Part shown: positions 1 to 64,000 of the stretch, piece by piece | How positions within the stretch are numbered: the first letter of the stretch is position 1 | Layout of the letters: every line of letters begins with the position of its first letter | Assembly (NCBI GenBank): GCA_023920165.1 | Contig: CP089281.1 | Coordinates: forward strand, 1,178,001-1,242,000 | Length of the DNA: 64,000 nucleotides | Direction of reading: 5' to 3' | From: Curvularia clavata | Taxonomy: Eukaryota | The notes under the pieces: model-generated | The model's database searches: none | What the model was told of the DNA's origin: nothing | What the model saw: only the letters and a program-made list of their open reading frames with translations | Position numbers and translations under genes: made by a program

Positions 1-662
1 AGCCGATGTGTATGTACCATTGGGGCCGAGATACCACCGATGTACGAGCCAACAGAGCTCTATTATGAATCAAACGAGTTATAATCAATTGTTTGCCGTC
101 CAACCATCCGATAACCGGCATAAGCCAGGAAGTAGCCCGGAAAAGGATGTGGGGGTAGACGCGGATACTGCATATCTGCGGGCCCTGCAGTGCTTTACCC
201 CAATCGGGGGCGGCCTGTCACCGTCGTGGAGGATCCCGCGCGGCGCGCAAAGTCTCGACGGAAGTTTACGTGGGCCCTTTTGGGCTCCGCTCTCACGTCA
301 CTGCCATTACTTTACATAGCCTGAGGAGCCCATACGATAGGCTCAAGCATCGCGCGAAATTGCGCAATCGGTTCCAAGATCTGCCGACCCATACAATACA
401 TCCGCTTTGTAGCCTAGCCTCTGCAGTCGAGAAAATCCAGAAAAGGCCCCATGGTCAACAAACAGGCCAAGAGTAGCCGTAGAAATAAAAAGGTCCCATT
501 TGCGCCCTATGCTTTTGTGTCTCTGCTTCCTCAGTCGCGCATCTTTCTTTTGAGTGACCCGGACGTTCAGAAACCCTCTTGGTGTAGCCAGGAACAGGTG
601 CCATCATTGTCCCATAAACTTCTGCCTCTAGGATTTTTTTGCCCCTCACATCTTCTGTGAAA

Positions 663-2641
<1,979 letters not shown>

Positions 2642-3052
2642 GGGATTAAAAAAAGGGGGCTTGCTTTTGTCTTTTGTTAGTTTTGGATCTACATGAAGAG
2701 CGATGACGGCATCTATTTAACGGGTTTCTAACGACATTGTTTTATGGGCTTTGAAAAGATTATTTGGCATTCAAGATGCGGTAGTTTAGACGAAAGAGGC
2801 GGTTATACTAGACTTAAGAGGTTTAGATGAATGATCAGCGGAAAAGCTTGGTTTCACCACCAGCTAATGGTATATTGATCTGATTTCTGATTTCTTGTCC
2901 TTTGGACCTGTTGACGTTCTTCTTTTGTGTGAGGTCCAAGTGTATACAGACAGGAACACGCTGTTGTCCACAGTCACATGCCCGTACCCCCAATGAGCCA
3001 AACCTCCATCTCATAATGATGATTGTTATACAATAATATACACATGAACATA

Positions 3053-3969
3053 TCACATTGCACGCCCCATGTGCTCCTTCGCTTCCTTCTCCTTTTTTCT
3101 CGCCTCCCTCTCCGCCCTCCGCATTGCCCTGAGATCCGGTGGCTTCTCAATCCCCAACCTCGTCCTCAACGCATCCACATCCGTCTCCAGTTCCTCCTCC
3201 CAATAAACATTAATCACGTCGTCACTCAGCGCACCATTCCTGGTCGCCCACGGACCATAAATATCCCAGAACCGGCGCCACTCCGCTTTCTTAAGCGTAA
3301 ACGCACTAAACACTGCCAGCCCCGTCATCGGCAGTCCCGTATTGGCAAATTCGAACGCCTTGAGCGCGACTTCGCCCTCGCGGAAAACGGGGAGTCCAAC
3401 AAGGGCGTGATAAAAGTCGTGGCATTCCCGGTACCGCTGCATGACGTAGGCGCATTCTTCGTCGTCAATATATTGTACGGCTGCCCGTGTGTCGGGTGAG
3501 ACGCCCTCACGGTCCAACCAGGCAGCGTAGGCGTAGCCCAGCGTATTGGGTGGTAGCTGTCGCAGGCGCGGTATGTCGAGGGAGGTTGAGGTCAGGCGCG
3601 GTCGGTCGCGTAGGATACGGCGGCCTGTGGGGTTTAGAAGCATGCGGTCGCGCAATTTGTAGATGAAGTAGGGTTGAGCGGTGGCTTCGCCGAAGGATGC
3701 GATTAGGTCTAGGAATGTGAGACTTATTCTGCGCATGGATCTCCGGATTTTGGCTCACCTCCTCTTCGAGGGTCAAGGAAACTGCCGATTCCTGAGCCCA
3801 GTGCGAGACCTAGCCTCTCTATGCGCGTCAATGGGATGTGGCCCTTGTAGTTGGGCGAAGGGCGGTTGAGGACTGAGAAGCATCGCAGCGATTGTCCATG
3901 TGATGATATTAGAGGAATTGATTGTGATGTCAGCTGCTGGAGCTTTCGTATTTGGACATGTCGAGCCAT
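3053..3969 (-). CDS. COQ4: Ubiquinone biosynthesis protein Coq4, mitochondrial; 2 exons
   Basis: Basic presequence-like N-terminus; [16 protein letters not shown] and [12 protein letters not shown] (HDxxH-x11-E motif); one ~50-nt intron GTGAGC..CTAG. Confidence 0.93.
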
Positions 3970-4331
3970 TGAGACGTCTCCGGTTTAGGGAAGCTGGCTA
4001 TCCTCGAGTCGAGCTTCAGATGCATGACATGATGTGATGTATGGTCTTATCGATAACGTGCGCCACCGGCACCAGCCACACCGAGCACGTTATTTGTACG
4101 ACTCATCCGTAAACAGTGCTGAAAACATTTTTCTAAGAAATCCCCTATTTTACTCGGGTTTATCTGGAAGAGGCTTGCAGAAACCAATACAGTACTGGTC
4201 TCAGCGATTCCGTTCTGTTCTTGCTCGCAGCAACTTCTGGACGAGGTTCCCTTCGAATCAGAAAAAAGAAAGCACTTCAGTGGCCAAATAGACTGGCAAG
4301 ATTGCTGAGCATCTTGCTCAAGTGTATAAAA

Positions 4332-5662
4332 ATGGCACCAAAAGAGACGGAGAAAGCAGCTTCCAACACTACCATGGCAGCAGCCCTCGATCCCGGCTCC
4401 AATCACACCAAGTTCGTCTCGTGGGCGCAGTCAAATGGCGTCGAAATCAATAAAGTCGCTCCGGCCCGTTTTGAGGGTCGAGGAATGGGCATCGTCGCCG
4501 CTGAAGACATCAAAGTCAGTCCGCTCCTTTACCACCCCCTCAACCCAAAGATAAACGATGCTAAATCATGAAGAAAGGAGACAAGCTAGTACACGTATCC
4601 AACAAATCCTTGGTGCATGTCGCACTTCCCAGCATCCAAAGCCTGAAACTACCCTCCAGCATAACTGTCCATGGTAAACTTGCCTTCGCCCTCGCCCTCT
4701 GGTACACCGGCCGTAAGGATCACGACTACACTCTCTGGCAAAATGTCTGGCCCACGCACTCGGACTTCAAAGCCACCATGCCGCTCTACTACCCAGCCCA
4801 GCTCCAGGCTCTCCTTCCTCCAGCCGCCAAAACCCTCCTAACCAAGCAGACTGAAAAACTCGAGCGCGACTGGACCAGCCTCGCGCCACATAACCCGGAT
4901 CTCATCGACAAGGACAGCTTTACCTACACCTGGCTTATCGTCAATACGCGAACCTTCTACTGGTCGTACCCTGATCTCCTCAACTCGCACCCTTCTCTCC
5001 CCAAACGCCGCAACAAACTCACAGCAGACGACTGCTACTGCATGTGCCCGTTTACCGATTACTTCAACCACTCGGATTCCGGCTGCAGCCCACAGCACTC
5101 TGCCACAGGATACACCGTAACTGCCGATCGATCCTACTCGGCGGGCGAAGAAGTCTTTGTAACGTACGGCGCGCACACCAACGATTTTTTACTCACTGAA
5201 TACGGCTTCATTCTCCCTCGCGGAAACAAGCATGATGCTCTTCCTCTGGACCACTTGCTGCTGCCCCTACTGAACAAGGAGCAGGTTGCAGCCCTGAAAG
5301 AAGACGGGTTCTATGCGGATTACACGCTATTTGGTGGGGATAGGGAGGACAGAGTGTGTTATCGTACGCAAGCGGTGCTGAGACTGCTTGTGCTGGATGC
5401 GAAGAGGTATGCGGCTTTTGTGAGTGGGGATGACGATGGGGCGAAAGATCAGCCGCGCTTGAATGCGTATCTGGCAGGTGTGCTGACAAAGTACTCGCGG
5501 AAGATTGTCGATGTTATTGAGGAGGTTGAGGGGCTCAAGCTGGAAAGTGATAAGAAGAAGGTGGAGCAAGAGGTAATGGAGGGTCAGAGAGAGACGCTCG
5601 TCATGCGGTGGAAGCAGGTACGAGAGATTGTAAACAGTGCTATCCGGTTCCTTGAATCTTGA
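4332..5662 (+). CDS. SET-domain lysine methyltransferase (Rkm/SETD3-like); 2 exons
   Basis: GRGMGIVA (SET-N), PFTDYFNHS and [21 protein letters not shown] (SET-C); intron GTCAGT..AAG at ~4515-4573. Confidence 0.85.
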
Positions 5663-5847
5663 GCCGTTGTTCTAGAGTAGTATTTTGCACGGACAAACGA
5701 GACAAAATGGAGCCCAAAGTAACACGCCTGAGAGAATAATCTGTTTCATAATCATCTGTTATGCAACCCAAAAAAAGTCTACGAGATAGCCCCAATTGAC
5801 CTTTTACGCTTTCAATACACGAAACTGGACACGCATCGAGCTATAAC

Positions 5848-8771
5848 TTACGATACGCTACCTACAATCAGAGCCGCAACACCCTCCTCCTCACTTCTGA
5901 CATCAATCTTCATTGTTACACCAGTCTTTGCACTAAACGCCATTCGCACCATAGCAGCGACCTTGCCACCGGTGATGGTCTTGCCGTAGAGCTTGAGTGT
6001 GTGTGTTGATGTCGACAGAGCAACATCGGTGCCCTCCAGAGGTTGGAGAGACAGGGTCTTTGTAAGTTGCTCAGTCGCGTCTGTCGTCCGTTAGTAAAAA
6101 GCTTTGAGAAACTTGGAAATAACATACCTGCTATGCTCTTCATGTTGCTCAGCTGCAAAGTCTCAGTCGCTGAGTCGCTGTTCGCCTGCTCCCAGACATT
6201 GTCAAAGCTGCCTGCATACGCCGGTACAACGTAGTCGGCACCAGTGAGGTAAAGATCCTCGACCGAGTATTCATCTGGGTAGCCATCGCCCTCCTCTGGC
6301 TCGTTGGTGCTAGGGTCAATCTCCTTGCTTGTAAACTTGAGTACGTTGGTGAAGCTTGCGGCGATAAATTGAGACTCAGTCTCAAGGCGCTTGAAGGACA
6401 CGTAGACGGTGCCTGGCTCATTTGTGGCGAGCTTTGGTGCTGGGATCACAAATTCCTCCTCTAGTTGAACATCGCCATCGTCTTCTGGAGTGACAACCAT
6501 CTCGACGTCCAAAAGGACTGTGTCTTCGAGAGTGTTCTTGATATCATACTGGATGACAACGTGGTCCTTGAAAATATGCTTGACAGCAGTAACGACGTAC
6601 TCGGTCTCTGATTCGGTAAGCTCGACGACATCGCTTGACTTGAGCACACCTCCATGGGCTGCCAGCTCGGGAATCTTTTGCAGCTCCGCAGCATACTTTT
6701 GCGCGTTCGAGGCTGCATTTGCAGCGGCGTCTGCTCCTGCCTTGGAAGGCTGCTTCGCAGCACTGGGCGCCTTGAGTGTTGGAGTAGCGCCTTCGGTCTT
6801 CTTGGTAAGATCCTCCGCATCGGCCTGCTCACGTGATACAGTAGGGATCTTGGTGATATCAAAGGCAGTCTCGAAGGTATCACGGGAATCTGAGCTGACG
6901 TACATGGCCAGCTGGTGCTCAAGAACCGGTAGTGAGAACATGGAGTCGTTGCGGATGAAGCTGATGGCCATGTCGTCGTCCTCTTGGTCCATCAATCGAA
7001 GGTTCAATGCAGCACGGTCTCGGACCTCGTCGTCGACATCGTCAAGGCAGCGGGTAAGAAGGACGTGGACCGACTTCTTGATCTCAGGATCCTTCTGGCC
7101 AACACCAAACTTGGCAAGGGCAGAAGTGGCAGCGGCTCTGACAATCGCATTCTCCAAAACAACACGGTTGTAAATGTAGCGGATGTACTTGGTTGGGTGG
7201 GGCGTTGAGGGACCTTCGCGTCCGAGGACGAACAGAATCCTGACAGCGAGCTTGGTGAACTCGCAGTCTTCGATAAACTCGCAAAGCGTTGCAAGCGCGT
7301 CCTCCTTGGCCTCTGGAACGAATCGGATAAGGTCCATGATTGCCTCGACAACAGCCCTCTTGAACTCATAGCCACCTTCGTCGCGCAGAATGCCACTGAG
7401 GAAAGCAAGGAATCCAGATTGCTTGGACTTGAACTTGAGGGCTAGAGTGCGGACCGCCTCCACAATGGTCACCTTGAACTCGTCTGTGATCTCAGCCATA
7501 AAGCCAGTGATTTGCTTCATCAACCTGTCCACCGATGATTCGTTGCCCGTCTTGAGGAGCGTTGTGATGGCAAAAGTTGCGATACTGCGGTTCGAGTTGG
7601 TGATGAGCGATTCGATATCCTGGTTGCACGATCGCACAGCGTCGGGCTTGAAGGAAGCCATCTGGGACAAGATGCGAAGAGCAGCGAACTTGGTAACGGC
7701 GCGGGGAGAGGTGAGGAAGAGTTGGAGAACATGGACGGCCTGTACAAGCTCGGCGTCGGTAACATCGCGCATGTCGCAAATAGCCTTTGCGGCTTCGAAG
7801 TTGACCATCTCGGACTTGTGACGCAGCCAGCCGTCGAGCAGTTGTGTCATGGGCTAGTAATACGGTCAGCAGGGTCATGGTATTGCATGCAAAGCATCGC
7901 ACCTTTCGGAGATTTGGGTCCTCATCAGCCAACTTAGCCGCCAACCTGACGAGCAGGACAGTAGCAGCAGGACTCTTGACAACGCCAGCAGCCGAGTACT
8001 GTTGTACCATCTTGACCAAGCTCATCCTGTCACCAGAGCGCATCTGGTACAGCAGGCCAATGGCGTGGTACTGTGTCATGTAGTTTGTGCTGGCCTGGAG
8101 GGCGGTATGCGAGCTTCCTCCAAATCCACCCAAGAATCCACCACCCGACTTGCTTCCAGAGGCAGCTTCTGCAGCCTCGGACTGCCATCTTCGGACGACA
8201 TCCCTTGCGACGGGAAGGAGGTGATATGAGGAGACGAGGGCGGCTGAGGCCACCGAGGGGTTCTTGTCGACAATGCACGTCTTGACCAGACGCTCAATGG
8301 CTTGGACTGTCGAAGCATCGATGACACGGCAGAGAGCACGAATGGCATTGGGACGGTATACCACATCGCTACCGACCGATGTGTCCTTCATAATCGAGGA
8401 TGTGACCATGATAACATCGTCGGCAGAGCTGGCGAGCTCCTTGATGACCAGGTAGACCATCTGGCGGAGCGAGGCATCTTTGTTCTGAAACAGTTTGGAG
8501 ATGCCAAAGAAGAGGGTCGTGGCTTCTTGCCGGCCCCAGCTCTCGCCGGTGAAGAGGAGGAGTGCCAGCTTGGTGAGGATCACTCTGCATTTCCTGGGCG
8601 AGATGGGGCTCTGGTTGAATACTCGTGCTGGAGTGCAACGTCAGCTTGTACTGCGCAACGCTTTCCCCCCGCTGCCGCTGCAATGCGAGTGCAGAACGCC
8701 CTACCTTCCTGGAAGACGGAAGTCTTGTCGATTTGCGCCACGCCGCCCGCATCCTCGTGCTTCTTATCCAT
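5848..8771 (-). CDS. SEC21: Coatomer subunit gamma (gamma-COP); 4 exons
   Basis: IDKTSVFQEARVF after splicing, LFQNKDASLRQMVYL, CEFIEDCEFTKL, ELTESETEYVV appendage; ends ..GVAALIVGSVS*. Start codon assumed at 8771. Confidence 0.95.
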
Positions 8772-9185
8772 TGTGGTTGTTTACAGCACCGGGTGCTAGC
8801 TCTCCTGGGCGTCGATGTAGTATGAACCTGTCCCACTCTTCCTCCGCCTTAACGTGGCCTTTGCGACGGGGGTGGTAATAAACGTGACCGAGCGCCGCCC
8901 AGCAATTGAAATGCGCGGATTGAGGGGGCTTGCAGGCGGGAGGCGGGATCTGGCGATTATGTCTTCGAGGCGTCTCGAATTGGCGACGTTGTGTAAAGAT
9001 GGGCTTGGGCGGGCGGAAGTGCAGCTGCAGGGATGTGGCCGTGTGGGCTGCTGCTGTTGCATGCCTCGAGTGGCTTGGCGCCCGGAATCCGCAACTGCAT
9101 GCGGTGCGGGTATTCAAGGCTCTGACTTATCTCAACTTTTTGCTCATCCCTCTCCCTGCTCTTCTACAACACACAGCACGACACA

Positions 9186-10507
9186 ATGGCGGCCTCGATA
9201 TCCCGATCACGCTGTCTCCTCGCCTCTTCCTCCACGTCCGCACTCAAGTCAGTCCCGCACTCGAGAACTCCGCTGAGATCCTTCGCCACAACCTCCGATG
9301 CGCCACAGCCACCAGCCTCAGAAGCACCCACAAAGCGCTCACGGCCAGCGACCTCTTTTAGCGATACCCTGAATGCCGGTCCTTCGTTTGGCGACTTTGT
9401 GAGCCCCAATGCGCCCCTCTCCCCCGCCGAGGCATACGAAATCAAGACGGTCCAAGTAGGCCCAGAGGGGCGCAAAAAGACCATCACACGACTGCCCGAG
9501 TGGCTGAAAACTCCAATCCCCTCGAACGCGAACCAGAACTACAGGCAAATTAAAAAAGATCTACGAGGCCTGAACCTAGCCACCGTATGCGAGGAGGCAA
9601 GATGTCCCAACATCTCCGACTGCTGGGGCGGCAGCTCAAAGAGTGCGGCGACAGCGACCATCATGCTCATGGGCGACACATGCACGCGCGGATGCCGCTT
9701 CTGCGCCGTAAAGACGTCCAAGGCGCCCCCACCACTCGACCCCCATGAGCCTGAGAACACTGCCGAAGCACTGCGGAGGTGGGGCCTGGGATACGTAGTC
9801 ATCACCGTCGTGGACCGTGATGATCTCGTAGACTCGGGTGCGCACCACATTGCCGAGACTATTATGAAGATCAAGCAAAAGAACCCCACGCAGCTCGTTG
9901 AACTGCTAGGCGGAGACTACGGCGGCAACCTGGAAATGGCAAAGGTGGTGGCACGAAGCGGTGTGGATGTGTTTGCGCACAACATTGAAACCACCGAGCG
10001 CCTTACACCTTTTGTGCGAGATCGCAGGGCAAAGTTCAGGCAGAGTCTGGATGTACTGAGATCCGCCAAGGAGGCTCAACCCGAGCTCATCACAAAGACA
10101 AGCATGATGCTGGGTCTCGGCGAAACCGACGAGGACGTCTGGCACGCACTGCGCGGTAAGCAACTGAATCCTCACACCACCCAAAGATAGAAAGCAAGCT
10201 AATGTATTCCCGCTCAGAACTCCGCGCAAACGGTGTTGACGTCGTAACTTTCGGCCAATACATGCGTCCCACCAAGCGCCACATGGCCGTCCACGAATAC
10301 GTCACCCCTGATAAATTCGAACTCTGGCGCCAACGCGCCCTCGACATGGGTTTCCTCTACTGCGCTTCCGGCCCCTTGGTGCGCTCCAGCTACAAGGCGG
10401 GTGAGGCTTTTATCGAAAATGTACTTAAGAAGCGCAGGCTGGGCGCTAAGCCTGAGACCGGGGTTGCGGATCTAAGCGCTGCTGAGGAGGCGAAGAAGAT
10501 GTTGTAA
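9186..10507 (+). CDS. LIP5: Lipoyl synthase, mitochondrial (radical SAM); 2 exons
   Basis: [13 protein letters not shown] and CTRGCRFC cluster motifs, C-terminal [10 protein letters not shown]; intron ~10156-10217. Confidence 0.96.
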
Positions 10508-11194
10508 ATTCCTGGAAAACATATGTTAATTATGGATTCTATTTTTTTTTTCTTGGATGTAGATTTGGATATCTTGCTGGGTTGGGATGTCCAGCATGAT
10601 CACAGTCGGGATCGCTTCAACTCGATGCTGCGAAAATCTTATGATTTTATGTTTTCTTTTTTTCTCATGTACAACATCACTTTACAACCTCACCTTTTCT
10701 CCAAAAGCGAAAACCTCCGTGCCTGCCGAAGGACATACTACAACAGCGTTTGCATAGACACAAATGAGCAAAGATTCATGTATTCATATATAAAAGCGCT
10801 GTCCATTCGTATCCACAAATGTTCAGCATATATACAACTTAACGCACCAGTCTAAAACCCCCTTCTTCCCATCTAGCCAAGCCTTCTTGTGCAAGAAATC
10901 AAAAAGAGTAATCTGAACAACGAGCCGTATATACTGTGCTACATAGCCAAAAAAGCGAAGGGTATATGCACCAAGGCATGGAAAAGATCTGCGAAGCGAA
11001 AGTAAATCCACACATCCCCTTAGAGGAAAAGACGTTCATCAAGAACGAGTGGAGAGTAGTAAAGGGTTTGGCGATCCAATTCAATTGGAACACTTTGTCC
11101 AGCCCAAGAGGTGATCCTGCACACCAATAAAGGCTTTAGCAACCTTTGCGCCTGCGCTGAGAACGAGACGATGGCTAAGCGCATGACTAGATGT

Positions 11195-12665
11195 CTAGTT
11201 GTTTGGGAACTGCGCGCGCAGGTTATCGTACTTGCTCAGAGGGTAGTTGAGCAAGTTGGGTGATTGTTCGAGCGCACCTACGCCGCCGATATTCTTGACG
11301 TACTTGTATCCAAGTCAGTATCCATGTGTTGTATATTCACAAGTGTCAAAGGATGCGAAGAGAAAAACTTACGGTAGACACCAAACTATCATCTCCTGTC
11401 TTGTCACTCGAACTCTCCCACCACATGCCTCCACCAAGTCCGTTGTCACGGATAAGCTTGGTCTTCTGGGCAATAACCTCAGGTGTGTCGTAGCTAATCA
11501 TGAGTCGGCTAGTCGGATCATAACTCCAGCTAGCGGTGATCTGCATATCCGTGTTGACCTGTGCGCCAGCCTGTGGCAGGGCCTTGTAGTCATAGACACC
11601 GACTTCCCAGGTGCCTTGGCCAACTCCTGAGTAGGGCTTACCAGGGCCGTCGGTGTTAGCAAAGGAGCGACCGTAAAGTGGCATTCCCAGGACAATCTTA
11701 GAAGCGGGAACACCAGCAGCAATGTAATCATTGATAGCCTTGATGCTGCTGAAAGGAGTGCTAGCTGGGTTGGTAGTGGATGGTGCCCAGTTGGCTAGCT
11801 GTCCTGAGGTGGCGTCCCACGATCCTGCGTAGTCATAGGCCATCTGATGCTCGTCTTAGCTTTACTCTCTCGTGTGAATCAACCAATACATACCAGATTC
11901 CAGAAGTCAAGGTACTGGTCCATTGCCTTAAGGTTCATTACATTGTAGTGAGTTGGGCCTGCAGGAGATGCAACAGTCAAAAGAAGATGCTGACCGTTGG
12001 CATTTGCATTCGAGTACTCAGTCAGTGCTCGGCGGGTCTCCTGGAGAAGGAGAACCATGTCATTTGCCTGAGATGCATCTGCTGGGTATTCCCAGTCAAT
12101 GTCGAGGCCATCAAAGCCAATGTTGGCCAAGATATTCACAGCGCTGCTGGCAAACAGTGCCCTGCCTGCCGCAGTCGAAGCAGGTGTCACAAAGTGAGAA
12201 GAGTAGGTCCATCCTCCGATCGACAAGAGCACCTTCAAGTTACGGTTTTTCTTCTTCTGGAGAAACAACTGCTTGACGCATCCATAGACGTTGGTTCCGA
12301 CATCGTTCCACGAGTCACTTGCGTAGTGCTTGTCCGTGTCGGACCAGCTGTCTGTCAGAAAGACCTCGCCAGTGTCCCGGACATCGGCAAATGCATAGAG
12401 CACATGTGTCAACTCATCAGCTGGAAGGTCTTGAGGGTTGTAGTTGCGACCATAAATTGCCTGCGGGGGTTGTCAGCACCCATGTACATCTGTCGTAGAT
12501 GTGCCAAGGGCAACATACCCAATTGACAAAGTAAGCGACATTCTTGTAGCCAGATGCTACTGCAGTCATGTTGGTATTGGTAGCCTGTGGAATTGGGCTG
12601 GCCTCCGTAATTCCAGAGTGATGAAGTAAGGATGTTAATCCTAGAATCAAGTTGGAGAGACGCAT
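11195..12665 (-). CDS. Secreted GH18 chitinase; 4 exons
   Basis: Signal-peptide-like N-terminus; [18 protein letters not shown], intact catalytic [28 protein letters not shown]; spliced end ..[11 protein letters not shown]. Confidence 0.93.
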
Positions 12666-14985
12666 GGTATGATGTCGCTAGTGGCGCGCTATGTCGTGCT
12701 ACGTGGCTGTGGCTGTGGCGGAGGCTAGTGCAGGTACGGAAGTGGCTTCGCTTCAATACCGTTGTCGAGATAAAAGTGGAGGCTTGAGTAATCTCGTCGA
12801 CACTGGGTAAAACAAAGGGCTTGACCTTCAAGAACTTATACTTGGAGAGAGACAGGAACTGATGTGCAGCTAGGCACTGGCGCTATGGGATAGCGAGTGT
12901 GCTAAGGAATGAAGAAGGTCAGTAGACCTGTGAAAGAACAAGAGATTGCTAAGTGGATACCACACAAACTCTCCAAAAGGAAAGTTACAATGAGAAGAAA
13001 GAAAGATATGGTGCAAAAACGGTGGAGTTGAGAGTTGATGGGTTACATATTCTCGTCCACGCGCCGACAGGACTGCATAGTGAAGACTGTGAAGCTAGCG
13101 CTCGCGCTTGCGCTTGCGCGTGCGTATTCTACAGAAAGCATTAGTCCTAATCCTGGAAAGATGCCCGAGAAACGGTCAAAGTTACGGAGAACTGCCGAAC
13201 AGGTACGAACGCACATGTTCTGGGGACGGGTACAAGCATTCGGTCAGGCCAAGCAAAAGATTAGGCGCCCGGCCATCCTACGCTTATAATAACTTGTAGA
13301 CACGAAACAGCCGCCAGGAATCCTATATTCTCCTTGAATAGAAGATTGCATAACTTTTCCATGTCGTCATGAAGGCCTCTGGTTTCCCGACTTTGGTGGT
13401 CTTTTTCCCAACTGCACTAAGAGTGTCGGTATGGAACGTTGAACGGCGCTTCGCTAGAAGAGGATACTGAAGGATCCCCAGTCTTAGAAGGATCAAAAGG
13501 GTGAGAAGTTCGTGGGTGTGGCGTTCTGCGTGAGTGTGTAATGTGAGACCTCTTACACTTCTCGTAGACTAATTGCAATAGTAGTTTGTAACGTCGGCAT
13601 ACGACACAGTACCGGTTCAACCGCGGCACGCAACACGCCGCTACTCGCCCTCTCTGCAGCGGCAGCCTCACGCTTTCGATTGGCGGTGTGGGTGAGACCT
13701 TGTAGTGGGCACCGTCAAGTATGGCGCCTTTGGAAAGTCATGTGAACTGATAACACGTACTGATGCTCTTGACTTGGCTTGCTCCATAAGGTCTGGTGCC
13801 AGCGGAACCAGGATAGGATGATGGGAGTTCGCGCCACACGCACAATATCTGACTCGTAGACAGACAGGGGATTTCTGACCAGGGCCCAAGAAGATGCAGA
13901 TGAATCCCCACATGAGCGCATCTCCCGCGCGCGTGGGTATGTCAAGCCGGCGGACCATCTGATCGCACGCGTTGGGCGCTGATACTGCGCAGAGACGCTT
14001 GCGCTTGATGGGAATAGCACGGAAACTGCTCATAATCACGCCAGCGTATCGCGGACAGGAGCGAGTGTTCGACGGCTAGGGCGGACGTTAGCCACATTTA
14101 GCCGCAACGCAGGGCGAAGGATCAGAGACGGGAGGATCAATTTCATAACTCTGCATATACCGGGCTCTAGCGCATCCAGAGCGCTATCTCTGTGAAAAGA
14201 GGCACGCGATTCCTCTTTTCAAGACGTCGTAGCGTAAGAAATGCTACGCTCCATGGCACGCGCTGAGTAAATCTTGGCCTTTGGCGACTTTGCTGGGTGC
14301 TGTGGGGCGGGCGGGGACTTTGGCGGGGTATGTCTACAGTACGGGTGAGGGAAGTTTGCAAAGAAATGGGCGAGCAAAACGAACAGAATGACTGGTGTCA
14401 CACAGGGCCCGTGCACGCTCGGCTTTCTTTCTACCGCCTTGCTTCTTTGCTACGGTAGACAATCTCTTGTGTCACATTACGGTGTGTTCCTGGCCCTGAG
14501 TTGCTACCATCTCTTCTGTCGTGATAGTAACCATGTGATCTATTGGCTGAGGGGGCATGCTCTTCCTGTGATTCATCTCCTTATCTCACATCGCAAAATC
14601 CATATTGCTTGGTCTCCAGAGCGAGTATTGGTGCATTCGATTTTTTTTGCATCTCCCACCTGCTGTCGCCTTACACATGATCAGCTACGTTGCATCGTTT
14701 GGTGGTTTCCATCCTCTCTGTTATCTATGCCCTCATATTCCCTTCATCCACATGCACTGGCTGGCCTCAGTGACCTTCATTGTGGTGGATGTTACTGAAA
14801 GCGGACGTTGCGATAGGAACCCAGCGACTGATAAGAGAGTCGTCCTGTTGAAGGGTGTGATCCGAATGTCAGTGGCAGTTGTCACGAGGACACCCAACCT
14901 CTTACACCTGACTCCGGGGTAACCCTATTTCTGTGGGGTTTCGTCTACCCGCCATTGCGTAATTGCTGTAGTGGCTTTGCTCCTT

Positions 14986-15891
14986 CTAGGCCAGTCTTCG
15001 TATCAGACCGCCAATCGGTCCTGTGGCTTTCTTTGCCAACACTGCGTCGCGAGCACCGTCTCTTGTCCTGCACACTGCCTTTTCAATTCGGCCATCCTTG
15101 GTGACGGTCATAGCTGCCGTTCGTGAGTCTGACCAAGTGATGTTGATATGTCTGACTGCGGCATCTACATCGATATCCACGATACGTGGGCTTCCATCTT
15201 CGTCTTCAGATCCCTCAATATCTGAGCTAGCGTCGTCGTCGCTTACGAAAGCGTTCAAGACCTTGGTGGTTGATGTATCCACCAAGTCTTCACCGCTGTG
15301 TCTTTGCTTCGGGAGTCCAGCCTCCTTTTTCAACTTGTCGACAGCGTCAACCCGCATGCACCAGCTCACGAGCTCTTTTCGCAGTAGGCGTCCAAAGCGC
15401 ACCAAGTCTTGCTCTGGATCGTGCTCTTCATCTTTGCCGCTTCCCGGGAGCCATTTGGCAGCCAACTGTTGAAGCGGTATACATGGAGGGATGGTGTGTT
15501 TGTGAATGCTCAGGAGCTTCCTACCATCTTTATCTCTGACGCTCAGTAGAACATGGTATGTCTCGATGAATTTCTCGGCTACAGATACATCAATGCTGAC
15601 GCCGAGGATGTTACCGTCGTTTACTGCATGCGGATCCGGGTCTTTGACTTTAAAGGCAGTTACGCCGGCGCATGCACGATACACATTCTCGAGGTTCCGC
15701 TTTGATTGCTGGGTGATGACATGTTGGACAGTGTCAGGGGATCGGTTGCGTTTGTCTGAGTTTTGAAGACGCGCTGCGAGGTGGGGTTGCGACAAGAGGA
15801 CTGATGACAGATTTGCACGCTGAGCCTTGAGTGTGGATATGCGGGCGTGCAGCTCACTGATATCCTCGTCAAGCTGTTCAACAGTCTCCAT
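14986..15891 (-). CDS. CENP-O/Mcm21-like kinetochore protein (putative)
   Basis: N-terminal coiled coil, then ENVYRACAGVTAFKVKDPDP..ILGVSID and IHKHTIPPCIPL..LAAKWLP, which resemble fungal CENP-O proteins (recognition from memory). Confidence 0.75.
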   Translation of the reverse strand: METVEQLDEDISELHARISTLKAQRANLSSVLLSQPHLAARLQNSDKRNRSPDTVQHVITQQSKRNLENVYRACAGVTAFKVKDPDPHAVNDGNILGVSIDVSVAEKFIETYHVLLSVRDKDGRKLLSIHKHTIPPCIPLQQLAAKWLPGSGKDEEHDPEQDLVRFGRLLRKELVSWCMRVDAVDKLKKEAGLPKQRHSGEDLVDTSTTKVLNAFVSDDDASSDIEGSEDEDGSPRIVDIDVDAAVRHINITWSDSRTAAMTVTKDGRIEKAVCRTRDGARDAVLAKKATGPIGGLIRRLA

Positions 15892-16327
15892 GTTCGACTC
15901 GGGTAATGTTGCGTACAAGCAATGCGACGACACTGGCAACGCGTATCTCAACGTTTGGCGCGTTGGCACGTGAATAAGCGTCAGCAGGGGTCGAGTGGCT
16001 CGCAGACACCCCGGCTCGCCTAGTGCTCCGCTGTTCCTAACCTTCTATTGAGGACACGGTTGAACCGTCATACGCACCCTGGATCCGTGGCGATCATTGT
16101 CGCACATATTGGTTCTCCTGTTTAGAACACCCTCACTTTTTTTTCTCTTCGCTAGTCGCTCCCTACACAAGAACCCTTCTTGACTACTGCATCTTCTTCT
16201 GGCCCCTGGCCCCTAGTCCCTGATCCCTGACATCAGCCACCCACAGACAAGTTGTATCACCAACGCCTTCTGCGAGATTACCACTATTACCCCTCGTCGA
16301 TCGTCACCCGGTTATCAGCGCATACAA

Positions 16328-18169
16328 ATGAGCAAACGATCTTCACGGTCCAAGAATCGTGCATCTGTACTCCGGCCGCAGGGTTCGACCGACTCGCTGC
16401 AAGAAAAGAAGAACGGCGATGCAAACACGACCGCGACGATGAACGGTGTCATTTTGGAGCATCGGCGCAAACACGCCTCTTTCGATAGCACTTCGCCATC
16501 GAGCCAGGCTGCATCGCTAATGGGCAACTCCAATTTCTCGCTCGATGACGACGTACCGAACCTAGGGGGCGATGAAGGGCCATCCAAGGGCTTCTTCGAG
16601 CTTTCACAGAAAGACCAGAGAAATTTCCTGTTGCTAGTCTTGCTATACTTTCTCCAGGGCATACCCATGGGTTTGGCGCATGGCTCCGTGCCTTTTCTTC
16701 TGAAGCACAGCGTGTCTTACGCGGCGATTGGTGTCTTTTCGCTCGCCGCGTACCCATACTCACTGAAGCTTCTCTGGAGTCCAATTGTGGATGCGGTATG
16801 GTCGCCCAGCATTGGCCGCCGCAAGAGCTGGATCCTGCCTATCCAAACCATCTCCGGCTTTTCCATGATTTGGTTAGGAAACAACATCAATCGCATGATG
16901 AAGGAGGCGGGTGAGACGGACAGCGGAGTTTGGAACTTCACCTGGTGGTGGTTTGCGCTCGTGTTCCTTTGCGCCACACAGGACATTGCTGTTGATGGTA
17001 GGTGATGTTTACATGACTAAGAGGGCACAGCTAACAGCACTCAGGCTGGGCACTTACCCTTCTTTCTAAAGAGAACCTCGCCTACGCTTCGACTGCGCAG
17101 ACTGTAGGTCTGACCGCCGGTCAATTCCTGTCGTACACGGTATTCCTGGCCTTCAACTCCAAGGACTTTGCCAACAGATGGTTCCGCACTACTCCGGCAG
17201 AAACGGGCATCATGGAGCTAGACGGATATCTCAGCTTCTGGGGCTGGGCTTACCTGGTTGTTACCTTTGGATTGGCAGTCATGAAGCGCGAAGACCGCGA
17301 CAGGAACGGCGACGGTATCGGAGAGGTGTACCGCAGCATGTGGGGGATCCTAAAGTTGAAGAACATTCAGAGCTTCATCATCATCCACCTGATTGCAAAG
17401 ATTGGATTCCAGGCCAACGATGCTGTTACGAGTCTGAAGCTTCTGGACAAGGGTCTAAAGCAAGAGCAGCTATCACTGGTCATTCTAGTGGACTTTCCTG
17501 TTGAGGTTTTCCTGGGCTACTATATTGGAAAATGGTGCCAGACATACCCACCAATGCACATTTGGTGCTGGTCATTCGTCGGACGTCTGGTTGCAGCTGG
17601 CTTTGCGCAGTTTGTCGTGTCTATCTTCCCTGCTGGTGGAGCATCAAGCGGATTTCTGCTGCTCGTCATTGCCGAACACGTACTCTCGACATTCATGAAC
17701 ACGGTCATGTTTGTGGCTGTCAGCGCCTTCCACGCAAAGATCTCCGATCCGCTGATTGGCGGTACCTATATGACTCTTCTCGCCACGTAAGTTCAAGTTG
17801 CGCCATCACCCCACGTGGATTTGTCATTAACAAGCTTCCAGAGTCTCGAATCTTGGCGGAACTTTTCCACGCTACTTTGTTCTCAAGGCTGTTGATATGT
17901 TTACATCGGCAACATGCATACCACCTACTGGCGGTCTCAAGGCCGGTCTGAAAGGGCCCCTTGTCACGCAGCCTTTTTCATGTGCACTTGAAGCTGAAAA
18001 GCATCGATGCATAGAGGGCGGGGGCGTGTGTGACGTCACGACAGATGGATACTACATTGTCAACATGCTCTGCATTGTGATTGGAGTCGTGACATTTTGG
18101 GGATACATTAAGCCAGCGGTCATGAGAATACAGGCGCTGCCGTTGAAGGCGTGGAGAGTGGCTGCGTAG
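16328..18169 (+). CDS. Acetyl-CoA transporter (SLC33/AT-1, MFS); 3 exons
   Basis: LYFLQGIPMGL, YPYSLKLLWSPIVD, ATQDIAVDGWAL, DPLIGGTYMTLL; introns ~16998-17044 and ~17786-17840. Confidence 0.92.
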
Positions 18170-19023
18170 GCGGTTCAGAGAGCCATGTAAGATATACTCA
18201 AAGATAGACTTGGCAGCGCAATTGATGCATGCTACGGCGTTGTAGAATGTGATTGCAACAGATGATTCCAGTGTTGCGTGCCGTCCAAAGCGTAGATGCA
18301 AGTCAAGATTGCATATTCCATGTGCATGAGACGATGATTAGTAACTGGGGCACGTTGTGTCGCGCTCACGCGTTTTCCCGTGACCAGGCGTGTGGGCTGG
18401 GCGGGCCAGTGAGTGGAGGCCTGATGTCACTGACACGGCGCGCCGAAGATGCCGAAGAACGGAGGCAACTGAGTTTTTTTCTCATCAGACTGACATATCA
18501 GACCACATGTGTCAGCAGCAGCCCAGTAATCCTGTGGCCAGCCCATATGCTTTGATAACAATAACCCGACAGGATATCTCCGATCAGCCACCCACACACC
18601 CTGCTGGGTACCGCCCTGGAGCGCATCCAATAGTGCTGCTGGGAAACGTTGACGCTTGGCTGAGTGCGGCTAGTCGCTGGAACCACGCGTTTTGACATCT
18701 GTCGCAACTGTTCGATTTAAATTTCGCTCTGTCGCTTGGGTTTGTCGATTCCACTTGGCCTGTCGGCATACTGCAACTAGTCGTCAGTCTACTTAAACTC
18801 GTGGTTCCGACTTCCCCAACCGCCGTCGGACTATACCCCAAACCCAAACATATCGCCGACCGCCATTTGCCCTTTTAGATATCCAGCCGAGTTGACGCCG
18901 ATTCCACCGAGCTCCAACACTGCTCTTGGTCTGTCCTACTACCTCCACCAAACCCATTGCCCCTACTAGAGCCGTGAATCTTGTGTCGCGTTGCCCTTCT
19001 CTTGAAAATCTCCTCTAGCAGCA

Positions 19024-19877
19024 ATGGCCTACTCAGCATACCAACCCAAGGCGCGGGTACAGAAGCCTGCTCCTCAGTTCACTGGCACCGCCGTTGTCGA
19101 CGGCACATTCGAGGGTACGTTGACCTGGCCCTTGGCGATATCGTAATACTCACCGTCTCTACCCAGAACTCAGCTTGACCGCCTACACATCGACCAAGCA
19201 ATGGCTGGTCCTGGGCTTCGTCCCCATGGCCTGGACCTTTGTCTGCCCTACTGAGATTCTTGCCTTCAGTGATCGCGCCGCCGATTTCGCCGCCCGCGGC
19301 GCCAGCGTCGTCTTCTCTAGCACAGATAGCGAGTACAGTCTGCTTGCCTGGACCAACGCAAGCAAGAAGGATGGTGGACTCGGCAAGATCAACATCCCCC
19401 TGCTCAGCGACAAGAACCACAGCATTGCAAAGGACTACGGTGTCCTGATCGAGGAAGAAGGTATCGCTCTCCGCGGGCTCTTCCTGATCGACCCCAACGG
19501 CATTGTGCGACAGATTACTATCAACGACCTTCCCGTCGGACGATCAGTAGATGAGACACTCCGTCTGATCGACGCCTTCCAGTTCACAGACAAGTACGGC
19601 GAGGTACGTGGGCATGCTACATTCATGTACATGTGCGAATGCTAACTTGGACCTATAGGTCTGCCCTGCAAACTGGAACCCAGGCGATGAGACCATCAAG
19701 GCGACTCCCGAAGGCAACAAGGAGTACCTCGCCAAGGTCCACGCGGATACGAAGATGTCGGATGTTGCTGCCAAGACCAATGGTACGATTTCGAAACCGC
19801 TCCGAGTGTGATTGGATGTCTTGGAGAAATGTCGTAGGCGCAGTGTGCTGATACCTTGTTTCGCAGGAACTTCTTAA
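19024..19877 (+). CDS. Typical 2-Cys peroxiredoxin (AhpC/Tsa1 family)
   Basis: Peroxidatic [26 protein letters not shown] and resolving EVCPANW motifs; introns near 19115-19166 and 19604-19658. The end is 19877 if a third intron (19783-19866) is spliced, otherwise 19811. Confidence 0.93.
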
Positions 19878-20321
19878 GCCAAGGCTGTTTCGCCTTGCTT
19901 GATCGCGCGATACTAGCATCGCGTCCCTTCGACGCTGCTTGCATTGATTGGCGTTGCTCTGGTGTCTGTAATTAGTTTTCGGCCCTACGGCTCCACGGTG
20001 CTGTGTTACCGATGAATACCTCTCTCAATAGACTATACAAACTCTACGTCATATGATTGTTGTCCCTCTTAGCCCAAGACCTGGATTCCACTTACGAATC
20101 GAGGACAACAGATATCGTGCAAGAATGGAGTTCAAAAGCTGGGCGCAGGTTGGAGTAAGCGATGCATACCGTGAAACCATTTATCCAATCAGCATTCCAA
20201 AACACGTCGCACGTATACCACTATGGGATGGATGCACTAGCGCCCGCTTGGCAGGCGGCTTTGCCACGCGAACGCCTTCGCGTCTGCCCTTTCGATAGGG
20301 TCCACGAGCGACTCTCCAATC

Positions 20322-22526
20322 ATGGAGCCGAGACTAAATGCATTACTAGACCTCTCCAGCCAAAGTAGCATGTTGTACGCGACAAATGCGTCCGATCTTA
20401 CCCCCTCCAGCTCTCAGAGGCTACCGCATCAAGCGGACTCTACTTCGGTGCGCCCAAAAGCGCTGATACTGACCAACTCGTCGTCGCCAGACAACAACCA
20501 GACAAACGATGTCCGGAGAGAAGCACATGACAAAATACATCCAGCGCGCGCCATGCCTAGTGCTCCCATAGCCCAGGTGCTGAACAGCGAGGCCAATCTG
20601 CTTTCATCGCAATCTGCCTCTAATAGCTTTGCTCCATCATCTACCACACCCTTTAGCGGCCGATTAGTGGATCTCTTGCTAGAGAGTCCTGAGCATGCAA
20701 AGCACCGATGGGACCAAGACCAGCAGCTCTTACAGCCCGAGAGCACGGGATACAGCCCTTCGGTAATCAAGCTTCCGCGGCTTCCGCAGCCTCCTAAGAA
20801 GACGGCAAAACGTCCTAGGATACCGCCACTCTTACAGGGTCTACATCAGCCTCCGCCTTTGCCGCCTGAGGGTAGGTTGTTTCCGCCCATTACCGGAGAA
20901 AAGAATGCCTTTGCTGGTGAAAGAGGATATGACACTCTGTTTGAAGAACCAAGAAGTAAAGAAGTGGATGATCATGCTTTCCTTGACACTGCTACCCAGG
21001 AGCTCAGTAGAAGTACCCAGCATGGCAAACATGGATCAATTGGTCAGGTGACTGCACAGAGCGTTCCACTAGGAGGGACGATAGCGGTCCATGAGACTGA
21101 TGTACAGCCAAACAAAGAAATAAGCGCTCTGAGCCAAAATCAGCCCAAGCGTGGAAAGAAGCGCACCAAGTGGTCTGAACAGGAGACCAAAGACCTCCTT
21201 ATAGGCGTAAGCAGATTCGGCATTGGAAACTGGAAGAAGATATTGCAATGTCCTGATTTCACATTCAACAATCGCACTGCCGTCGACTTGAAAGACCGGT
21301 TTCGCGTCTGCTGTCCTGGCGAAGGTTTGAAACCTAGACAGCCAAGGTCCAATGCAAAGGACAAACGTTCGCTGGACTCAGTTCATGCCCATCATCACAG
21401 TCATGGTAAGAATACAGAAAACGCGGATAGCGCCATCAATCCTATCTCCACGTCTTCAGAATCTACAGCAACAATAGCACGCAGCACTAAAACGGCTGCT
21501 ACAATGCCCAACCTCTCTGAACTCGGCATCCACGAACCTTTTTCTAAAACAGCTCGTCGTCCCCGACGGGCCTTCACTGCAACAGATGACGTTAATCTCC
21601 TGAAAGGATTCGAGAAATATGGACCCGTCTGGCACTCTATGCGTGACGACCCTGAGCTCGAGTTTGGCTCACGACATGCCACAGACTTGCGCGACAGATT
21701 CCGCATCCGGTATCCAGAAAAATACGCAAAAGCAGGGTACAAGCTCAAGTCGAAAGAGAAGGAGAGAGAACGAGTAAGGAGGGGGGACGATATAGACAAG
21801 GGTGTCGAGGAAGAAGAGGGCGGAGGCGCTGGACCCGATCCAGTGGGTGAAATCTTATCTCTCAATGCACCGACGACGTCGAAAACTGTCAACGAAAATC
21901 CCAATAATACAACGAGACCCACCATCGGGACTACAACCTTACCCTACCAAAACAACTCCAACACCAACATCTTCCCTCCTTCAACATCCACTGCACCACC
22001 CCCCGCCCCCCTCCCTCCCTCATCTCTCTCATACAATAATACCACCAATACAAGCACATCACTCAAACCTTTCCTCTCAGCCTCGTACCTGTCCGACCCG
22101 CTCCCCACCCTCCCCTTCTCCGACGACGAAGACCTCGACGACATACCCAGCCACACCCATCATCCCCACAATACTACGAGTGGAGGTGACGAAAGCCCCA
22201 TTACGCTAAGTCGCAACATCCTCCGCTGGGCAGATGCGAATCCCTCGTCCTTGTACTCTTTTGCGCCAAGCGGGGGGTATAGGGTCGGTGGGGGTGAGAG
22301 ATCTGGGTACGGGGTTGGGGGGAATGAGAACGGTGCTGCTGGGGGAGGTGCAAGTGTTGGTATGTTAGGCGCAGGGGGAGGAGGGGGACAGCAGAGTCAG
22401 GGTCAGAGTCAGAGCCAAACTCAGAGTCAGAGTGATGGTATGAGGCTAAATATGTTGCCTGAAGCAGAATTGTGGTCCTTTTCAGATCGAACGCAGGGTT
22501 TGGCGTCGTTTAAATATCGGGGTTAG
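20322..22526 (+). CDS. Double telobox-type Myb DNA-binding protein (Tay1/Teb1-like)
   Basis: Two Myb repeats: KWSEQETKDLLIGVSRFGIGNWKKIL..RTAVDLKDRFR and FTATDDVNLLKGFEKYGPVW..RHATDLRDRFR; low-complexity C-terminus. Confidence 0.8.
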   Translation: MEPRLNALLDLSSQSSMLYATNASDLTPSSSQRLPHQADSTSVRPKALILTNSSSPDNNQTNDVRREAHDKIHPARAMPSAPIAQVLNSEANLLSSQSASNSFAPSSTTPFSGRLVDLLLESPEHAKHRWDQDQQLLQPESTGYSPSVIKLPRLPQPPKKTAKRPRIPPLLQGLHQPPPLPPEGRLFPPITGEKNAFAGERGYDTLFEEPRSKEVDDHAFLDTATQELSRSTQHGKHGSIGQVTAQSVPLGGTIAVHETDVQPNKEISALSQNQPKRGKKRTKWSEQETKDLLIGVSRFGIGNWKKILQCPDFTFNNRTAVDLKDRFRVCCPGEGLKPRQPRSNAKDKRSLDSVHAHHHSHGKNTENADSAINPISTSSESTATIARSTKTAATMPNLSELGIHEPFSKTARRPRRAFTATDDVNLLKGFEKYGPVWHSMRDDPELEFGSRHATDLRDRFRIRYPEKYAKAGYKLKSKEKERERVRRGDDIDKGVEEEEGGGAGPDPVGEILSLNAPTTSKTVNENPNNTTRPTIGTTTLPYQNNSNTNIFPPSTSTAPPPAPLPPSSLSYNNTTNTSTSLKPFLSASYLSDPLPTLPFSDDEDLDDIPSHTHHPHNTTSGGDESPITLSRNILRWADANPSSLYSFAPSGGYRVGGGERSGYGVGGNENGAAGGGASVGMLGAGGGGGQQSQGQSQSQTQSQSDGMRLNMLPEAELWSFSDRTQGLASFKYRG
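22392..22433 (+). repeat. Imperfect hexamer repeat (CAGAGT)n encoding a QS tract
   Basis: cagagt cagggt cagagt cagagc caaact cagagt cagagt, seen directly. Confidence 0.8.
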
Positions 22527-22768
22527 ATAGAACTGCATCAGGTTGGGTTGAATCCAAGGCGCCATGTTAACACGAAGAGAAATAAAGACAAAGAAGAACA
22601 AAAGATAGATAATAAATCAGATTCGCGTTTTCTCAATCATCTCTTCGTACATGGATGGTTCCAGCATTTAATCCAAAAGGAAAGCTGGACTTGGATTTCC
22701 CACATGACGGCTACATGCCTCCATACCTCCCCCAAACCATTACAACCCCCCGCTTACACATCCAAATC

Positions 22769-25252
22769 TTACCGTGCACTTTGACACAACGCAAGGCAGA
22801 ATTCTCTGAAGTCGCCCTTGGTCGCCTCCTCGATATCCTCCTCTACCATCCGGCCGTACTTCTCTTCATACGTCGTCGCCACACGCATCATATGCAGGCG
22901 GTCCCAGTGAAATCGCACAAGGCGCGAGATAAGTAGCTCGACTCGCTGCTGGCGCTCATGCTTGCTAGTCGTGCTTTCACGCGATGAGAGACGGCCCGAG
23001 GAAGAGCGGGCGTCAGAGGCGGGCTCAATGAGGTCAGTGAGGGCGTGGTGGAGGAGCATGGCATCTCTGGCGGGGCGGTTGACTGTCAAAGCTGTTAGTA
23101 TATGTATTCTTCATTTGGAGAGATGGGAACCACCGGGGGAATGACTTACTAACGCCATTGAGAATATGTGCAATGACCTCGCCGACAAGATTGTTACTTT
23201 TCCTCAGCGCGTCCCTGGCAAAGTTGCCTTGGTACTTTCGCTCGTACGTCCGCAGCACCTCACGCAAATGCGCATCGCTGCGCATAACGACAATGTTCAA
23301 CATGACGCTTTCGCCGCCTTCTCTGGCATTGATGGCTTTGTACAGCGTATCCACGTCGCGGTTGCGGTACTCAATCGGCCACACGTCGCTTTCTTCTTGC
23401 CGCGTGGCATCCAGCGCCATCAAGACAGCTTTGCGGAACTTATCTGCTTTAAGCTCCTTGTCCATGCAGCGGGTAAGCGAGTCGCCATACCGCTTGTCCT
23501 TGAATGAGTCTTTAATCTCGCGGATTTCGTGGTTTTGACGACCCATGAGCGCTTCGATGAGGAGCTCGCGCCGCGCAGAGTTGGATTGATACCAGTAGTT
23601 GGCCCAGTAGCCCTCGCTCTCGTACTTTCCAAGAGCAGTCACGTATGCGACCTTGCCAAAGTTACCGCTCGTCTTTAGTTTAATGTGTTTGGCAATGTTG
23701 ATACCCCTGCCCTGGATCTTGCAATGGCGCTTATACTCCGCTCTCAGCTCGAGCAATTGGTCGTGCGAAAGCGCAGGGATGATGTCGACAATGGTGTCCA
23801 CGTTGGGTGTTCGTCCCGCCATGGCTTCGACAAGCGCAAGAGCATCATCAGTGGCATCATAGATCCTGACCCTGCGCTTCTCCTTCTCCTTTTCCTTCTC
23901 GCGGTGACGGTCGTCTCGGCCATATGCTTCCAGAGCCAGCTTATCGGCATGTTTGGACGGCCGCGATGGGCTTGAAGATCGGCGCGATGTTGAGTGGGCA
24001 CGGCTGCGGCTGCGGCTATGACCGTGCTTACCGCGACGAGTGTCACGGGGCTCGAGAGTATCGAGTGGTTGTAAGTGGTCGAGGTCATCGTCCAGCATCA
24101 GCGCCTGAGGCATGGGACTGATTGATTGATACGTGCCGTGGTATGCCTCAAGCAAAGGACTCGGTGGTGGCAGTCCACCCCCAAATGCGCCAGGCATGCC
24201 TCCTGGCACGATTGTCTGCAAGTCAGGCCTGTTGCCGCTCACAGATAGCCTATCCATGCGCAATCCCTCCGGCCTGTCAGGCGCACCTAGGTGACCCTGT
24301 GGGCGCATCTCTACGACATGGCGACCCTCAGTTGGACTGGTGACTCCAGAGTACGAAGATGCACGGTGGTGTTCAGGACGCTGCGAGTGATGACCCATGG
24401 GAGGAGGTGGGAACTGCTCAGTAGCTGATGGTGGATGAGGAGCTTGCGGCATGGTCGCATACTGTGGCTGCGAGGAGGGCGCCTGTGACACGGTCGCATA
24501 TTGAGACTGCGTTGACGGAGCATGCGATACCGTTGTATATTGGGGTTGCGAGGGAGCAGCCTGCGGTTTGGCCGTATACTGAGCGGTTGGAGAGGCAACA
24601 TTGGGCACGGCTGTGTACTGGGGCTGCGTCGCAGAGTATGAGGGCTGCGAGTTGTGTCGCACCTGAGGCGGCTTGTTGGAGCCTACTGGCTGAGCCGTGT
24701 AGGTGATGTTGGTCGGGGGACTGGCGTACTGAAAAGCGCCGTCTCTTGTGGTCGCACTCCCCGTCCTGGTATGCGCGGAGCCGGAGGCTGGTTGGGTCGT
24801 GTACGAGAAGCTATTCGCGGTGGGCGCATACTGGACGTTGTCTGCGCGTGCATATGTGATACCCGCAGCTGGGGGAGCTGTGGTAGCGGGATGCGCAAAG
24901 GAGGCGGCGTGGGGTGCATAGCCGGGGCGTTCGTGGGGAGGGAGGTCGCTGTAGTTGCCCATGGTTATGGGCTCGCTCTGTGATCTGGCCGCCATGTCTC
25001 AGTTGGTTTCGTCCTGGGCCAAGTTTGTTGGAGACACTGTCCAAAAGGCACATGTCGCTCTACTCACGTCGCATAAGGCTGATCCGGCTGCCTGATCTCG
25101 TACTGCGGGGTCGAGGCTCCGTCAGCTGGACCATATCGCTGAGGCTCTCGTGCATGGCTATGGCTGCGGCTGCGCGAGTGGTCGCGTTCTCGACCGGGCC
25201 CTGGCGATTTGGAGCGCGAGCGCTTGGAGCCACTGTCGGGTCGGAGGGACAT
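22769..25252 (-). CDS. Annexin-like protein (fungal AnxC4-type) with long Pro/Ser/Gln-rich N-terminus; 3 exons
   Basis: Annexin-like helical repeats (ELLIEALMGR..EIREIK, LREVLRTYERKY, EDIEEATKGDFREFCLAL) after PPPSPLLEAYHGTYQSISPMP; two introns restore the frame. Confidence 0.8.
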
Positions 25253-26066
25253 GGCGACTTCTTCTTTGCTTTTATTTGAACGGATGGTGGTAGACTATCA
25301 CTTCATGTGTTGTCGAGGTTATAGTCCGGTACGCGTCAATCTCAAAAATGCGATGGCGGGAAAGCTGCCATACCGCCGCAGCCCCCATTTTGAGTCTGGC
25401 GCTTGCATAGTCGAATTTGGGGGCCAAGCTGAACCTGCGACACACGTCTGCCTGATACTGAAAGCTCAACGAGGGATCGAGGGCAGCGTTGAGTATTGTA
25501 CACCATCATGATATAATGTCAGATGTTCCGAGTCTGAGTTGAAGCTGTAGCTACGAGTAAGATGCATTGCCAGGAAGCGGGGAAATGTCCGCCGAAACCA
25601 ACAGGAGCCTGCTTTGTCTTCTTTACCACATTGATGTCCTGATACGTCATAGCGTCTGGAGTGATACAAAGCCCCAGGAAAAATTGTAAAAAATGATACG
25701 CCGTCTCTTCAACTGCTCCGAGATACGCCGAACCCAGCATCGACATGAGTGAGAACGTGGGTCTCAACTCACCGCTCTAGTTACTCCTTTTGCTGTCACT
25801 CGGTGGAATATGGCGCACGTTCGCTACACCATCTTTAGGGCAGAGTGGTGACTGGCTGTGCCAACGCGCTAGCTGGTGGTTTTTTTTGAAGATGGTGGTG
25901 AAAAGGTCTTTTGGTGGAACGCCACATCGAATCAATATCAAAGCATGACTGTGGCTGACGGGCGGTCTCTCAGCGTAAGCTGGACCAACTCAGTGCATAG
26001 TTAAAGCTGAGGTGTTGTCACCGCTCAGCATGGCTTTCACCTCGATATCTTACCACTGCGTATACC

Positions 26067-26978
26067 ATGGCTACCATCGCGCCCCCAGAAAATCTTCAGC
26101 CCCAGTCACCCCTTCTCCAACTGCCGGCTGAAATCAAGCACCTCATTTTCGGCCTTTGTCTGGTCACTGATACTCCGATTTTCGACCCAAAGATTGATTC
26201 CAAGGAACAACGGGATGGACCAGTCTGTGACAGAACGTCAAGAATTTCTCTTCTTCAAACATGCCACAGAATATATCATGAGGTCGATCGTCGACCACTC
26301 TTCGCACACAACACCTTCCGCTTTTCCAATCTCGAGACGATGCAGAAATTCCTTCGAGCATTACCGGCTAGCTATAGCATGTGCATTCAGGACATTGAGA
26401 TCGATCTGCAGCACCTGAGTTCTGATCATGCCCATCTAACGGATGCGTGGCGGCAATATCTGGCATGGACAGAAGATGACCGCAAGCCTTCCCTGCGCAC
26501 AGATGCAGTGGGCGTAAAGTGTCTTCGATTCAACCTCGAGGCATGGCCTGTGATTCCTATGTATCGATGCGAGCTTTGGGACGTTCTTCGCAGTATTCTG
26601 AGAGGTGTGGCGGGTTTGGAGAGAGTTGTTGTAACTGGAGCGGGCAGAGGGAAAACAATGGCTCAGAAGGCACCCTGGTCGCCAGTCCATTTTGTTGGTG
26701 GAGACAACGTAGGCTCAGACGATCTAATACGTAGAATGAGCAGCTGCGTAGTCACCAGGTCCAGCGGAGACGGGATGATCAAATGGCTGCGAAAGGGTGG
26801 AAAGGTCCAACTAGAGGTATTGTCGACACCCCGTACAGAAGAGAGTACCGGTGCACAACCATCAGAGGATGGTGTTTGGCCACTGAACGGTTCTTGCGCC
26901 ATCTCTGCTTACGAACAACACTACTTTGGTAGTAAGCAGTCCGCTAGCCTGGAGATCAGTCCCAGTGTCGCCGAATGA
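26067..26978 (+). CDS. Hypothetical protein with F-box-like N-terminal motif
   Basis: 303-aa ORF; QSPLLQLPAEIKHLIF and SLLQTCHRIYHE..LFAHNTFRF motifs typical of a large Pezizomycotina family. Confidence 0.7.
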   Translation: MATIAPPENLQPQSPLLQLPAEIKHLIFGLCLVTDTPIFDPKIDSKEQRDGPVCDRTSRISLLQTCHRIYHEVDRRPLFAHNTFRFSNLETMQKFLRALPASYSMCIQDIEIDLQHLSSDHAHLTDAWRQYLAWTEDDRKPSLRTDAVGVKCLRFNLEAWPVIPMYRCELWDVLRSILRGVAGLERVVVTGAGRGKTMAQKAPWSPVHFVGGDNVGSDDLIRRMSSCVVTRSSGDGMIKWLRKGGKVQLEVLSTPRTEESTGAQPSEDGVWPLNGSCAISAYEQHYFGSKQSASLEISPSVAE

Positions 26979-28119
26979 TGGGTCTGGCAGGATCCCATGG
27001 ACCATGGATCTCGTTCTTGTACTTTTGCAGCCCGATCAACCACCAGCTGCAAACTCCCATGCTGAAGAGAGTCAGAATTCCTCCAAGAATTGCGCCCGCT
27101 ATGAATGTGGCACGACCGTTTCCTGTAAGCGTCACGAAAAGACCACCCCAGGCGCATGTCACCAGGGTGATGGTCAGCGCAAGATGGCCCCACGGCGACC
27201 GAGCACGCAGTTGGCGACGAAAGATTGGGAACAGGCCAAATACCTCAATGGAGAAGAGGGTTAAGGAGAAGACATGAGTGGTAGATGGCAGGCGCGAGGC
27301 AAGGACTGCCGATGCCATCATGGCCGAGTTTGTAGATATCGAGGCTGGTAGTCTGGAGGTTGAAGTTAGCGGATGGACTGAAGGGGATAAAGTATCGTCC
27401 ATACTGAGCATCTGCACCTGCACTATAATCAAAGAATGCAACGTTCATCATCAGCAGCCAAGTGCTAAGTGCCCATATGGAATCACTTGTTGTCGAGCGT
27501 GTGAGTGACTTGAGAATCGGACTGAGCCCAAGCAAAGCTGCATAGATTAGTATGGCGGATTTGGCAGTTGCTATTCGCTGTTTGGCCCGGGGAGAAAGGG
27601 TTTGTGAGACTCTTGGCACCTCGTCGTCTGCCTCCGACGTTGGCGTCAAAGGCACATTGGATGCGACTGTCTGGAAGTCTTGACCCATCCAATGGTCCCA
27701 CAAAACCCAGGCCAGTACTGTGCACAAGCTGGCCCACCCAACTACGGCGACAGGAGACACCCTGCCGTAGATGATGGCTACGAAGCAGCAGCAGAAGATG
27801 ATGACGGATGCAAGATGCTGCACGATGACGGTAGCATCGGCCATGAGCGACCAGAACTCATAAGGTTGTAGCCTAGGGTTCCGTTGCAGGTGGTCCAGGA
27901 ACGTAGTCTCATCAGTGTAGTTGTCCGGAACTGTTACGCGTAAGAAAACACCCACTAACACTGCAGGCTGCTGCGCGACTCACAGGGTTGCTTGAACCAC
28001 AGAAGCTTCTTGTAGTGGCCTTTTGGTTGGCGACTTGCCATTCGCGACCCACCCTTCCTCTTCCTCGCAGGTGCTACAAAGGCTGCGCCTGCGGGATCAA
28101 GCAGCCTATTTGCACTCAT
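26956..28119 (-). CDS. GPI2: GPI-GlcNAc transferase subunit Gpi2/PIG-C; 3 exons
   Basis: Spliced YKKLLWFKQPFPDNYTD, LSPILKSLTRSTTSDSIWA, SISTNSAMMASAVLASRL and KYKNEIHGPWDPARP. First in-frame ATG is at 28119. Confidence 0.92.
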
Positions 28120-28261
28120 GTCGACTTCTTGATCAATGCGAGCGTAGTTGGGGAAAGGATGAAGTAAGGATGGATTGTCATAGTCGGCCACATAACGCTA
28201 GATCATAGGAGGCGTTTATCTCCGAGGTTAACCCCGCCAATGCAGAGTGCACAGAAGCATA

Positions 28262-30180
28262 TTATTTACGATTAAGTGTCGTCCAAGCGACCATGATCCT
28301 CCTCAGCTTGGGCACAGTAGCACGCCCTGCCTTTACTTTGAAGTTGTCTTGGTTCAATACCCTTCCAATCTCCATGTAACTCTCCACCGCCACCCGAATA
28401 GGGCCTCTGGCCTCATCTGGCAGCCGCTCGATGGCGTCCTTGGTTGTCTCGTAGAGCGCAAAGGCGTCCCTCAAAAGCCGTTTGCGCAGCGTCTCGACCT
28501 GCGCTGAATTCGGCCTCTTCAAAACATCCTCATAGTTTAGTCCCGCGTCCGAGAGCCACTTCAAGGGGAGATATACACGGCCAATCTTGGCGTCTACTTC
28601 AATATCTCGTGCAATGTTGACATACTGCAGTGCTACGCCCATATTGTTGCCAGCAACGACAATGGAACGCTGCTCCTCGGTAGACAGCGTGCTAGGATAC
28701 CAGTAGAATATGAGCTCAATGCACATCTGGGCTACCGTGCCTGCCACCCGATCTGCGTATAACCGCAAGTCGTCGGTGGTTTCTATTACTGGCGCCTTTT
28801 CGAAGGCGAGGTCCATTTCGAATCCACGAAGCAGGTCTTCCAGTGGTTGGGGTGACAGCTTGGTGGCAGGGAGTTGGAGAAAAGCAGATTGCGTATTAAG
28901 CGGGAAATCCTCGCACACCTGGGCGTGCAAGGCAGAGGGCGCCACTTTCTCCGTGTATGCATTGTCCAGAAACTTGCGCAGTTTCGCTATCCAGACCTTG
29001 GCCTCGTCCGCATCTGCGGCATTGTCCACCAGGTCGTCAGCTACGCGACAGAAGGAATAGAGCAAGAGTAGGTCTGCCCGCAAAGGTCCTGGGAAGGTTG
29101 CAGAGGCAAGGTAGAAGCTGCGGCTCTTACGCTTCAAACGGTGCACAGCCTCGTCAAGACCCTTGAGCCGTTCAGCGTCGTATCTAGAAGTGGATGTAAG
29201 AAGAGCGCGTATCAAGACAAGTGGTGACGGCAGCAATGACGGGTCCGTAAACAGGTGTGGGAAAGTATACAACACTGCCAGAGCATTGTCGAACGCCAAT
29301 TGACCGCACACTATGAGCGCATTCGTGGCAAAGAAAAACAGAGCCTCCTCTATCTCTAGGCCGTCCCACACATGTATTCCATGCTTAGTACCCACGTTAA
29401 TTACCCAAGTGCCTCTACGTAGTGCCAGTGTGTCGACAATCCAGAGATAAAGGGTGGGGAGAATGATTGGCAGTGCAGTATTCGTCCATGGCAGCACAAT
29501 GATAAACTGGTATGCGAGACTCCTGTTTCTTATCAGTAATGGACGAAAGGCTGATTACAGTCGGCGTACCATAGCAGCAGAAGAAACGGGCCGGCCCAGA
29601 TCAAAATCAGGCCTGTATATGTTCCCTCGCCACCTTCCCTAACGCATCGCCAGCCCCACGCAATCACACCCGACAGGAAGAGCTGTCCGGCAAGCTTTGT
29701 GTATCGCCACGGATTACGGGATGCGCCCGATTCGATCCTCAGGTAGACAGGCTGGAAAGTAGGCCTGCTGAGGAGCAGATAGAGCAACGTGGTGTTGTAT
29801 GTCTGGATGACGAAGAAGAAAACTTCTTCAAGCGGGATATGGTATAGCTTTGGGCCGACGATGACATGACTGGGGTAGCTCCAGATGCCGGTGCGGATAA
29901 GGTACGAGTCCCATGGTATTGTCGAAGTGACAGCGACCTGGACCGTTAGCATACATTCGTCGTGGAGTTGCGCCGTGCGATAACGGGCGTACACACCAGT
30001 ATCAGATAGATGATCTTATACGCGTCGAGCTTGGTCAAGAACGGGCGGTAGAGCCATGTGAGGAATATGGCCGGAGGGATCGTGTACTTGAGATGACTAG
30101 CCGTGCCTGTCAGCCATGTGATGTTTGCATGTCGCAACGTGAGGGCATGCTACCTACACGAGCGCGTAGTCGAAGCCCAT
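28262..30180 (-). CDS. carRA: Bifunctional lycopene cyclase / phytoene synthase (al-2 / CarRA); 4 exons
   Basis: Spliced [16 protein letters not shown]; cyclase motifs [10 protein letters not shown] and IPLEEVFFF; synthase motifs [19 protein letters not shown] and [10 protein letters not shown]. Confidence 0.96.
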
Positions 30181-30693
30181 GATGAAACCGTGGAACTGAA
30201 GGAGAAGACCGGCGAAACGTGCAATTGGCGTCACCCGTGGACCCAATGCAAGGGAACAAGCTGGACCGCAGTGAGGGAGCGGCTAGCACAGGAAGGATGC
30301 AGATAATCCATAGCGCGAAATGTTCGTAGGTTCCATGCGGCGGCGTCTCAACCGGCAACGCTGGAAGCACGTGGGCCGAAAACGGGCTAGCCGGCCGTTC
30401 AAGCTTCGCAAATGACATCACCATCCATCCGTCACCATCTCCTCAACAGCACCGGTTTTACCAGGTTGCCCACATATCGATTCCGGCTCTGACAGGCTGT
30501 TGCATCATGTCACCCACACGCGGGCCTCACCCCACCCGGCACCAAGCCAGGGGCTCTTTCTCCTCCCGCGGCGCTGCTTGAGCAAGACATGTGAATATCG
30601 ACGTTGCTGTATACAAGGACGTTGGCCAGCGACTCTGCTGTGCACCCATCCGGCCCTCGACCACCCAATGCTGCCAAGATAAGTGCCGCCGTC
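30181..30693. promoter_or_regulatory. Divergent promoter region between carRA and carX
   Basis: 513-bp head-to-head intergenic region between ATG 30180 (-) and ATG 30694 (+); shared regulation is inferred. Confidence 0.6.
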
Positions 30694-32877
30694 ATGTCCA
30701 AACCTGGACAACACCAGAAACCTGCCCACAGACATCCGTACGTTGGCCCCACTCCGCCGTTCTGCCATAGCTATGTCTAACCTACTTGCAGCTACCTATC
30801 CGGCAACTTTGCGCCTGTCACCAAATCATGGCCGCCCACACCAGTCTCTTGGACTGGCCATATTCCTGATGAACTCCTTGGTGGAATGTACGTTCGCAAT
30901 GGCGGAAATCCCGTGACCAACGACGACCTGGGACGCGAAGCGCACTGGTTCGACGGCGATGGCATGCTCTCGGGGGTGTGGTTCAGTCGTTCGCCAACAG
31001 ACCCTACCAAGCCCATTGTCAATTTTGTCAACCAGTTCATCCTTACAGATGTCTACCTCACTGCCGTTCAGAATCCAGCACTCCGTACACCTATCCTTCC
31101 CAGTATTGCGACACTAGTGAACCCAGCATCCGCCCTGCTCTGGATTCTGTGGCGGATCTTTCGTACTGTGCTTCTTGTGTTATGGACGCATATCACTGGA
31201 TCAGCCAGCGCTATCAAGCGAATCAGCGTTGCCAACACCAGCATATTGTACCACGACGGACGTGCCCTAGCAACCTGCGAGAGCGGACCGCCAATACGCG
31301 TCACGTTACCCGGTCTGGAAACCGTAGGCTGGTTCAATGGAAACACTGCTGAAGGCGAACCCGCCTCGAAAGATGACTCCCATCATAGTTGCGACGAGAA
31401 GCGCGAAGCGTTTGGCGGAACCGGATTGCTCAGCTGGATGAAGGAATGGACTACTGGTCATCCAAAAGTCGACAAAGTGACAGACGAGCTGGTTCTCTTC
31501 CACTGCAACTTTGTGGCACCCTACGTCCATTACTCATTACTTCCTGCAGAAGGCTCTTCTGCGAACCGGGCGGATTCTGAATCGAAGGCCATTGTCAATG
31601 CCCCAGTCCCTGGATGCTCTGGCGGGCGACTGATGCATGACTTTGGTGTTGCGAGACATCATACCGTCATTCTCGATATGCCACTCTCGCTCACACCTTT
31701 GAATCTGGCAAAAAATAAGCCCGTAGTAGTATATGAGCCTGAGAAGCCAGCTAGATTTGGTGTTTTCCCTCGTCGGCATCCCGAGTTGGTGCGCTGGTTC
31801 GAAACAGATGGCTGTTGCATCTTACACACAGCCAACACCTGGGACGAGCACGACAGTAACAACAATGTGGTGGCTGTCAACATGCTTGCTTGTCGCCTGA
31901 CTTCGGCATCTCTAGTCTTCAGTGCCGGCAACATTGAACCACCACCGCATCCAAATCACAAGGAAAAATCACGCAGCAAGCCGATGTCTTTCTTTGCAAA
32001 ATACACGGAAGACGAGGACGACATAGATCCTGAAAAGTCTTATCTAGAAGAAACGTCACCTTTGCTCGGACCGGATGCATCCATATTTGGCCCAGGCTCT
32101 TCAATGTCTGCTTCTAACATACCAATATCTCTCGACGATGAAGAGCAATGCAGATTGTACTATTACCGCTTCTCCCTAGACACGGGCTCTGAAAACACCA
32201 TCACTCACCAGTTTGCATTATCAGCGATTCCTTTCGAATTCCCCACAGTATCACCAGCTACAGAAATGGTACGTGCACGCTATGTGTATGGCTGTAGCAC
32301 ATCGGACGAATCATTTGGAGCTGCATTGGGCAAGGCCACCAAAATCGATGTTTTGGTGAGAATGGACGTCGAAAGCCTGCTTGCCCGTGCGCATCATACC
32401 ACTCCGGAGGCGATTACTGGATGTGTCGATACTCGTTCGATGGACGAGATACTTGCATCAGCTGACCCCAACGACCCGATCAAGGCGTTTCGACTGCCTC
32501 CACATCACTTTGGCCAAGAAGCCAGGTTCGTACCCCGCAAGGCGTCGAAAAAGGCAGTCTCTGGCGACTTGGCCTCGGATGAACTGGACGGGTACCTCCT
32601 CTTCTACGTTTTCAACGAAGAGCAGCTAGATGAAAACGGCGAGTGCAGGCCAGACGCTGTAAGTGAACTATGGGTGCTAGACGCAAGAGATATGCAGACA
32701 ATTGTTTGCAAGGTCCAGCTTGCAACCAGGATACCCTATGGTCTCCATGGCAACTGGTTCACCGAGGAAGACATTGCACAACAGCGCCAGGTTGAAAAGT
32801 TACGATCCGAGACAGAAACGATTTGCGATACCCGATGGAGCCACTTACAAAAGGCTCTCATTAGTTACCTTGGCTAG
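30694..32877 (+). CDS. carX: Carotenoid cleavage oxygenase (retinal-forming CarX type); 2 exons
   Basis: Spliced HPYLSGNFAPV, YVRNGGNP and HWFDGDGML; four Fe-ligand His candidates (TTGHPK, LMHDFG, ILHTAN, GLHGNW); cluster context. Confidence 0.92.
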
Positions 32878-34096
32878 TCAGGTCAGGGTTCAAGTGCATG
32901 TTTGTGTACAGTACATAGTTGAGCGTTCAGACAAAAGCCAGACAATCTGGCGGCATTAGCATTACCGGCGTAGTGGGAAGCTTTCAAAGCTAATGTATAA
33001 TTTTGTTCTTCACCGTGTCTTTGCTTTGATTCTGGTGAGATGAACTCTTTTTCGCTCGATCGCTAGAGAAAATGTGCAGGGCTGGAGATGGCACATGGCC
33101 CAGGTCCACATACCGGCCTTGCAGACTGGCTAAGGGCTCAAGATGACAGAGGAGAAAAATTATGTCGATCTGCCGACGGGAGTATCTGTCCAGACCAATA
33201 TGCGTTGGCCATGGCGTTCATAGCCCCTCATTGTGGTGTTTGAGCTAGAGGTGACGCATAGATGCGCGTGACGTAAAGCTTAACTAACCCTGATTACCCC
33301 GATACGTCTGGCCGACGTCGATGTCAAAGTAAGCTCGCGAGATCAGCACCATAAAGCTTAAACCCTGGTGGCGTGACGGTGCGAAGTGGGGTCTGCGCGA
33401 TGCGGATGCTTCGGGAGCTAACATCATACCCACGCTCTTCATCGTCGTCCATCATCGACTTACACCTCAGTATGACCGAGCATTCGCCGCTCTAGCCACT
33501 CAGCACCTGTCAGCCAGCCAGCGAGCCGTCTGGTCTCAAGGCCAAGTCGCAGAAGACGCTCTCCATTGCTACCATCTCGATGTATTCCCTGCGCTGCAGG
33601 TCACACAGCGGCGTTGATCCTCGCACCAAGCCTGTACAACGGCACTTGGAGCCACTCACAGCAACGAAGAAACGGCGGTGGACGCTACCAGCGACGGCCA
33701 AGTCTTGATAGCTTCCCGTGGTGGGGGAGCCATCCATTATTGCAGCTTGGTTGCATCTTCACGTCTCGACGTGTGCCTTGGGCCACGCCGTTAGTCAGAG
33801 CTGCGATTGGCGGGAGCACAGACGTGGGTGTGATGCGACGAGTTCTAGGTGCTGCTATGTCGTCATGGACAGTCTCAGGAGAGATGTCTCTGGATCGCAG
33901 CAATGACAGAACCGTGGCATGACGGCATGGTTACATGGCTGGTGACAAGAGATATAGCCTGAGGTGCGCCAGCTAATGGAAGTTTGAAAACACACGATCC
34001 AGAGTCGATAGTTCTTTGGTACCTCAGACTGAGCCCTTTCTCCGTGTACAAAAAAGAAGACTTTAGCTGAAGCGTAGTCTTGCGTCCAAGGCAATC

Positions 34097-35241
34097 ATGA
34101 GCGCAATGCTGGACCTAGAACGCAGGAACAATGTGTTCAATTACAACGGTATGTGCTCATATGCGGTTGTTCAAGCCATGTTACACCCCCTTTTATCATG
34201 GCTGAACAATACTGCGAGTAAACAAACATAAGTTCGTCGTCTAACAATTGTACAGGCAATACTGTCAATGGCCGTACTGCAGACATCAACATCACAACCC
34301 ATGGCTCTGACTTTTACTTTGCCATTTGCGGTGTCATGGCCCTTGCTGGCTTCGTCTTCGTCGGCATGTCGTTCCGCGTAGAGCGCCGCAACCGTCTCTT
34401 CCACTACATCACATCCGGTGTTGTCTTTGTTGCTGCCATTGCCTACTTCACCATGGGTTCTAACCTCGGTTTCACCCCCATTCGTGTCGAGTTCTACCGC
34501 AACGACCCAGTTGTTCGTGGTACCTACCGCTCTATCTTCTATGCTCGATACATTGACTGGTTCATCACTACGCCACTGCTGCTCATGGACTTGCTGCTCA
34601 CTGCCGGTATGCCATGGCCTACCGTCCTCTGGGTTATCCTTGTCGACGAAATCATGATTGTCACTGGTCTGATTGGTGCTCTCATCCAAAGCATCTACAA
34701 GTGGCCATACTTTGCCTTTGGTACGTTTGTCAACTTGGTATTTAATGATACAAGTGCTAACAGAGAATGCAGGCTGTGCTGCTCTCCTCTACATTGTCTA
34801 CCAGCTCACCTGGGAGGCTCGCATCCACTCCAAGACCTTTGGCCGTGACGTCGAGAGGACCTTCCTCATTTGCGGAAGCATGACTGCTTTCCTCTGGATC
34901 CTCTACCCAATTGCCTGGGGGCTGTGCGAGGGCGGGTAAGTTGAAGATGACATCCACTCTTGACTTGAACCAATCTTACTAACACCTCAACTAGTAACGT
35001 CATTGCCCCCGACAGCGAGGCTGTCTTCTACGGTGTCCTCGACTTCCTCGCCAAGCCCGTCTTCGGTGCTCTCCTCCTCTGGGGCCACAGGAACATCGAC
35101 CCCGCTCGCCTCGGTCTCCAGATCAGGGACTACAACGACGACACTATGCTCCAGGAGAAGCGCCGCAAGGATGAGGCTGCCCGCAATGGCCAGAACGTTG
35201 TTAACCCTCCTCACGACGGCCCTGCTGCCACCACTGTCTAA
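34097..35241 (+). CDS. carO: Microbial (type 1) rhodopsin, CarO-like; 4 exons
   Basis: Helix C YARYIDWFITTPLLLMDL (DTD motif); helix G FYGVLDFLAKPVFG with the retinal-binding Lys; C-terminal GHRNIDPARLGL; introns 34149-34255, ~34721-34772 and ~34936-34994. Confidence 0.95.
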
Positions 35242-35910
35242 TTAAATACTGCTGCTTGATACCATGTCTATGTGCACGCACATTTGTTCATGCATGCAAG
35301 TAATACCCGAAAGCGATTATGAGATGTAGATTGAGGTAATGATAATGTTGTGGACTGCGCATTCCCTAGTGGAGTTGCCGGTCATGGAATGTGAAGGGGA
35401 GATGGAGAGGGAGGAAGTTACGACTTGTTTAACGATACCACAAAGTATGTTAATTAATCAATCAATCATTCGGTCTTTACCACAAAATAAGTATTCCTGT
35501 GTGTACGCGATGTGCTTCTCAGTGCTATGTGATTGGTATACATAGTCTGACTCTCCAACGCCCGGTGAAACAGGAAAGTGGTGGCCTGCAAAACCTCTCT
35601 ATAGCAAAATTCACTGCCTTCAAACGCAGCCAGAGATCTTAAATTGATCCGGCCACTTGTGACTCTGCTTTTGTAAGCAGCTTTGGTCTACGGGATCAAT
35701 TGTCATTTGTGTCTTATCATTTCGATAGCTTGCTCTTTGTAAATGAGCTCGTTGTTGTGATTTTCGCGTTCCACTGGTTTGTATAAAATGATCATAGCGC
35801 ACATGTTCGAAAGGAGTACATCCATATTCAAAAGTGTAGATATATACGTTTGATTCCCATAGCCATGCAATACTAAACGAAATAACAGCCCAAGTCACTC
35901 TATCACTACC

Positions 35911-37816
35911 CTACCAATCCCCCACCAACCCCTTCCCCTGCTGCTTGTAACTCCATGTCCCCATCCCACCCATCGCCACAACTGTCATGAAAACACTGAT
36001 CAGGATCCACACAAGCCAGCTCAAATACGGGCCATGCTGCGTGCGATCCAGTGGACTCATCGACTTCCTCTTCCTACTCGCTTCCACTGTTCCCCACGGA
36101 ATCTTGCCTAGCAGACCAAGCCCCTGCATAATCTGCTCGCAGACAATCTTCGCGCCGGCAAGCACAATAGGCACACCTGTGCCTGGATGCGTGCTCGCGC
36201 CCACAAAGTACAAGCCCTCGATACTTGAATGCTTGGTTTTTGGTCTGAAGCTCAGGACATTGAAGAAAGAATGGCTGAGGCCGAGGATCGCGCCGCGATC
36301 GAGGTTGAACGTTGATTTCCAACTGGGTGGAGTATTTATCGTTTCATTGACAATATGCGGTGCAAGATTGATTTTCAGGCGAGCTTCCATGGTGCGGAGG
36401 ATAGTGCTACGGGCGGAGGACACCATGGCGTCCCAGTCCTGCGTCAGGCCATCCGTGTGCTTTGAGCCTTTGTGAGAGTCGGTGGTGGAATCGTGCAGGT
36501 GGCCGACGGGGACAAGGACGACGATGGAGTCGCAGCCTGATGGGGCGGCGGAGGGATCGACACGTGAGGGCACGTTGACGTAGAAGCTGGGTTCGTCGGG
36601 GATGAGATGCTTTTTGAAGATGCTGTCAAAACTGTCTTTGTATTCTTCTGCTAGGAAGATGTTATGAGCGCTGAGCTCAGGGAATTGACGATCCAGAGCC
36701 CAGTAGAAGGATATGCTGGAGCAGGAGGCTTGGCGTTTGAGGAGGGAGCGGGAGAAGGAGGAAGAGGGGAGGAGGTTGTTATAGGCGTAGGTTAGATCGG
36801 CGTTGCAGACGACTATGTCTGCGGTCAATGGTGCTTTGTTTGGATCTTCGAATTGCACGCCTGTTGCGCGCTTTCCGTCGGGTGATAAAGTAATCTGGCT
36901 GATGGGACTGTCGAACATATATTCGACGCCTAGGCGCTGGCCGACGTTGACGAGCTTCTCCACAACCTAGTAGCGGTTAGTTTAAATATCTCTCTTTTAG
37001 GGATTACTATCCTTCGCACCTTGTGAAAACCACCAATCGGATACCAAATACCCTCAGCTAACTCCGTATACTGCAGCAAGCTGTACGTCCCCGGAGCATC
37101 AAACGGGCTCATTCCCATGTACATACTCGCAAATGTAAAAACTCTCCTCAGCCTTTCTGTCCAAAAGTACTTGCTTGCACGGTACCAAATGCTCTCAAAA
37201 GGATGCAGCTCAATCAAATGTAGCAAAAAGTCCAGACGAGCCATACTCAACAGCGAGTAAAAGTTCCTTCTTAAGACATAGATAATCGAAACTTCATAGT
37301 GGCGATGGCTCTCCTGCAGGAAAGAAAGATAGCGCTCAAAACCATCCGTGCCTTCGAATCGCTCCACCTCCTCTTTCATGACGGAAATGTCCGTCGACAG
37401 CGTAAACGTCGTGTCATCGTGGAAGTGCACCTTGTAGTTAGGATCACACTTGACGAGCTGGATGCCTTCTCCCTCGAGCGAGGTGCCCAAGTCCTCGAAT
37501 GTCTCGTGGAAAAAGCGTGGGAGAAGGAGTAAGCTGGGACCCTGGTCGAATCTCTGTTGTTTAACATTAGCACGTGAATGTTCTATCCTCCCGAAAAAAC
37601 AAATAGCATGGGTAGTTGGAGACAGAGAATTGATCGCCATACATATTCTCCACGATGAATCAAACTGCATCGTCCACCTGAAAACTCATTCTTCTCCACC
37701 ACTGTTACTTTGCAACCTGCAGCGGCCAAACGCGCGGCGAGAGCGACACCCCCAGCTCCAGCACCGACGACAATGACGCTCGGACCCGTCGCATTCGCTG
37801 CCTTGTAGTCTCCCAT
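35911..37816 (-). CDS. carB: Phytoene desaturase (CrtI type, al-1 / CarB); 3 exons
   Basis: FAD-binding VVGAGAGG, RFDQGPSL, GMSPFDAPGTYSLLQYTE and LYFVGASTHPGTGVP; hydrophobic C-terminal tail. Confidence 0.96.
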
Positions 37817-38539
37817 CTCTTACTATTTGCTTCTCTTTCCTTATTCTCTACGTCCTAAGTGCACTACTGTAAGACTCGCAGGCAAAAGAATGGCGACAAC
37901 CACAGACTTTGGGTATTTGGGAATTGGAGGCGTCGGTAAAAGAAAGGATGGATGGCAGGCAGCGTGCGCGTGGAAAGAGTCGCGCCACAAAAACGTTCCG
38001 CTCGGGTATTCCTGGATCAATGCACCAAGTCATGACGTATACAACAAATCAACGCGACTAAGCCATGTGTGGAGAGGCCCTTTTTGTTTCGGCATGTGCA
38101 TTTTGGCATGTGGGAAATGCTTATTTTCGGGTGGTTGTTGTTGAACGACCGTGCCACGAGTGCGGTTGTGCACTGGTTCGTCCGAACATGCAGACGGTTC
38201 AATTGGGTATGGAGCGTCTGCCTCTCTGCGGGTTTCCACGCTACACGAACGGTAGTTTGACAGAGCCTCAAGCACTTCCGCCTGTGCCTTGGCAAGCAAA
38301 CCCCCAGTGCGGCGACATATCGAACATCTGAGCAGAGCTATCGTGGTAGAGCTGTGGCGTGATGCTGCAGTCACGATCCGGCTGCCGATAAGATTGGAAT
38401 CTGCTAGCGGCCACGAGGTGCCGCAACGACCGAGGACACGATGAACACTTGGCACCCAAGATAAGTAGGCGTCCATATGCAATACACTAAGATAGCGGGT
38501 CTCGGCATGAAGATTGGGTATAATTATTAAACAATACTA

Positions 38540-39923
38540 CTAGTTGTCTCCGCTGTAGATAGTAAGAGCATCGGTAGAGTTCCTGTATTCTGGCTCGCAA
38601 AACTCTGTGAAGCCGCCAAAGCGTGTCTTCTTCTCTTGAATAAAGCCCTCAAATGCGCTCTTTGAGCAGCTCTCTCCTGGTCCATCAGCACAAGACATTT
38701 GCTGCGGATCCTTGTTAACAAGCACCCGGAAGTAATCGCCCGCATCGAAACCATAGCTGTCGCATGTCATCTTCTCGATAGCAAAGTTGGACAGGAAAGG
38801 CAGAATCCTTGAGGAGCGCCAAACTCTGCCGTGGTTCTGCCTGTTAAGAGGCATCGTGGCGTTCGGATTGTTGGCTCCGGAATAAGCGCTGTTGTTGAAC
38901 AAGCCCATTGCTACGGCGACGGTGGGCGGCAGCTCCCGGTGGGTAAAAGATACGTAGAGATCTTGATCAGCATTGTCTGAGAGTAGCAGCTGGGCTGAGG
39001 CATTGAGCCAAGGAAAACCAAGGGTGCCAGCGAGCTGCTCGCTTCCATATCCGGTGTTGTAAAAATACATGATATCATTCATGTATTCAAACGAAAGCCA
39101 CTCGTCCTCGGAAAAGAGATCCAGATCACAGAAAGGTGATGAGCCGCGGATAACAGTCTCATAGCCGCACAATTGCTGCATGGCAACAATATCGCTTGCA
39201 GTAAAGTTGAAGCTTGGGGCGTATGTGTTAAAACGACCAATAATGGGCTTGGTATAGATTTTTTGGTATTCCTAGTTGACGTGTTAGTAGGGCTCATGCA
39301 GGTTGCACCAGCGTACGTACCGATGACTGCTTGCTGCCAAAAGAAGAGCTGTACTTGGGACAGCCCTTGTAGGGAGTCAGAGAATCAGCACCTCGGGCAG
39401 CATCCTCGCGCACAGGGACGAGCTTTGTGTTGTTGCTCTCAGCGACAAGACCGTCAATGAATGAAGATGTGCTGAGCTCTGTCCTCTCCGCAGTCGACGT
39501 CCATACACGCTTGGGGTCCTTGAAAGACGGGTATCGCAGGCGAACATCAACACCTAGCTTATACGACTCGAGTCTTCCAATCGTCGTGAGATCCTCGAGT
39601 TCACTATCGGTAATTGGCGACTGCCATTTAGCCAGGAAATCCAGCGGACCAGCACTGCGCCAATTGGCCGTGGTATTCTTCAGCTTATCGGTAAACGGCT
39701 CAATGTACTCTTCGTAATCAAAGTCGTTTGCGTAGATGGCGGCATGGCGGATGAGGTATGACGCACGCGTGACATTGCAACCCTGCGGTGGTTTTGGGTC
39801 GGCCTGTGGATCTTCAAAATAGGGTGCAATGCCAGCCAGATGGCGCAGCGGGTCAAACGAGGAGCCTGCGTATACGCCTACCGCATTGGCAGCAACGAGG
39901 AGCGACACAAGAGCCGACTGCAT
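38540..39923 (-). CDS. Secreted histidine acid phosphatase / phytase-like; 2 exons
   Basis: Signal peptide MQSALVSLLVAANA; variant active site LIRHAAIYAND and SFTHRE; LCGYETVIRGSSPFC; intron ~39273-39320. Confidence 0.85.
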
Positions 39924-40620
39924 GGTGGAGGTGTGGCTGCGGTGCGAGCCGTACCTGAACAGACTGGTGAGCCTGGCTGGCTTTAAAGCTGCGCGGAGCA
40001 GCACAACATGTCATTGCAATGTTGATCGTGTCCAAAACTTGGCAGGCTGTTCTGCTCGATCCGGACACAATGACGATGTTTCTTACGCACGGTGCGAGAG
40101 TGGGGATTAGCTTCAAACATGCAGAAAGTTACTGGTAGTTAATGGGAATCCCATTTTGTCCAACCAATAAGGATGGAAGTCGATTGCTAGCGCCGATTTT
40201 TGAAGCTGTTGGACGTGGGAAACAGTCGTTAGATGCGAGAAATAGTTGTGGGATGTAGGAAAGAGCAATTAAACCTGAATGGAACCTCATCAGGGATCGA
40301 GACGAAATTGATAGATTTCATTCCTGTCCATGTGTTAGCGATGTCCAAAAGCTACTTGCCATCTCTCACCACGTGACGATGTCAGACCACATTACATGCA
40401 AAGCTTTGACCTAGCCACACCACGTCAGCCACGACTTTCCAGCCCCACACTGCCACAATTCCTTGTTTCTTCACTGTGGAACACTGCATCTCAGATCGGT
40501 TTTGAAGCGGAAAATCACTGATATTGGTATTCGCCTCCAACTCCTGCGCAAAAGTGGAGAAAAAGGTGCAGTCGAAGAAAAGGCAACTTCCTCTCATACT
40601 ACGTATAAACCCCCTATTCA

Positions 40621-42013
40621 TTATAGCACGCTCACCCGTCGTTGCAACATCTGCACCTTGAGCTCCAGTGCCTGACACTCATTCTCCTTGCGGTGCAGAT
40701 CCTTCATTAAAATCTCCTTCTCGGATCGAAGAGCCTGCAGCCTGCCACCGACACTCTCACGGTAGCTTGCATGTTCTTCCAGCAGAGCCTCGATCCTATA
40801 CCAGTCCATCTGGCCAGCAGCAGTGGCGGCAGAAGCACCACCTGCTCCTGACCGTAGCTGCTGAATTTGAGCATCCTTAGCCTTGAGCTTCGCCTCGAGG
40901 TCAGCCACGGTACTCTTCCAAGCCTGATGAGCCGCAGCGCGGTTCAAGTCGTCGATGCTGCCGCTCTGCGTTGTGCCCAGCTGCTCGACAAGATCGGAAT
41001 TCCTCTTTTCAAGCTCAAGCGCACGCTGCTCGAGAGCCGCGACCTTGGCCGCAGTAAAAAGGTCTGTAGTGTCGCGCCTTTCATAAAAACTCGACATGCG
41101 TGGCCGGTTCGGGCTGCTCCGCCCCGTAGGCCCTTGTGCTTGTAACCGCTCTAGCTCCCGCGTCTTCTCGGCAAGCTTGCTACGTACAATTTGGACGTTG
41201 TTAAGATCCTCGTCCCGCAGCGCCTTTGTTGCTTCTAGTTCACGACGGGCTTTAGCTAGCATTCCCTGGTGCTGTTAGTGGTGTGGTTTGGAAGAGCTGG
41301 ACCGTACAGTGACTTACCCGAATCTTGATGTTGTTCTCTACGTCTTCGTCTCGCAGGCTCCAGATGGCCTCATGTCGCTTCCACCATACTTTCTTCTCGT
41401 CTTCCAGCGCTTTCAGGCGGTTTTTCATTTCCGTAAACTCCTCGGGTGTAACAGATGCTGCAGGATTTGCTTGTTCAATGTGAATAAGCTTAGACATCAA
41501 AGCCGCAAGCTGCGACTCCAGAGGACCTGGGAGATGTGGTGCTGGAGCAGGAGATACTGGCTCCTGGCCTGTAAGGCTCATCTTGATCGCAGACTGTGAT
41601 GCTGATTTCTTCAAAGAATAGATGACTTCATCCTCTTGGCCATCCAGCGTTGAAGACCTCGAAGTCGCATCATCGTCAATGGGTCGTGGCTGTAGGTTTG
41701 GCTGGCTCTGATGCTGCACATTTGCCGGCTGAGGAGTTACAACCTGGCTCTCCATCTTCTTTGCCATTAGGTTTGCTGGAGATCCAGCTTGGGGCCGGCT
41801 CCACGCAAGCGGTGCGGTGTTGGTCCTGGGAGGATATGTTTGTTCGTCGTCTGAGCCCAACTCAGAGTAGTTGTCGGAATCGTAGCTCGGTGGCTGTTGC
41901 TGCAACTGAGGCGAATGCATCGATACGGGCCGGCTTGCGGACTGGATGGATGCGATAGAATGAATCGAAGGAGTGCGGTGAGAAGCTGGTTTTGCGCGGT
42001 TCGGTGCCCACAT
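40621..42013 (-). CDS. Hypothetical coiled-coil protein; 2 exons
   Basis: Two long ORFs joined by a canonical intron GTAAGT..ACTAAC..CAG (~41267-41318); heptad-rich C-terminal half. Confidence 0.7.
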
Positions 42014-43130
42014 ATTTTACCGTTAAAAGTAAAGCAAGTATATATACGAAAATCGCGGAGAATAATAAGGTCGTAGGGTTCGTTCGTGCAGTGGCCTCCC
42101 AGAAGCAAACTGCTATTACAACGCGACAAAAAGAAAACAACAAATATACAAAAGCGAACCAGCGGAAGCCGTTGAGCGGTTTGAACATCCGATCTTGCGT
42201 CTTTCCATCGTTGAATATGTAGTCGGTTGCGCCAATGTCGTGAAACCAGCCTGAGACGCAGGGGACCGTGCAGCGGATATCTGCGACGGAAACGGCTGAA
42301 CGACAAGTAGGATGCGAGCCAAGATTCAGCCAGGATAGTCTCAGCCTGAGATTAATCTAGGTATCCTGCACATCGTGGAGGCTCAAACCTCAAACTTATC
42401 TCTATTGACCTAAGCGCAAAGGGAGAAAGAGATGCACAAAGGATGAACATAGTGCAACTTTGCTTCCCCTGATCCCCATACGAGCGCATACATACATGCG
42501 CTGCTGAAGCGCATTCTGAGGAATTCCAAGAAGAAAAATAAAAAACTTTCCGAGCAAGAGACTTCCCGATCACGAGAACTTTAATCCAACCATCACAAAA
42601 AAATCTCCCAATATCAAGAGTTGACGAGGACGACAAAGTTATTACGCAAAAGTCTACGTTTCGCAGGCCAACATGGCTGATGCGCCCCCCTCCATCCATC
42701 TCGATGAGGCTGAAACACATGCAGCGTCAAGGCCGTGTCAACACGCCTTTGGTGCCCCTCTCTTTACGAAAACGTGGAGTAGGCCCTCTCACTCTTGCAC
42801 AGGCTGCCTCAGCCAAGATGTCAGGCTCGCAAAGTTAGATTGGGGATCATCGGCACGCGGTTTCTGGGCGATGTTATTGATTTTGCTCGATAAGGAGGTC
42901 CAAGTCACAGTGCATCCGACCCTTGTTCATCGTGAAGTCGGGGACGATAACGCGTCAGATGAACGACATACTGGTGGTATCAGGCGCCGACAGCAGAGTT
43001 TAGATGATGACGCGGTGGTTGCTTTTTTTCTTCAGCTCGCTCGAGGTTGACAATGATGCATATGTGTGTATGCTTGAAGAAAAGAGTAGGTGTAGTTTCA
43101 ACTCAATTCTGATAAACGTACCTACCCAAC

Positions 43131-45087
43131 TCAAACATCATACCGGTCCGATTTATGATGCACAGGCGTATAAGTAAAATATTCAAACTCGGCCACCTTT
43201 TCCGTCCCATTCATATCCGACGCCGCGACGCCTACAAACGCGCCTGTAAAACTACCATGTCTGTTCAAAGTCAGTATTCATCTCCCTTGCATACATGTAT
43301 TCGGAAGAGGAAGAAACTTACGCCTGATGCCCTCCACACTCATCACTCAAAATCGACGCATCATACACCGGCCCAATGTTCTTCAATTCCTTCTCTCCCT
43401 CAAGTGCATACTTGAACTGCAGTTCTGGGCCCCGTATACTCAGCGCGAGCCTAACTTTACCCTCTTGTGGAATTTGGACCGGGTCCGGAAACGGCATTCT
43501 GAGATTGCCATCGGGCCAGGAGGCCTCAGAGCTCATGAGGAGCAGTTCGCGTTTACCGTCAGAATGCGCGGTAACGGCTAGATAGAAGAAGTTGAAGCGG
43601 CAGTAGTAAGCTGTTAGTCCGGCAAACGTGCGCTCATCATCTGGAGCGAAATCAACGACGGTTTCGGCGTCGTAGGAGAAGTGTGTTTGACGGCGGGCTA
43701 CGAGGGCTTGTTCGAACCAGGAGCCGACGGACTCGCGGCCGATGAGTTGGAGACCCGTTTTCCCAAAACGGAAGATGCGTTCGGGTTCAGGGGTACGCAG
43801 CCATTGGAAGTCTTTGTGTAGCGTAGTTGTGCTGGTGAAGTCGTAGTGTTGAGGTGACCAGTAGGCGGTGTCGTCGCGCTCGGCGGGTAGGTCGACATAG
43901 AGAGACGGCACAGGTCCGTTTTTTACGTACAGCCAATCGTCTTTGTCCCAGTAGGCTTCTTGAATAGCGCTCTCGCGGCCCAACACGCAGCGCCGTGCCT
44001 GGGTCGTCGGCCGCCCAGTCAGATGCACCACGTATGTCTTGCCATCGGGCGTGTCGACAATATCTCCGTGACCTGCTCGCTGTAGTGCAGCCAGGGGCGC
44101 ATCTTTAGACGTAATGATGTACTTCTGCGGATGCAGTTCGTATGGACCCCAGATATCGCGCGATCGAGCAAACGTACACGCATGACCATATGCGGTGCCG
44201 CCTTCAGCAGTCAAAAGGTAGTACCAACCGTTTCTCTTGTACAAATGCGGTCCTTCAACGAGACCGAGTTCCGAACCGGGGAAGATTGTTTTCCGCGGTC
44301 CAACGAGTTTCTCTGTCTTCTCGTCCCATTGCTGCATTCTGATGCCCTGAACATGTAATGTCAGCATGCTCACTCATAAAACTCCACGGGTTTGAAAATA
44401 CTGACAGAGAAGTACTGCGGTCGCCTCCGATGATCCTGAAGCATATTGATAAACCACTTCTTCCCGTCATCATCGTGAAACAAAGACGGATCGAACCCCG
44501 ACGAATTAACATAGATAGGGTCAGACCACGGGCCCTCGATCTTATCCGCATGAACAATGTAGTTTGGGTTATCTTTGAACGAGCCGTCCTTGCGCTTGAC
44601 ATCGGTGTATACGAGCCAGAACTTTTTGCCGTCGTGGGTCAGACAGGGTGCCCAGACACCTTTTGCAGAAAGTGTTATGTCAAGATTCAGTTAAAGTTTA
44701 GCAGAGAAACATACCGCAGCTATCTGGGTCTCCACGCATATCCAACTGGCTCTTCCTTGTCAGCGGACGCGTGACAAGGTCCCAGTTGGCCAGATCCTTG
44801 GAGTGGTGAATTTGTACGCCAGGAAACCATTCAAACGTCGATGTGGCAATGTAGTACTAGGAACAGCAGGAGTTGTATTAGTTGATGCCTCGGTTGAAAT
44901 TGACTTTTTTGTCGAGTTGTGTTACTCACTGCCTCATCTCGTTAGCTTGCCATTCTTCTCTTGGAATTGACCCAAAATAAAACAATTATAAAAACAGAAA
45001 AGATGTAGACATACCATCATCTCCCACCCTCAACACGGAAGGATCCGCATTGAACCCCGGCAGAATCGGATTCCTAACCAACGGCAT
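43131..45087 (-). CDS. Intracellular GH43 beta-xylosidase/arabinofuranosidase (XynB-like); first intervening sequence is a stwintron
   Basis: [67 protein letters not shown] and C-terminal [10 protein letters not shown]; no signal peptide. Confidence 0.92.
44857..45015 (-). other. [D1,2] spliceosomal twin intron: internal 45014-44929 (86 nt); external 45015 + 44928-44857 (73 nt)
   Basis: Minus strand reads GATGAT|G|GTATGT..GCTAAC..CAG|TGAGT..ACTAAT..TAG|TACTAC; only two-step excision gives in-frame DD-YYIATS. Confidence 0.88.
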
Positions 45088-45907
45088 GTTGCTCTTTTAC
45101 TCTTTCTTCTCCCCAAGGTAAGATAAAAGTAAAATGAATTGTTAGCGAACAACGTCAGAGTAAAGCACTAGTTTTTTCCCTAGAGCGGTGCCTACAGCCC
45201 TATTATGTACTACAGCTAGGTAAAACACCAAGGCCTGAAATTTAACCGGGCGACACGCGCTTGTTCGGTTCGACTACTTTTGCCGGCGCCTGTTTTGTTT
45301 GGCCAAAATCAGTATTTCGGGGTACTCGGCGGTTTGACCGTGGTATATAGTAACCCCGCCATAGCCACCCACGTGTGAGGCAACAAGGGAAGGCGGGGCA
45401 GATACATCACGTATTCTGAGCATGCCACTTCTCTTTGCAAATGCTACGGCTCTTCAAGCTCCAAAAGGATTCTGACAAGTCACCAATGATTACATATGTG
45501 GAGCTGATCATGCCGTTTATGCCTCGGCATACCAAATACAGAAGTCCGTATTTGGCAATGTAGTCTGTAGTAGGAGTGGGGATGGACGTGGGGCAAAGGC
45601 TAAAAGGCACATAAACGTACCGTCTGTATCACCAGTATAACACACAACATACACACACAGTTCAAGAAGCTAGGACTGGTATACGCTCATTACATTATCA
45701 ACATCGTAGCGCCCGCCAGCCAAAGGAACCATCGTGAAGACAGATTGGGTATCTTTTTAAGGAACCGATGAACCTGCTACATACGACTCAGATGCCATTC
45801 CGGCCACTCAAAAAGTCTATTTGGTGTTTTGCTTGTTGCACCGAGTGTGAGGCAGACTAGCTCGAGCCGTAGCCTGTAGGGGACAAGATAGGTATGGGTA
45901 GTTAGGT

Positions 45908-47846
45908 TCAGACACTTGAGATACCTTGGTTATTTTCCTCGGCTTCCTCCGATTCCTGATGAGCAGCAGATGCGTTGTTTGATGTCTGGTCGGGGTTGGG
46001 TGTAGCAACGACGCCAGCAGGCAAAGAAAAGCCCTCTCCTTCATCGGTATCCAGTTGCATTAGGAAGGTCTCCCAGATTTCGATAAGCTAGCGCAACCGT
46101 TAGCAAAGTCTAGAAGGTTAAGGTAACGTCAAACCTACCTCCTTCTGTGCTTCTACAGCACTCTCCAGGAACGTCTCCACCCCTGATTTGAAGTCTTCCA
46201 CCTTTTCTCGTTCAAAGCGTTCAAGCTCGCTACGCATAAGACGACCCATGTCATCGAAGAGCAGTCTAGCCTGATGCACCTTGCGTTCGGCATCGGCAAC
46301 GTCTGCGCTGAGTTGGTTCAGACGATCCTGCTGTGATCTGCCTTGCCTCAGAAGCTTATCCTGAGTCGCCTTTCGCTTCTGCAGCTCTTGCTCGGCGGAA
46401 TGCCAAGAGTGGTAGGCCTTTTGTCGCTGCTGGAACGCGGTCTTTACGGAGCCGATCAACCGTATGTACTCGTCAATCACAATGCCCATAGTGAGAACGT
46501 CCTGCTGGGCCTGGCGTTCGTAGAGTTCACGGATGCGGATTTGGATGTCGGAGAGGCTGTCGAGGGGACCGGATAGGGCAGGCGACAACTCCACAGCAGA
46601 CAAAGAATGCAGAGAAGCTGAAAAGTCACCACAAGCTTCAGCTAAACCCTTTCGCTGAGATACAACGGTGTCAGTCGCCTTGAGAAGAGCCTTGAGCTGT
46701 GCTTCAAGCGCATCGAGATAGATTCTTCGGTCGTGGAACCACTACAACGACTGTCAGTATAGAAGTAAGAAAACATAGACTAGCAACGTACATCGTCATG
46801 CTCGATGAACTTGCCGGTACTGCTACCAAGCATGGAGCCAAACATGCCCTTGCTCTCGCCCAGGCCGGGATCTTTGCGTTCCTTGTTCTTGATGTCCATG
46901 TTGAAAGCCTCGCTTTCGAGGAACAGCTTCAAGTCGCTGTCATGCTGCAGTACAGGATGAGCCGCTGACTTGTTGAGCATGCGCTCCAGGGCGGCGCGCC
47001 GAGATTCGACAAAGTCGGCATCGAAGCGACCAACAGCCTGTTTTTCTGGAGGCGGGGGGATGATGACACCAGGGTTATTGTTGTGCAGCTGGTTGTACAG
47101 CCAGAGGAAGTCGCGGTAGCGGCGCGAGACTGTGAATTCCGGATTGCGGTAGCCCTTGGAGGTCGTCTTGGTCGTGACCGAGTACTCAGTGTGGGAGCTG
47201 GTCAGGTCGCCAACCTTGTGGGGGTCGCCTACGGAGATTGAAAAGGATGGCTTCGCCGCCTGCTCGACGCTGACGCTTGGTTGTGTCTGGCGCTGGGGCA
47301 CGGGGTGGGAGGGAGCCTGGACGGGAGGAGGTATCCTCGCCCCTTGGGAGGCCCGCAGCTGCTCGTCATCATTGTCGTCTAGATCAACCGAGTCCATCAT
47401 GCCGCGCAACGAGGAGGCCGAAGAAGCACCCGCTGCTGGCCGGGCACCGCGCGATGCCGCAGCCGCCGCCTCCTTCTGGGGAGGCGCTGGGGCAGTTATC
47501 TCGGGGCCTAGTTCTGGGGTAGATGCTCCCAGTGGGCCCAGAGGATCCTCGACGGCCTCGAGCTTGGTCGACTGAACACCATGGGGTCGCCGTCGGGGGC
47601 CGCGGCCTGCCGGAGATCGAGGCGCGGAGGCAGCAGAGGGAGTAGCATCGGCGGTAAGCTTGTTTGTGGGTGCGGATGAGTCTGTGTCGGGGGCATCATC
47701 GTGGCCCAGCTGCTTCGAGGCACCCGGCGCAGGGCTCGATTGTGAGGGCACATCTGCAAGGCATGTCAGTCTGGCGCGGAGTAGCAAGCGGGAGAGAGTT
47801 GGCATTTACCGCCCCATGGAGAGCTTTCTGCGTCGCCCAGATCCAT
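45908..47846 (-). CDS. VPS5: Sorting nexin Vps5 (PX-BAR, retromer); 4 exons
   Basis: PX motifs VGDPHKVGDLTSSH, VSRRYRDFLWL and PPPPEKQAVGRF; BAR end FKSGVETFLESAVEAQKELIEIWETF. Confidence 0.93.
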
Positions 47847-48110
47847 TGGCGCAGTCGAGAGATGTAAGGGAGGGGGGGTTGTGAGTTTGTCGTTGTTAGC
47901 AGTCGTTGGAGCATGTCGCATTCGGCTACCTATGACATACAGGTTCCACTAGCCGCCAATGGCCCGACCTTACCCTAGCTGTCTGCTACGGAATCTACAC
48001 ATCTCCATGTACATTTACTCGACATCTTCTTATTCATCCGAACACAATTACTCATCTACAGAATATGTATCCGCCTTTGGGCCTAATTACAGTACCGCCC
48101 AACCGTCCTC

Positions 48111-48936
48111 TCACATACTGGGTCCGCCCAGACTCGCCTTGCCATGCTCACAAGTATAGCACACCTTCCCATCCATCGAGCCCAGCCTCATCATCCCCAT
48201 CGTCAGTCCCATGCGCTGACCCAGATGCACAACCCAGCTTTCCACAAAGATAGTGGAACCTATCGGCGCTGGTCTCAAATACGTGCAGTTGACTTTGGAC
48301 GCACCAACAGTTAGCAACATTCTCTGACCTGACTCGGAAAAGCCAACACTTGATATCAAACTTGCAGACGCAAAAGGCGATCGGCACTTACTACCAATGC
48401 ATTAGTAAGACTCATAATCCTGTGCTCATTCACAAACCTACCGATTCCTTGAAACATGCCCCGTATCCCAGAACCCCTCGCGGATACACGGGGAAATAGT
48501 CAACGAGGTGACGAGATCAAATATCATGGCCACCGCGCCACCATGCAGCGTCGCATTCATATTGCACAGTTCTTCCGGCACCACGAAGCTAAACACTGTG
48601 CGGCAATCATGCGGATTGCCCTTTGAAGGATTGTACGTGACCGACTCGAGTTTGAGAATCTTGCACAAGATGGCGTCGTGGCCCTAAAAACACACAACAC
48701 GCCAGCTATTAGAGTTTGTTGAAATGTCGCATAGAAGAGGGCAGACATGCTTGGTATTCCAGTGACGACATCATATTAAACTGTTATTTGGCACACGAGA
48801 GGGGCACATGTCAGCAGGGTTTCATGGGCGTGCGTAGAGACATAGTGGTACCAACCCAGTGCGCGACTTTATCGTACGGAGAATCGGATAGGTTGTAGAT
48901 CAACTTGGGTGCTTTCTTTTCCTCTGAATCACTCAT
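48111..48936 (-). CDS. PaaI/hotdog-fold acyl-CoA thioesterase (ACOT13-like); exons 48936-48856, 48780-48751, 48683-48443, 48292-48111
   Basis: LCNMNATLHGGAVAMIFD and spliced GHVSRNLNCTYLRPAP; the model needs a GTTGGT intron, a GC-AG intron and a stwintron. Confidence 0.85.
48293..48442 (-). other. [D1,2] spliceosomal twin intron: internal 48441-48391 (51 nt); external 48442 + 48390-48293 (99 nt)
   Basis: Minus strand reads AATC|G|GTAGGT..ACTAAT..TAG|TAAGT..GCTAAC..AAG|TCAACTGC; internal excision recreates a perfect GTAAGT donor and gives N-L-N-C-T-Y-L-R-P. Confidence 0.88.
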
Positions 48937-49212
48937 CTTGGGCAACAAATAAATCCTGTAATATTCTAGAGAAACAATAAGAATGAACGAGTTTTGTAAC
49001 GCGTATAAGCAGTAGGCGGCGTGGCCTGGGGGCGAGTCGCATACCATATAGTCGTGACGGACCTCGGCATGGGGTAGTGGCTAGCGACGTAACGCTAAAC
49101 CCAATTCACCCCCTCCATCAGAAATTCCAAAGATACTAGCATCTCAACCCAACTTTCAATTCAACCTCCGCATTTCCCATAAAACGCACCCTCATACAAG
49201 TGCACGTTCAAA

Positions 49213-49887
49213 ATGGACACCACGCTCCCGCTCCGGCACCTCCTGCGCCTGCCGCCCTCCCACCGTACCGCGCTCTTCCAGTCCACCACCCACCCACACA
49301 TGCTCACCTGCACGCGCTCCCTCTCCACGCCTCGCATCCTGCGCCCCTCCTTCTGGGCCTCCATGATCCCCAAGCCCTTGAAATCCCTCCCAGACACACC
49401 GCGCAGAAAAGACTGGAATCCAGCAACACCGTACATTATCCTGGGCCTACTTGTCGGCAGTCAAGCGATCCAGATTCTCTGGCTGAAGCAGGAGAGGGGT
49501 CATGAGGTGCGCAGGGCAGAAGCGCAGATAGGAGTCTTGAGGGAAGTGATTGAGAGGGTTCAGAGGGGGGAGAAGGTAGATGTTGAGGGTCTACTAGGAA
49601 CGGGGAGGGAGGGGGAGGAGGGGTGGGGAAAGGGTAAGTTATTTTCCTTGCCTATTTTTGATGTGTTTTTTAGGTTGGGGAGATACTGACGTGTGGGCAT
49701 AGTTTTGAGAGACATGCAAGATGAAGAGGCGCTATTCCAGAGTAAGAAGAAGAGGAGGGCGATAAGGGAGGCGGCGTTGAAGGAGGAAGAAGAAGCTGCC
49801 AGTCAGAAGAAAGAAGGCGGCAGTCAAGACGCTGTTCGCAGAGCGAAGATGCAAGTTGAGAGTGTGGGCGGAGTGAAATTTTATTAA
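49213..49887 (+). CDS. Hypothetical single-TM protein, possibly mitochondrial; 2 exons
   Basis: Basic N-terminus, WNPATPYIILGLLVGSQAIQIL TM segment and LREVIERVQRGEKVDVE; intron GTAAGT..ACTGAC..TAG at ~49633-49702. Confidence 0.7.
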
Positions 49888-50221
49888 AAACAACCCCGAA
49901 CCCTGAGAACTGAGAACTGAGGAATACCCAAACATCGCATAGAAGAGAAGAATACGTGAACGTAGGGAAAACTTGCTTTCAGAGAAGAGGAGGAAATGCT
50001 CATTGCGCAGGGGGTATCTATCGTTACACCGTGTCGTCGTGAAAAATAAAATCTCCCACGGAACCAGCCGTCAGACGGAGAGGGTAATGAGGATATCGAA
50101 AAAAACAGCAAGAAAGAAACAAAGACCACCAGCGCCTGTCCCATCTGAAAAGGTCCATCCTCAGAAGACAGTCTGTTACCGTCATCATCACGACCACCCT
50201 GCCCGTCGCTCACCAGCAGGC

Positions 50222-51373
50222 TCAAGCCTGAGCCTCTGGGCTGTCTCCATCCTCTTCGTCCGCCCGGCCCTTGGCCTCCAGCTCCTTGGCGACCTTAAGC
50301 CGGCGACCCTTCTTCTCGTTGCCCACGTCGTTGGAGCTCTTGGTGGCGCCCCTGCCAGTTGGATTGTCCACTAGCAGCGCAAGCGTGACTCCGCCGCGAA
50401 CGGCATCGTCGACCATGGCCTTCTTGGTCCTCAGCAGCTCGCAAATGAGCGAGAGCCGGAGCTCAAGAGAATCTGCGGCCTTGTCGGAATTCTTGCCGCG
50501 GACCGCATGCTTGCGGTAGAGGAGGGGTCGGCACCAACCGTCCTCATGGACTTGAACCGCCTTGTCGAAGATGTGGTGTGCGGCGGCTTCGAGGTCAAGC
50601 GGCTCAAAGGCTTGCAGCGCCGTGATACGCTGACGGTGGATCGAGTCCTTTCCGTCAGAGATCTCGGAGACGTCGACCATGGCCTCGTAGAGGCGTCGGA
50701 CCCAGAAAGCGCCTAGAGAATGAGAGTTAGCTTGTTATTTAGTCAAGGCATACAGCAGGTAAAACTTACGTCCAAACTTCTTCACCCGCTGGGTATCAGC
50801 GGCTCGCTTGGCACCGACGCGTGAGCGGTGTCGATGTCGCCTTGCGGCCTCGCTACTGGTGAACTCGCCAAAGTATGCTCCGTAGTGCTTGCTACGGACT
50901 TTGGCCTCCGCCGGGGGGATAAGGCTCTCGTCGAGCTTGGGACGGTAGTTGTTTTCCGTCACGTTGATCTCGTCGATGGTGCTGGCAGCGCCCAGCGGAG
51001 AAGAAGTGGGAGCGGGCGCCTGAACCGCACGAGGACGACGAGCCTTTTTTGACACTCCAGCTGGTGCTGGAGCTGTCACTTTGGCAACAGTCGTCTTTGC
51101 CTGGGGTTGTCCTGGAGTTGGAGCTGGTGCCTCTGGCACCGAAGTGGTGGTTTGAGCCATCTCCGCCTCCTTGGCGACATCTTCCCACTCTGGTCGTGGT
51201 GGGTAAGGGGCCTCGAAAGGGCCCGGCAGAGTGTTGGCGACCATGTAGGTGCCACAGTCGACTTGAGGAGATCGCAAGAACGCATTCAGCTCCGCTGCGA
51301 GCTGTGCTGCAAAAACGGGATCGTGTGGCAGATTCCGGCCCTCGTCAGCAATGGTACCATCGTGAGACGCCAT
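50222..51373 (-). CDS. Hypothetical protein; 2 exons
   Basis: Two ORFs joined in frame by intron GTAAGT..GCTAAC..TAG (KKFGR|AFWVRRLYEAMVD); coding-like codon usage. Confidence 0.65.
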
Positions 51374-52973
51374 GAGGATGATGAGGAGAGGAGTAGGAAA
51401 GAAAAGGGTGAAGGAGGCTTTCGAGAGACGAGACCAGCGTCTGAAGAAGTAGGTATGGTGGTGAATTGGAATGGGAACCAACGTCCAGCGTTGAAGTCCT
51501 AAGAAGCTTAGGAAGATATGAAAGCTGAAGAAGATATGAAAACTTGACTCAAGGAAATGGTTGATCGCTTATGTGATAGACAGCGACAAGGAGAGAAGAG
51601 AAGAGGAATAGAAGTTGTACCCAAGCTACCTAGATATACCTATCCCTATCCCCCCTCTCTCTTGGCGTCCCACTCCTCTCCCATACTGCTGTCCTATTGT
51701 GCCCTGGACGGAGCAAACAATTGTATTCTGCTCTTATTGTCTTCATCTTGAGCGAGTTTGAACTGTGTGGCCAATAGCGGCCGTTTGGTGTTGTAGCTGT
51801 GGGTCTGGCGTAGCGGTTTTGGTGCGGGCGCGGCCGTTTGGCACCACTAAAAGTGAAAAGTAGTACAAGTGTAGTTGAGAGAGCGCATTGTGCAAGATGA
51901 GGTGAGGCGGACAGCGAGGGCGTATATTGTTCGCTAAATAGAGGAGGGATGTTTAGTATAGTGGACTATTGTCCAGGAGAAGGACGGAAAACACTGTTGT
52001 GTATGTATATTGAAGACATACTGTTGGTTGAACAGAGATGAGAATGAGGTGTGGACCGTTTGGACCGTTTGTTACAGTGGGCTTTTGTTCAAGAGGACGG
52101 ACAATGCCATCATATGCGTAGTAGAATGGGTTTGTGCATGCATATTTTATGCTGGACAGAGCAGAGAGAGGAAGCAGTCAGATCATTGGGATAGAAAGTG
52201 GCGGAGTTTGGAGAAAAAGAGGAGGCGCCAGCGTAATTGAGATGACATATTGTCCAAGACGTAAGACGGCTATCCTGTCCAGCGTAGGATAGATCAGTAC
52301 GCACGTATGCAAGCTGAATGGACTAGAGAGAGAGAAAACAGACGGGCTTTTGGGTGGATGTGGGAGATATGTCATGTAGAGTTTACAAGAGGAGAAGAGC
52401 ACGAGGAGTTAACTTGCAACCTTATGCCCATGAGGCTTTGTCTACAGAACGAGGATACTAAAAAGCAGCAATAGACATACGCACTTTCCACTAGGCTCGT
52501 AATACACATTAGGAATCTCTCTCTGACGACCGACTTGAGTCTACAAAAGTCATCATCTGCGGGCATGAACAAACGCGCGCGCAACAGCAGGGCAGTTGGT
52601 ACATGATATATGTATACTAACCGAAAAGGAAAATCAAAAAACACAAAAAGTGAGCTGGCCTCCTAAGCTGCTCGGACCCCCTCCTAGAACCCCAGTGTAC
52701 ACTAAATAAACCCAAAAAAACAAAAAGCCCGCAATGGCAAAGGTCCGCAATCATCAAGAATAGACAAACATGAGGTTGCAAGTTGGAGAAGGCAAAATGG
52801 TATAAAACAGAGAAAGGTTTCTCCCCATTGAGCATGTGGTGACGGAGAAACATAAAATATACTGCAGTTGAATTTGACGCCAAATGGGTTACCCTGAGTA
52901 GTTCCAATTCTGCCAGTAGACGGAAAAGAGGAAAGAATCTGCCGTGCAAACCTCAAATGCACCTTTGTGGGTA

Positions 52974-55900
52974 TTAATGGGGTTGTGGTGCGGACGTGGC
53001 AACGGGTGATGTAGGCTTTTTGGGCTTGGTGTCCTTGGTGTTGGTAATGCTGTGAGAATCGTCATCATCGTCGTCGTCCATGTCCACGTTGTTTCTCCAC
53101 TGCGAGAGGGAGTCGTTTAGACTAGTCTTGTCGTTGGTAGGTGTTCGTTCAAAGTCGAAGCGGTCACTCAACCGGTACGCCTTGTTAGTTGTTTCCCAGT
53201 GACTTCGGAGGGCATCGAGTTCAGACGCGAGGCTATCGAGGGCCATTGAGTTGCGGGTGGCAGCAGAGCCTGGACGGGGGATGGCCTCCGGGGTGCTGGA
53301 GCCATCGTTGTGGCTGTATAGCGACTCGCCTGAAGCGACACTGTCGTGTCCACGGTGACGTGCGTGTTCAGAACGAGAGCTGTCGCCTGGCGCTTGCGAT
53401 TGACGGCGGTAGTTGTCAACCGACGACTCGAACTGGTCCAGGAACATCTGCACCCGGCTTTCAGCTTCCCGTGCACGCTCCTCGACCTGCGCGTGCTGAC
53501 GGCGAAGCGACTCGAGGTCGGCTTGGGCCTGGGATGCCTGGCCCTCTGCTTGTTTTGTGGCATTAGCTGCCGTCTCAGCCTCGGCGCGGGCGGAAGCCAG
53601 ATCAGACTGCAGCTGAGAAAGCTGCGTCTCGAAGCGGGCAACAGTGGCTTCCATCTCCTCCTGCGTCTTTGATAGTTCAGAGCGAAGCGTAGTGCGTTCT
53701 GCCTCCCACGCGGCTGTGTCCGCTCGACTAGGACTGCGTGCTTCCTGCTTCTTTTGAGCCAGCTCTTCTTCAAGCTTCTGGTTAGCGCTCTTGTAGCGAT
53801 CAAGCTCCTGCTTCATCTTGGTGAGCATCTTCTCTGTGCCTCGGAGATACTTGACAGCAGCCTGGTGGTCGTTGTGCAGCGCCTGCAGCTTCTCCTCCCA
53901 CTCTTTGCTGACCTCATGCTCACGCTCTTCGAACACAATACGTAGCTCTTCATGGGCCTTGTTCATGGCATCGACCTGCTGTTCGAGTTCTCGGACTCGA
54001 TTCAACTCGGGTGTGCCAAATCTAGAGCTGGGGCTATCCAAAACCTTTGAGCGGCGGGCGTCTACAGGGTTAACACCCCTTTCATCGAGAAGATTGCGAA
54101 GTGTCTTGAGCTGGACCTCGAATGCGTTGCTCTCGAGGCGCAGGCGCTCGTGCTGCTGGTGGAGTTCGATCTTCTCGGCCTCTGAAAGCTGGACATCGCG
54201 CATGGCTTGCTGGAGTTGTTTGCGGATGGTAAGTCCTTCGCGACTGGACTGTTCCTGATAGGCCTCCAGGCCAGCAATGCGTTCCTCTGCGCGGCGGAGC
54301 TTCTCCGAAGCTTGGTCAGCTGCCGTCTGATTCTTGCGAGCCATCGAAGTTGCCGTCTCGAGCTGCTGTTTCAGCACATTGACACGCTCGTCAGCATTTG
54401 CACCGTCCTGTTCAGATCGCTCCGTAATGCTCTGAAGACCCGAGAAAACAGTAGCTCGATGTACACGTGCTTCCTCGGCATGGCTCTCCGCTAGCTCCTC
54501 TGCATCGTGAAGCTTTTGCGTGGTGGTCTCAAGCTCGGCTACACGTGCCTCGTAATCGCTTCGCAACTGACTAAGCTTCTGACGAAGTGTCTCGCTCTGT
54601 TGTCGCTCTTCGTTGAGCTTCTTCTCCAGCAGTGACGTCTTTTCGGTGGATGCAACGATGGCATCGCGTAGAGATTGGATGATAGCAGTTTGAGCCTTTG
54701 ACTCTTCAGAGGCCTTGGTGAATCTGGTGGTCAGTTCTTCCTTGTCAATGGCCAGAAGCTTTGCCGATGACTCTGCTTCTGCGGCGCTTGTAGAAACTTC
54801 TCTTGCTATCCGCTCTGCTTCGTGAAGCTCGGCACGCAGGCGCTCGGATTCGGCAGTAGCCTTCTGTCGCGTAGAATCCAGCTCGTTTACGCGTTTCTGC
54901 GCCGCCTCTGCCGTATCTTCAGCCAGCTGTCTGGCCTTGCTTTCAGCCTCTATCTGGCGCGCCAGCTGCTCGACCTTAGTAGTCAGTTCAGCCTGGGCAG
55001 CTATAGAGGCAGCCAATCGGCGATTGGCATCTTGGAGACGATCAGCATCAGGCGTATTGACATTTCGGGGTCCATCGGGCTGCGGAGTTCCGTTGTGGCT
55101 ACTTCCTCCGTGAGCAGCCAACTTGGTCTTGGCGTATATGGCCTCGCTGACGGCTGCGTCGCGCTGTCTTTCTACTTCAGCAATCCTCCTTGCCGCGTCC
55201 TCGCCCTGGGTCTTGATCGAGGTCTGCACACGTTCGAGCTCGGTCTTCATTTTTAGGAGTGCTTCCAGTAGTGGTTTGTCCTCATCCCGGAATGACTCGG
55301 CGGATCGTTCGTCGAAGACTGGGCTAGTCGAAGTACCGGCATTGTAGCCGGCCCTACGAGCCAGGGCCAGTTCCGAGGCGTACCATGCATTTCGACTCTT
55401 GAGATGCTCAAGTTCGCGGATCAGCTCATTGTTGCGCTGATCAGTTATCGGCGATGCGTTCTTGGCACTATCATTGCGCAGGTGCTGAATTTCCCTCGCC
55501 GGACCGCGTTGCTGAGACTCTGAAGATTGTCTGGTTGACTGCTCTATGCTCTCCAAAGAAGCCTGTTGGTGGTGTGACCTGGATGTGTTTCGCGAAACTA
55601 TGCTGGCGGATCGTGTGGTGTCCATTGACTGCTTGGGCGTTCGCCGACCGCCAGCAGTGTCTGAAGATTTGCGCTCTGCATCACTGGTTAGAGGACTATC
55701 CCTGGTTCCTTGTGAAACATTTTCTCTATTCACAGCGGATGCAGTATTTGTGTCCAAGGGAGGGCCATATCCACGCTCGTTCTTGGTAGGGGTCCTACTC
55801 CTGGCTTTGGCACCGTTCTCTCGTGGCTGCGGCGGTTGTTGAAGTGGTGGTGGACCTGGCTGCTGACCAGCTGCCCGCGGGAGTCGTGACCCCGCGGACA

Positions 55901-57565
55901 TGGTTCCGTTGGTCGTGTTGTCCGGGGAAGTGGAAAGTTGGGCGGCCGTCATTGCGCTCTCGCGCACAGGAGGTGAACCGACTTTAGGGGCCATGTTGCT
56001 TTTTTCACCACCACTCATCTTGCGTTGAGTGTTTTGCGGTGCCTGTTGCTGCTGTGGTGGAGGGGGTGCACTCTCATTGGGCGGGTATCGAATCTTGGAT
56101 GTGTCCAGGATGTAGCTGAGACTGAGCTCGTTCTTGTCACTGATGGATGAACTAGGCTCACCAGCGAGCACAACAATGTGCTTTCCAAAAGCAGTCATAC
56201 TGTGCCCGGATCGAGCCGAGGGGGAGTGACCCATGTTTTGGAACATGTACCAGCGGCGGGATGAGATGCGGAAGGCGGCAAGGTCGCCCAGGTCAATGCC
56301 TTCTTGGGTGCGCCCGCCGAAAATGTACATTGTATCGTTGACAAGGGCGGCAGAATGGCCTTCGCGGGCAACAGGGATGTAGCCAATGCAATCGAGCTCG
56401 GTCCATGTATTGGAGCGTGGGTTGTATGTCCATACATCGTTGAACCAAGTGATACCGTCTGTGCCGCCAAAACTGGTCTGAGTTAGCAAAAGACAATGTG
56501 TGGGCCCAACAAGCGCAATACGTACAGGTAGAGTTGGTCGTTCCACGTGACCATGGAGTGGTTGGTGCGAGCCTGTGGTGACGGGCTCTGGGGGGACGGC
56601 TGTTCCTTTGTGTTTGGCAGCAGCACTTCCCAGCGGCTCGCAGAAGACTGCAGCGAGTTGAGATCGAATGCGACCAGGTCATTGAAGAAGAAGCCCTCAA
56701 CCTGACCTCCGAATATGTAGATCTTGGAGCCGAGGATATTCAACGTGTGTCCGTAGCGGCCAGTGGGACGCGGGCCTTGGGGAAGTGCGCGCGACCAGTG
56801 CTTGGTTGCTAGAGCATGTCAGTTGGGGGGATGAAGCTGGTTATGGGGAGCACAAACAGGTATTGAGAAGATAGAGGGTGTCATCGAGGTCGTCGTTGTC
56901 AGCCAGCTTGGTGTCTCCACCAAATACAATGAACGCGTTGCCAACCAACAAGCTGGCATGGCCGACACGCGGTCCAGGGCCATCACCAGTGGTGGAGATG
57001 GGGTAGCATGTCATGCTGCCATTGCCCATTTCGGTGAGCCACAAGTCACCCTTGACGGTCGCGCCGCCGACCAGACCTCCCATAAGGTAGACGGTGCCAT
57101 CTTTCGAGGCTGTAGAATTGATGGCTGCGCCGTATCGGGGAAAGGGATTGCCTGCTGTGAAGTTGAGGCGGCGGGAGGACCACGGGTAGGGAGATTCTGA
57201 GGCATTGCTGCCGAGTCTGGCGTTTGGATTCTGCAGTAGTCAGCACATGGATGCACCCAATGCAGGAGGAGCGCAGCCAGCCGTACCTGCGCATTTGGGT
57301 CGGTCTTGTCACGCAGCGCTTTCTGCTCGGGAGTTGAGGCCTGGAGAGAGCTCAGAGAGTTGTTAACGCTGCCACTAGGAGTCGACGATGGGCCTTGGGG
57401 GGCGCCACGAGACTTGTCGGCATCGCGCGAGCTGGCTCCATTGAGCGCGGCTGGCGGCTGCTGGTCGGGCCCATGGGACGAGGTGATATTCCTGGTGGCT
57501 GGGGGGAGCGCGCTGCTTGGGGGTTGCTGCTGGTGCTTGCTCTTCTTGCCGAAGAGAAAGGACAT
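52974..57565 (-). CDS. Kelch-repeat cell polarity protein (Kel1/Tea1 family); 4 exons
   Basis: Kelch repeats (PFPRYG, PRVGHAS, IYIFGG, AREGHSA, ARSGHSM) followed by a long coiled coil and RSHWETTNKAYRLS near the C-terminus. Confidence 0.9.
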
Positions 57566-57809
57566 GGCGTCGGGGGGTGCTGCGAGAGCGGAGTTGCAAT
57601 GGCAGCCCGGGGCCTATCGCGCAGGCATTCGGGAGAGGTGGCAGTGGGAGAGGGTACGAGTGAGGCGTCTAGAGGGCGAGACGGACGGGAGACGGGCGCA
57701 TGTCTTTGTGCCGGGGACGGGGGAGTGGTGATGCAGACGCAGACCGAGGAGCAGATGTAGAAGAAGGGAAGGGGAGCCGGCGATGTTTTTGGCGGACAGG
57801 GGACTGGCG

Positions 57810-57884
57810 TTTGATTTGATTTGATTTGGTTTTGATCCGATCTGCTCTGGACACACAGGACAGGACTGGACTGGACAGGACAGG
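57810..57884. repeat. Two pentanucleotide microsatellites, (TTTGA)n and (GGACA/GGACT)n, upstream of the kelch gene
   Basis: tttgatttgatttgatttggttttga and ggacaggactggactggacaggacagg, seen directly. Confidence 0.75.
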
Positions 57885-58686
57885 TCAGCCAACGGTCGGG
57901 AGCTGGGTACACGGCGCAACAGCCTCTCGTCTCCCTGGGCGTCCCCCCAACGCCCTGCCCTGGCCGCCCTGCGCACCGCGCCCCCTGAGAGGTGTCCGCG
58001 ACGATCACCGCCCGCCCACGCGGCTAGGGGGTGCTGCCAGGCTATTGAGTGCCATTGGCTGCGCTGCCCGCACTCGCAGCCTCCATCATGTGCGCGAGCA
58101 TGTTGCCGCGCTGCTAGTCACCGTCGCCCAGCTGCCCATCCATGCCCAGGTTTCCCAGCTGCTGCGTCTGTGGCGGCGCGGTCACTTCTTGGAGCGTGTC
58201 GTGTGCCCGCGTACATGGTAGGACGTGCTTCTCGGTGTACCGAAAGAGTCGGATTCAGACTGCCTTGCAACGGTGATAAACCCATGGGTAATGTCCCCCC
58301 TACACACACTCACACGGGTCACATACAAACGTGTCGAGAGTCACAGGATCCGTTGCACAAGACTAATGTGGCCATGGTAGTTCCGACTGCTGGTTGGCGG
58401 CTGGCATGAATGTTCTTCGGGGCGTCTGGCTATACACCAAAAGGTTGACCGCGGGACTTCCTTTTAGGCTTAGCGCAGCCACCTCGAGCTTGCAGTGGTA
58501 AACGTCAACGCGCAATTATCTCGACATTCCCATCTTGACCGTCTCCCCCATTCACTCTCGCCGTCTTACCTGTCTCGAGTGCTGCCCAAGCACTGCTGTC
58601 GCCCCATCCTCTTCACCGCCGCTGCGCCCCCTCTGCGCGCACAAGAAGATGGGCGCCGCCGCCGCCGTCACTGCTCGCCGTAGCTC

Positions 58687-61600
58687 ATGATGCCAACTGC
58701 CTCACACATGCCCACCGCCGGCCACACCCATCCCAACCCACTTGCTTCGCACGCACCTGCGCCCGCGACTGCAACCGCAGACATGAATGGCTCTGCTAAT
58801 CACCACCAGCTGCCGCGCTTAGAGCCTGCTGCCGACGCACTGCGTCCCAATACCGCCGTGCCTGCTAATCCCTCGTCGCCTTCAGATGAAGACGACCATG
58901 CCGCGCCCCCCCGCCCGGCTTCCTCTGGCCACCAGCCTGCCCGTCCCAGCATTGCGCGCGCCAAGAGCGATTATGGGCCCCGCCATGCCACCAGGTCGCC
59001 AGATATTGCCGACGAGGAGAGCGTCGACGGCCACTTCAAGATCCGCCATGGCTGGCACGACCAGCTCAACTCGGAGGAGTACAGCAACCTGCTCACTTCC
59101 AACTTCTTCATGTACTACACCGACAAGAAGCACGAGACGGGCGGACACCCCAAGAACGACGACGGCGCGTTCCCCGTGCAGGAATGGCGCATGCGAGACC
59201 GCCTCAAGACCGTCTCTGCCGTGCTCGCCCTCTGCCTTAACATCGGCGTAGACCCTCCGGACGTCATCAAGACAAACCCCTGCGCAAAGGAGGAGTGCTG
59301 GATCGACCCCACCGTCACCTCCCAGACTCCAGGTCACACACCCATGAACCAGATTGGCAAGGCTCTGCAGACGCAGTACGAGCAGCTTAGTATGCGCACG
59401 CGTTACAAACTTTTGCTCGACCCTACAACAGACGAGACAAGAAAGTACACGTCGACACTGAGGCGCAATGCCCGCAACGAGCGTGTCTTGTTCCACTACA
59501 ATGGCCACGGCGTGCCCAAGCCTACGTCGTCTGGTGAAATCTGGGTTTTTAATAGAAACTACACTCAGTATATCCCTCTGTCGCTCTACGACCTGCAGTC
59601 CTGGATCGGTGCCCCTAGTCTCTTCGTCTATGACTGCTCAGACGCCGGTCTCATCATCAGCAACTTTAACCGTTTCGCTGAAAAGCACCAGGCAGAGTTT
59701 GAGGAAGCCCGTCGCCGGGACCCCAGTGTCGAGCACATCGACTTTGGCGATTGCATTCATCTGGCAGCATGCCGGGAGAAAGAGTCTCTTCCTACAAACC
59801 CAGAACTGCCTGCCGATGTCTTTACTTCATGCCTGACCGACCCCATCACCATGGCTGTGCGCTTCTTTATCTTGCAGAACCCTCTTCCAACCAAAGTCAG
59901 CCTTCGAGATGCGCACAACATCCCCGGCAAAGTCTCTGAGCGTAGAACGCCCATTGGCGAGCTGAACTGGATCTTCACAGCTATTACTGACACCATTGCC
60001 TGGAACTCTCTTTCCAAGCCTTTGTTTAAAAAACTGTTCCGCCAAGACTTGATGGTTGCAGCCCTCTTCCGCAACTATCTCCTTGCGCAACGCGTTATGC
60101 GTGCCTACCACTGCCATCCCGTGTCGCACCCTGAGATTCCCCAAACACATGACCACCCGCTCTGGCGCAGCTGGGATCTTGCCGTTGAACTCATCTTGGC
60201 CCAGCTGCCTGCACTCCAAGCTGAAGCCCGTGGCGAGCGCGAGTACAACTACAAGCATTCCGACTTTTTCTCAGAGCAGCTGACTGCTTTTGAGGTCTAC
60301 CTAACCCAGGGCGCAGTTGAGCAAAAAGTACCAGAACAGCTCCCTATAGTGCTGCAAGTACTGCTGAGCCAGGTCCACCGACTGCGTGCACTAATCCTGC
60401 TCTCAAGCTTCCTAGACCATGGTCCTTGGGCTGTGAATCTTGCGCTTAGCATTGGTATCTTCCCGTATGTCTTAAAACTACTCCAGTCACAGGCAAATGA
60501 ACTTAAGCCAGTCATGGTCTTCATCTGGGCGCGAATCCTCGCAGTGGATCAATCTTGCCAGGCTGATCTTCTCAAAGACAACGGCTACCAATATTTCATT
60601 AGCATTTTCAACCCAAATTCTGGTATATCACTTGAAACTCTTTCACTCGATTCGTAATCTAACTGTAAGCAGGAATTCCAATCCAGAACGCCAGCGAACA
60701 CCGCGCTATGTGCGCCTTCATCATCTCCATGTTCTGCAAGGACTACAACCAAGGACAACGTGCCTCACTTAACACGGAGCTGGTAGAGAGTTGTTTGGAC
60801 CATCTTAAAGACATGCAGAACCCCCTGCTGCGGCAGTGGTCATGTCTCTGCCTGAGTAAGCTCTGGGTAAACTACGAAGAAGCAAAGTGGGTCGGTATTC
60901 GATGCATGGCACATGAAAGGCTATGCGAACTTGTCGTAGATCCTGTTGCTGAAGTTCGAGCTGCAATGCTGCACGCGTTGGCATCGTTCCTGGGCATCCG
61001 CGATGTCACACCCCAGGTGGCCAACATTGAAGAATCAATCGCTTCCATGATCCTCGTCATGACCACGGACGGCAACAGTATGGTGCGTAAGGAATTGCTC
61101 ATCTTTTTCTCGACGTTTGTCGCGCGCTACAAGAGCCGCTTCATTGTTGCTGCATTCGAACAGTTCTCGGAAGAAGGCCTCGAACCCAATGGAAAGCATC
61201 CGGATGACAGGACTGGCGACACACTGTACATGAAGAGCCGAACAGGGGCAGCAGGCAGTGTTTCTGAATCATCCTGCTCACAAAACACCATCTACTCGGC
61301 CATCTGGAAGGAGCTCTTGGTCATGTCAGTGGACCCCTATCCAGAAATCGCACGAGATGCTGGAATCGTCGTGGACCATGTCTTGGTAGCGTTGATGGAG
61401 TCGTCACTCGCCAAGTTTGTACAGCCACAGTTGGATGAGACCCTTCAGCACGTCCAAGCGCCTCGGCCAGTTCGTCGTGTAGCGGAAGAAGGTCCTGCGC
61501 CTCCAAAAGCCTCACACCCTCCAACACCTACAAAGGACTCTTCATACCTGTCTCTTTTTGGAGGCATCAGGAAATCTACGAGCGTGGGTGCCTCACTCAA

Positions 61601-63116
61601 AAACCTTTGGGCTGGGCACGATACAGCAAACCCCAGACAGAGCTCCTCAGGCAGGAATGGTACGGAGGGTGTTCCGATGCCTGCCGCATCACGCCCTCAA
61701 ACACCAGAAAGGTATCATGTTGAAGAGCAACCGACATCTCGGGGTTTCAAGAATCGCGACTTGTCTGAGAAGCCAGAAATACCACTCAAGAGTGTGTTCT
61801 TTGAGTGGTCTGTGGAGTACTTCAGGGAGCCCCAGATGAAGCCGACTGAAGCCGATGAGCCGGGAAGCACAGATTACAATGGCAGACTGTGGCGCAGGAA
61901 CCGCAACGATAAGATCATTGCAGAGACTCAGCCGCTCAAGGACATTGCCATTTCCAATCGTTGGGATGTGCCACGTGGTTATGTTGACAATCTCAGTCAG
62001 CCCGCAAAGATGTTTTTCCATCAGTTCGAAGACCACCTGGTTGTGACGGATACGCGAGACACAGTCAACATCTTTGACTACTCAAAGTCAGTCAACCGTA
62101 TCAACAGCTTCTCCAATGGCAACCCGCCCGAGTCAAGGATAACAGATGTACGGTTTATCAATGAAGATGACCAGGCACTATTGATGACTGGGTCTTCGGA
62201 CGGTGTAATCAAGATCTTCCGCAACTACGATCGCAAAGGAGAGACAGAATTGGTGACTGGGTTCCGCGCCCTGACAGATCTGGTCTCGAGCAACAAGAAC
62301 GCTGGACTCGTCTTTGATTGGCAGCAAGGCAGGGGCTTGATCCTGGTTGCCGGCGACGTCAAAGTTATTCGAGTGTGGAATGCCGGGACCGAAGTGTGCA
62401 CGAATGTAGGTTATATCTTTTGATTAAACAATCTCATAATGACTGACTTGCGCAGGATCTTCCAGCACGATCCGGTTCTTGCATCACATCCTTGACTTCG
62501 GATCAAGTCGAGGGCGATGTCTTTGTCGCTGGCTTCGGTGACGGTGCCATACGCGTGTATGATCAGCGCCAAAAGCCCGCCACTGCTATGGTCAAAGTTT
62601 GGAAAGAACACAAGCAGTGGATCACCAATGTGCATCTGCAGCGTGGCGGACAGCGCGAGCTTGTGAGTGGCTGTCGCGGTGGTGAGGTGAAACTATGGGA
62701 TATTCGCTGGGACAAGAGCGTGAAGACTATTCAAGCAACATCTGACACTCTGAGGACACTCAGTGTCCATGAGCATGCCCCAGTGTTTGCTACGTAAGTC
62801 TCTAACTTTCTCTATGGCAATTTGGTGTACTGACAATCCCAGTGGCACACAGCGACATCGGGTCAAAATCTTCAACATCCATAACGGCCAGCCTGTATCC
62901 CACCTCGAGCCCTACTCTGGTTTCCTTCGCGACCGGTCTTCTCCGATCTCTGTCACTGCCTTCCACCCCCATCGTCTTATGATTGCTGCAGCTGCGGCAC
63001 ATGATACTCATGTTAACATTTTCTCGTGTCATGAGCCAAAGAATGCGACAGTCAAAACAGTGAAGCTTTGGGATGGAAGTGCTACTGCGTCGAGCCGATC
63101 ATCTATTCATGGTTAA
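58687..63116 (+). CDS. KOG1: TORC1 subunit raptor (Kog1/Mip1); 4 exons
   Basis: RNC domain WRMRDRLKT..CLNIGVDPPD and ERVLFHYNGHGVP; HEAT region PEQLPIVLQVLLSQVHRLRAL; C-terminal WD40 repeats. Confidence 0.96.
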
Positions 63117-63743
63117 TTGATTTTGCCATTATCATCATGTTTGGTGCTCAGTTAACTTTTTCACACAGCTGGGACCGAGCAATCATGTGGATTATATCAT
63201 TTATGGCGTGTGCAACGGGGCTTCTCAAACATCCATCTTCTTCATTATACCCAGGCATAATTAGTAATACGGTACGCAATGGCACATGCACAACGGTCAG
63301 CTTTTTTCCTGACACTGCAAACGAAGTGATCTTTTAGTGTCTGAGCAAGCGTGGCTTGAGCACCACCAGGGTGGACCAAAATACTGGGACTCTGAAATGA
63401 CTTAGTCCATCACTACTACACTATATGAGTCTACTTGAAATAATTATATTAATAAGAGGTATTTCAAGATACGCGGGAGAGACACAACCAAAGAAAAAAA
63501 AGAAAAATCAATAACATTGTGCTGTGGTAGAGATATAAAGATTTGAACTTGGTGGATTTTCATTGGTTTTGGCGGCGCAGAGTCCCAATATTTTTGTGCC
63601 CCTGGTGAGCACCTATGACGCCGCGGGGATGGCGGGGCTTCGAATCAGTCATGGACGCCCCACTATCGAATTCCAACTCACAACTCGACATCACGCAACC
63701 TTTAGAACGCGATCACTAGACCGGACTATTCGACACAACCGCA

Positions 63744-64000
63744 ATGAGTGACGCACCACCAGCCGGCGGCGAAGCGCCATCCAAGAACGCGCTCAAGAAG
63801 GCACAGAAGGAGAAGGAAAAGGTCAGTATTGTCTCCCGTTTCACGCTGCCTTCACTGACACTGCGCAGGCAGAGAAGAAGGCTGCCGCCAAGGCTCGTGA
63901 ACTCGCTGAGCGCACCAAGAAGGAAGCCGACGACGCTGCCGATGTCTCTGTTGGCTCATATGGCGAGCTCCCTCTCATCGGATCCAAAGACTTCAAGCCT
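63744..64000 (+). CDS. Probable cytosolic aspartyl-tRNA synthetase, 5' part (runs off the window)
   Basis: MSDAPPAGGEAPSKNALKKAQKEKEK|AEKKAAAK..DVSVGSYGELPLIGS; intron 63822-63868. The SKNALKK helix plus D..YG.LPL pattern resembles eukaryotic AspRS N-termini; the catalytic domain is not visible. Confidence 0.65.
   Translation, partial: MSDAPPAGGEAPSKNALKKAQKEKEKVSIVSRFTLPSLTLRRQRRRLPPRLVNSLSAPRRKPTTLPMSLLAHMASSLSSDPKTSS

Follow-up and report, generated by a model that had tools for sequence, protein, structure and literature searches.

A transcript-supported [D1,2] stwintron in a predicted GH43 beta-xylosidase gene of the Pleosporales

In a 64-kb stretch of DNA, here called the window and meant at its full length, a gene for a glycoside hydrolase of family GH43 is interrupted by a stwintron which is real, supported by transcripts and conserved in its lineage. 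We read the interrupting sequence, positions 45015-44857 on the minus strand, as a [D1,2] stwintron that is spliced in two nested steps, and we put the probability of this reading at about 85%. The [D1,2] architecture is known and rare, and we found no description of this instance in the literature searched.

Stwintron layout and splice signals

The whole intervening sequence measures 159 nt. An internal intron sits between bases 1 and 2 of the donor of an external intron (G|TGAGT), which comes to 73 nt if the separated G 45015 is counted. The elements are, from exon to exon:

45016..45087, minus strand: exon 1 of the GH43 gene, with the start codon at 45087-45085; 24 codons ending VGDD (GGA GAT GAT)
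45015, minus strand: lone G, i.e., G1 of the external intron's split donor; kept in an unspliced contig and absent from the mature junction
44929..45014, minus strand: internal intron, 86 nt, fitting the internal half of search model A (see below)
45014-45009, minus strand: internal donor GTATGT, among the 24 donors that model A admits
44946-44941, minus strand: internal branch motif GCTAAC, 9 nt before the acceptor
44931-44929, minus strand: internal acceptor CAG, from the sequence
44857..44928, minus strand: remainder of the external intron, 72 nt, fitting the external half of model A
44928-44924, minus strand: TGAGT, the rest of the external donor, giving GTGAGT together with G 45015
44882-44877, minus strand: external branch motif ACTAAT, 17 nt before the acceptor
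44859-44857, minus strand: external acceptor TAG, from the sequence
44715..44856, minus strand: exon 2, opening TAC TAC ATT GCC; [10 protein letters not shown]

Every sequence feature that defines a [D1,2] stwintron is present in this region, namely a G|GTNNGN start, DYTRAY and HAG within the internal intron, and U-R-W-G-Y behind the internal acceptor, where CAG|TGAGT yields GTGAGT. The 159 nt contain exactly two branch-like motifs, each correctly spaced from its own acceptor. None of the canonical GT..AG pairs yields the junction found in transcripts: translation of the product of the distal pair alone (GTATGT to TAG), which keeps the G, gives VGDD, eight further codons and a stop, and retention of the external part likewise runs into a stop.

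In the proposed pathway, ordinary U2 splicing would first excise the 86-nt internal intron, with GTATGT as donor, the A of GCTAAC as branch point and CAG as acceptor. This cut would join G 45015 to TGAGT and thereby create a perfect GTGAGT donor, from which the 73-nt external intron would be removed in a second step via ACTAAT and TAG. The exons would then meet in phase 0 as GAT GAT / TAC TAC and encode the conserved [14 protein letters not shown]. Since contigs cannot show an intermediate, we infer from the observed layout and from precedent that an intermediate exists and which of the two cuts comes first.

The same junction might also be reached by another nested route, through a different internal acceptor or in the [A2,3] order, and genes with overlapping [D1,2] and [A2,3] routes do exist (PMC5587772). 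We consider such a route very improbable here, because exactly one AG within the 159 nt precedes T-R-W-G-Y, and because the [A2,3] rule (PMC9024468) requires the last AG to be followed by G. Here T stands in that position, which means that an AG cannot be rebuilt and the [A2,3] order is closed, leaving two-step [D1,2] splicing as the preferred reading. An earlier, sequence-only reading of this DNA had proposed the stwintron, and its minus-strand coordinates and motifs proved exact to the base. It had also stated that one-step splicing from GTATGT to TAG retains an extra G and causes a frameshift, which the translation with its stop after eight codons bears out, and it had rightly regarded the [A2,3] alternative as barred by the T after the last AG.

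As a control for chance matches, search model A, published for [D1,2] stwintrons (PMC9024468), was run over both strands of the 64-kb window. It matched at two loci only, both on the minus strand, at 45015 and at 48442/48438, with zero matches on the plus strand. In 100 dinucleotide shuffles of the window the mean number of matches was 0.14, and 13 of the 100 shuffles contained at least one match. The 159 nt at 45015 match model A end to end; when their inner 149 nt were shuffled with the first 7 and last 3 bases fixed, 30 out of 20,000 shuffles still did so. A relaxed [D1,2] pattern combined with a 30-codon open-frame filter pointed to six further places. These were deemed unreliable, and the search missed the true stwintron, because exon 1 is shorter than the filter.

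Host gene and transcript evidence

Removal of four intervening sequences joins five exons into an open frame of 540 codons. Downstream of exon 2, the gene consists of:

44660..44714, minus strand: ordinary intron 2, 55 nt, GTATGT..AAG, omitted in contigs of runs X5, X9 and X13; an intron also occupies this position in a related metagenome locus (L011)
44406..44659, minus strand: exon 3, PF04616 profile positions 68-145
44347..44405, minus strand: ordinary intron 3, 59 nt, GTCAGT..CAG, omitted in X5, X9 and X13
43322..44346, minus strand: exon 4, coding for the last part of the GH43 catalytic domain and for the C-terminal beta-sandwich domain (PF04616, PF17851)
43261..43321, minus strand: ordinary intron 4, 61 nt, GTAAGT..CAG, omitted in X5, X9 and X13 and also retained in one X5 contig
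43131..43260, minus strand: exon 5 with the stop codon, from the sequence and the contigs

Exon 4 scores 133.4 bits against PF04616 (cut-off 32.2) and 118.5 bits against PF17851 (cut-off 22.7). Exons 2 and 3 each pass the PF04616 cut-off alone, whereas exon 1 alone reaches 20.5 bits and stays below it. Residues 5-24, from exon 1, correspond to positions 2-21 of the PF04616 profile and exon 2 to positions 22-66, which follow directly, indicating that no residue is gained or lost at the junction. Among the homologues of exon 4, a GH43 protein of Bipolaris sorokiniana ranks first with 95% identity, followed by proteins of Stemphylium and Pyrenophora, which places the source of the window among the Pleosporaceae, near Bipolaris. 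The XynB-like GH43 frame that the sequence-only reading had assigned is upheld by these domain matches and homologues, and the predicted product is a cytosolic-type GH43 beta-xylosidase (XynB-like) with a C-terminal GH43_C2 domain.

Contigs of four sequencing runs (X1, X5, X9 and X13) were aligned to the gene. X5, X9 and X13 come from three studies and carry three organism labels; the RNA type of the runs is a guess. In each of these three runs, contigs join 45016 directly to 44856 and omit exactly the 159 nt from 44857 to 45015. The skip ends in CT..CC on the plus strand, corresponding to GG..AG on the strand of the gene, and its placement is unambiguous (both = 0). The same runs also omit the three ordinary introns, with GT..AG ends and with borders identical to those derived from the sequence. 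All four intervening sequences are thus missing, which identifies these contigs as spliced transcripts, and their mature junction does not contain G 45015. The junction GATGAT|TACTAC, which the sequence-only reading had expected aligners to report as a 159-nt GG-AG intron, is therefore present in all three runs. No joint in these runs omits only the 86 nt and no contig lies over 44925-45001; contigs drop rare forms.

The fourth run, X1, provides a single unspliced contig which spans the whole gene, comes from a different strain and keeps G 45015 as well as every splice signal. Compared with the window it shows 12 substituted bases and an insertion of 9 nt behind 44881. This insertion lies inside the 159 nt, together with six of the substitutions (44914, 44919, 44936, 45002, 45004 and 45008), and the differences touch neither the lone G nor any of the donors, branch motifs or acceptors. 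Six random substitutions would spare the 30 motif bases of the 159 nt with a chance of about 0.29, which is not significant; the pattern is one of compatibility with the splice motifs, not of demonstrated constraint.

Two further observations concern the X5 contigs. For intron 4 (43261-43321), this run contains both a spliced contig (60 nt, depth 6.2) and a contig that retains the intron (121 nt, 43231-43351, depth 8.5), which suggests that intron 4 is partly retained. A spliced X5 contig also reaches beyond the start codon, by at least 213 nt on the upstream side (45088-45300). This would mean either a long 5' leader or an overlapping transcript; contigs cannot show where a transcript starts.

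Conservation in related loci and in gene models

A metagenome scan gave 544 confirmed related loci, of which 80 were kept, and 78 of these 80 cover the stwintron site. In 77 of the 78 loci, with fungal and bacterial ones taken together, there is no intervening sequence at this site. Most of the metagenome matches span ∼1.6 kb for 542 residues, and the whole gene appears to be intronless there. In locus L013 there is, instead, an ordinary intron located 5 nt downstream of this position.

The sole locus with an insert at the site is L011, with 80% protein identity and VGND in place of VGDD, as in Pyrenophora. Like the gene in the window, it has four intervening sequences. Its insert measures 202 nt, lies at the same codon boundary and is composed of a G, a 54-nt intron (GTAAGA..GCTAAC, 10 nt, TAG) and then TGAGT..ACTAAG, again 10 nt, and TAG. 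The exons of L011 align with those of the window and its second intron is in the same place, whereas the stwintron sequences cannot be aligned; the layout is kept and the sequence is not. L011 lies outside strict model A in two respects: G is the last base of its external branch motif, and the external intron exceeds the permitted length. The sequence-only reading had suggested a comparison with orthologous loci, and this one orthologous DNA does retain the split donor and both branch-point regions.

This locus bears on a rival explanation, according to which the 159 nt are excised in a single reaction, as a non-canonical GG-AG intron, and the nested signals play no part. The contigs are compatible with such a step, as they display only the end product, a GG..AG skip, and no intermediate. 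Against it, a U2 donor requires GU at positions 1-2 (PMC9024468), a complete nested intron followed by TGAGT was as rare by chance as the shuffling of the 159 nt indicated, and the nested layout recurs in the diverged L011. Intermediates have moreover been demonstrated for other [D1,2] cases (PMC5639578). We therefore regard one-step removal as unlikely and retain splicing in two nested steps.

Gene models of homologous proteins give a further view of the junction. Among 159 homologous proteins examined, 102 have the N-terminal motif, and in 87 of these the sequence is contiguous across the junction, with the pattern (V/I)xxDYYIA. The other 15 models are non-contiguous, with insertions or with conserved sequence skipped, and all belong to the Pleosporineae:

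Bipolaris: 6 non-contiguous models
Stemphylium: 3 non-contiguous models
Neocucurbitaria: 2 non-contiguous models
Parastagonospora: 2 non-contiguous models
Pyrenophora: 1 non-contiguous model
Pleosporales sp.: 1 non-contiguous model

The spurious inserts are 2 to 16 residues long (DG, DP, DGT, VRYP, VSARSSTKT, GMVSRER and a 16-residue stretch). One Bipolaris maydis model reads VGDD-VS, where VS is GTG AGT translated after removal of the internal intron only. Several further homologue models have their N-terminus cut short and begin only at or after YYIATS. The correct junction is found in two members of the cluster, a 540-residue Bipolaris maydis model and one protein seen on 22 contigs.

If the lone G were a sequencing or assembly error, the true gene would have an ordinary 158-nt intron, and the sequence-only reading had named such an error as grounds for giving up the stwintron. 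We found nothing in favour of such an error and assign it a negligible probability: the unspliced X1 contig of another strain keeps the G, a lone G likewise precedes the GT donor in L011, the junction without the G is unambiguous in three runs, and 15 Pleosporineae gene models stumble at the same place.

Known stwintrons and a second candidate

Recursive splicing at ratchet points in long animal introns follows a comparable principle, as the first step likewise regenerates a 5' splice site for the second. There, the GU donor of the upstream exon is used first, whereas in the GH43 gene the first donor would lie one base inside and both introns are short.

According to PMC9024468, [D1,2] is the commonest stwintron type described, with more than 1500 instances in the Hypoxylaceae alone. 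The unique [D1,2] stwintrons of Hypoxylon sp. CO27-5 and other Hypoxylaceae (Fekete et al. 2022, PMC9024468) have the same layout of five motifs and likewise show precise removal and a +1 frameshift from the distal sites; the present case differs in its host, which belongs to the Dothideomycetes and Pleosporales, and in its GH43 gene. An underlying symmetry is reported for all 117 stwintrons of the Hypoxylon study (PMC9024468), in contrast to the 159 nt described here, for which no marked secondary structure was predicted (fold, z = 0.20).

For the lipS [D1,2] stwintron of Aspergillus nidulans and A. niger (Flipphi et al. 2017, PMC5639578), removal in two steps, detection of the intermediate and a newly formed gugagu donor have been described. 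Both the insertion point between G1 and U2 and the gugagu donor are the same as in the GH43 gene. The lipS stwintron resides in a different gene and in phase 1, and its intermediate was seen experimentally, whereas here the position is phase 0 and the intermediate is one that we infer.

Alternatively spliced [D1,2]/[A2,3] stwintrons are known from Trichoderma reesei dhaoS and from the alternative oxidase gene of Helminthosporium solani, another fungus of the Pleosporales; in them, as here, the overlap between a pair of U2 introns is the G of AG|T (PMC5587772). In these two genes a G follows the last acceptor and either internal intron can be removed first; with a T in this position, the GH43 stwintron would allow the [D1,2] order only. 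Within the portions of the stwintron literature examined, H. solani is the only Pleosporales species that has been studied experimentally.

In the main texts of the primary stwintron papers searched we found no description of the GH43 stwintron. These papers mention neither a xylosidase nor GH43 nor Bipolaris, and none of them ties the Pleosporales to the GH43 gene. Literature coupling a twin intron with a xylosidase was likewise not found. The strings "gh43" in PMC6616335 turned out to be GenBank accession numbers and not mentions of the gene.

The second model A match in the window is a further [D1,2] candidate, 150 nt long (48293-48442, minus strand), in a 4HBT thioesterase gene located two genes upstream of the GH43 gene, 3.3 kb away. 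Its parts are G 48442, an internal intron of 51 nt (48441-48391, GTAGGT..TACTAAT..TAG) and TAAGT..GCTAAC..AAG, and its removal would give GHVSRN|LNCTYLRPAP. The junction is gapless in seven of 14 homologues; the other seven, from three Bipolaris, two Alternaria, Paraphoma and Parastagonospora, have insertions, deletions or frameshifts.

On the minus strand, the gene order from 48683 to 43131 is thioesterase, a PX-domain sorting nexin (about 46118-47805) and GH43. In several relatives, public annotations merge these neighbours into one long model, of 1093 residues (Pyrenophora tritici-repentis), 1038 (Dothidotthia), 841 (Bipolaris maydis) or 792 (Alternaria panax). These fused models probably stem from two unrecognised stwintrons, of which the one at 48293-48442 is a candidate.

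Because the site is empty in 77 of the 78 metagenome loci, the GH43 case bears on the origin of stwintrons, which may form when an intron enters a donor that is already in place, or may come in complete. The sister stwintrons of Hypoxylaceae and Xylariaceae (PMC8469720 and PMC12403724) are also of the [D1,2] type and, as here, occupy a position that most relatives leave empty. They are multi-copy, similar in sequence and bear terminal inverted repeats, in contrast to the GH43 stwintron, which is single in the window and has no strong fold: a short-word BLAST search of the 64-kb window found no second copy of either stwintron, and the two candidates are dissimilar to each other.

Speculatively, both stwintrons could be the worn remains of an old burst in which whole [D1,2] units were inserted in an ancestor of the Pleosporineae. 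The idea starts from a gene that lacks an interruption at this site in nearly all relatives yet has four intervening sequences in the Pleosporineae, among them a full [D1,2] stwintron at a formerly empty position, and from a second candidate two genes away, where the genera with failing models overlap; we consider it improbable. If it were true, the two would be akin to the sister stwintrons of the Hypoxylaceae, and this mode of intron gain would be extended to a second fungal class.

The GH43 stwintron provides a well-supported example of a rare architecture in the Pleosporales, in a gene whose best protein match comes from the cereal-pathogen genus Bipolaris. Tools for gene finding and spliced alignment that require GT-AG ends will go on misannotating such genes near the catalytic N-terminal motif, and the practical value of the finding lies in the correction of a widespread annotation error in related fungi.

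What the first reader, a model, noticed from the sequence alone, without database searches (positions are those of the whole stretch)
44857..48442. Two stwintrons of the same class about 3.3 kb apart
Both are [D1,2] and on the minus strand, in unrelated genes separated only by VPS5. By eye their internal introns share no obvious similarity, so they do not look like recent copies of one element. Two among roughly 50 introns in 64 kb suggests (inference) that stwintrons may be far more common in this genome than annotation implies, or that this region favours intron-in-donor insertion.
Basis: inference. Interest (0 to 1): 0.7.

Follow-up and report, generated by a model that had tools for sequence, protein, structure and literature searches.

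The report
Two old nested introns, neighbouring genes
Two nearby genes of this fungus each carry an intron nested inside the start signal of another intron, an old and rare arrangement of a known kind whose closeness is probably a coincidence preserved by gene order, and which trips up gene-prediction software.

Summary
Both [D1,2] stwintrons are real. A (48442-48293) lies in a thioesterase-family gene and B (45015-44857) in a GH43 xylosidase gene, with VPS5 between them. Transcript contigs join the exons across GG..AG in 4 of 4 (A) and 3 of 4 (B) runs. The genome is a Pleosporaceae fungus.

The abundance reading fails. Eleven motif searches over 32.4 Mb gave 289 hits against 415 for reversed controls. 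Reading them left 7 coding [D1,2] stwintrons, these two included, plus 1-2 doubtful ones; I estimate about 8-15 in all. A 214-kb neighbourhood holds no third.

The closeness is therefore unusual (P about 0.005-0.04). But both are old: the same positions carry stwintrons of diverged sequence in syntenic Alternaria-, Pyrenophora- and Phaeosphaeriaceae-like loci. A and B share no similarity.

Best reading: two independent ancient gains held together by gene order. A local-seeding origin is not excluded, since a published Hypoxylon table has 5 pairs within 3.5 kb against about 1 expected. Public gene models often break at both sites. The splicing intermediate was not seen. New members of a known kind.

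The parts
48293..48442 (-). Stwintron A, [D1,2], 150 nt, phase 1, third intervening sequence of the thioesterase-family gene
   Evidence: Motif scan; frame; GG..AG joint in 4 of 4 runs; same position in 7 distinct relatives
48391..48441 (-). Internal intron of A, 51 nt (GTAGGT, ACTAAT, TAG)
   Evidence: Sequence; 47-52 nt in all 8 orthologous copies; separate excision inferred, not seen
48293..48390 (-). Remainder of the external intron of A; with G48442 it forms a 99-nt GTAAGT..GCTAAC..AAG intron
   Evidence: Sequence; 59-103 nt in orthologues, external donor GTRAGT in all 8
44857..45015 (-). Stwintron B, [D1,2], 159 nt, phase 0, first intervening sequence of the GH43 gene
   Evidence: Motif scan; frame; GG..AG joint in 3 of 4 runs; complete at the same position in 3 distinct relatives
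44929..45014 (-). Internal intron of B, 86 nt (GTATGT, GCTAAC, CAG)
   Evidence: 53-54 nt in orthologues
44857..44928 (-). Remainder of the external intron of B; with G45015 it forms a 73-nt GTGAGT..ACTAAT..TAG intron
   Evidence: strain variants in run X1 spare all five signals
48111..48936 (-). Host gene of A: 177-aa thioesterase-superfamily (4HBT/hotdog-type) protein, four exons
   Evidence: Exons from RNA joints. The family comes from PF03061 on fused public models that hold the orthologue; this protein itself was not scanned against Pfam
45908..47846 (-). VPS5 (PX-BAR sorting nexin), the gene between the two; three ordinary introns
   Evidence: PX domain; homologues named Vps5; joints
43131..45087 (-). 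Host gene of B: 540-aa GH43 beta-xylosidase, five exons
   Evidence: PF04616 and PF17851; large exon 95% identical to a Bipolaris sorokiniana GH43; joints

Best explanation
Each element is a standard [D1,2] spliceosomal twin intron. The short internal intron (about 50 nt in most orthologues) is defined and excised first. This joins the leading G to TRAGT and creates a strong GTRAGT donor, and a second U2 reaction then removes the external intron, so the mRNA looks as if a GG..AG intron had been cut. Shown: the end product, the frame and the conserved signals. Inferred: the two-step order.

Both were gained long ago, before Pleosporaceae and Phaeosphaeriaceae split, most likely as two independent events in genes that were already neighbours. 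They stay 3 kb apart because the thioesterase-VPS5-GH43 order is conserved. The genome as a whole has few [D1,2] stwintrons (7 found, about 8-15 estimated), and they are of mixed ages.
For: GG..AG joints without ambiguity.

A is a [D1,2] at the same codon position in 7 distinct relatives: L073, L075/76, L077, L078/79, L080, L081, L084. B is complete in L074, L075/76 and L078/79, and its 5' half is seen in the truncated L077. Their VPS5 DNA is 81-84% identical to the window's; nearest named relatives are Alternaria, Pyrenophora, Parastagonospora and Paraphoma.

No A-B similarity across orthologues: 3% of 128 comparisons at p<0.05.

L074 has a 60-nt canonical intron at site A whose first 15 nt match the external intron of L073/L075 at 13 (p=0.012 against the L073 external core, p=0.28 against L075). 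This is what loss of the internal intron through the intermediate would leave, the route described in PMC5639578 (Discussion).

Census: read. A local re-scan found no unlisted site. The HAS1 stwintron looks young, with models distorted only in Bipolaris/Curvularia records, so gains are spread in time.
Against: Under a uniform null a pair within 3.43 kb has P=0.005 (N=7), 0.010 (N=10), 0.023 (N=15) and 0.042 (N=20). Both gains could map to the same branch: A is absent in a Massarineae-like locus (L085/86) and the Dothidotthia model is intact there, and B-site models are intact in all Didymellaceae and Massarineae records listed. The Hypoxylon table shows an excess of close pairs. The intermediate lacking only the internal intron is not among the joints shown (5 rows were hidden). 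The census was judged by frame and homology, without RNA, for the five elements outside the window.
Confidence: 0.68

Rival explanations
1. Ancient local seeding: one [D1,2] stwintron gave rise to the other, or both arose in one local episode of repair or reverse splicing in co-located transcripts, in an early Pleosporineae ancestor. Sequence likeness has since decayed.
For: P 0.005-0.04 for the spacing. Compatible gain branch. In the Hypoxylon table, 5 pairs within 3.5 kb among 115 rows against 1.0-1.15 expected (P 0.003-0.007), 2 of them in neighbouring genes. Propagation of whole [D1,2] units is proposed in PMC12403724 (abstract, introduction).
Against: No A-B similarity in any orthologue, although some within-A orthologue pairs still align. 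Different phases. No third element in 214 kb. The window was picked after the fact from a very large scan. Three of the 5 Hypoxylon pairs are within single genes of 5-15 introns, which a per-base null ignores.
Confidence: 0.2
2. Context bias rather than seeding: stwintrons are gained or tolerated more often in intron-rich, non-essential metabolic genes, which themselves cluster, so close pairs are commoner than a uniform null predicts.
For: The host of A also has a GTTGGT donor and a GC-AG intron. Hosts in the Hypoxylon table include many transporters and dehydrogenases. The excess of pairs there extends to 10 and 25 kb.
Against: VPS5 between them has three ordinary introns, and another stwintron of this genome lies in HAS1, a core ribosome-biogenesis helicase (role recalled).
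Confidence: 0.08
3. Stwintrons are abundant in this genome (tens to over a hundred), so the spacing is unremarkable.
For: The motif set is not complete: rarer donor and branch-point combinations and very long internal introns were not searched, and cases in UTRs cannot be judged by frame.
Against: 289 hits against 415 reversed-control hits; the strict consensus pattern gave only 10 hits in 32 Mb, 3 of them real. The patterns catch 12 of 12 complete orthologous stwintrons (extracted with a similar motif, so optimistic; L081 site B would be missed).
Confidence: 0.03
4. Single-step excision at a non-canonical GG donor, with the internal signals being chance.
For: Only the end product was seen.
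Against: Internal branch point, acceptor and TRAGT are kept in 8 of 8 A and 4 of 4 complete B copies whose cores have diverged; internal length of A 47-52 nt.
Confidence: 0.01

Closest known systems
Uniquely occurring [D1,2] stwintrons of Hypoxylon sp. CO27-5 (81 of 117; PMC9024468)
   Same: Same five-motif anatomy; both elements fit the paper's search model. Sequence-unrelated, position-conserved across related taxa, seamless in coding exons. Close pairs also occur in its Table S1.
   Different: Different class of fungi and different positions. The Hypoxylon PF03061 stwintron no-311 sits about 8 codons upstream of site A by my reading of its flanks, and no GH43 host is listed. Density here is about ten times lower (7 found in 32 Mb against 117).
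Sister [D1,2] stwintrons of Hypoxylaceae/Xylariaceae (PMC8469720 listing; PMC12403724)
   Same: Same splice architecture.
   Different: Sisters are sequence-similar, species-specific and terminally symmetric. A and B are dissimilar, old and show no stable fold (MFE z +1.0 and +0.2).
lipS [D1,2] and bioDA [D2,3] stwintrons (PMC5639578)
   Same: Old, position-conserved stwintrons, with reversion to a canonical intron by loss of the internal intron, as seen here in L074.
   Different: Single genes, no neighbouring pair; lipS is reported to lack the stwintron in Dothideomycetes.
Helminthosporium solani [D1,2] and [D1,2]/[A2,3] stwintrons (recalled; these papers did not appear in the library searches)
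   Same: Pleosporalean [D1,2] stwintrons, so the type is already known from this order (recalled).
   Different: Different genes. A and B cannot be [A2,3] because the next exons start with T.

Membership tests
[D1,2] stwintron | 5' G followed by a canonical internal donor | tested here: met
   G-GTAGGT (A), G-GTATGT (B)
[D1,2] stwintron | Internal branch point and HAG acceptor directly followed by the rest of the external donor | tested here: met
   ACTAAT..TAG-TAAGT; GCTAAC..CAG-TGAGT; kept in orthologues
[D1,2] stwintron | External branch point and acceptor | tested here: met
   GCTAAC..AAG; ACTAAT..TAG
[D1,2] stwintron | Mature mRNA lacks the whole element including the first G | tested here: met
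   CT..CC joints of 150 and 159 nt, both=0, in 4 of 4 and 3 of 4 runs
[D1,2] stwintron | Splicing intermediate lacking only the internal intron | tested here: inconclusive
   Not among the joints shown; only contigs were available and 5 joints were hidden. Indirect support from the canonical intron at site A in L074
Uniquely occurring (old) [D1,2] stwintron | Same position occupied by diverged stwintrons in related taxa | tested here: met
   A in 7 distinct relatives, canonical in 1, absent in 1; B complete in 3, truncated in 1, altered in 1
Sister (propagating) stwintron | Sequence similarity between copies in one genome | tested here: not met
   A vs B p=0.93; of 21 pairs among the 7 elements only A-L031 and L019-L031 scored, probably through the shared junction signals left in the comparison (alignment not inspected)
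Sister (propagating) stwintron | Terminal inverted symmetry or stable stem | tested here: not met
   MFE z +1.0 (A), +0.2 (B); B has no self reverse-complement signal; A has one (p=0.003) without a stable fold
Alternatively spliced [D1,2]/[A2,3] stwintron | Downstream exon begins with G | tested here: not met
   Exons begin TC (A) and TA (B); met by L034 and L182 elsewhere in the genome

The most novel reading that the evidence does not exclude
[D1,2] stwintrons are born in local clusters: an existing one seeds another in the same or a neighbouring gene. This pair would be a fossil of such an event in early Pleosporineae, matched by the excess of close pairs in the published Hypoxylon table, which I did not find remarked on in the parts of that paper I read or searched.
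Probability: 0.2. Interest if true: 0.62.

Novelty: new member of a known kind. Interest (0 to 1): 0.36.

Why it matters
It adds two transcript-supported, family-wide [D1,2] stwintrons and a first rough census for a Pleosporaceae genome, showing that stwintron load differs about tenfold between fungal lineages.

In practice these sites corrupt public gene models: 7 of 35 named Pleosporales GH43 models break at site B, and several records fuse thioesterase, VPS5 and GH43 into false multidomain proteins.

The orthologous series (intact, internal intron lost, possible micro-exon form) is a ready system for studying stwintron loss. If local clustering holds up, it would constrain how new introns arise, which is an open question.

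Tried and rejected
Sequence relation between A and B, forward and reverse-complement, in the window and across orthologues: none.

A translated intermediate of A: removing only the internal intron leaves an open 33-aa insertion here, but the external lengths in all 7 orthologues are not multiples of 3, so it is not a conserved isoform.

A weak upstream GTGGGA donor for B (single in-frame intron): contradicted by the RNA joint at 45016.

A third stwintron nearby: the published model, widened, gave 4 hits in 214 kb, and the two others were not convincing.

One wave of gains: HAS1 models are distorted only in Bipolaris/Curvularia (4 flagged, a fifth shortened by eye; 30 of 38 scored intact, 4 lacked the motif), unlike A and B.

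Automatic coding scores mis-ranked the known cases, so candidates were read by eye. Most were ordinary introns followed by an exon starting TRNGN, pairs of ordinary introns round a small exon (L028, L198, L333), or non-coding chance. Five rows of a tandem array on C7 were not fetched on their own.

The plasmid search only confirmed GH43. No earlier notes on this genome or on look-alike stretches. The CO27-5 genome size was not found; 46.6 Mb is recalled and 40 Mb was also tested. Homologues of gene A beyond the VPS5-linked loci were not surveyed.

Full report
Observation. A spans 48442-48293 (internal 51 nt, external 99 nt, phase 1). B spans 45015-44857 (internal 86 nt, external 73 nt, phase 0). 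Removing each whole, first G included, gives the frames SRNLNCTYLRP and [15 protein letters not shown]; keeping the G shifts the frame. Contigs of four public runs show the joints 48292-48443 in 4 of 4 runs and 44856-45016 in 3 of 4, both with GG..AG ends on the minus strand and no positional ambiguity. The runs are marked RNA by guess and are contigs only, but they skip the ordinary introns too. Run X1 holds the GH43 gene unspliced, with 6 substitutions and a 9-nt insertion inside B; none destroys a splice signal, and the insertion rebuilds the branch-point hexamer. The intermediate lacking only the internal intron was not among the joints shown.

Context. The host of B is a 540-aa GH43 xylosidase whose large exon is 95% identical to a Bipolaris sorokiniana protein, so the genome is a Pleosporaceae fungus: 32.36 Mb in 8 contigs. 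The gene between is VPS5. The host of A is a 177-aa thioesterase-superfamily protein; that label rests on PF03061 in public fused models holding its orthologue, not on a scan of this protein.

Abundance. Eleven three-motif patterns (G + internal donor, branch point, acceptor + rest of the external donor) were run over the whole genome. They gave 289 hits against 415 for the reversed controls; hits overlap between patterns. The strictest pattern gave 10 hits, two of them A and B. All hits but five rows of a tandem array were fetched and screened, by script and then by eye for those with an open frame or strong signals. Five more coding stwintrons remained: L005 (HET domain), L019 (no Pfam match), L031 (HAS1 helicase), L034 (DUF7735) and L182 (TRI12-like transporter). 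The L034 exons match profile positions 5-71 and 74-142, and HAS1 homologues read FLKKHQKKKVIVF, the stwintron product. L041 may be one in a 5' UTR and L179 is doubtful. None of these five has RNA support here. A local re-scan of all own-genome DNA held found no site the tool had not listed. The patterns catch 12 of 12 complete orthologous stwintrons, an optimistic figure since those were extracted with a similar motif. Allowing for unsearched signal combinations I estimate about 8-15 elements (inference), against 117 in Hypoxylon CO27-5 (PMC9024468, abstract and section 3.1). The abundance reading is not supported. The part about annotation is: 7 of 35 named Pleosporales GH43 models break at or just past site B (read by eye; the script's own flag also caught plain substitutions). 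Four fused models join VPS5 to GH43 right after site B, and two models break at site A.

Clustering. The published five-motif model, widened, finds no third convincing case in 214 kb around the pair. Under a uniform null, a pair within 3.43 kb has P=0.005, 0.010, 0.023 and 0.042 for 7, 10, 15 and 20 elements, and 0.76 for 117. So the spacing is unusual, but the window was chosen after the fact from a very large scan.

Age. A VPS5 search of metagenome contigs returned 80 loci; 12 hold a relative of gene A and 7 a relative of gene B. Site A is a [D1,2] stwintron in 7 distinct relatives, a 60-nt canonical intron in L074, and intron-free in the Massarineae-like L085 (L086 gives the same match). 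Site B is complete in 3 distinct relatives, truncated by the contig end in L077, and altered in L081. The nearest named relatives of these loci are Alternaria, Pyrenophora, Parastagonospora and Paraphoma/Setomelanomma, so both elements predate the Pleosporaceae-Phaeosphaeriaceae split. Internal introns of A are 47-52 nt while external ones run 59-103 nt, and the external donor is GTRAGT in all 12 complete copies, as expected if a short internal intron must be defined first (inference). The canonical intron in L074 starts like the external intron of its closest relatives (13 of 15 nt; p=0.012 against one, 0.28 against the other), consistent with loss of the internal intron via the intermediate as proposed in PMC5639578 (Discussion). 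A and B share no similarity in the window or across 128 orthologue comparisons. The HAS1 stwintron looks much younger, so gains were spread over time.

Against simple chance. Gene order appears older than both elements (L085; shared contig lengths for VPS5 and GH43 records in three Massarineae; adjacency not shown), and the data allow both gains on one branch. I also re-counted Table S1 of PMC9024468. I used 115 rows, after dropping two duplicates and two EC38-only rows. Three of the five pairs are within one gene of 5-15 introns and two are in neighbouring genes, so a per-intron null could remove much of the excess. This keeps local seeding alive at about 0.2.

Literature seen. PMC9024468: abstract, sections 2.1, 3.1, 3.3, 3.5, 4, term searches, supplement parts 1 and 4-10 of 16. 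PMC12403724: first of six parts and term passages. PMC5639578: Discussion and term passages. PMC6048567: one term search, no hit. The other papers were seen as listings only. Searches for 'stwintron' (12 papers), 'stwintron + Pleosporales' (2), 'twin intron + Alternaria' (1, unrelated) and 'GG-AG intron fungi non-canonical splice' (3, unrelated by title and abstract) showed no report of these two loci; term searches for thioesterase and GH43 were run only in PMC9024468, its supplement and PMC5639578. Subscription papers, such as the Helminthosporium solani work (recalled), and unread supplements could hold them.

Verdict. Two genuine, old, uniquely occurring [D1,2] stwintrons in a conserved three-gene block: new members of a known kind. 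The genome is poor in them, not rich. Their closeness is most likely a preserved coincidence, with a testable minority case for clustered origin.

Noticed in passing
window 48855-48781 and 48749-48683 (-): The other two introns of the thioesterase gene are also non-standard: a GTTGGT donor and a GC-AG intron, both with RNA joints.
   Followed up: partly
L074:479-538: A 60-nt canonical intron at site A in an Alternaria-like locus, resembling the external intron of its closest relatives at its 5' end: probable loss of the internal intron.
   Followed up: partly
L081:9910-10107: At site B the internal acceptor is followed by TT and then GTATGT: either a weak GTTGTA external donor, or two ordinary introns round a 2-nt micro-exon adding one valine, or an assembly error.
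   Followed up: no
L031:1501-1617 (G000 C4:2924422): A 117-nt [D1,2] stwintron in the HAS1 helicase gene; public models are distorted at this site only in Bipolaris/Curvularia records, so it is probably a recent gain.
   Followed up: partly
L005, L019, L034, L182 (G000 C1:5757321, C2:3994513, C5:479374, C1:27254): Four more probable [D1,2] stwintrons; L034 and L182 have a G-starting next exon and could also be spliced as [A2,3]. L041 (C5:2136186) may be one in a 5' UTR.
   Followed up: partly
Public proteins P0121, P0127, P0131, P0132, P0137, P0145: False fusions of thioesterase, VPS5 and GH43 in Bipolaris, Alternaria, Pyrenophora, Clathrospora and Dothidotthia records; one cluster has 129 members.
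   Followed up: yes
PMC9024468 Table S1: Close pairs of Hypoxylon stwintrons exceed a uniform expectation (5 against about 1 within 3.5 kb); the second sheet lists several stwintrons within single genes in Daldinia and Hypoxylon rubiginosum.
   Followed up: partly
G000 C7:2.823-2.827 Mb (L320-L323): A tandem array with a unit of about 72 nt carrying splice-like motifs matched one pattern nine times.
   Followed up: no
window 40484-45388: Run X1 holds the GH43 gene as one unspliced contig while its neighbours are spliced: antisense or read-through RNA, or DNA.
   Followed up: no

What the first reader, a model, noticed from the sequence alone, without database searches (positions are those of the whole stretch)
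48293..48442. Second independent [D1,2] stwintron in the PaaI thioesterase gene
Seen on the minus strand: ..TCA AGG AAT C (48443), G (48442), a 51-nt internal intron GTAGGT..ACTAAT..TAG (48441-48391), then TAAGT..GCTAAC..AAG (48390-48293), then TC AAC TGC ACG TAT TTG AGA CCA. Internal excision creates the consensus donor GTAAGT. Double excision yields VSRNLNCTYLRP, matching the hotdog-thioesterase VS..L...YLRP strand. One-step splicing gives AAT CGT CAA CTG, which is out of frame. The two branch-point/acceptor sets sit exactly where the model requires them.
Basis: partly seen in the sequence, partly recalled or inferred. Interest (0 to 1): 0.88.

Follow-up and report, generated by a model that had tools for sequence, protein, structure and literature searches.

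The report
Two-step nested intron in thioesterase gene
A fungal thioesterase gene is interrupted by 150 bases that look like one intron nested in the start signal of another; transcripts show exactly these bases removed, and related fungi share this known but rare design, which often breaks their public gene models.

Summary
On the minus strand, 48442-48293 (150 nt) begins GG and ends AG. It consists of G, a 51-nt intron with full signals (48441-48391), and then TAAGT..GCTAAC..AAG.

RNA contigs from 4 of 4 runs (4 studies) join 48443 directly to 48292, with no ambiguity in the joint. It gives SRN-L-NCTYLRP, which at least 100 of 123 database orthologues show as one uninterrupted stretch.

Four further distinct orthologous loci from metagenomes carry the same [D1,2] layout at the same codon: two are Alternaria-like, one Parastagonospora-like and one unplaced. 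Their lengths and intron interiors differ. Shuffled interiors reproduce the nested signals in only 4-16 of 5000 trials.

Sixteen public gene models break at exactly this junction; 14 of them are from Pleosporaceae or Phaeosphaeriaceae.

Not shown: the splicing intermediate. Only contigs were available, so the two-step order is inferred.

This is a new member of a known kind, the [D1,2] stwintrons of Flipphi, Fekete and co-workers. It is not a new mechanism. The scan has noted stwintrons before on other DNA (50 findings), but none in this gene.

"Second" refers to another [D1,2] candidate 3.3 kb away in a GH43 gene. "PaaI" is a loose name: the protein is a TIGR00369-type hotdog thioesterase.

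The parts
48442..48442 (-). G that is the first nucleotide of the external intron's donor, and the first of the two Gs that open the intervening sequence
   Evidence: Sequence. The RNA joint 48443|48292 leaves this G out of the mRNA. It is invariant in 5 of 5 orthologues.
48391..48441 (-). Internal intron, 51 nt: donor GTAGGT (48441-48436), branch element ACTAAT (48406-48401), acceptor TAG (48393-48391)
   Evidence: The same element, 47-52 nt long with the branch A 10-11 nt from a YAG, is present in L001, L008, L012 and L013. The strain variant at 48415 lies outside the signals.
48293..48390 (-). Remainder of the external intron, 98 nt (99 nt with G 48442): TAAGT (48390-48386) completes the donor GTAAGT after the first excision; branch element GCTAAC (48315-48310); acceptor AAG (48295-48293)
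   Evidence: T[AG]AGT directly follows the internal acceptor in 5 of 5 orthologues. The one-base insertion after 48337 in the strain of X1 and X2 lies outside the signals.
48443..48683 (-). Exon 3 (GHDAIL...GHVSRN plus the first base of the Leu codon)
   Evidence: Translation. RNA contig pieces cover 48443-48682. 78-79% identity to Bipolaris proteins.
48111..48292 (-). Exon 4 (last two bases of the Leu codon, NCTYLRP...GGPSM, stop)
   Evidence: Translation. Pfam 4HBT PF03061, 24.6 bits against a cut-off of 20.6. RNA contig pieces reach 48292.
48684..48750 (-). Intron 2, 67 nt, single-step, read as GC-AG (donor GCATGT)
   Evidence: The RNA joint skips 67 nt with 'both' = 1 in X1, X2 and X9. Sequence.
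48751..48780 (-). Exon 2 (FNMMSSLEYQ)
   Evidence: RNA contig pieces cover 48750-48780. Sequence.
48781..48855 (-). Intron 1, 75 nt, ordinary GT-AG
   Evidence: The RNA joint skips 75 nt in X1, X2 and X9.
48856..48936 (-). Coding part of exon 1 (ATG at 48936-48934, 27 codons)
   Evidence: Sequence. RNA contigs cover 48856-49020. The N-terminus aligns with orthologues.

Best explanation
The 150 nt at 48442-48293 (minus strand) are a pure [D1,2] spliceosomal twin intron (stwintron) in the third intron position of a hotdog-fold (4HBT/TIGR00369) thioesterase gene of a Pleosporaceae-like fungus.

Inferred order of events:
1. The U2-type spliceosome first removes the 51-nt internal intron (GTAGGT..ACTAAT..TAG, 48441-48391).
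2. This ligation places G 48442 next to TAAGT (48390-48386) and so creates the donor GTAAGT.
3. A second splicing reaction uses that new donor with GCTAAC and AAG to remove the 99-nt external intron.
4. C 48443 is thereby joined to TC 48292-48291, completing a conserved Leu codon: ..GHVSRN-L-NCTYLRP.., the strand after the central helix of the hotdog fold.

Shown: the mature junction, the sequence of the unspliced form, the nested signals, their conservation and their improbability by chance.

Inferred: that removal happens in two reactions, and in this order.

The layout appears to be inherited within Pleosporineae (Pleosporaceae and Phaeosphaeriaceae).
For: 1. RNA. Contigs of 4 of 4 runs from 4 studies carry the joint 48292|48443. 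Two runs are on record as metatranscriptomes; the RNA label of the other two is the tool's guess. The joint skips 150 nt that are GG..AG on the gene strand, with 'both' = 0. One X9 contig of 632 nt spans all three joints of the gene.

2. No single GT-AG or GC-AG intron gives that junction. The GT..AG excision 48441-48293 shifts the frame.

3. Both nested introns have complete fungal-type donor, branch and acceptor elements at usual distances.

4. Conservation. Of 14 metagenome loci encoding relatives, 6 carry an intervening sequence at the same codon. These are 4 distinct sequences, because L001, L002 and L003 are identical in the stretch printed. All 4 have the same design: C or T | G | internal intron of 47-52 nt | T[AG]AGT.. 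external intron of 59-103 nt ..[AC]AG | T-N-AAC. In 5 of 5 (window included) the mature reading is SR[NT]LN[CT][TV]YLRP and the one-step reading is frameshifted. The invariant intron columns are GGTA-G, CTAA and AGT-AGT plus the final AG, while the interiors are diverged or unalignable.

5. Chance. 4-16 of 5000 dinucleotide shuffles of each interior recreate the nested signals.

6. Orthologue proteins. At least 100 of 123 read G-x-[VIL]-[ST]-[RK]-x-L..YLRP without interruption, by my regular expression. Sixteen break at exactly this point. Their tails are what partial or one-step removal of such a stwintron predicts. For example, the tail of A. alternata P0103 (TRKCNLVDSVGVPMT) is, by my codon-by-codon reading of the L001 sequence printed, L001 with only the internal intron removed.

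7. Strain variants in X1 and X2 avoid all six signals. One is a 1-nt insertion, which rules out a coding role for the external part.

8. The mechanism is established for other [D1,2] stwintrons, where RT-PCR showed intermediates. An example is lipS of Aspergillus, with a 52-nt internal intron inside a 57-nt external one, also in phase 1 (PMC5639578, passages seen).
Against: No contig shows the intermediate joint 48442|48390. It does leave the two-step order undemonstrated here.

The RNA label of X1 and X2 is the tool's guess.

Table 5b (the joined form in DNA runs) was not available, so a processed DNA copy is not formally excluded.

GG-AG introns are listed as a rare class in one fungal annotation (20 introns, 0.0217% of the splice sites tabulated, in Ganoderma lingzhi; PMC11590231, Table 1 passage). 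A one-step reading therefore has been entertained by others, though that paper did not test for nested introns.

The conservation comes from 5 sequences of one suborder and is not phylogenetically independent.
Confidence: 0.88

Rival explanations
1. The 150 nt are removed in one reaction as a non-canonical GG-AG intron. On this reading the nested signals are incidental.
For: The mature junction alone cannot distinguish one step from two. GG-AG is tabulated as a rare splice-site type in a transcript-corrected fungal annotation (PMC11590231, passage).
Against: One-step removal does not need an internal branch element, a YAG, or a T[AG]AGT right behind it. Yet these are invariant in 5 of 5 orthologues whose intron interiors have otherwise diverged, and they arise in only 0.08-0.32% of shuffles. 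Apart from the reconstructed GTAAGT, the good donor match here (GTAGGT) starts one base after the exon end that the mRNA requires. Verified [D1,2] stwintrons have the same look (PMC5639578).
Confidence: 0.06
2. Only the 51-nt intron is spliced and the following 99 nt are coding. In the window this is in frame and would add 33 residues (RKCRSPF...GASKV) in place of the Leu. Alternatively, the gene uses donor 48441 with the downstream acceptor TTGAG|A, giving the in-frame deletion seen in the B. oryzae model.
For: The frame is open in the window. Pfam 4HBT scores slightly higher on the extended piece (27.9 against 24.6 bits). Public models use such readings: P0004 for B. sorokiniana and P0005 for B. 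oryzae.
Against: No such joint appears in any of the 4 runs, and all show 48443|48292. The strain of X1 and X2 has a 1-nt insertion in this stretch. The residual lengths in the orthologues are 59, 103, 71 and 88 nt, none divisible by three. At least 100 of 123 orthologue proteins have a single residue here.
Confidence: 0.03
3. It is an assembly or sequencing error (a 1-nt indel at the donor) or a decaying pseudogene, and the intron is really an ordinary GT-AG intron.
For: A single extra G would turn an ordinary phase-1 intron into this picture.
Against: Independent unspliced contigs from X1 and X2 reproduce 48263-48472, including both Gs. Four other distinct orthologues have the same two Gs. 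The gene is transcribed and spliced to an intact 177-codon frame.
Confidence: 0.01

Closest known systems
[quoted passage not shown] 2017, PMC5639578; passages read)
   Same: Both have a donor split between nucleotides 1 and 2 and begin GG. The internal introns are of similar size (52-53 nt there, 51 nt here) and sit inside a short external intron. Both split a codon in phase 1. Both are conserved well above species level.
   Different: The gene and lineage differ: here a hotdog thioesterase in Pleosporineae. According to that paper, lipS lacks the stwintron in all Dothideomycetes. The lipS intermediates were shown by RT-PCR; here they were not.
Alternatively spliced [D1,2]/[A2,3] stwintrons: alternative oxidase of Helminthosporium solani (Ag et al. 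2015, seen only as cited in PMC5639578) and the DHA1 efflux-pump gene (Fekete et al. 2017, PMC5587772, abstract start)
   Same: These are also nested U2 introns that start GG. H. solani is, from my recall, also a Pleosporales fungus, so the class would already be on record in the order.
   Different: Those can be resolved by two routes because the downstream exon starts with G (PMC5639578 Background). Here the downstream exon starts with T in 5 of 5 orthologues. Only the [D1,2] route can give the observed mRNA.
Sequence-similar 'sister' [D1,2] stwintrons of Hypoxylaceae and Xylariaceae (PMC9024468, PMC8469720, PMC12403724; abstract starts, passages)
   Same: The split type is the same ([D1,2]). 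Those papers also describe 'uniquely occurring' stwintrons that have no sequence-similar copies.
   Different: No second copy was found in the 64-kb window, and there is no similarity to the GH43 candidate. The fold is no better than shuffled sequence: z = +1.0, and 176 of 200 shuffles fold at least as well. This one is shared across families rather than specific to one species.
Recursive splicing at ratchet points in long animal introns (recalled, no call)
   Same: An intron is removed stepwise, and a 5' splice site is regenerated at the ligation junction.
   Different: In recursive splicing the regenerated donor starts right after the exon. Here it takes the last ligated base (G 48442) as its first base, so the final exon end lies one base upstream of the first cut.

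Membership tests
[D1,2] stwintron | The intervening sequence removed from the mRNA begins with two successive Gs and ends AG | tested here: met
   The joint 48292|48443 skips 150 nt that read GG..AG on the gene strand, with 'both' = 0, in 4 of 4 runs. The definition is from PMC5639578 Background.
[D1,2] stwintron | An internal U2 intron with its own donor, branch element and acceptor starts at the second nucleotide | tested here: met
   GTAGGT, then ACTAAT with its branch A 11 nt from the end, then TAG: 48441-48391. It is conserved in 5 of 5 orthologues.
[D1,2] stwintron | Removing the internal intron reconstitutes a canonical donor for the external intron, which has its own branch element and acceptor | tested here: met
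   G 48442 plus TAAGT gives GTAAGT, followed by GCTAAC with its branch A 18 nt from the end, then AAG. GTAAGT or GTGAGT is reconstituted in 5 of 5 orthologues.
[D1,2] stwintron | One-step excision as a canonical intron does not give the functional mRNA | tested here: met
   One-step GT..AG excision is frameshifted in 5 of 5. No such joint appears in any run.
[D1,2] stwintron | A splicing intermediate exists that lacks only the internal intron | not testable with these tools
   Only Logan contigs were served, and no raw reads. No contig with a 48442|48390 joint is listed, which the tool says is not evidence of absence.
[D1,2]/[A2,3] alternatively spliced stwintron | [quoted passage not shown] | tested here: not met
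   The downstream exon starts with T in the window and in L001, L008, L012 and L013. The criterion is from PMC5639578.
Sister (repeated) stwintrons of Xylariales | Sequence-similar copies at other gene positions, and terminal symmetry or pairing | tested here: not met
   blastn of the 150 nt against the window gives only the self hit and matches of up to 18 nt with E of 1.7 or higher. The fold z-score is +1.0. The whole genome could not be searched.
PaaI thioesterase (NCBIfam TIGR02286 equivalog) | Score above the equivalog cut-off | tested here: not met
   Orthologue P0009 scores 22.3 bits against a cut-off of 118.9.
Hotdog-fold thioesterase, 4HBT / TIGR00369 domain group | Score above the curated cut-offs | tested here: met
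   PF03061 scores 24.6 bits (exon 4) and 27.9 bits against 20.6. TIGR00369 scores 47.2 against 36.6 on orthologue P0009.

The most novel reading that the evidence does not exclude
The thioesterase stwintron may be one survivor of an old wave of [D1,2] stwintron gain in Pleosporineae, comparable to the ongoing propagation described in Xylariales but with the sequence similarity long since eroded.

Three hints point this way:
- A second, unrelated [D1,2] candidate lies 3.3 kb away in the GH43 gene.
- In one relative (L009) the same thioesterase gene carries a [D1,2]/[A2,3]-type nested intron at a different site 18 nt upstream. A Didymellaceae-like relative (L007) has a plain intron at that site, and it aligns with the 5' half of the L009 element.
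- Other relatives have neither.

If this holds, the gene would be a natural series for studying how stwintrons are born and lost.
Probability: 0.2. Interest if true: 0.6.

Novelty: new member of a known kind. Interest (0 to 1): 0.42.

Why it matters
1. Annotation. Sixteen of 123 database models of this thioesterase are truncated, frameshifted or carry an indel at this junction, among them Bipolaris, Alternaria and Parastagonospora. They lose the conserved ..LNCTYLRP.. strand or everything after it. Gene finders that allow only GT/GC-AG introns will keep failing here.

2. Apparent GG-AG 'non-canonical introns' in transcript-corrected fungal annotations (for example PMC11590231) may partly be hidden stwintrons. 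This locus is a clean, transcript-backed example.

3. The gene shows four states across relatives: a stwintron at this site, a nested intron 18 nt upstream, a plain intron there, or no intron. It could therefore serve to study the gain and loss of complex introns outside Xylariales and Eurotiales.

It does not reveal a new mechanism.

Tried and rejected
- The whole-genome search of the window's own assembly failed because no genome is held. The number of stwintrons in the genome could not be counted.

- Earlier findings of the scan: none near this place, none by sequence and none for stwintron plus thioesterase.

- Literature. 12 papers hold 'stwintron', and 0 hold both 'stwintron' and 'thioesterase'. 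A broad search with Pleosporales genus names listed 20 papers, none holding 'stwintron', and was of no use. 'Thioesterase' occurs 0 times in PMC5639578 and PMC9024468. Flipphi et al. 2013 and Ag et al. 2015 are outside the searched library and were not seen. Supplementary tables of the Hypoxylaceae papers were not opened, so a thioesterase entry there cannot be excluded.

- No contig with the intermediate joint 48442|48390 or the 149-nt one-step joint is listed. With contigs this is not evidence of absence.

- Unspliced contigs across the stwintron exist in X1 (depth 28.6, against 30.9 for the joint contig) and X2 (22.6 against 77.2). No run covers intron 2. This might mean slow removal, but contig depths cannot rank forms, so I make no claim.

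- RNA secondary structure of the 150 nt: z = +1.0, nothing beyond chance.

- Repeats: there is no other copy in the window.

- The [A2,3] alternative route is rejected because the downstream exon starts with T.

- The in-frame 33-residue insertion, the B. oryzae-type deletion and a sequencing error are rejected (see the rival explanations).

- The fused Dothidotthia model P0017 was inspected for the GH43 junction, but it lacks that N-terminus.

- Among the 14 metagenome loci, none has a plain intron at this position. The ancestral state of the site therefore stays open.

Full report
**The sequence**

On the minus strand the window encodes a four-exon gene that runs from the ATG at 48936-48934 to the stop at 48113-48111. 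Exon 3 (48683-48443) translates to GHDAIL...GHVSRN plus one extra base, C 48443. Exon 4 begins at 48292 with TC and continues NCTYLRP...GGPSM.

- G at 48442.
- A 51-nt unit: GTAGGT..ACTAAT..TAG (48441-48391).
- TAAGT (48390-48386), GCTAAC (48315-48310) and AAG ending at 48293.

I considered the other ways to read this stretch.
- One-step GT..AG removal (48441-48293) shifts the frame.
- Removing only the 51-nt unit happens to stay in frame in this window and would insert 33 residues.
- Using donor 48441 with the downstream TTGAG| acceptor gives an in-frame deletion of NCTYLR.

**What the gene is**

Exon 4 matches Pfam 4HBT (PF03061, 24.6 bits against a cut-off of 20.6). The nearest proteins are Pleosporales thioesterase-domain proteins, with Bipolaris at 78-79% identity over exon 3.

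The full-length orthologue P0009 passes NCBIfam TIGR00369 (hotdog-fold thioesterase, 47.2 against 36.6). It is far below the PaaI equivalog (22.3 against 118.9). "PaaI-like hotdog thioesterase" is therefore the accurate label.

The parts I assign add up to 177 codons, the same length as P0009.

**Transcripts**

Runs holding the stretch were found. I laid four of the 24 listed, taken from four different studies: X1 and X2 (the RNA label is the tool's guess) and X9 and X10 (on record as metatranscriptomes).

- All four carry a contig that joins 48292 to 48443. It skips 150 nt whose ends are CT..CC on the + strand, which is GG..AG on the gene strand. 'both' = 0, so the cut cannot be shifted.
- One X9 contig of 632 nt runs through all three joints of the gene with two mismatches.
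- The other two joints are a 75-nt GT-AG intron (48855-48781) and a 67-nt intron with 'both' = 1, which reads as GC-AG (48750-48684).
- X1 and X2 also hold an unspliced contig over 48263-48472. It confirms both Gs at 48442-48441 and differs only by T>C at 48415 and one inserted base after 48337. Both differences lie outside the six splice signals. The insertion breaks the in-frame-retention reading in that strain.
- No contig with the intermediate joint (48442|48390) is listed. With contigs, that says nothing either way.

**Proteins of relatives**

In an alignment of 11 database relatives with the two window exons, GHVSRN and NCTYLRP are separated by exactly one column. Every gene model that is intact at this junction has Leu there, and C + TC = CTC encodes Leu.

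A profile search gave 120 listed relatives out of 489 hits. Together, that makes 123 database proteins.
- By my regular expression, 100 carry the uninterrupted motif G-x-[VIL]-[ST]-[RK]-x-L..YLRP.
- Five more are uninterrupted but have a variant residue before the motif: P0069, P0082, P0087, P0090 and P0112.
- Sixteen break at the junction: P0004, P0005, P0006, P0007, P0010, P0011, P0015, P0059, P0073, P0074, P0089, P0091, P0100, P0103, P0122 and P0124.
- P0050 has no hit in this region, and P0099 stops a few residues earlier.

The named broken models are:
- Bipolaris (three), Alternaria (three) and Decorospora. I looked up only Decorospora, which is Pleosporaceae; I recall the same family for Bipolaris and Alternaria.
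- Paraphoma, Ampelomyces, Ophiobolus and Setomelanomma, all Phaeosphaeriaceae.
- Parastagonospora (two models) and one entry labelled Phaeosphaeriaceae sp. I recall Phaeosphaeriaceae for Parastagonospora.
- One partial Westerdykella model that simply ends at GHVSR (Sporormiaceae).

Their tails are what partial processing of such an element predicts:
- R-K-C.. or C-K-C.. corresponds to removal of the internal intron only, followed by reading on into TAAGTGC...
- R-Q-L-H.. or C-E-L-H.. corresponds to the one-step frameshift.
- A stop right after N-R corresponds to no splicing.

**Genomic DNA of relatives**

One scan of the metagenome contigs with an alignment of five intact orthologues returned 14 loci.

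Six loci have an intervening sequence at the same codon.
- L001, L002 and L003 are identical in the stretch printed, and their exon 3 is 100% identical to the A. alternata protein.
- L008 is Alternaria-like.
- L012 is 98% identical to Parastagonospora in exon 4.
- L013 is unplaced.

All four distinct sequences have the same architecture as the window.
- The exon ends in C or T, followed by G.
- Next comes an internal intron of 47-52 nt, with a GT-type donor, a CTAA[CT] branch element 10-11 nt from its end and a CAG acceptor.
- T[AG]AGT follows directly behind it.
- The external part has a branch-type element (TGAT in L001 and L012), ends in [AC]AG, and gives an external intron of 59-103 nt.
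- The next exon begins T-N-AAC.

The total lengths are 150, 111, 155, 122 and 135 nt. The two-step product is SR[NT]LN[CT][TV]YLRP in 5 of 5, and the one-step product is frameshifted in 5 of 5.

In the MAFFT alignment, the invariant intron columns are the signals themselves: GGTA-G, CTAA, AGT-AGT and the final AG.

Dinucleotide shuffles of each interior, with the first 7 and last 25 nt held fixed, recreate a nested donor, branch, acceptor and T[AG]AGT set in 16, 9, 4, 8 and 15 of 5000 trials.

The other eight loci have no intron at this codon.
- L004 and L005 are Massarineae-like.
- L006 is Didymellaceae-like.
- L010, L011 and L014 are more distant Dothideomycetes.
- L007 and L009 have an intron 18 nt upstream instead.

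**Mechanism**

The mRNA requires removal of a GG..AG segment. Apart from the reconstructed GTAAGT, the good donor match (GTAGGT) starts one base too late. A complete short intron sits right there. Its removal builds GTAAGT from the leftover G.

Selection has kept the internal branch element, the internal acceptor and the T[AG]AGT behind it in lineages whose intron interiors no longer align. A one-step GG-AG reaction would need none of those three elements.

This is the definition and the behaviour of a [D1,2] stwintron. For several of these the intermediate has been shown by RT-PCR (PMC5639578, passages; definition also in the abstract of PMC12403724).

The downstream exon starts with T in all five sequences. 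The alternative [A2,3] route described in PMC5639578 is therefore closed, and the element is a pure [D1,2] stwintron.

I put this reading at 0.88. The missing piece is direct observation of the intermediate.

**Comparison and novelty**

Stwintrons have been described since 2013. [D1,2] is the commonest type, and hundreds are catalogued in Xylariales (abstract starts). One is reported in Helminthosporium solani (cited in PMC5639578), which I recall to be a Pleosporales fungus. Deep conservation is known for lipS.

I found no paper that links a stwintron to a thioesterase. I did not see the 2013 and 2015 papers, nor any supplementary tables.

Unlike the Xylariales 'sister' stwintrons, this one has no similar copy in the window and no terminal pairing beyond chance.

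It is therefore a new, well-supported member of a known kind. The scan has flagged stwintrons on other DNA before (50 findings in at least 11 genomes), but none in this gene.

**Side observations**

A regular-expression scan of both strands of the window found one other [D1,2]-shaped element, at 45015-44857 on the minus strand. It lies in a GH43 beta-xylosidase gene.
- Its exon 1 (45087-45016) aligns to residues 5-25 of PDB chain 1yrz_A, and the next exon (from 44856) aligns to residues 26-70. The same adjacency holds for 2exh_A (3-24, then 25-70).
- The 159 nt between the exons, which begin GG, must therefore be removed exactly.
I have no transcript evidence for it.

In L009, the thioesterase gene has a 166-nt element that begins GG and is followed by G, located 18 nt upstream of the window's site.
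- Its first 56-nt intron aligns with the plain 52-nt intron of L007 at that place.
- A 110-nt second intron follows directly.
- This is a [D1,2]/[A2,3]-type candidate.

Together these observations suggest, but do not show, that nested introns have arisen repeatedly in this fungal suborder.

Noticed in passing
window 44857-45015, minus strand (GH43 beta-xylosidase gene; exon 1 at 45087-45016, next exon from 44856): A second [D1,2] stwintron candidate: G 45015, an 86-nt internal intron (45014-44929, GTATGT..GCTAAC..CAG), then TGAGT..ACTAAT..TAG. The flanking exons align to adjacent residues of solved GH43 xylosidases (1yrz_A 5-25 and 26-70), so exactly these 159 nt, which begin GG, must be removed. 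One-step GT..AG removal would shift the frame. It has no sequence similarity to the thioesterase element. No transcript data were examined.
   Followed up: partly
L009:1888-2053 (metagenome orthologue of the thioesterase gene): A nested-intron candidate lies at a different site, 18 nt upstream of the window's (between ..FWDT and GHVSR). It consists of G, a 56-nt intron (GTATGT..GCTGAC..TAG), then TAAGT..ATTAAC..AAAG, followed by G, so both the [D1,2] and the [A2,3] route would work. There is no intron at the window's site in this locus.
   Followed up: partly
L007:1937-1988 (Didymellaceae-like orthologue): A plain 52-nt GT-AG intron sits at that upstream site. It aligns with the 5' intron of the L009 element, as if L009 had gained a second intron next to an existing one. 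Database models P0016 and P0099 fail at this upstream site, and P0046 lacks the exon sequence before it.
   Followed up: partly
window 48684-48750, minus strand: Intron 2 of the thioesterase gene is a GC-AG intron (donor GCATGT, 67 nt), supported by RNA joints in 3 of 4 runs. The Alternaria-like L001 also appears to have a GC donor (GCAGGT) at the same place, whereas L004, L007 and L013 have GT.
   Followed up: partly
window 46780-48936, minus strand, and database models P0006, P0010, P0017: The thioesterase gene, a PX/Vps5-type sorting-nexin gene and the GH43 gene lie head to tail. Three public models fuse two or all three of them into single proteins of 792-1038 residues. This may be a knock-on effect of the unpredictable introns.
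   Followed up: no
PMC11590231, Table 1 (Ganoderma lingzhi annotation): Transcript-corrected annotation lists 20 GG-AG and 38 GT-GG introns as 'non-canonical splice sites'. These are the apparent boundaries that [D1,2] and [A2,3] stwintrons would produce. That paper did not consider nested introns in the passages I saw.
   Followed up: no
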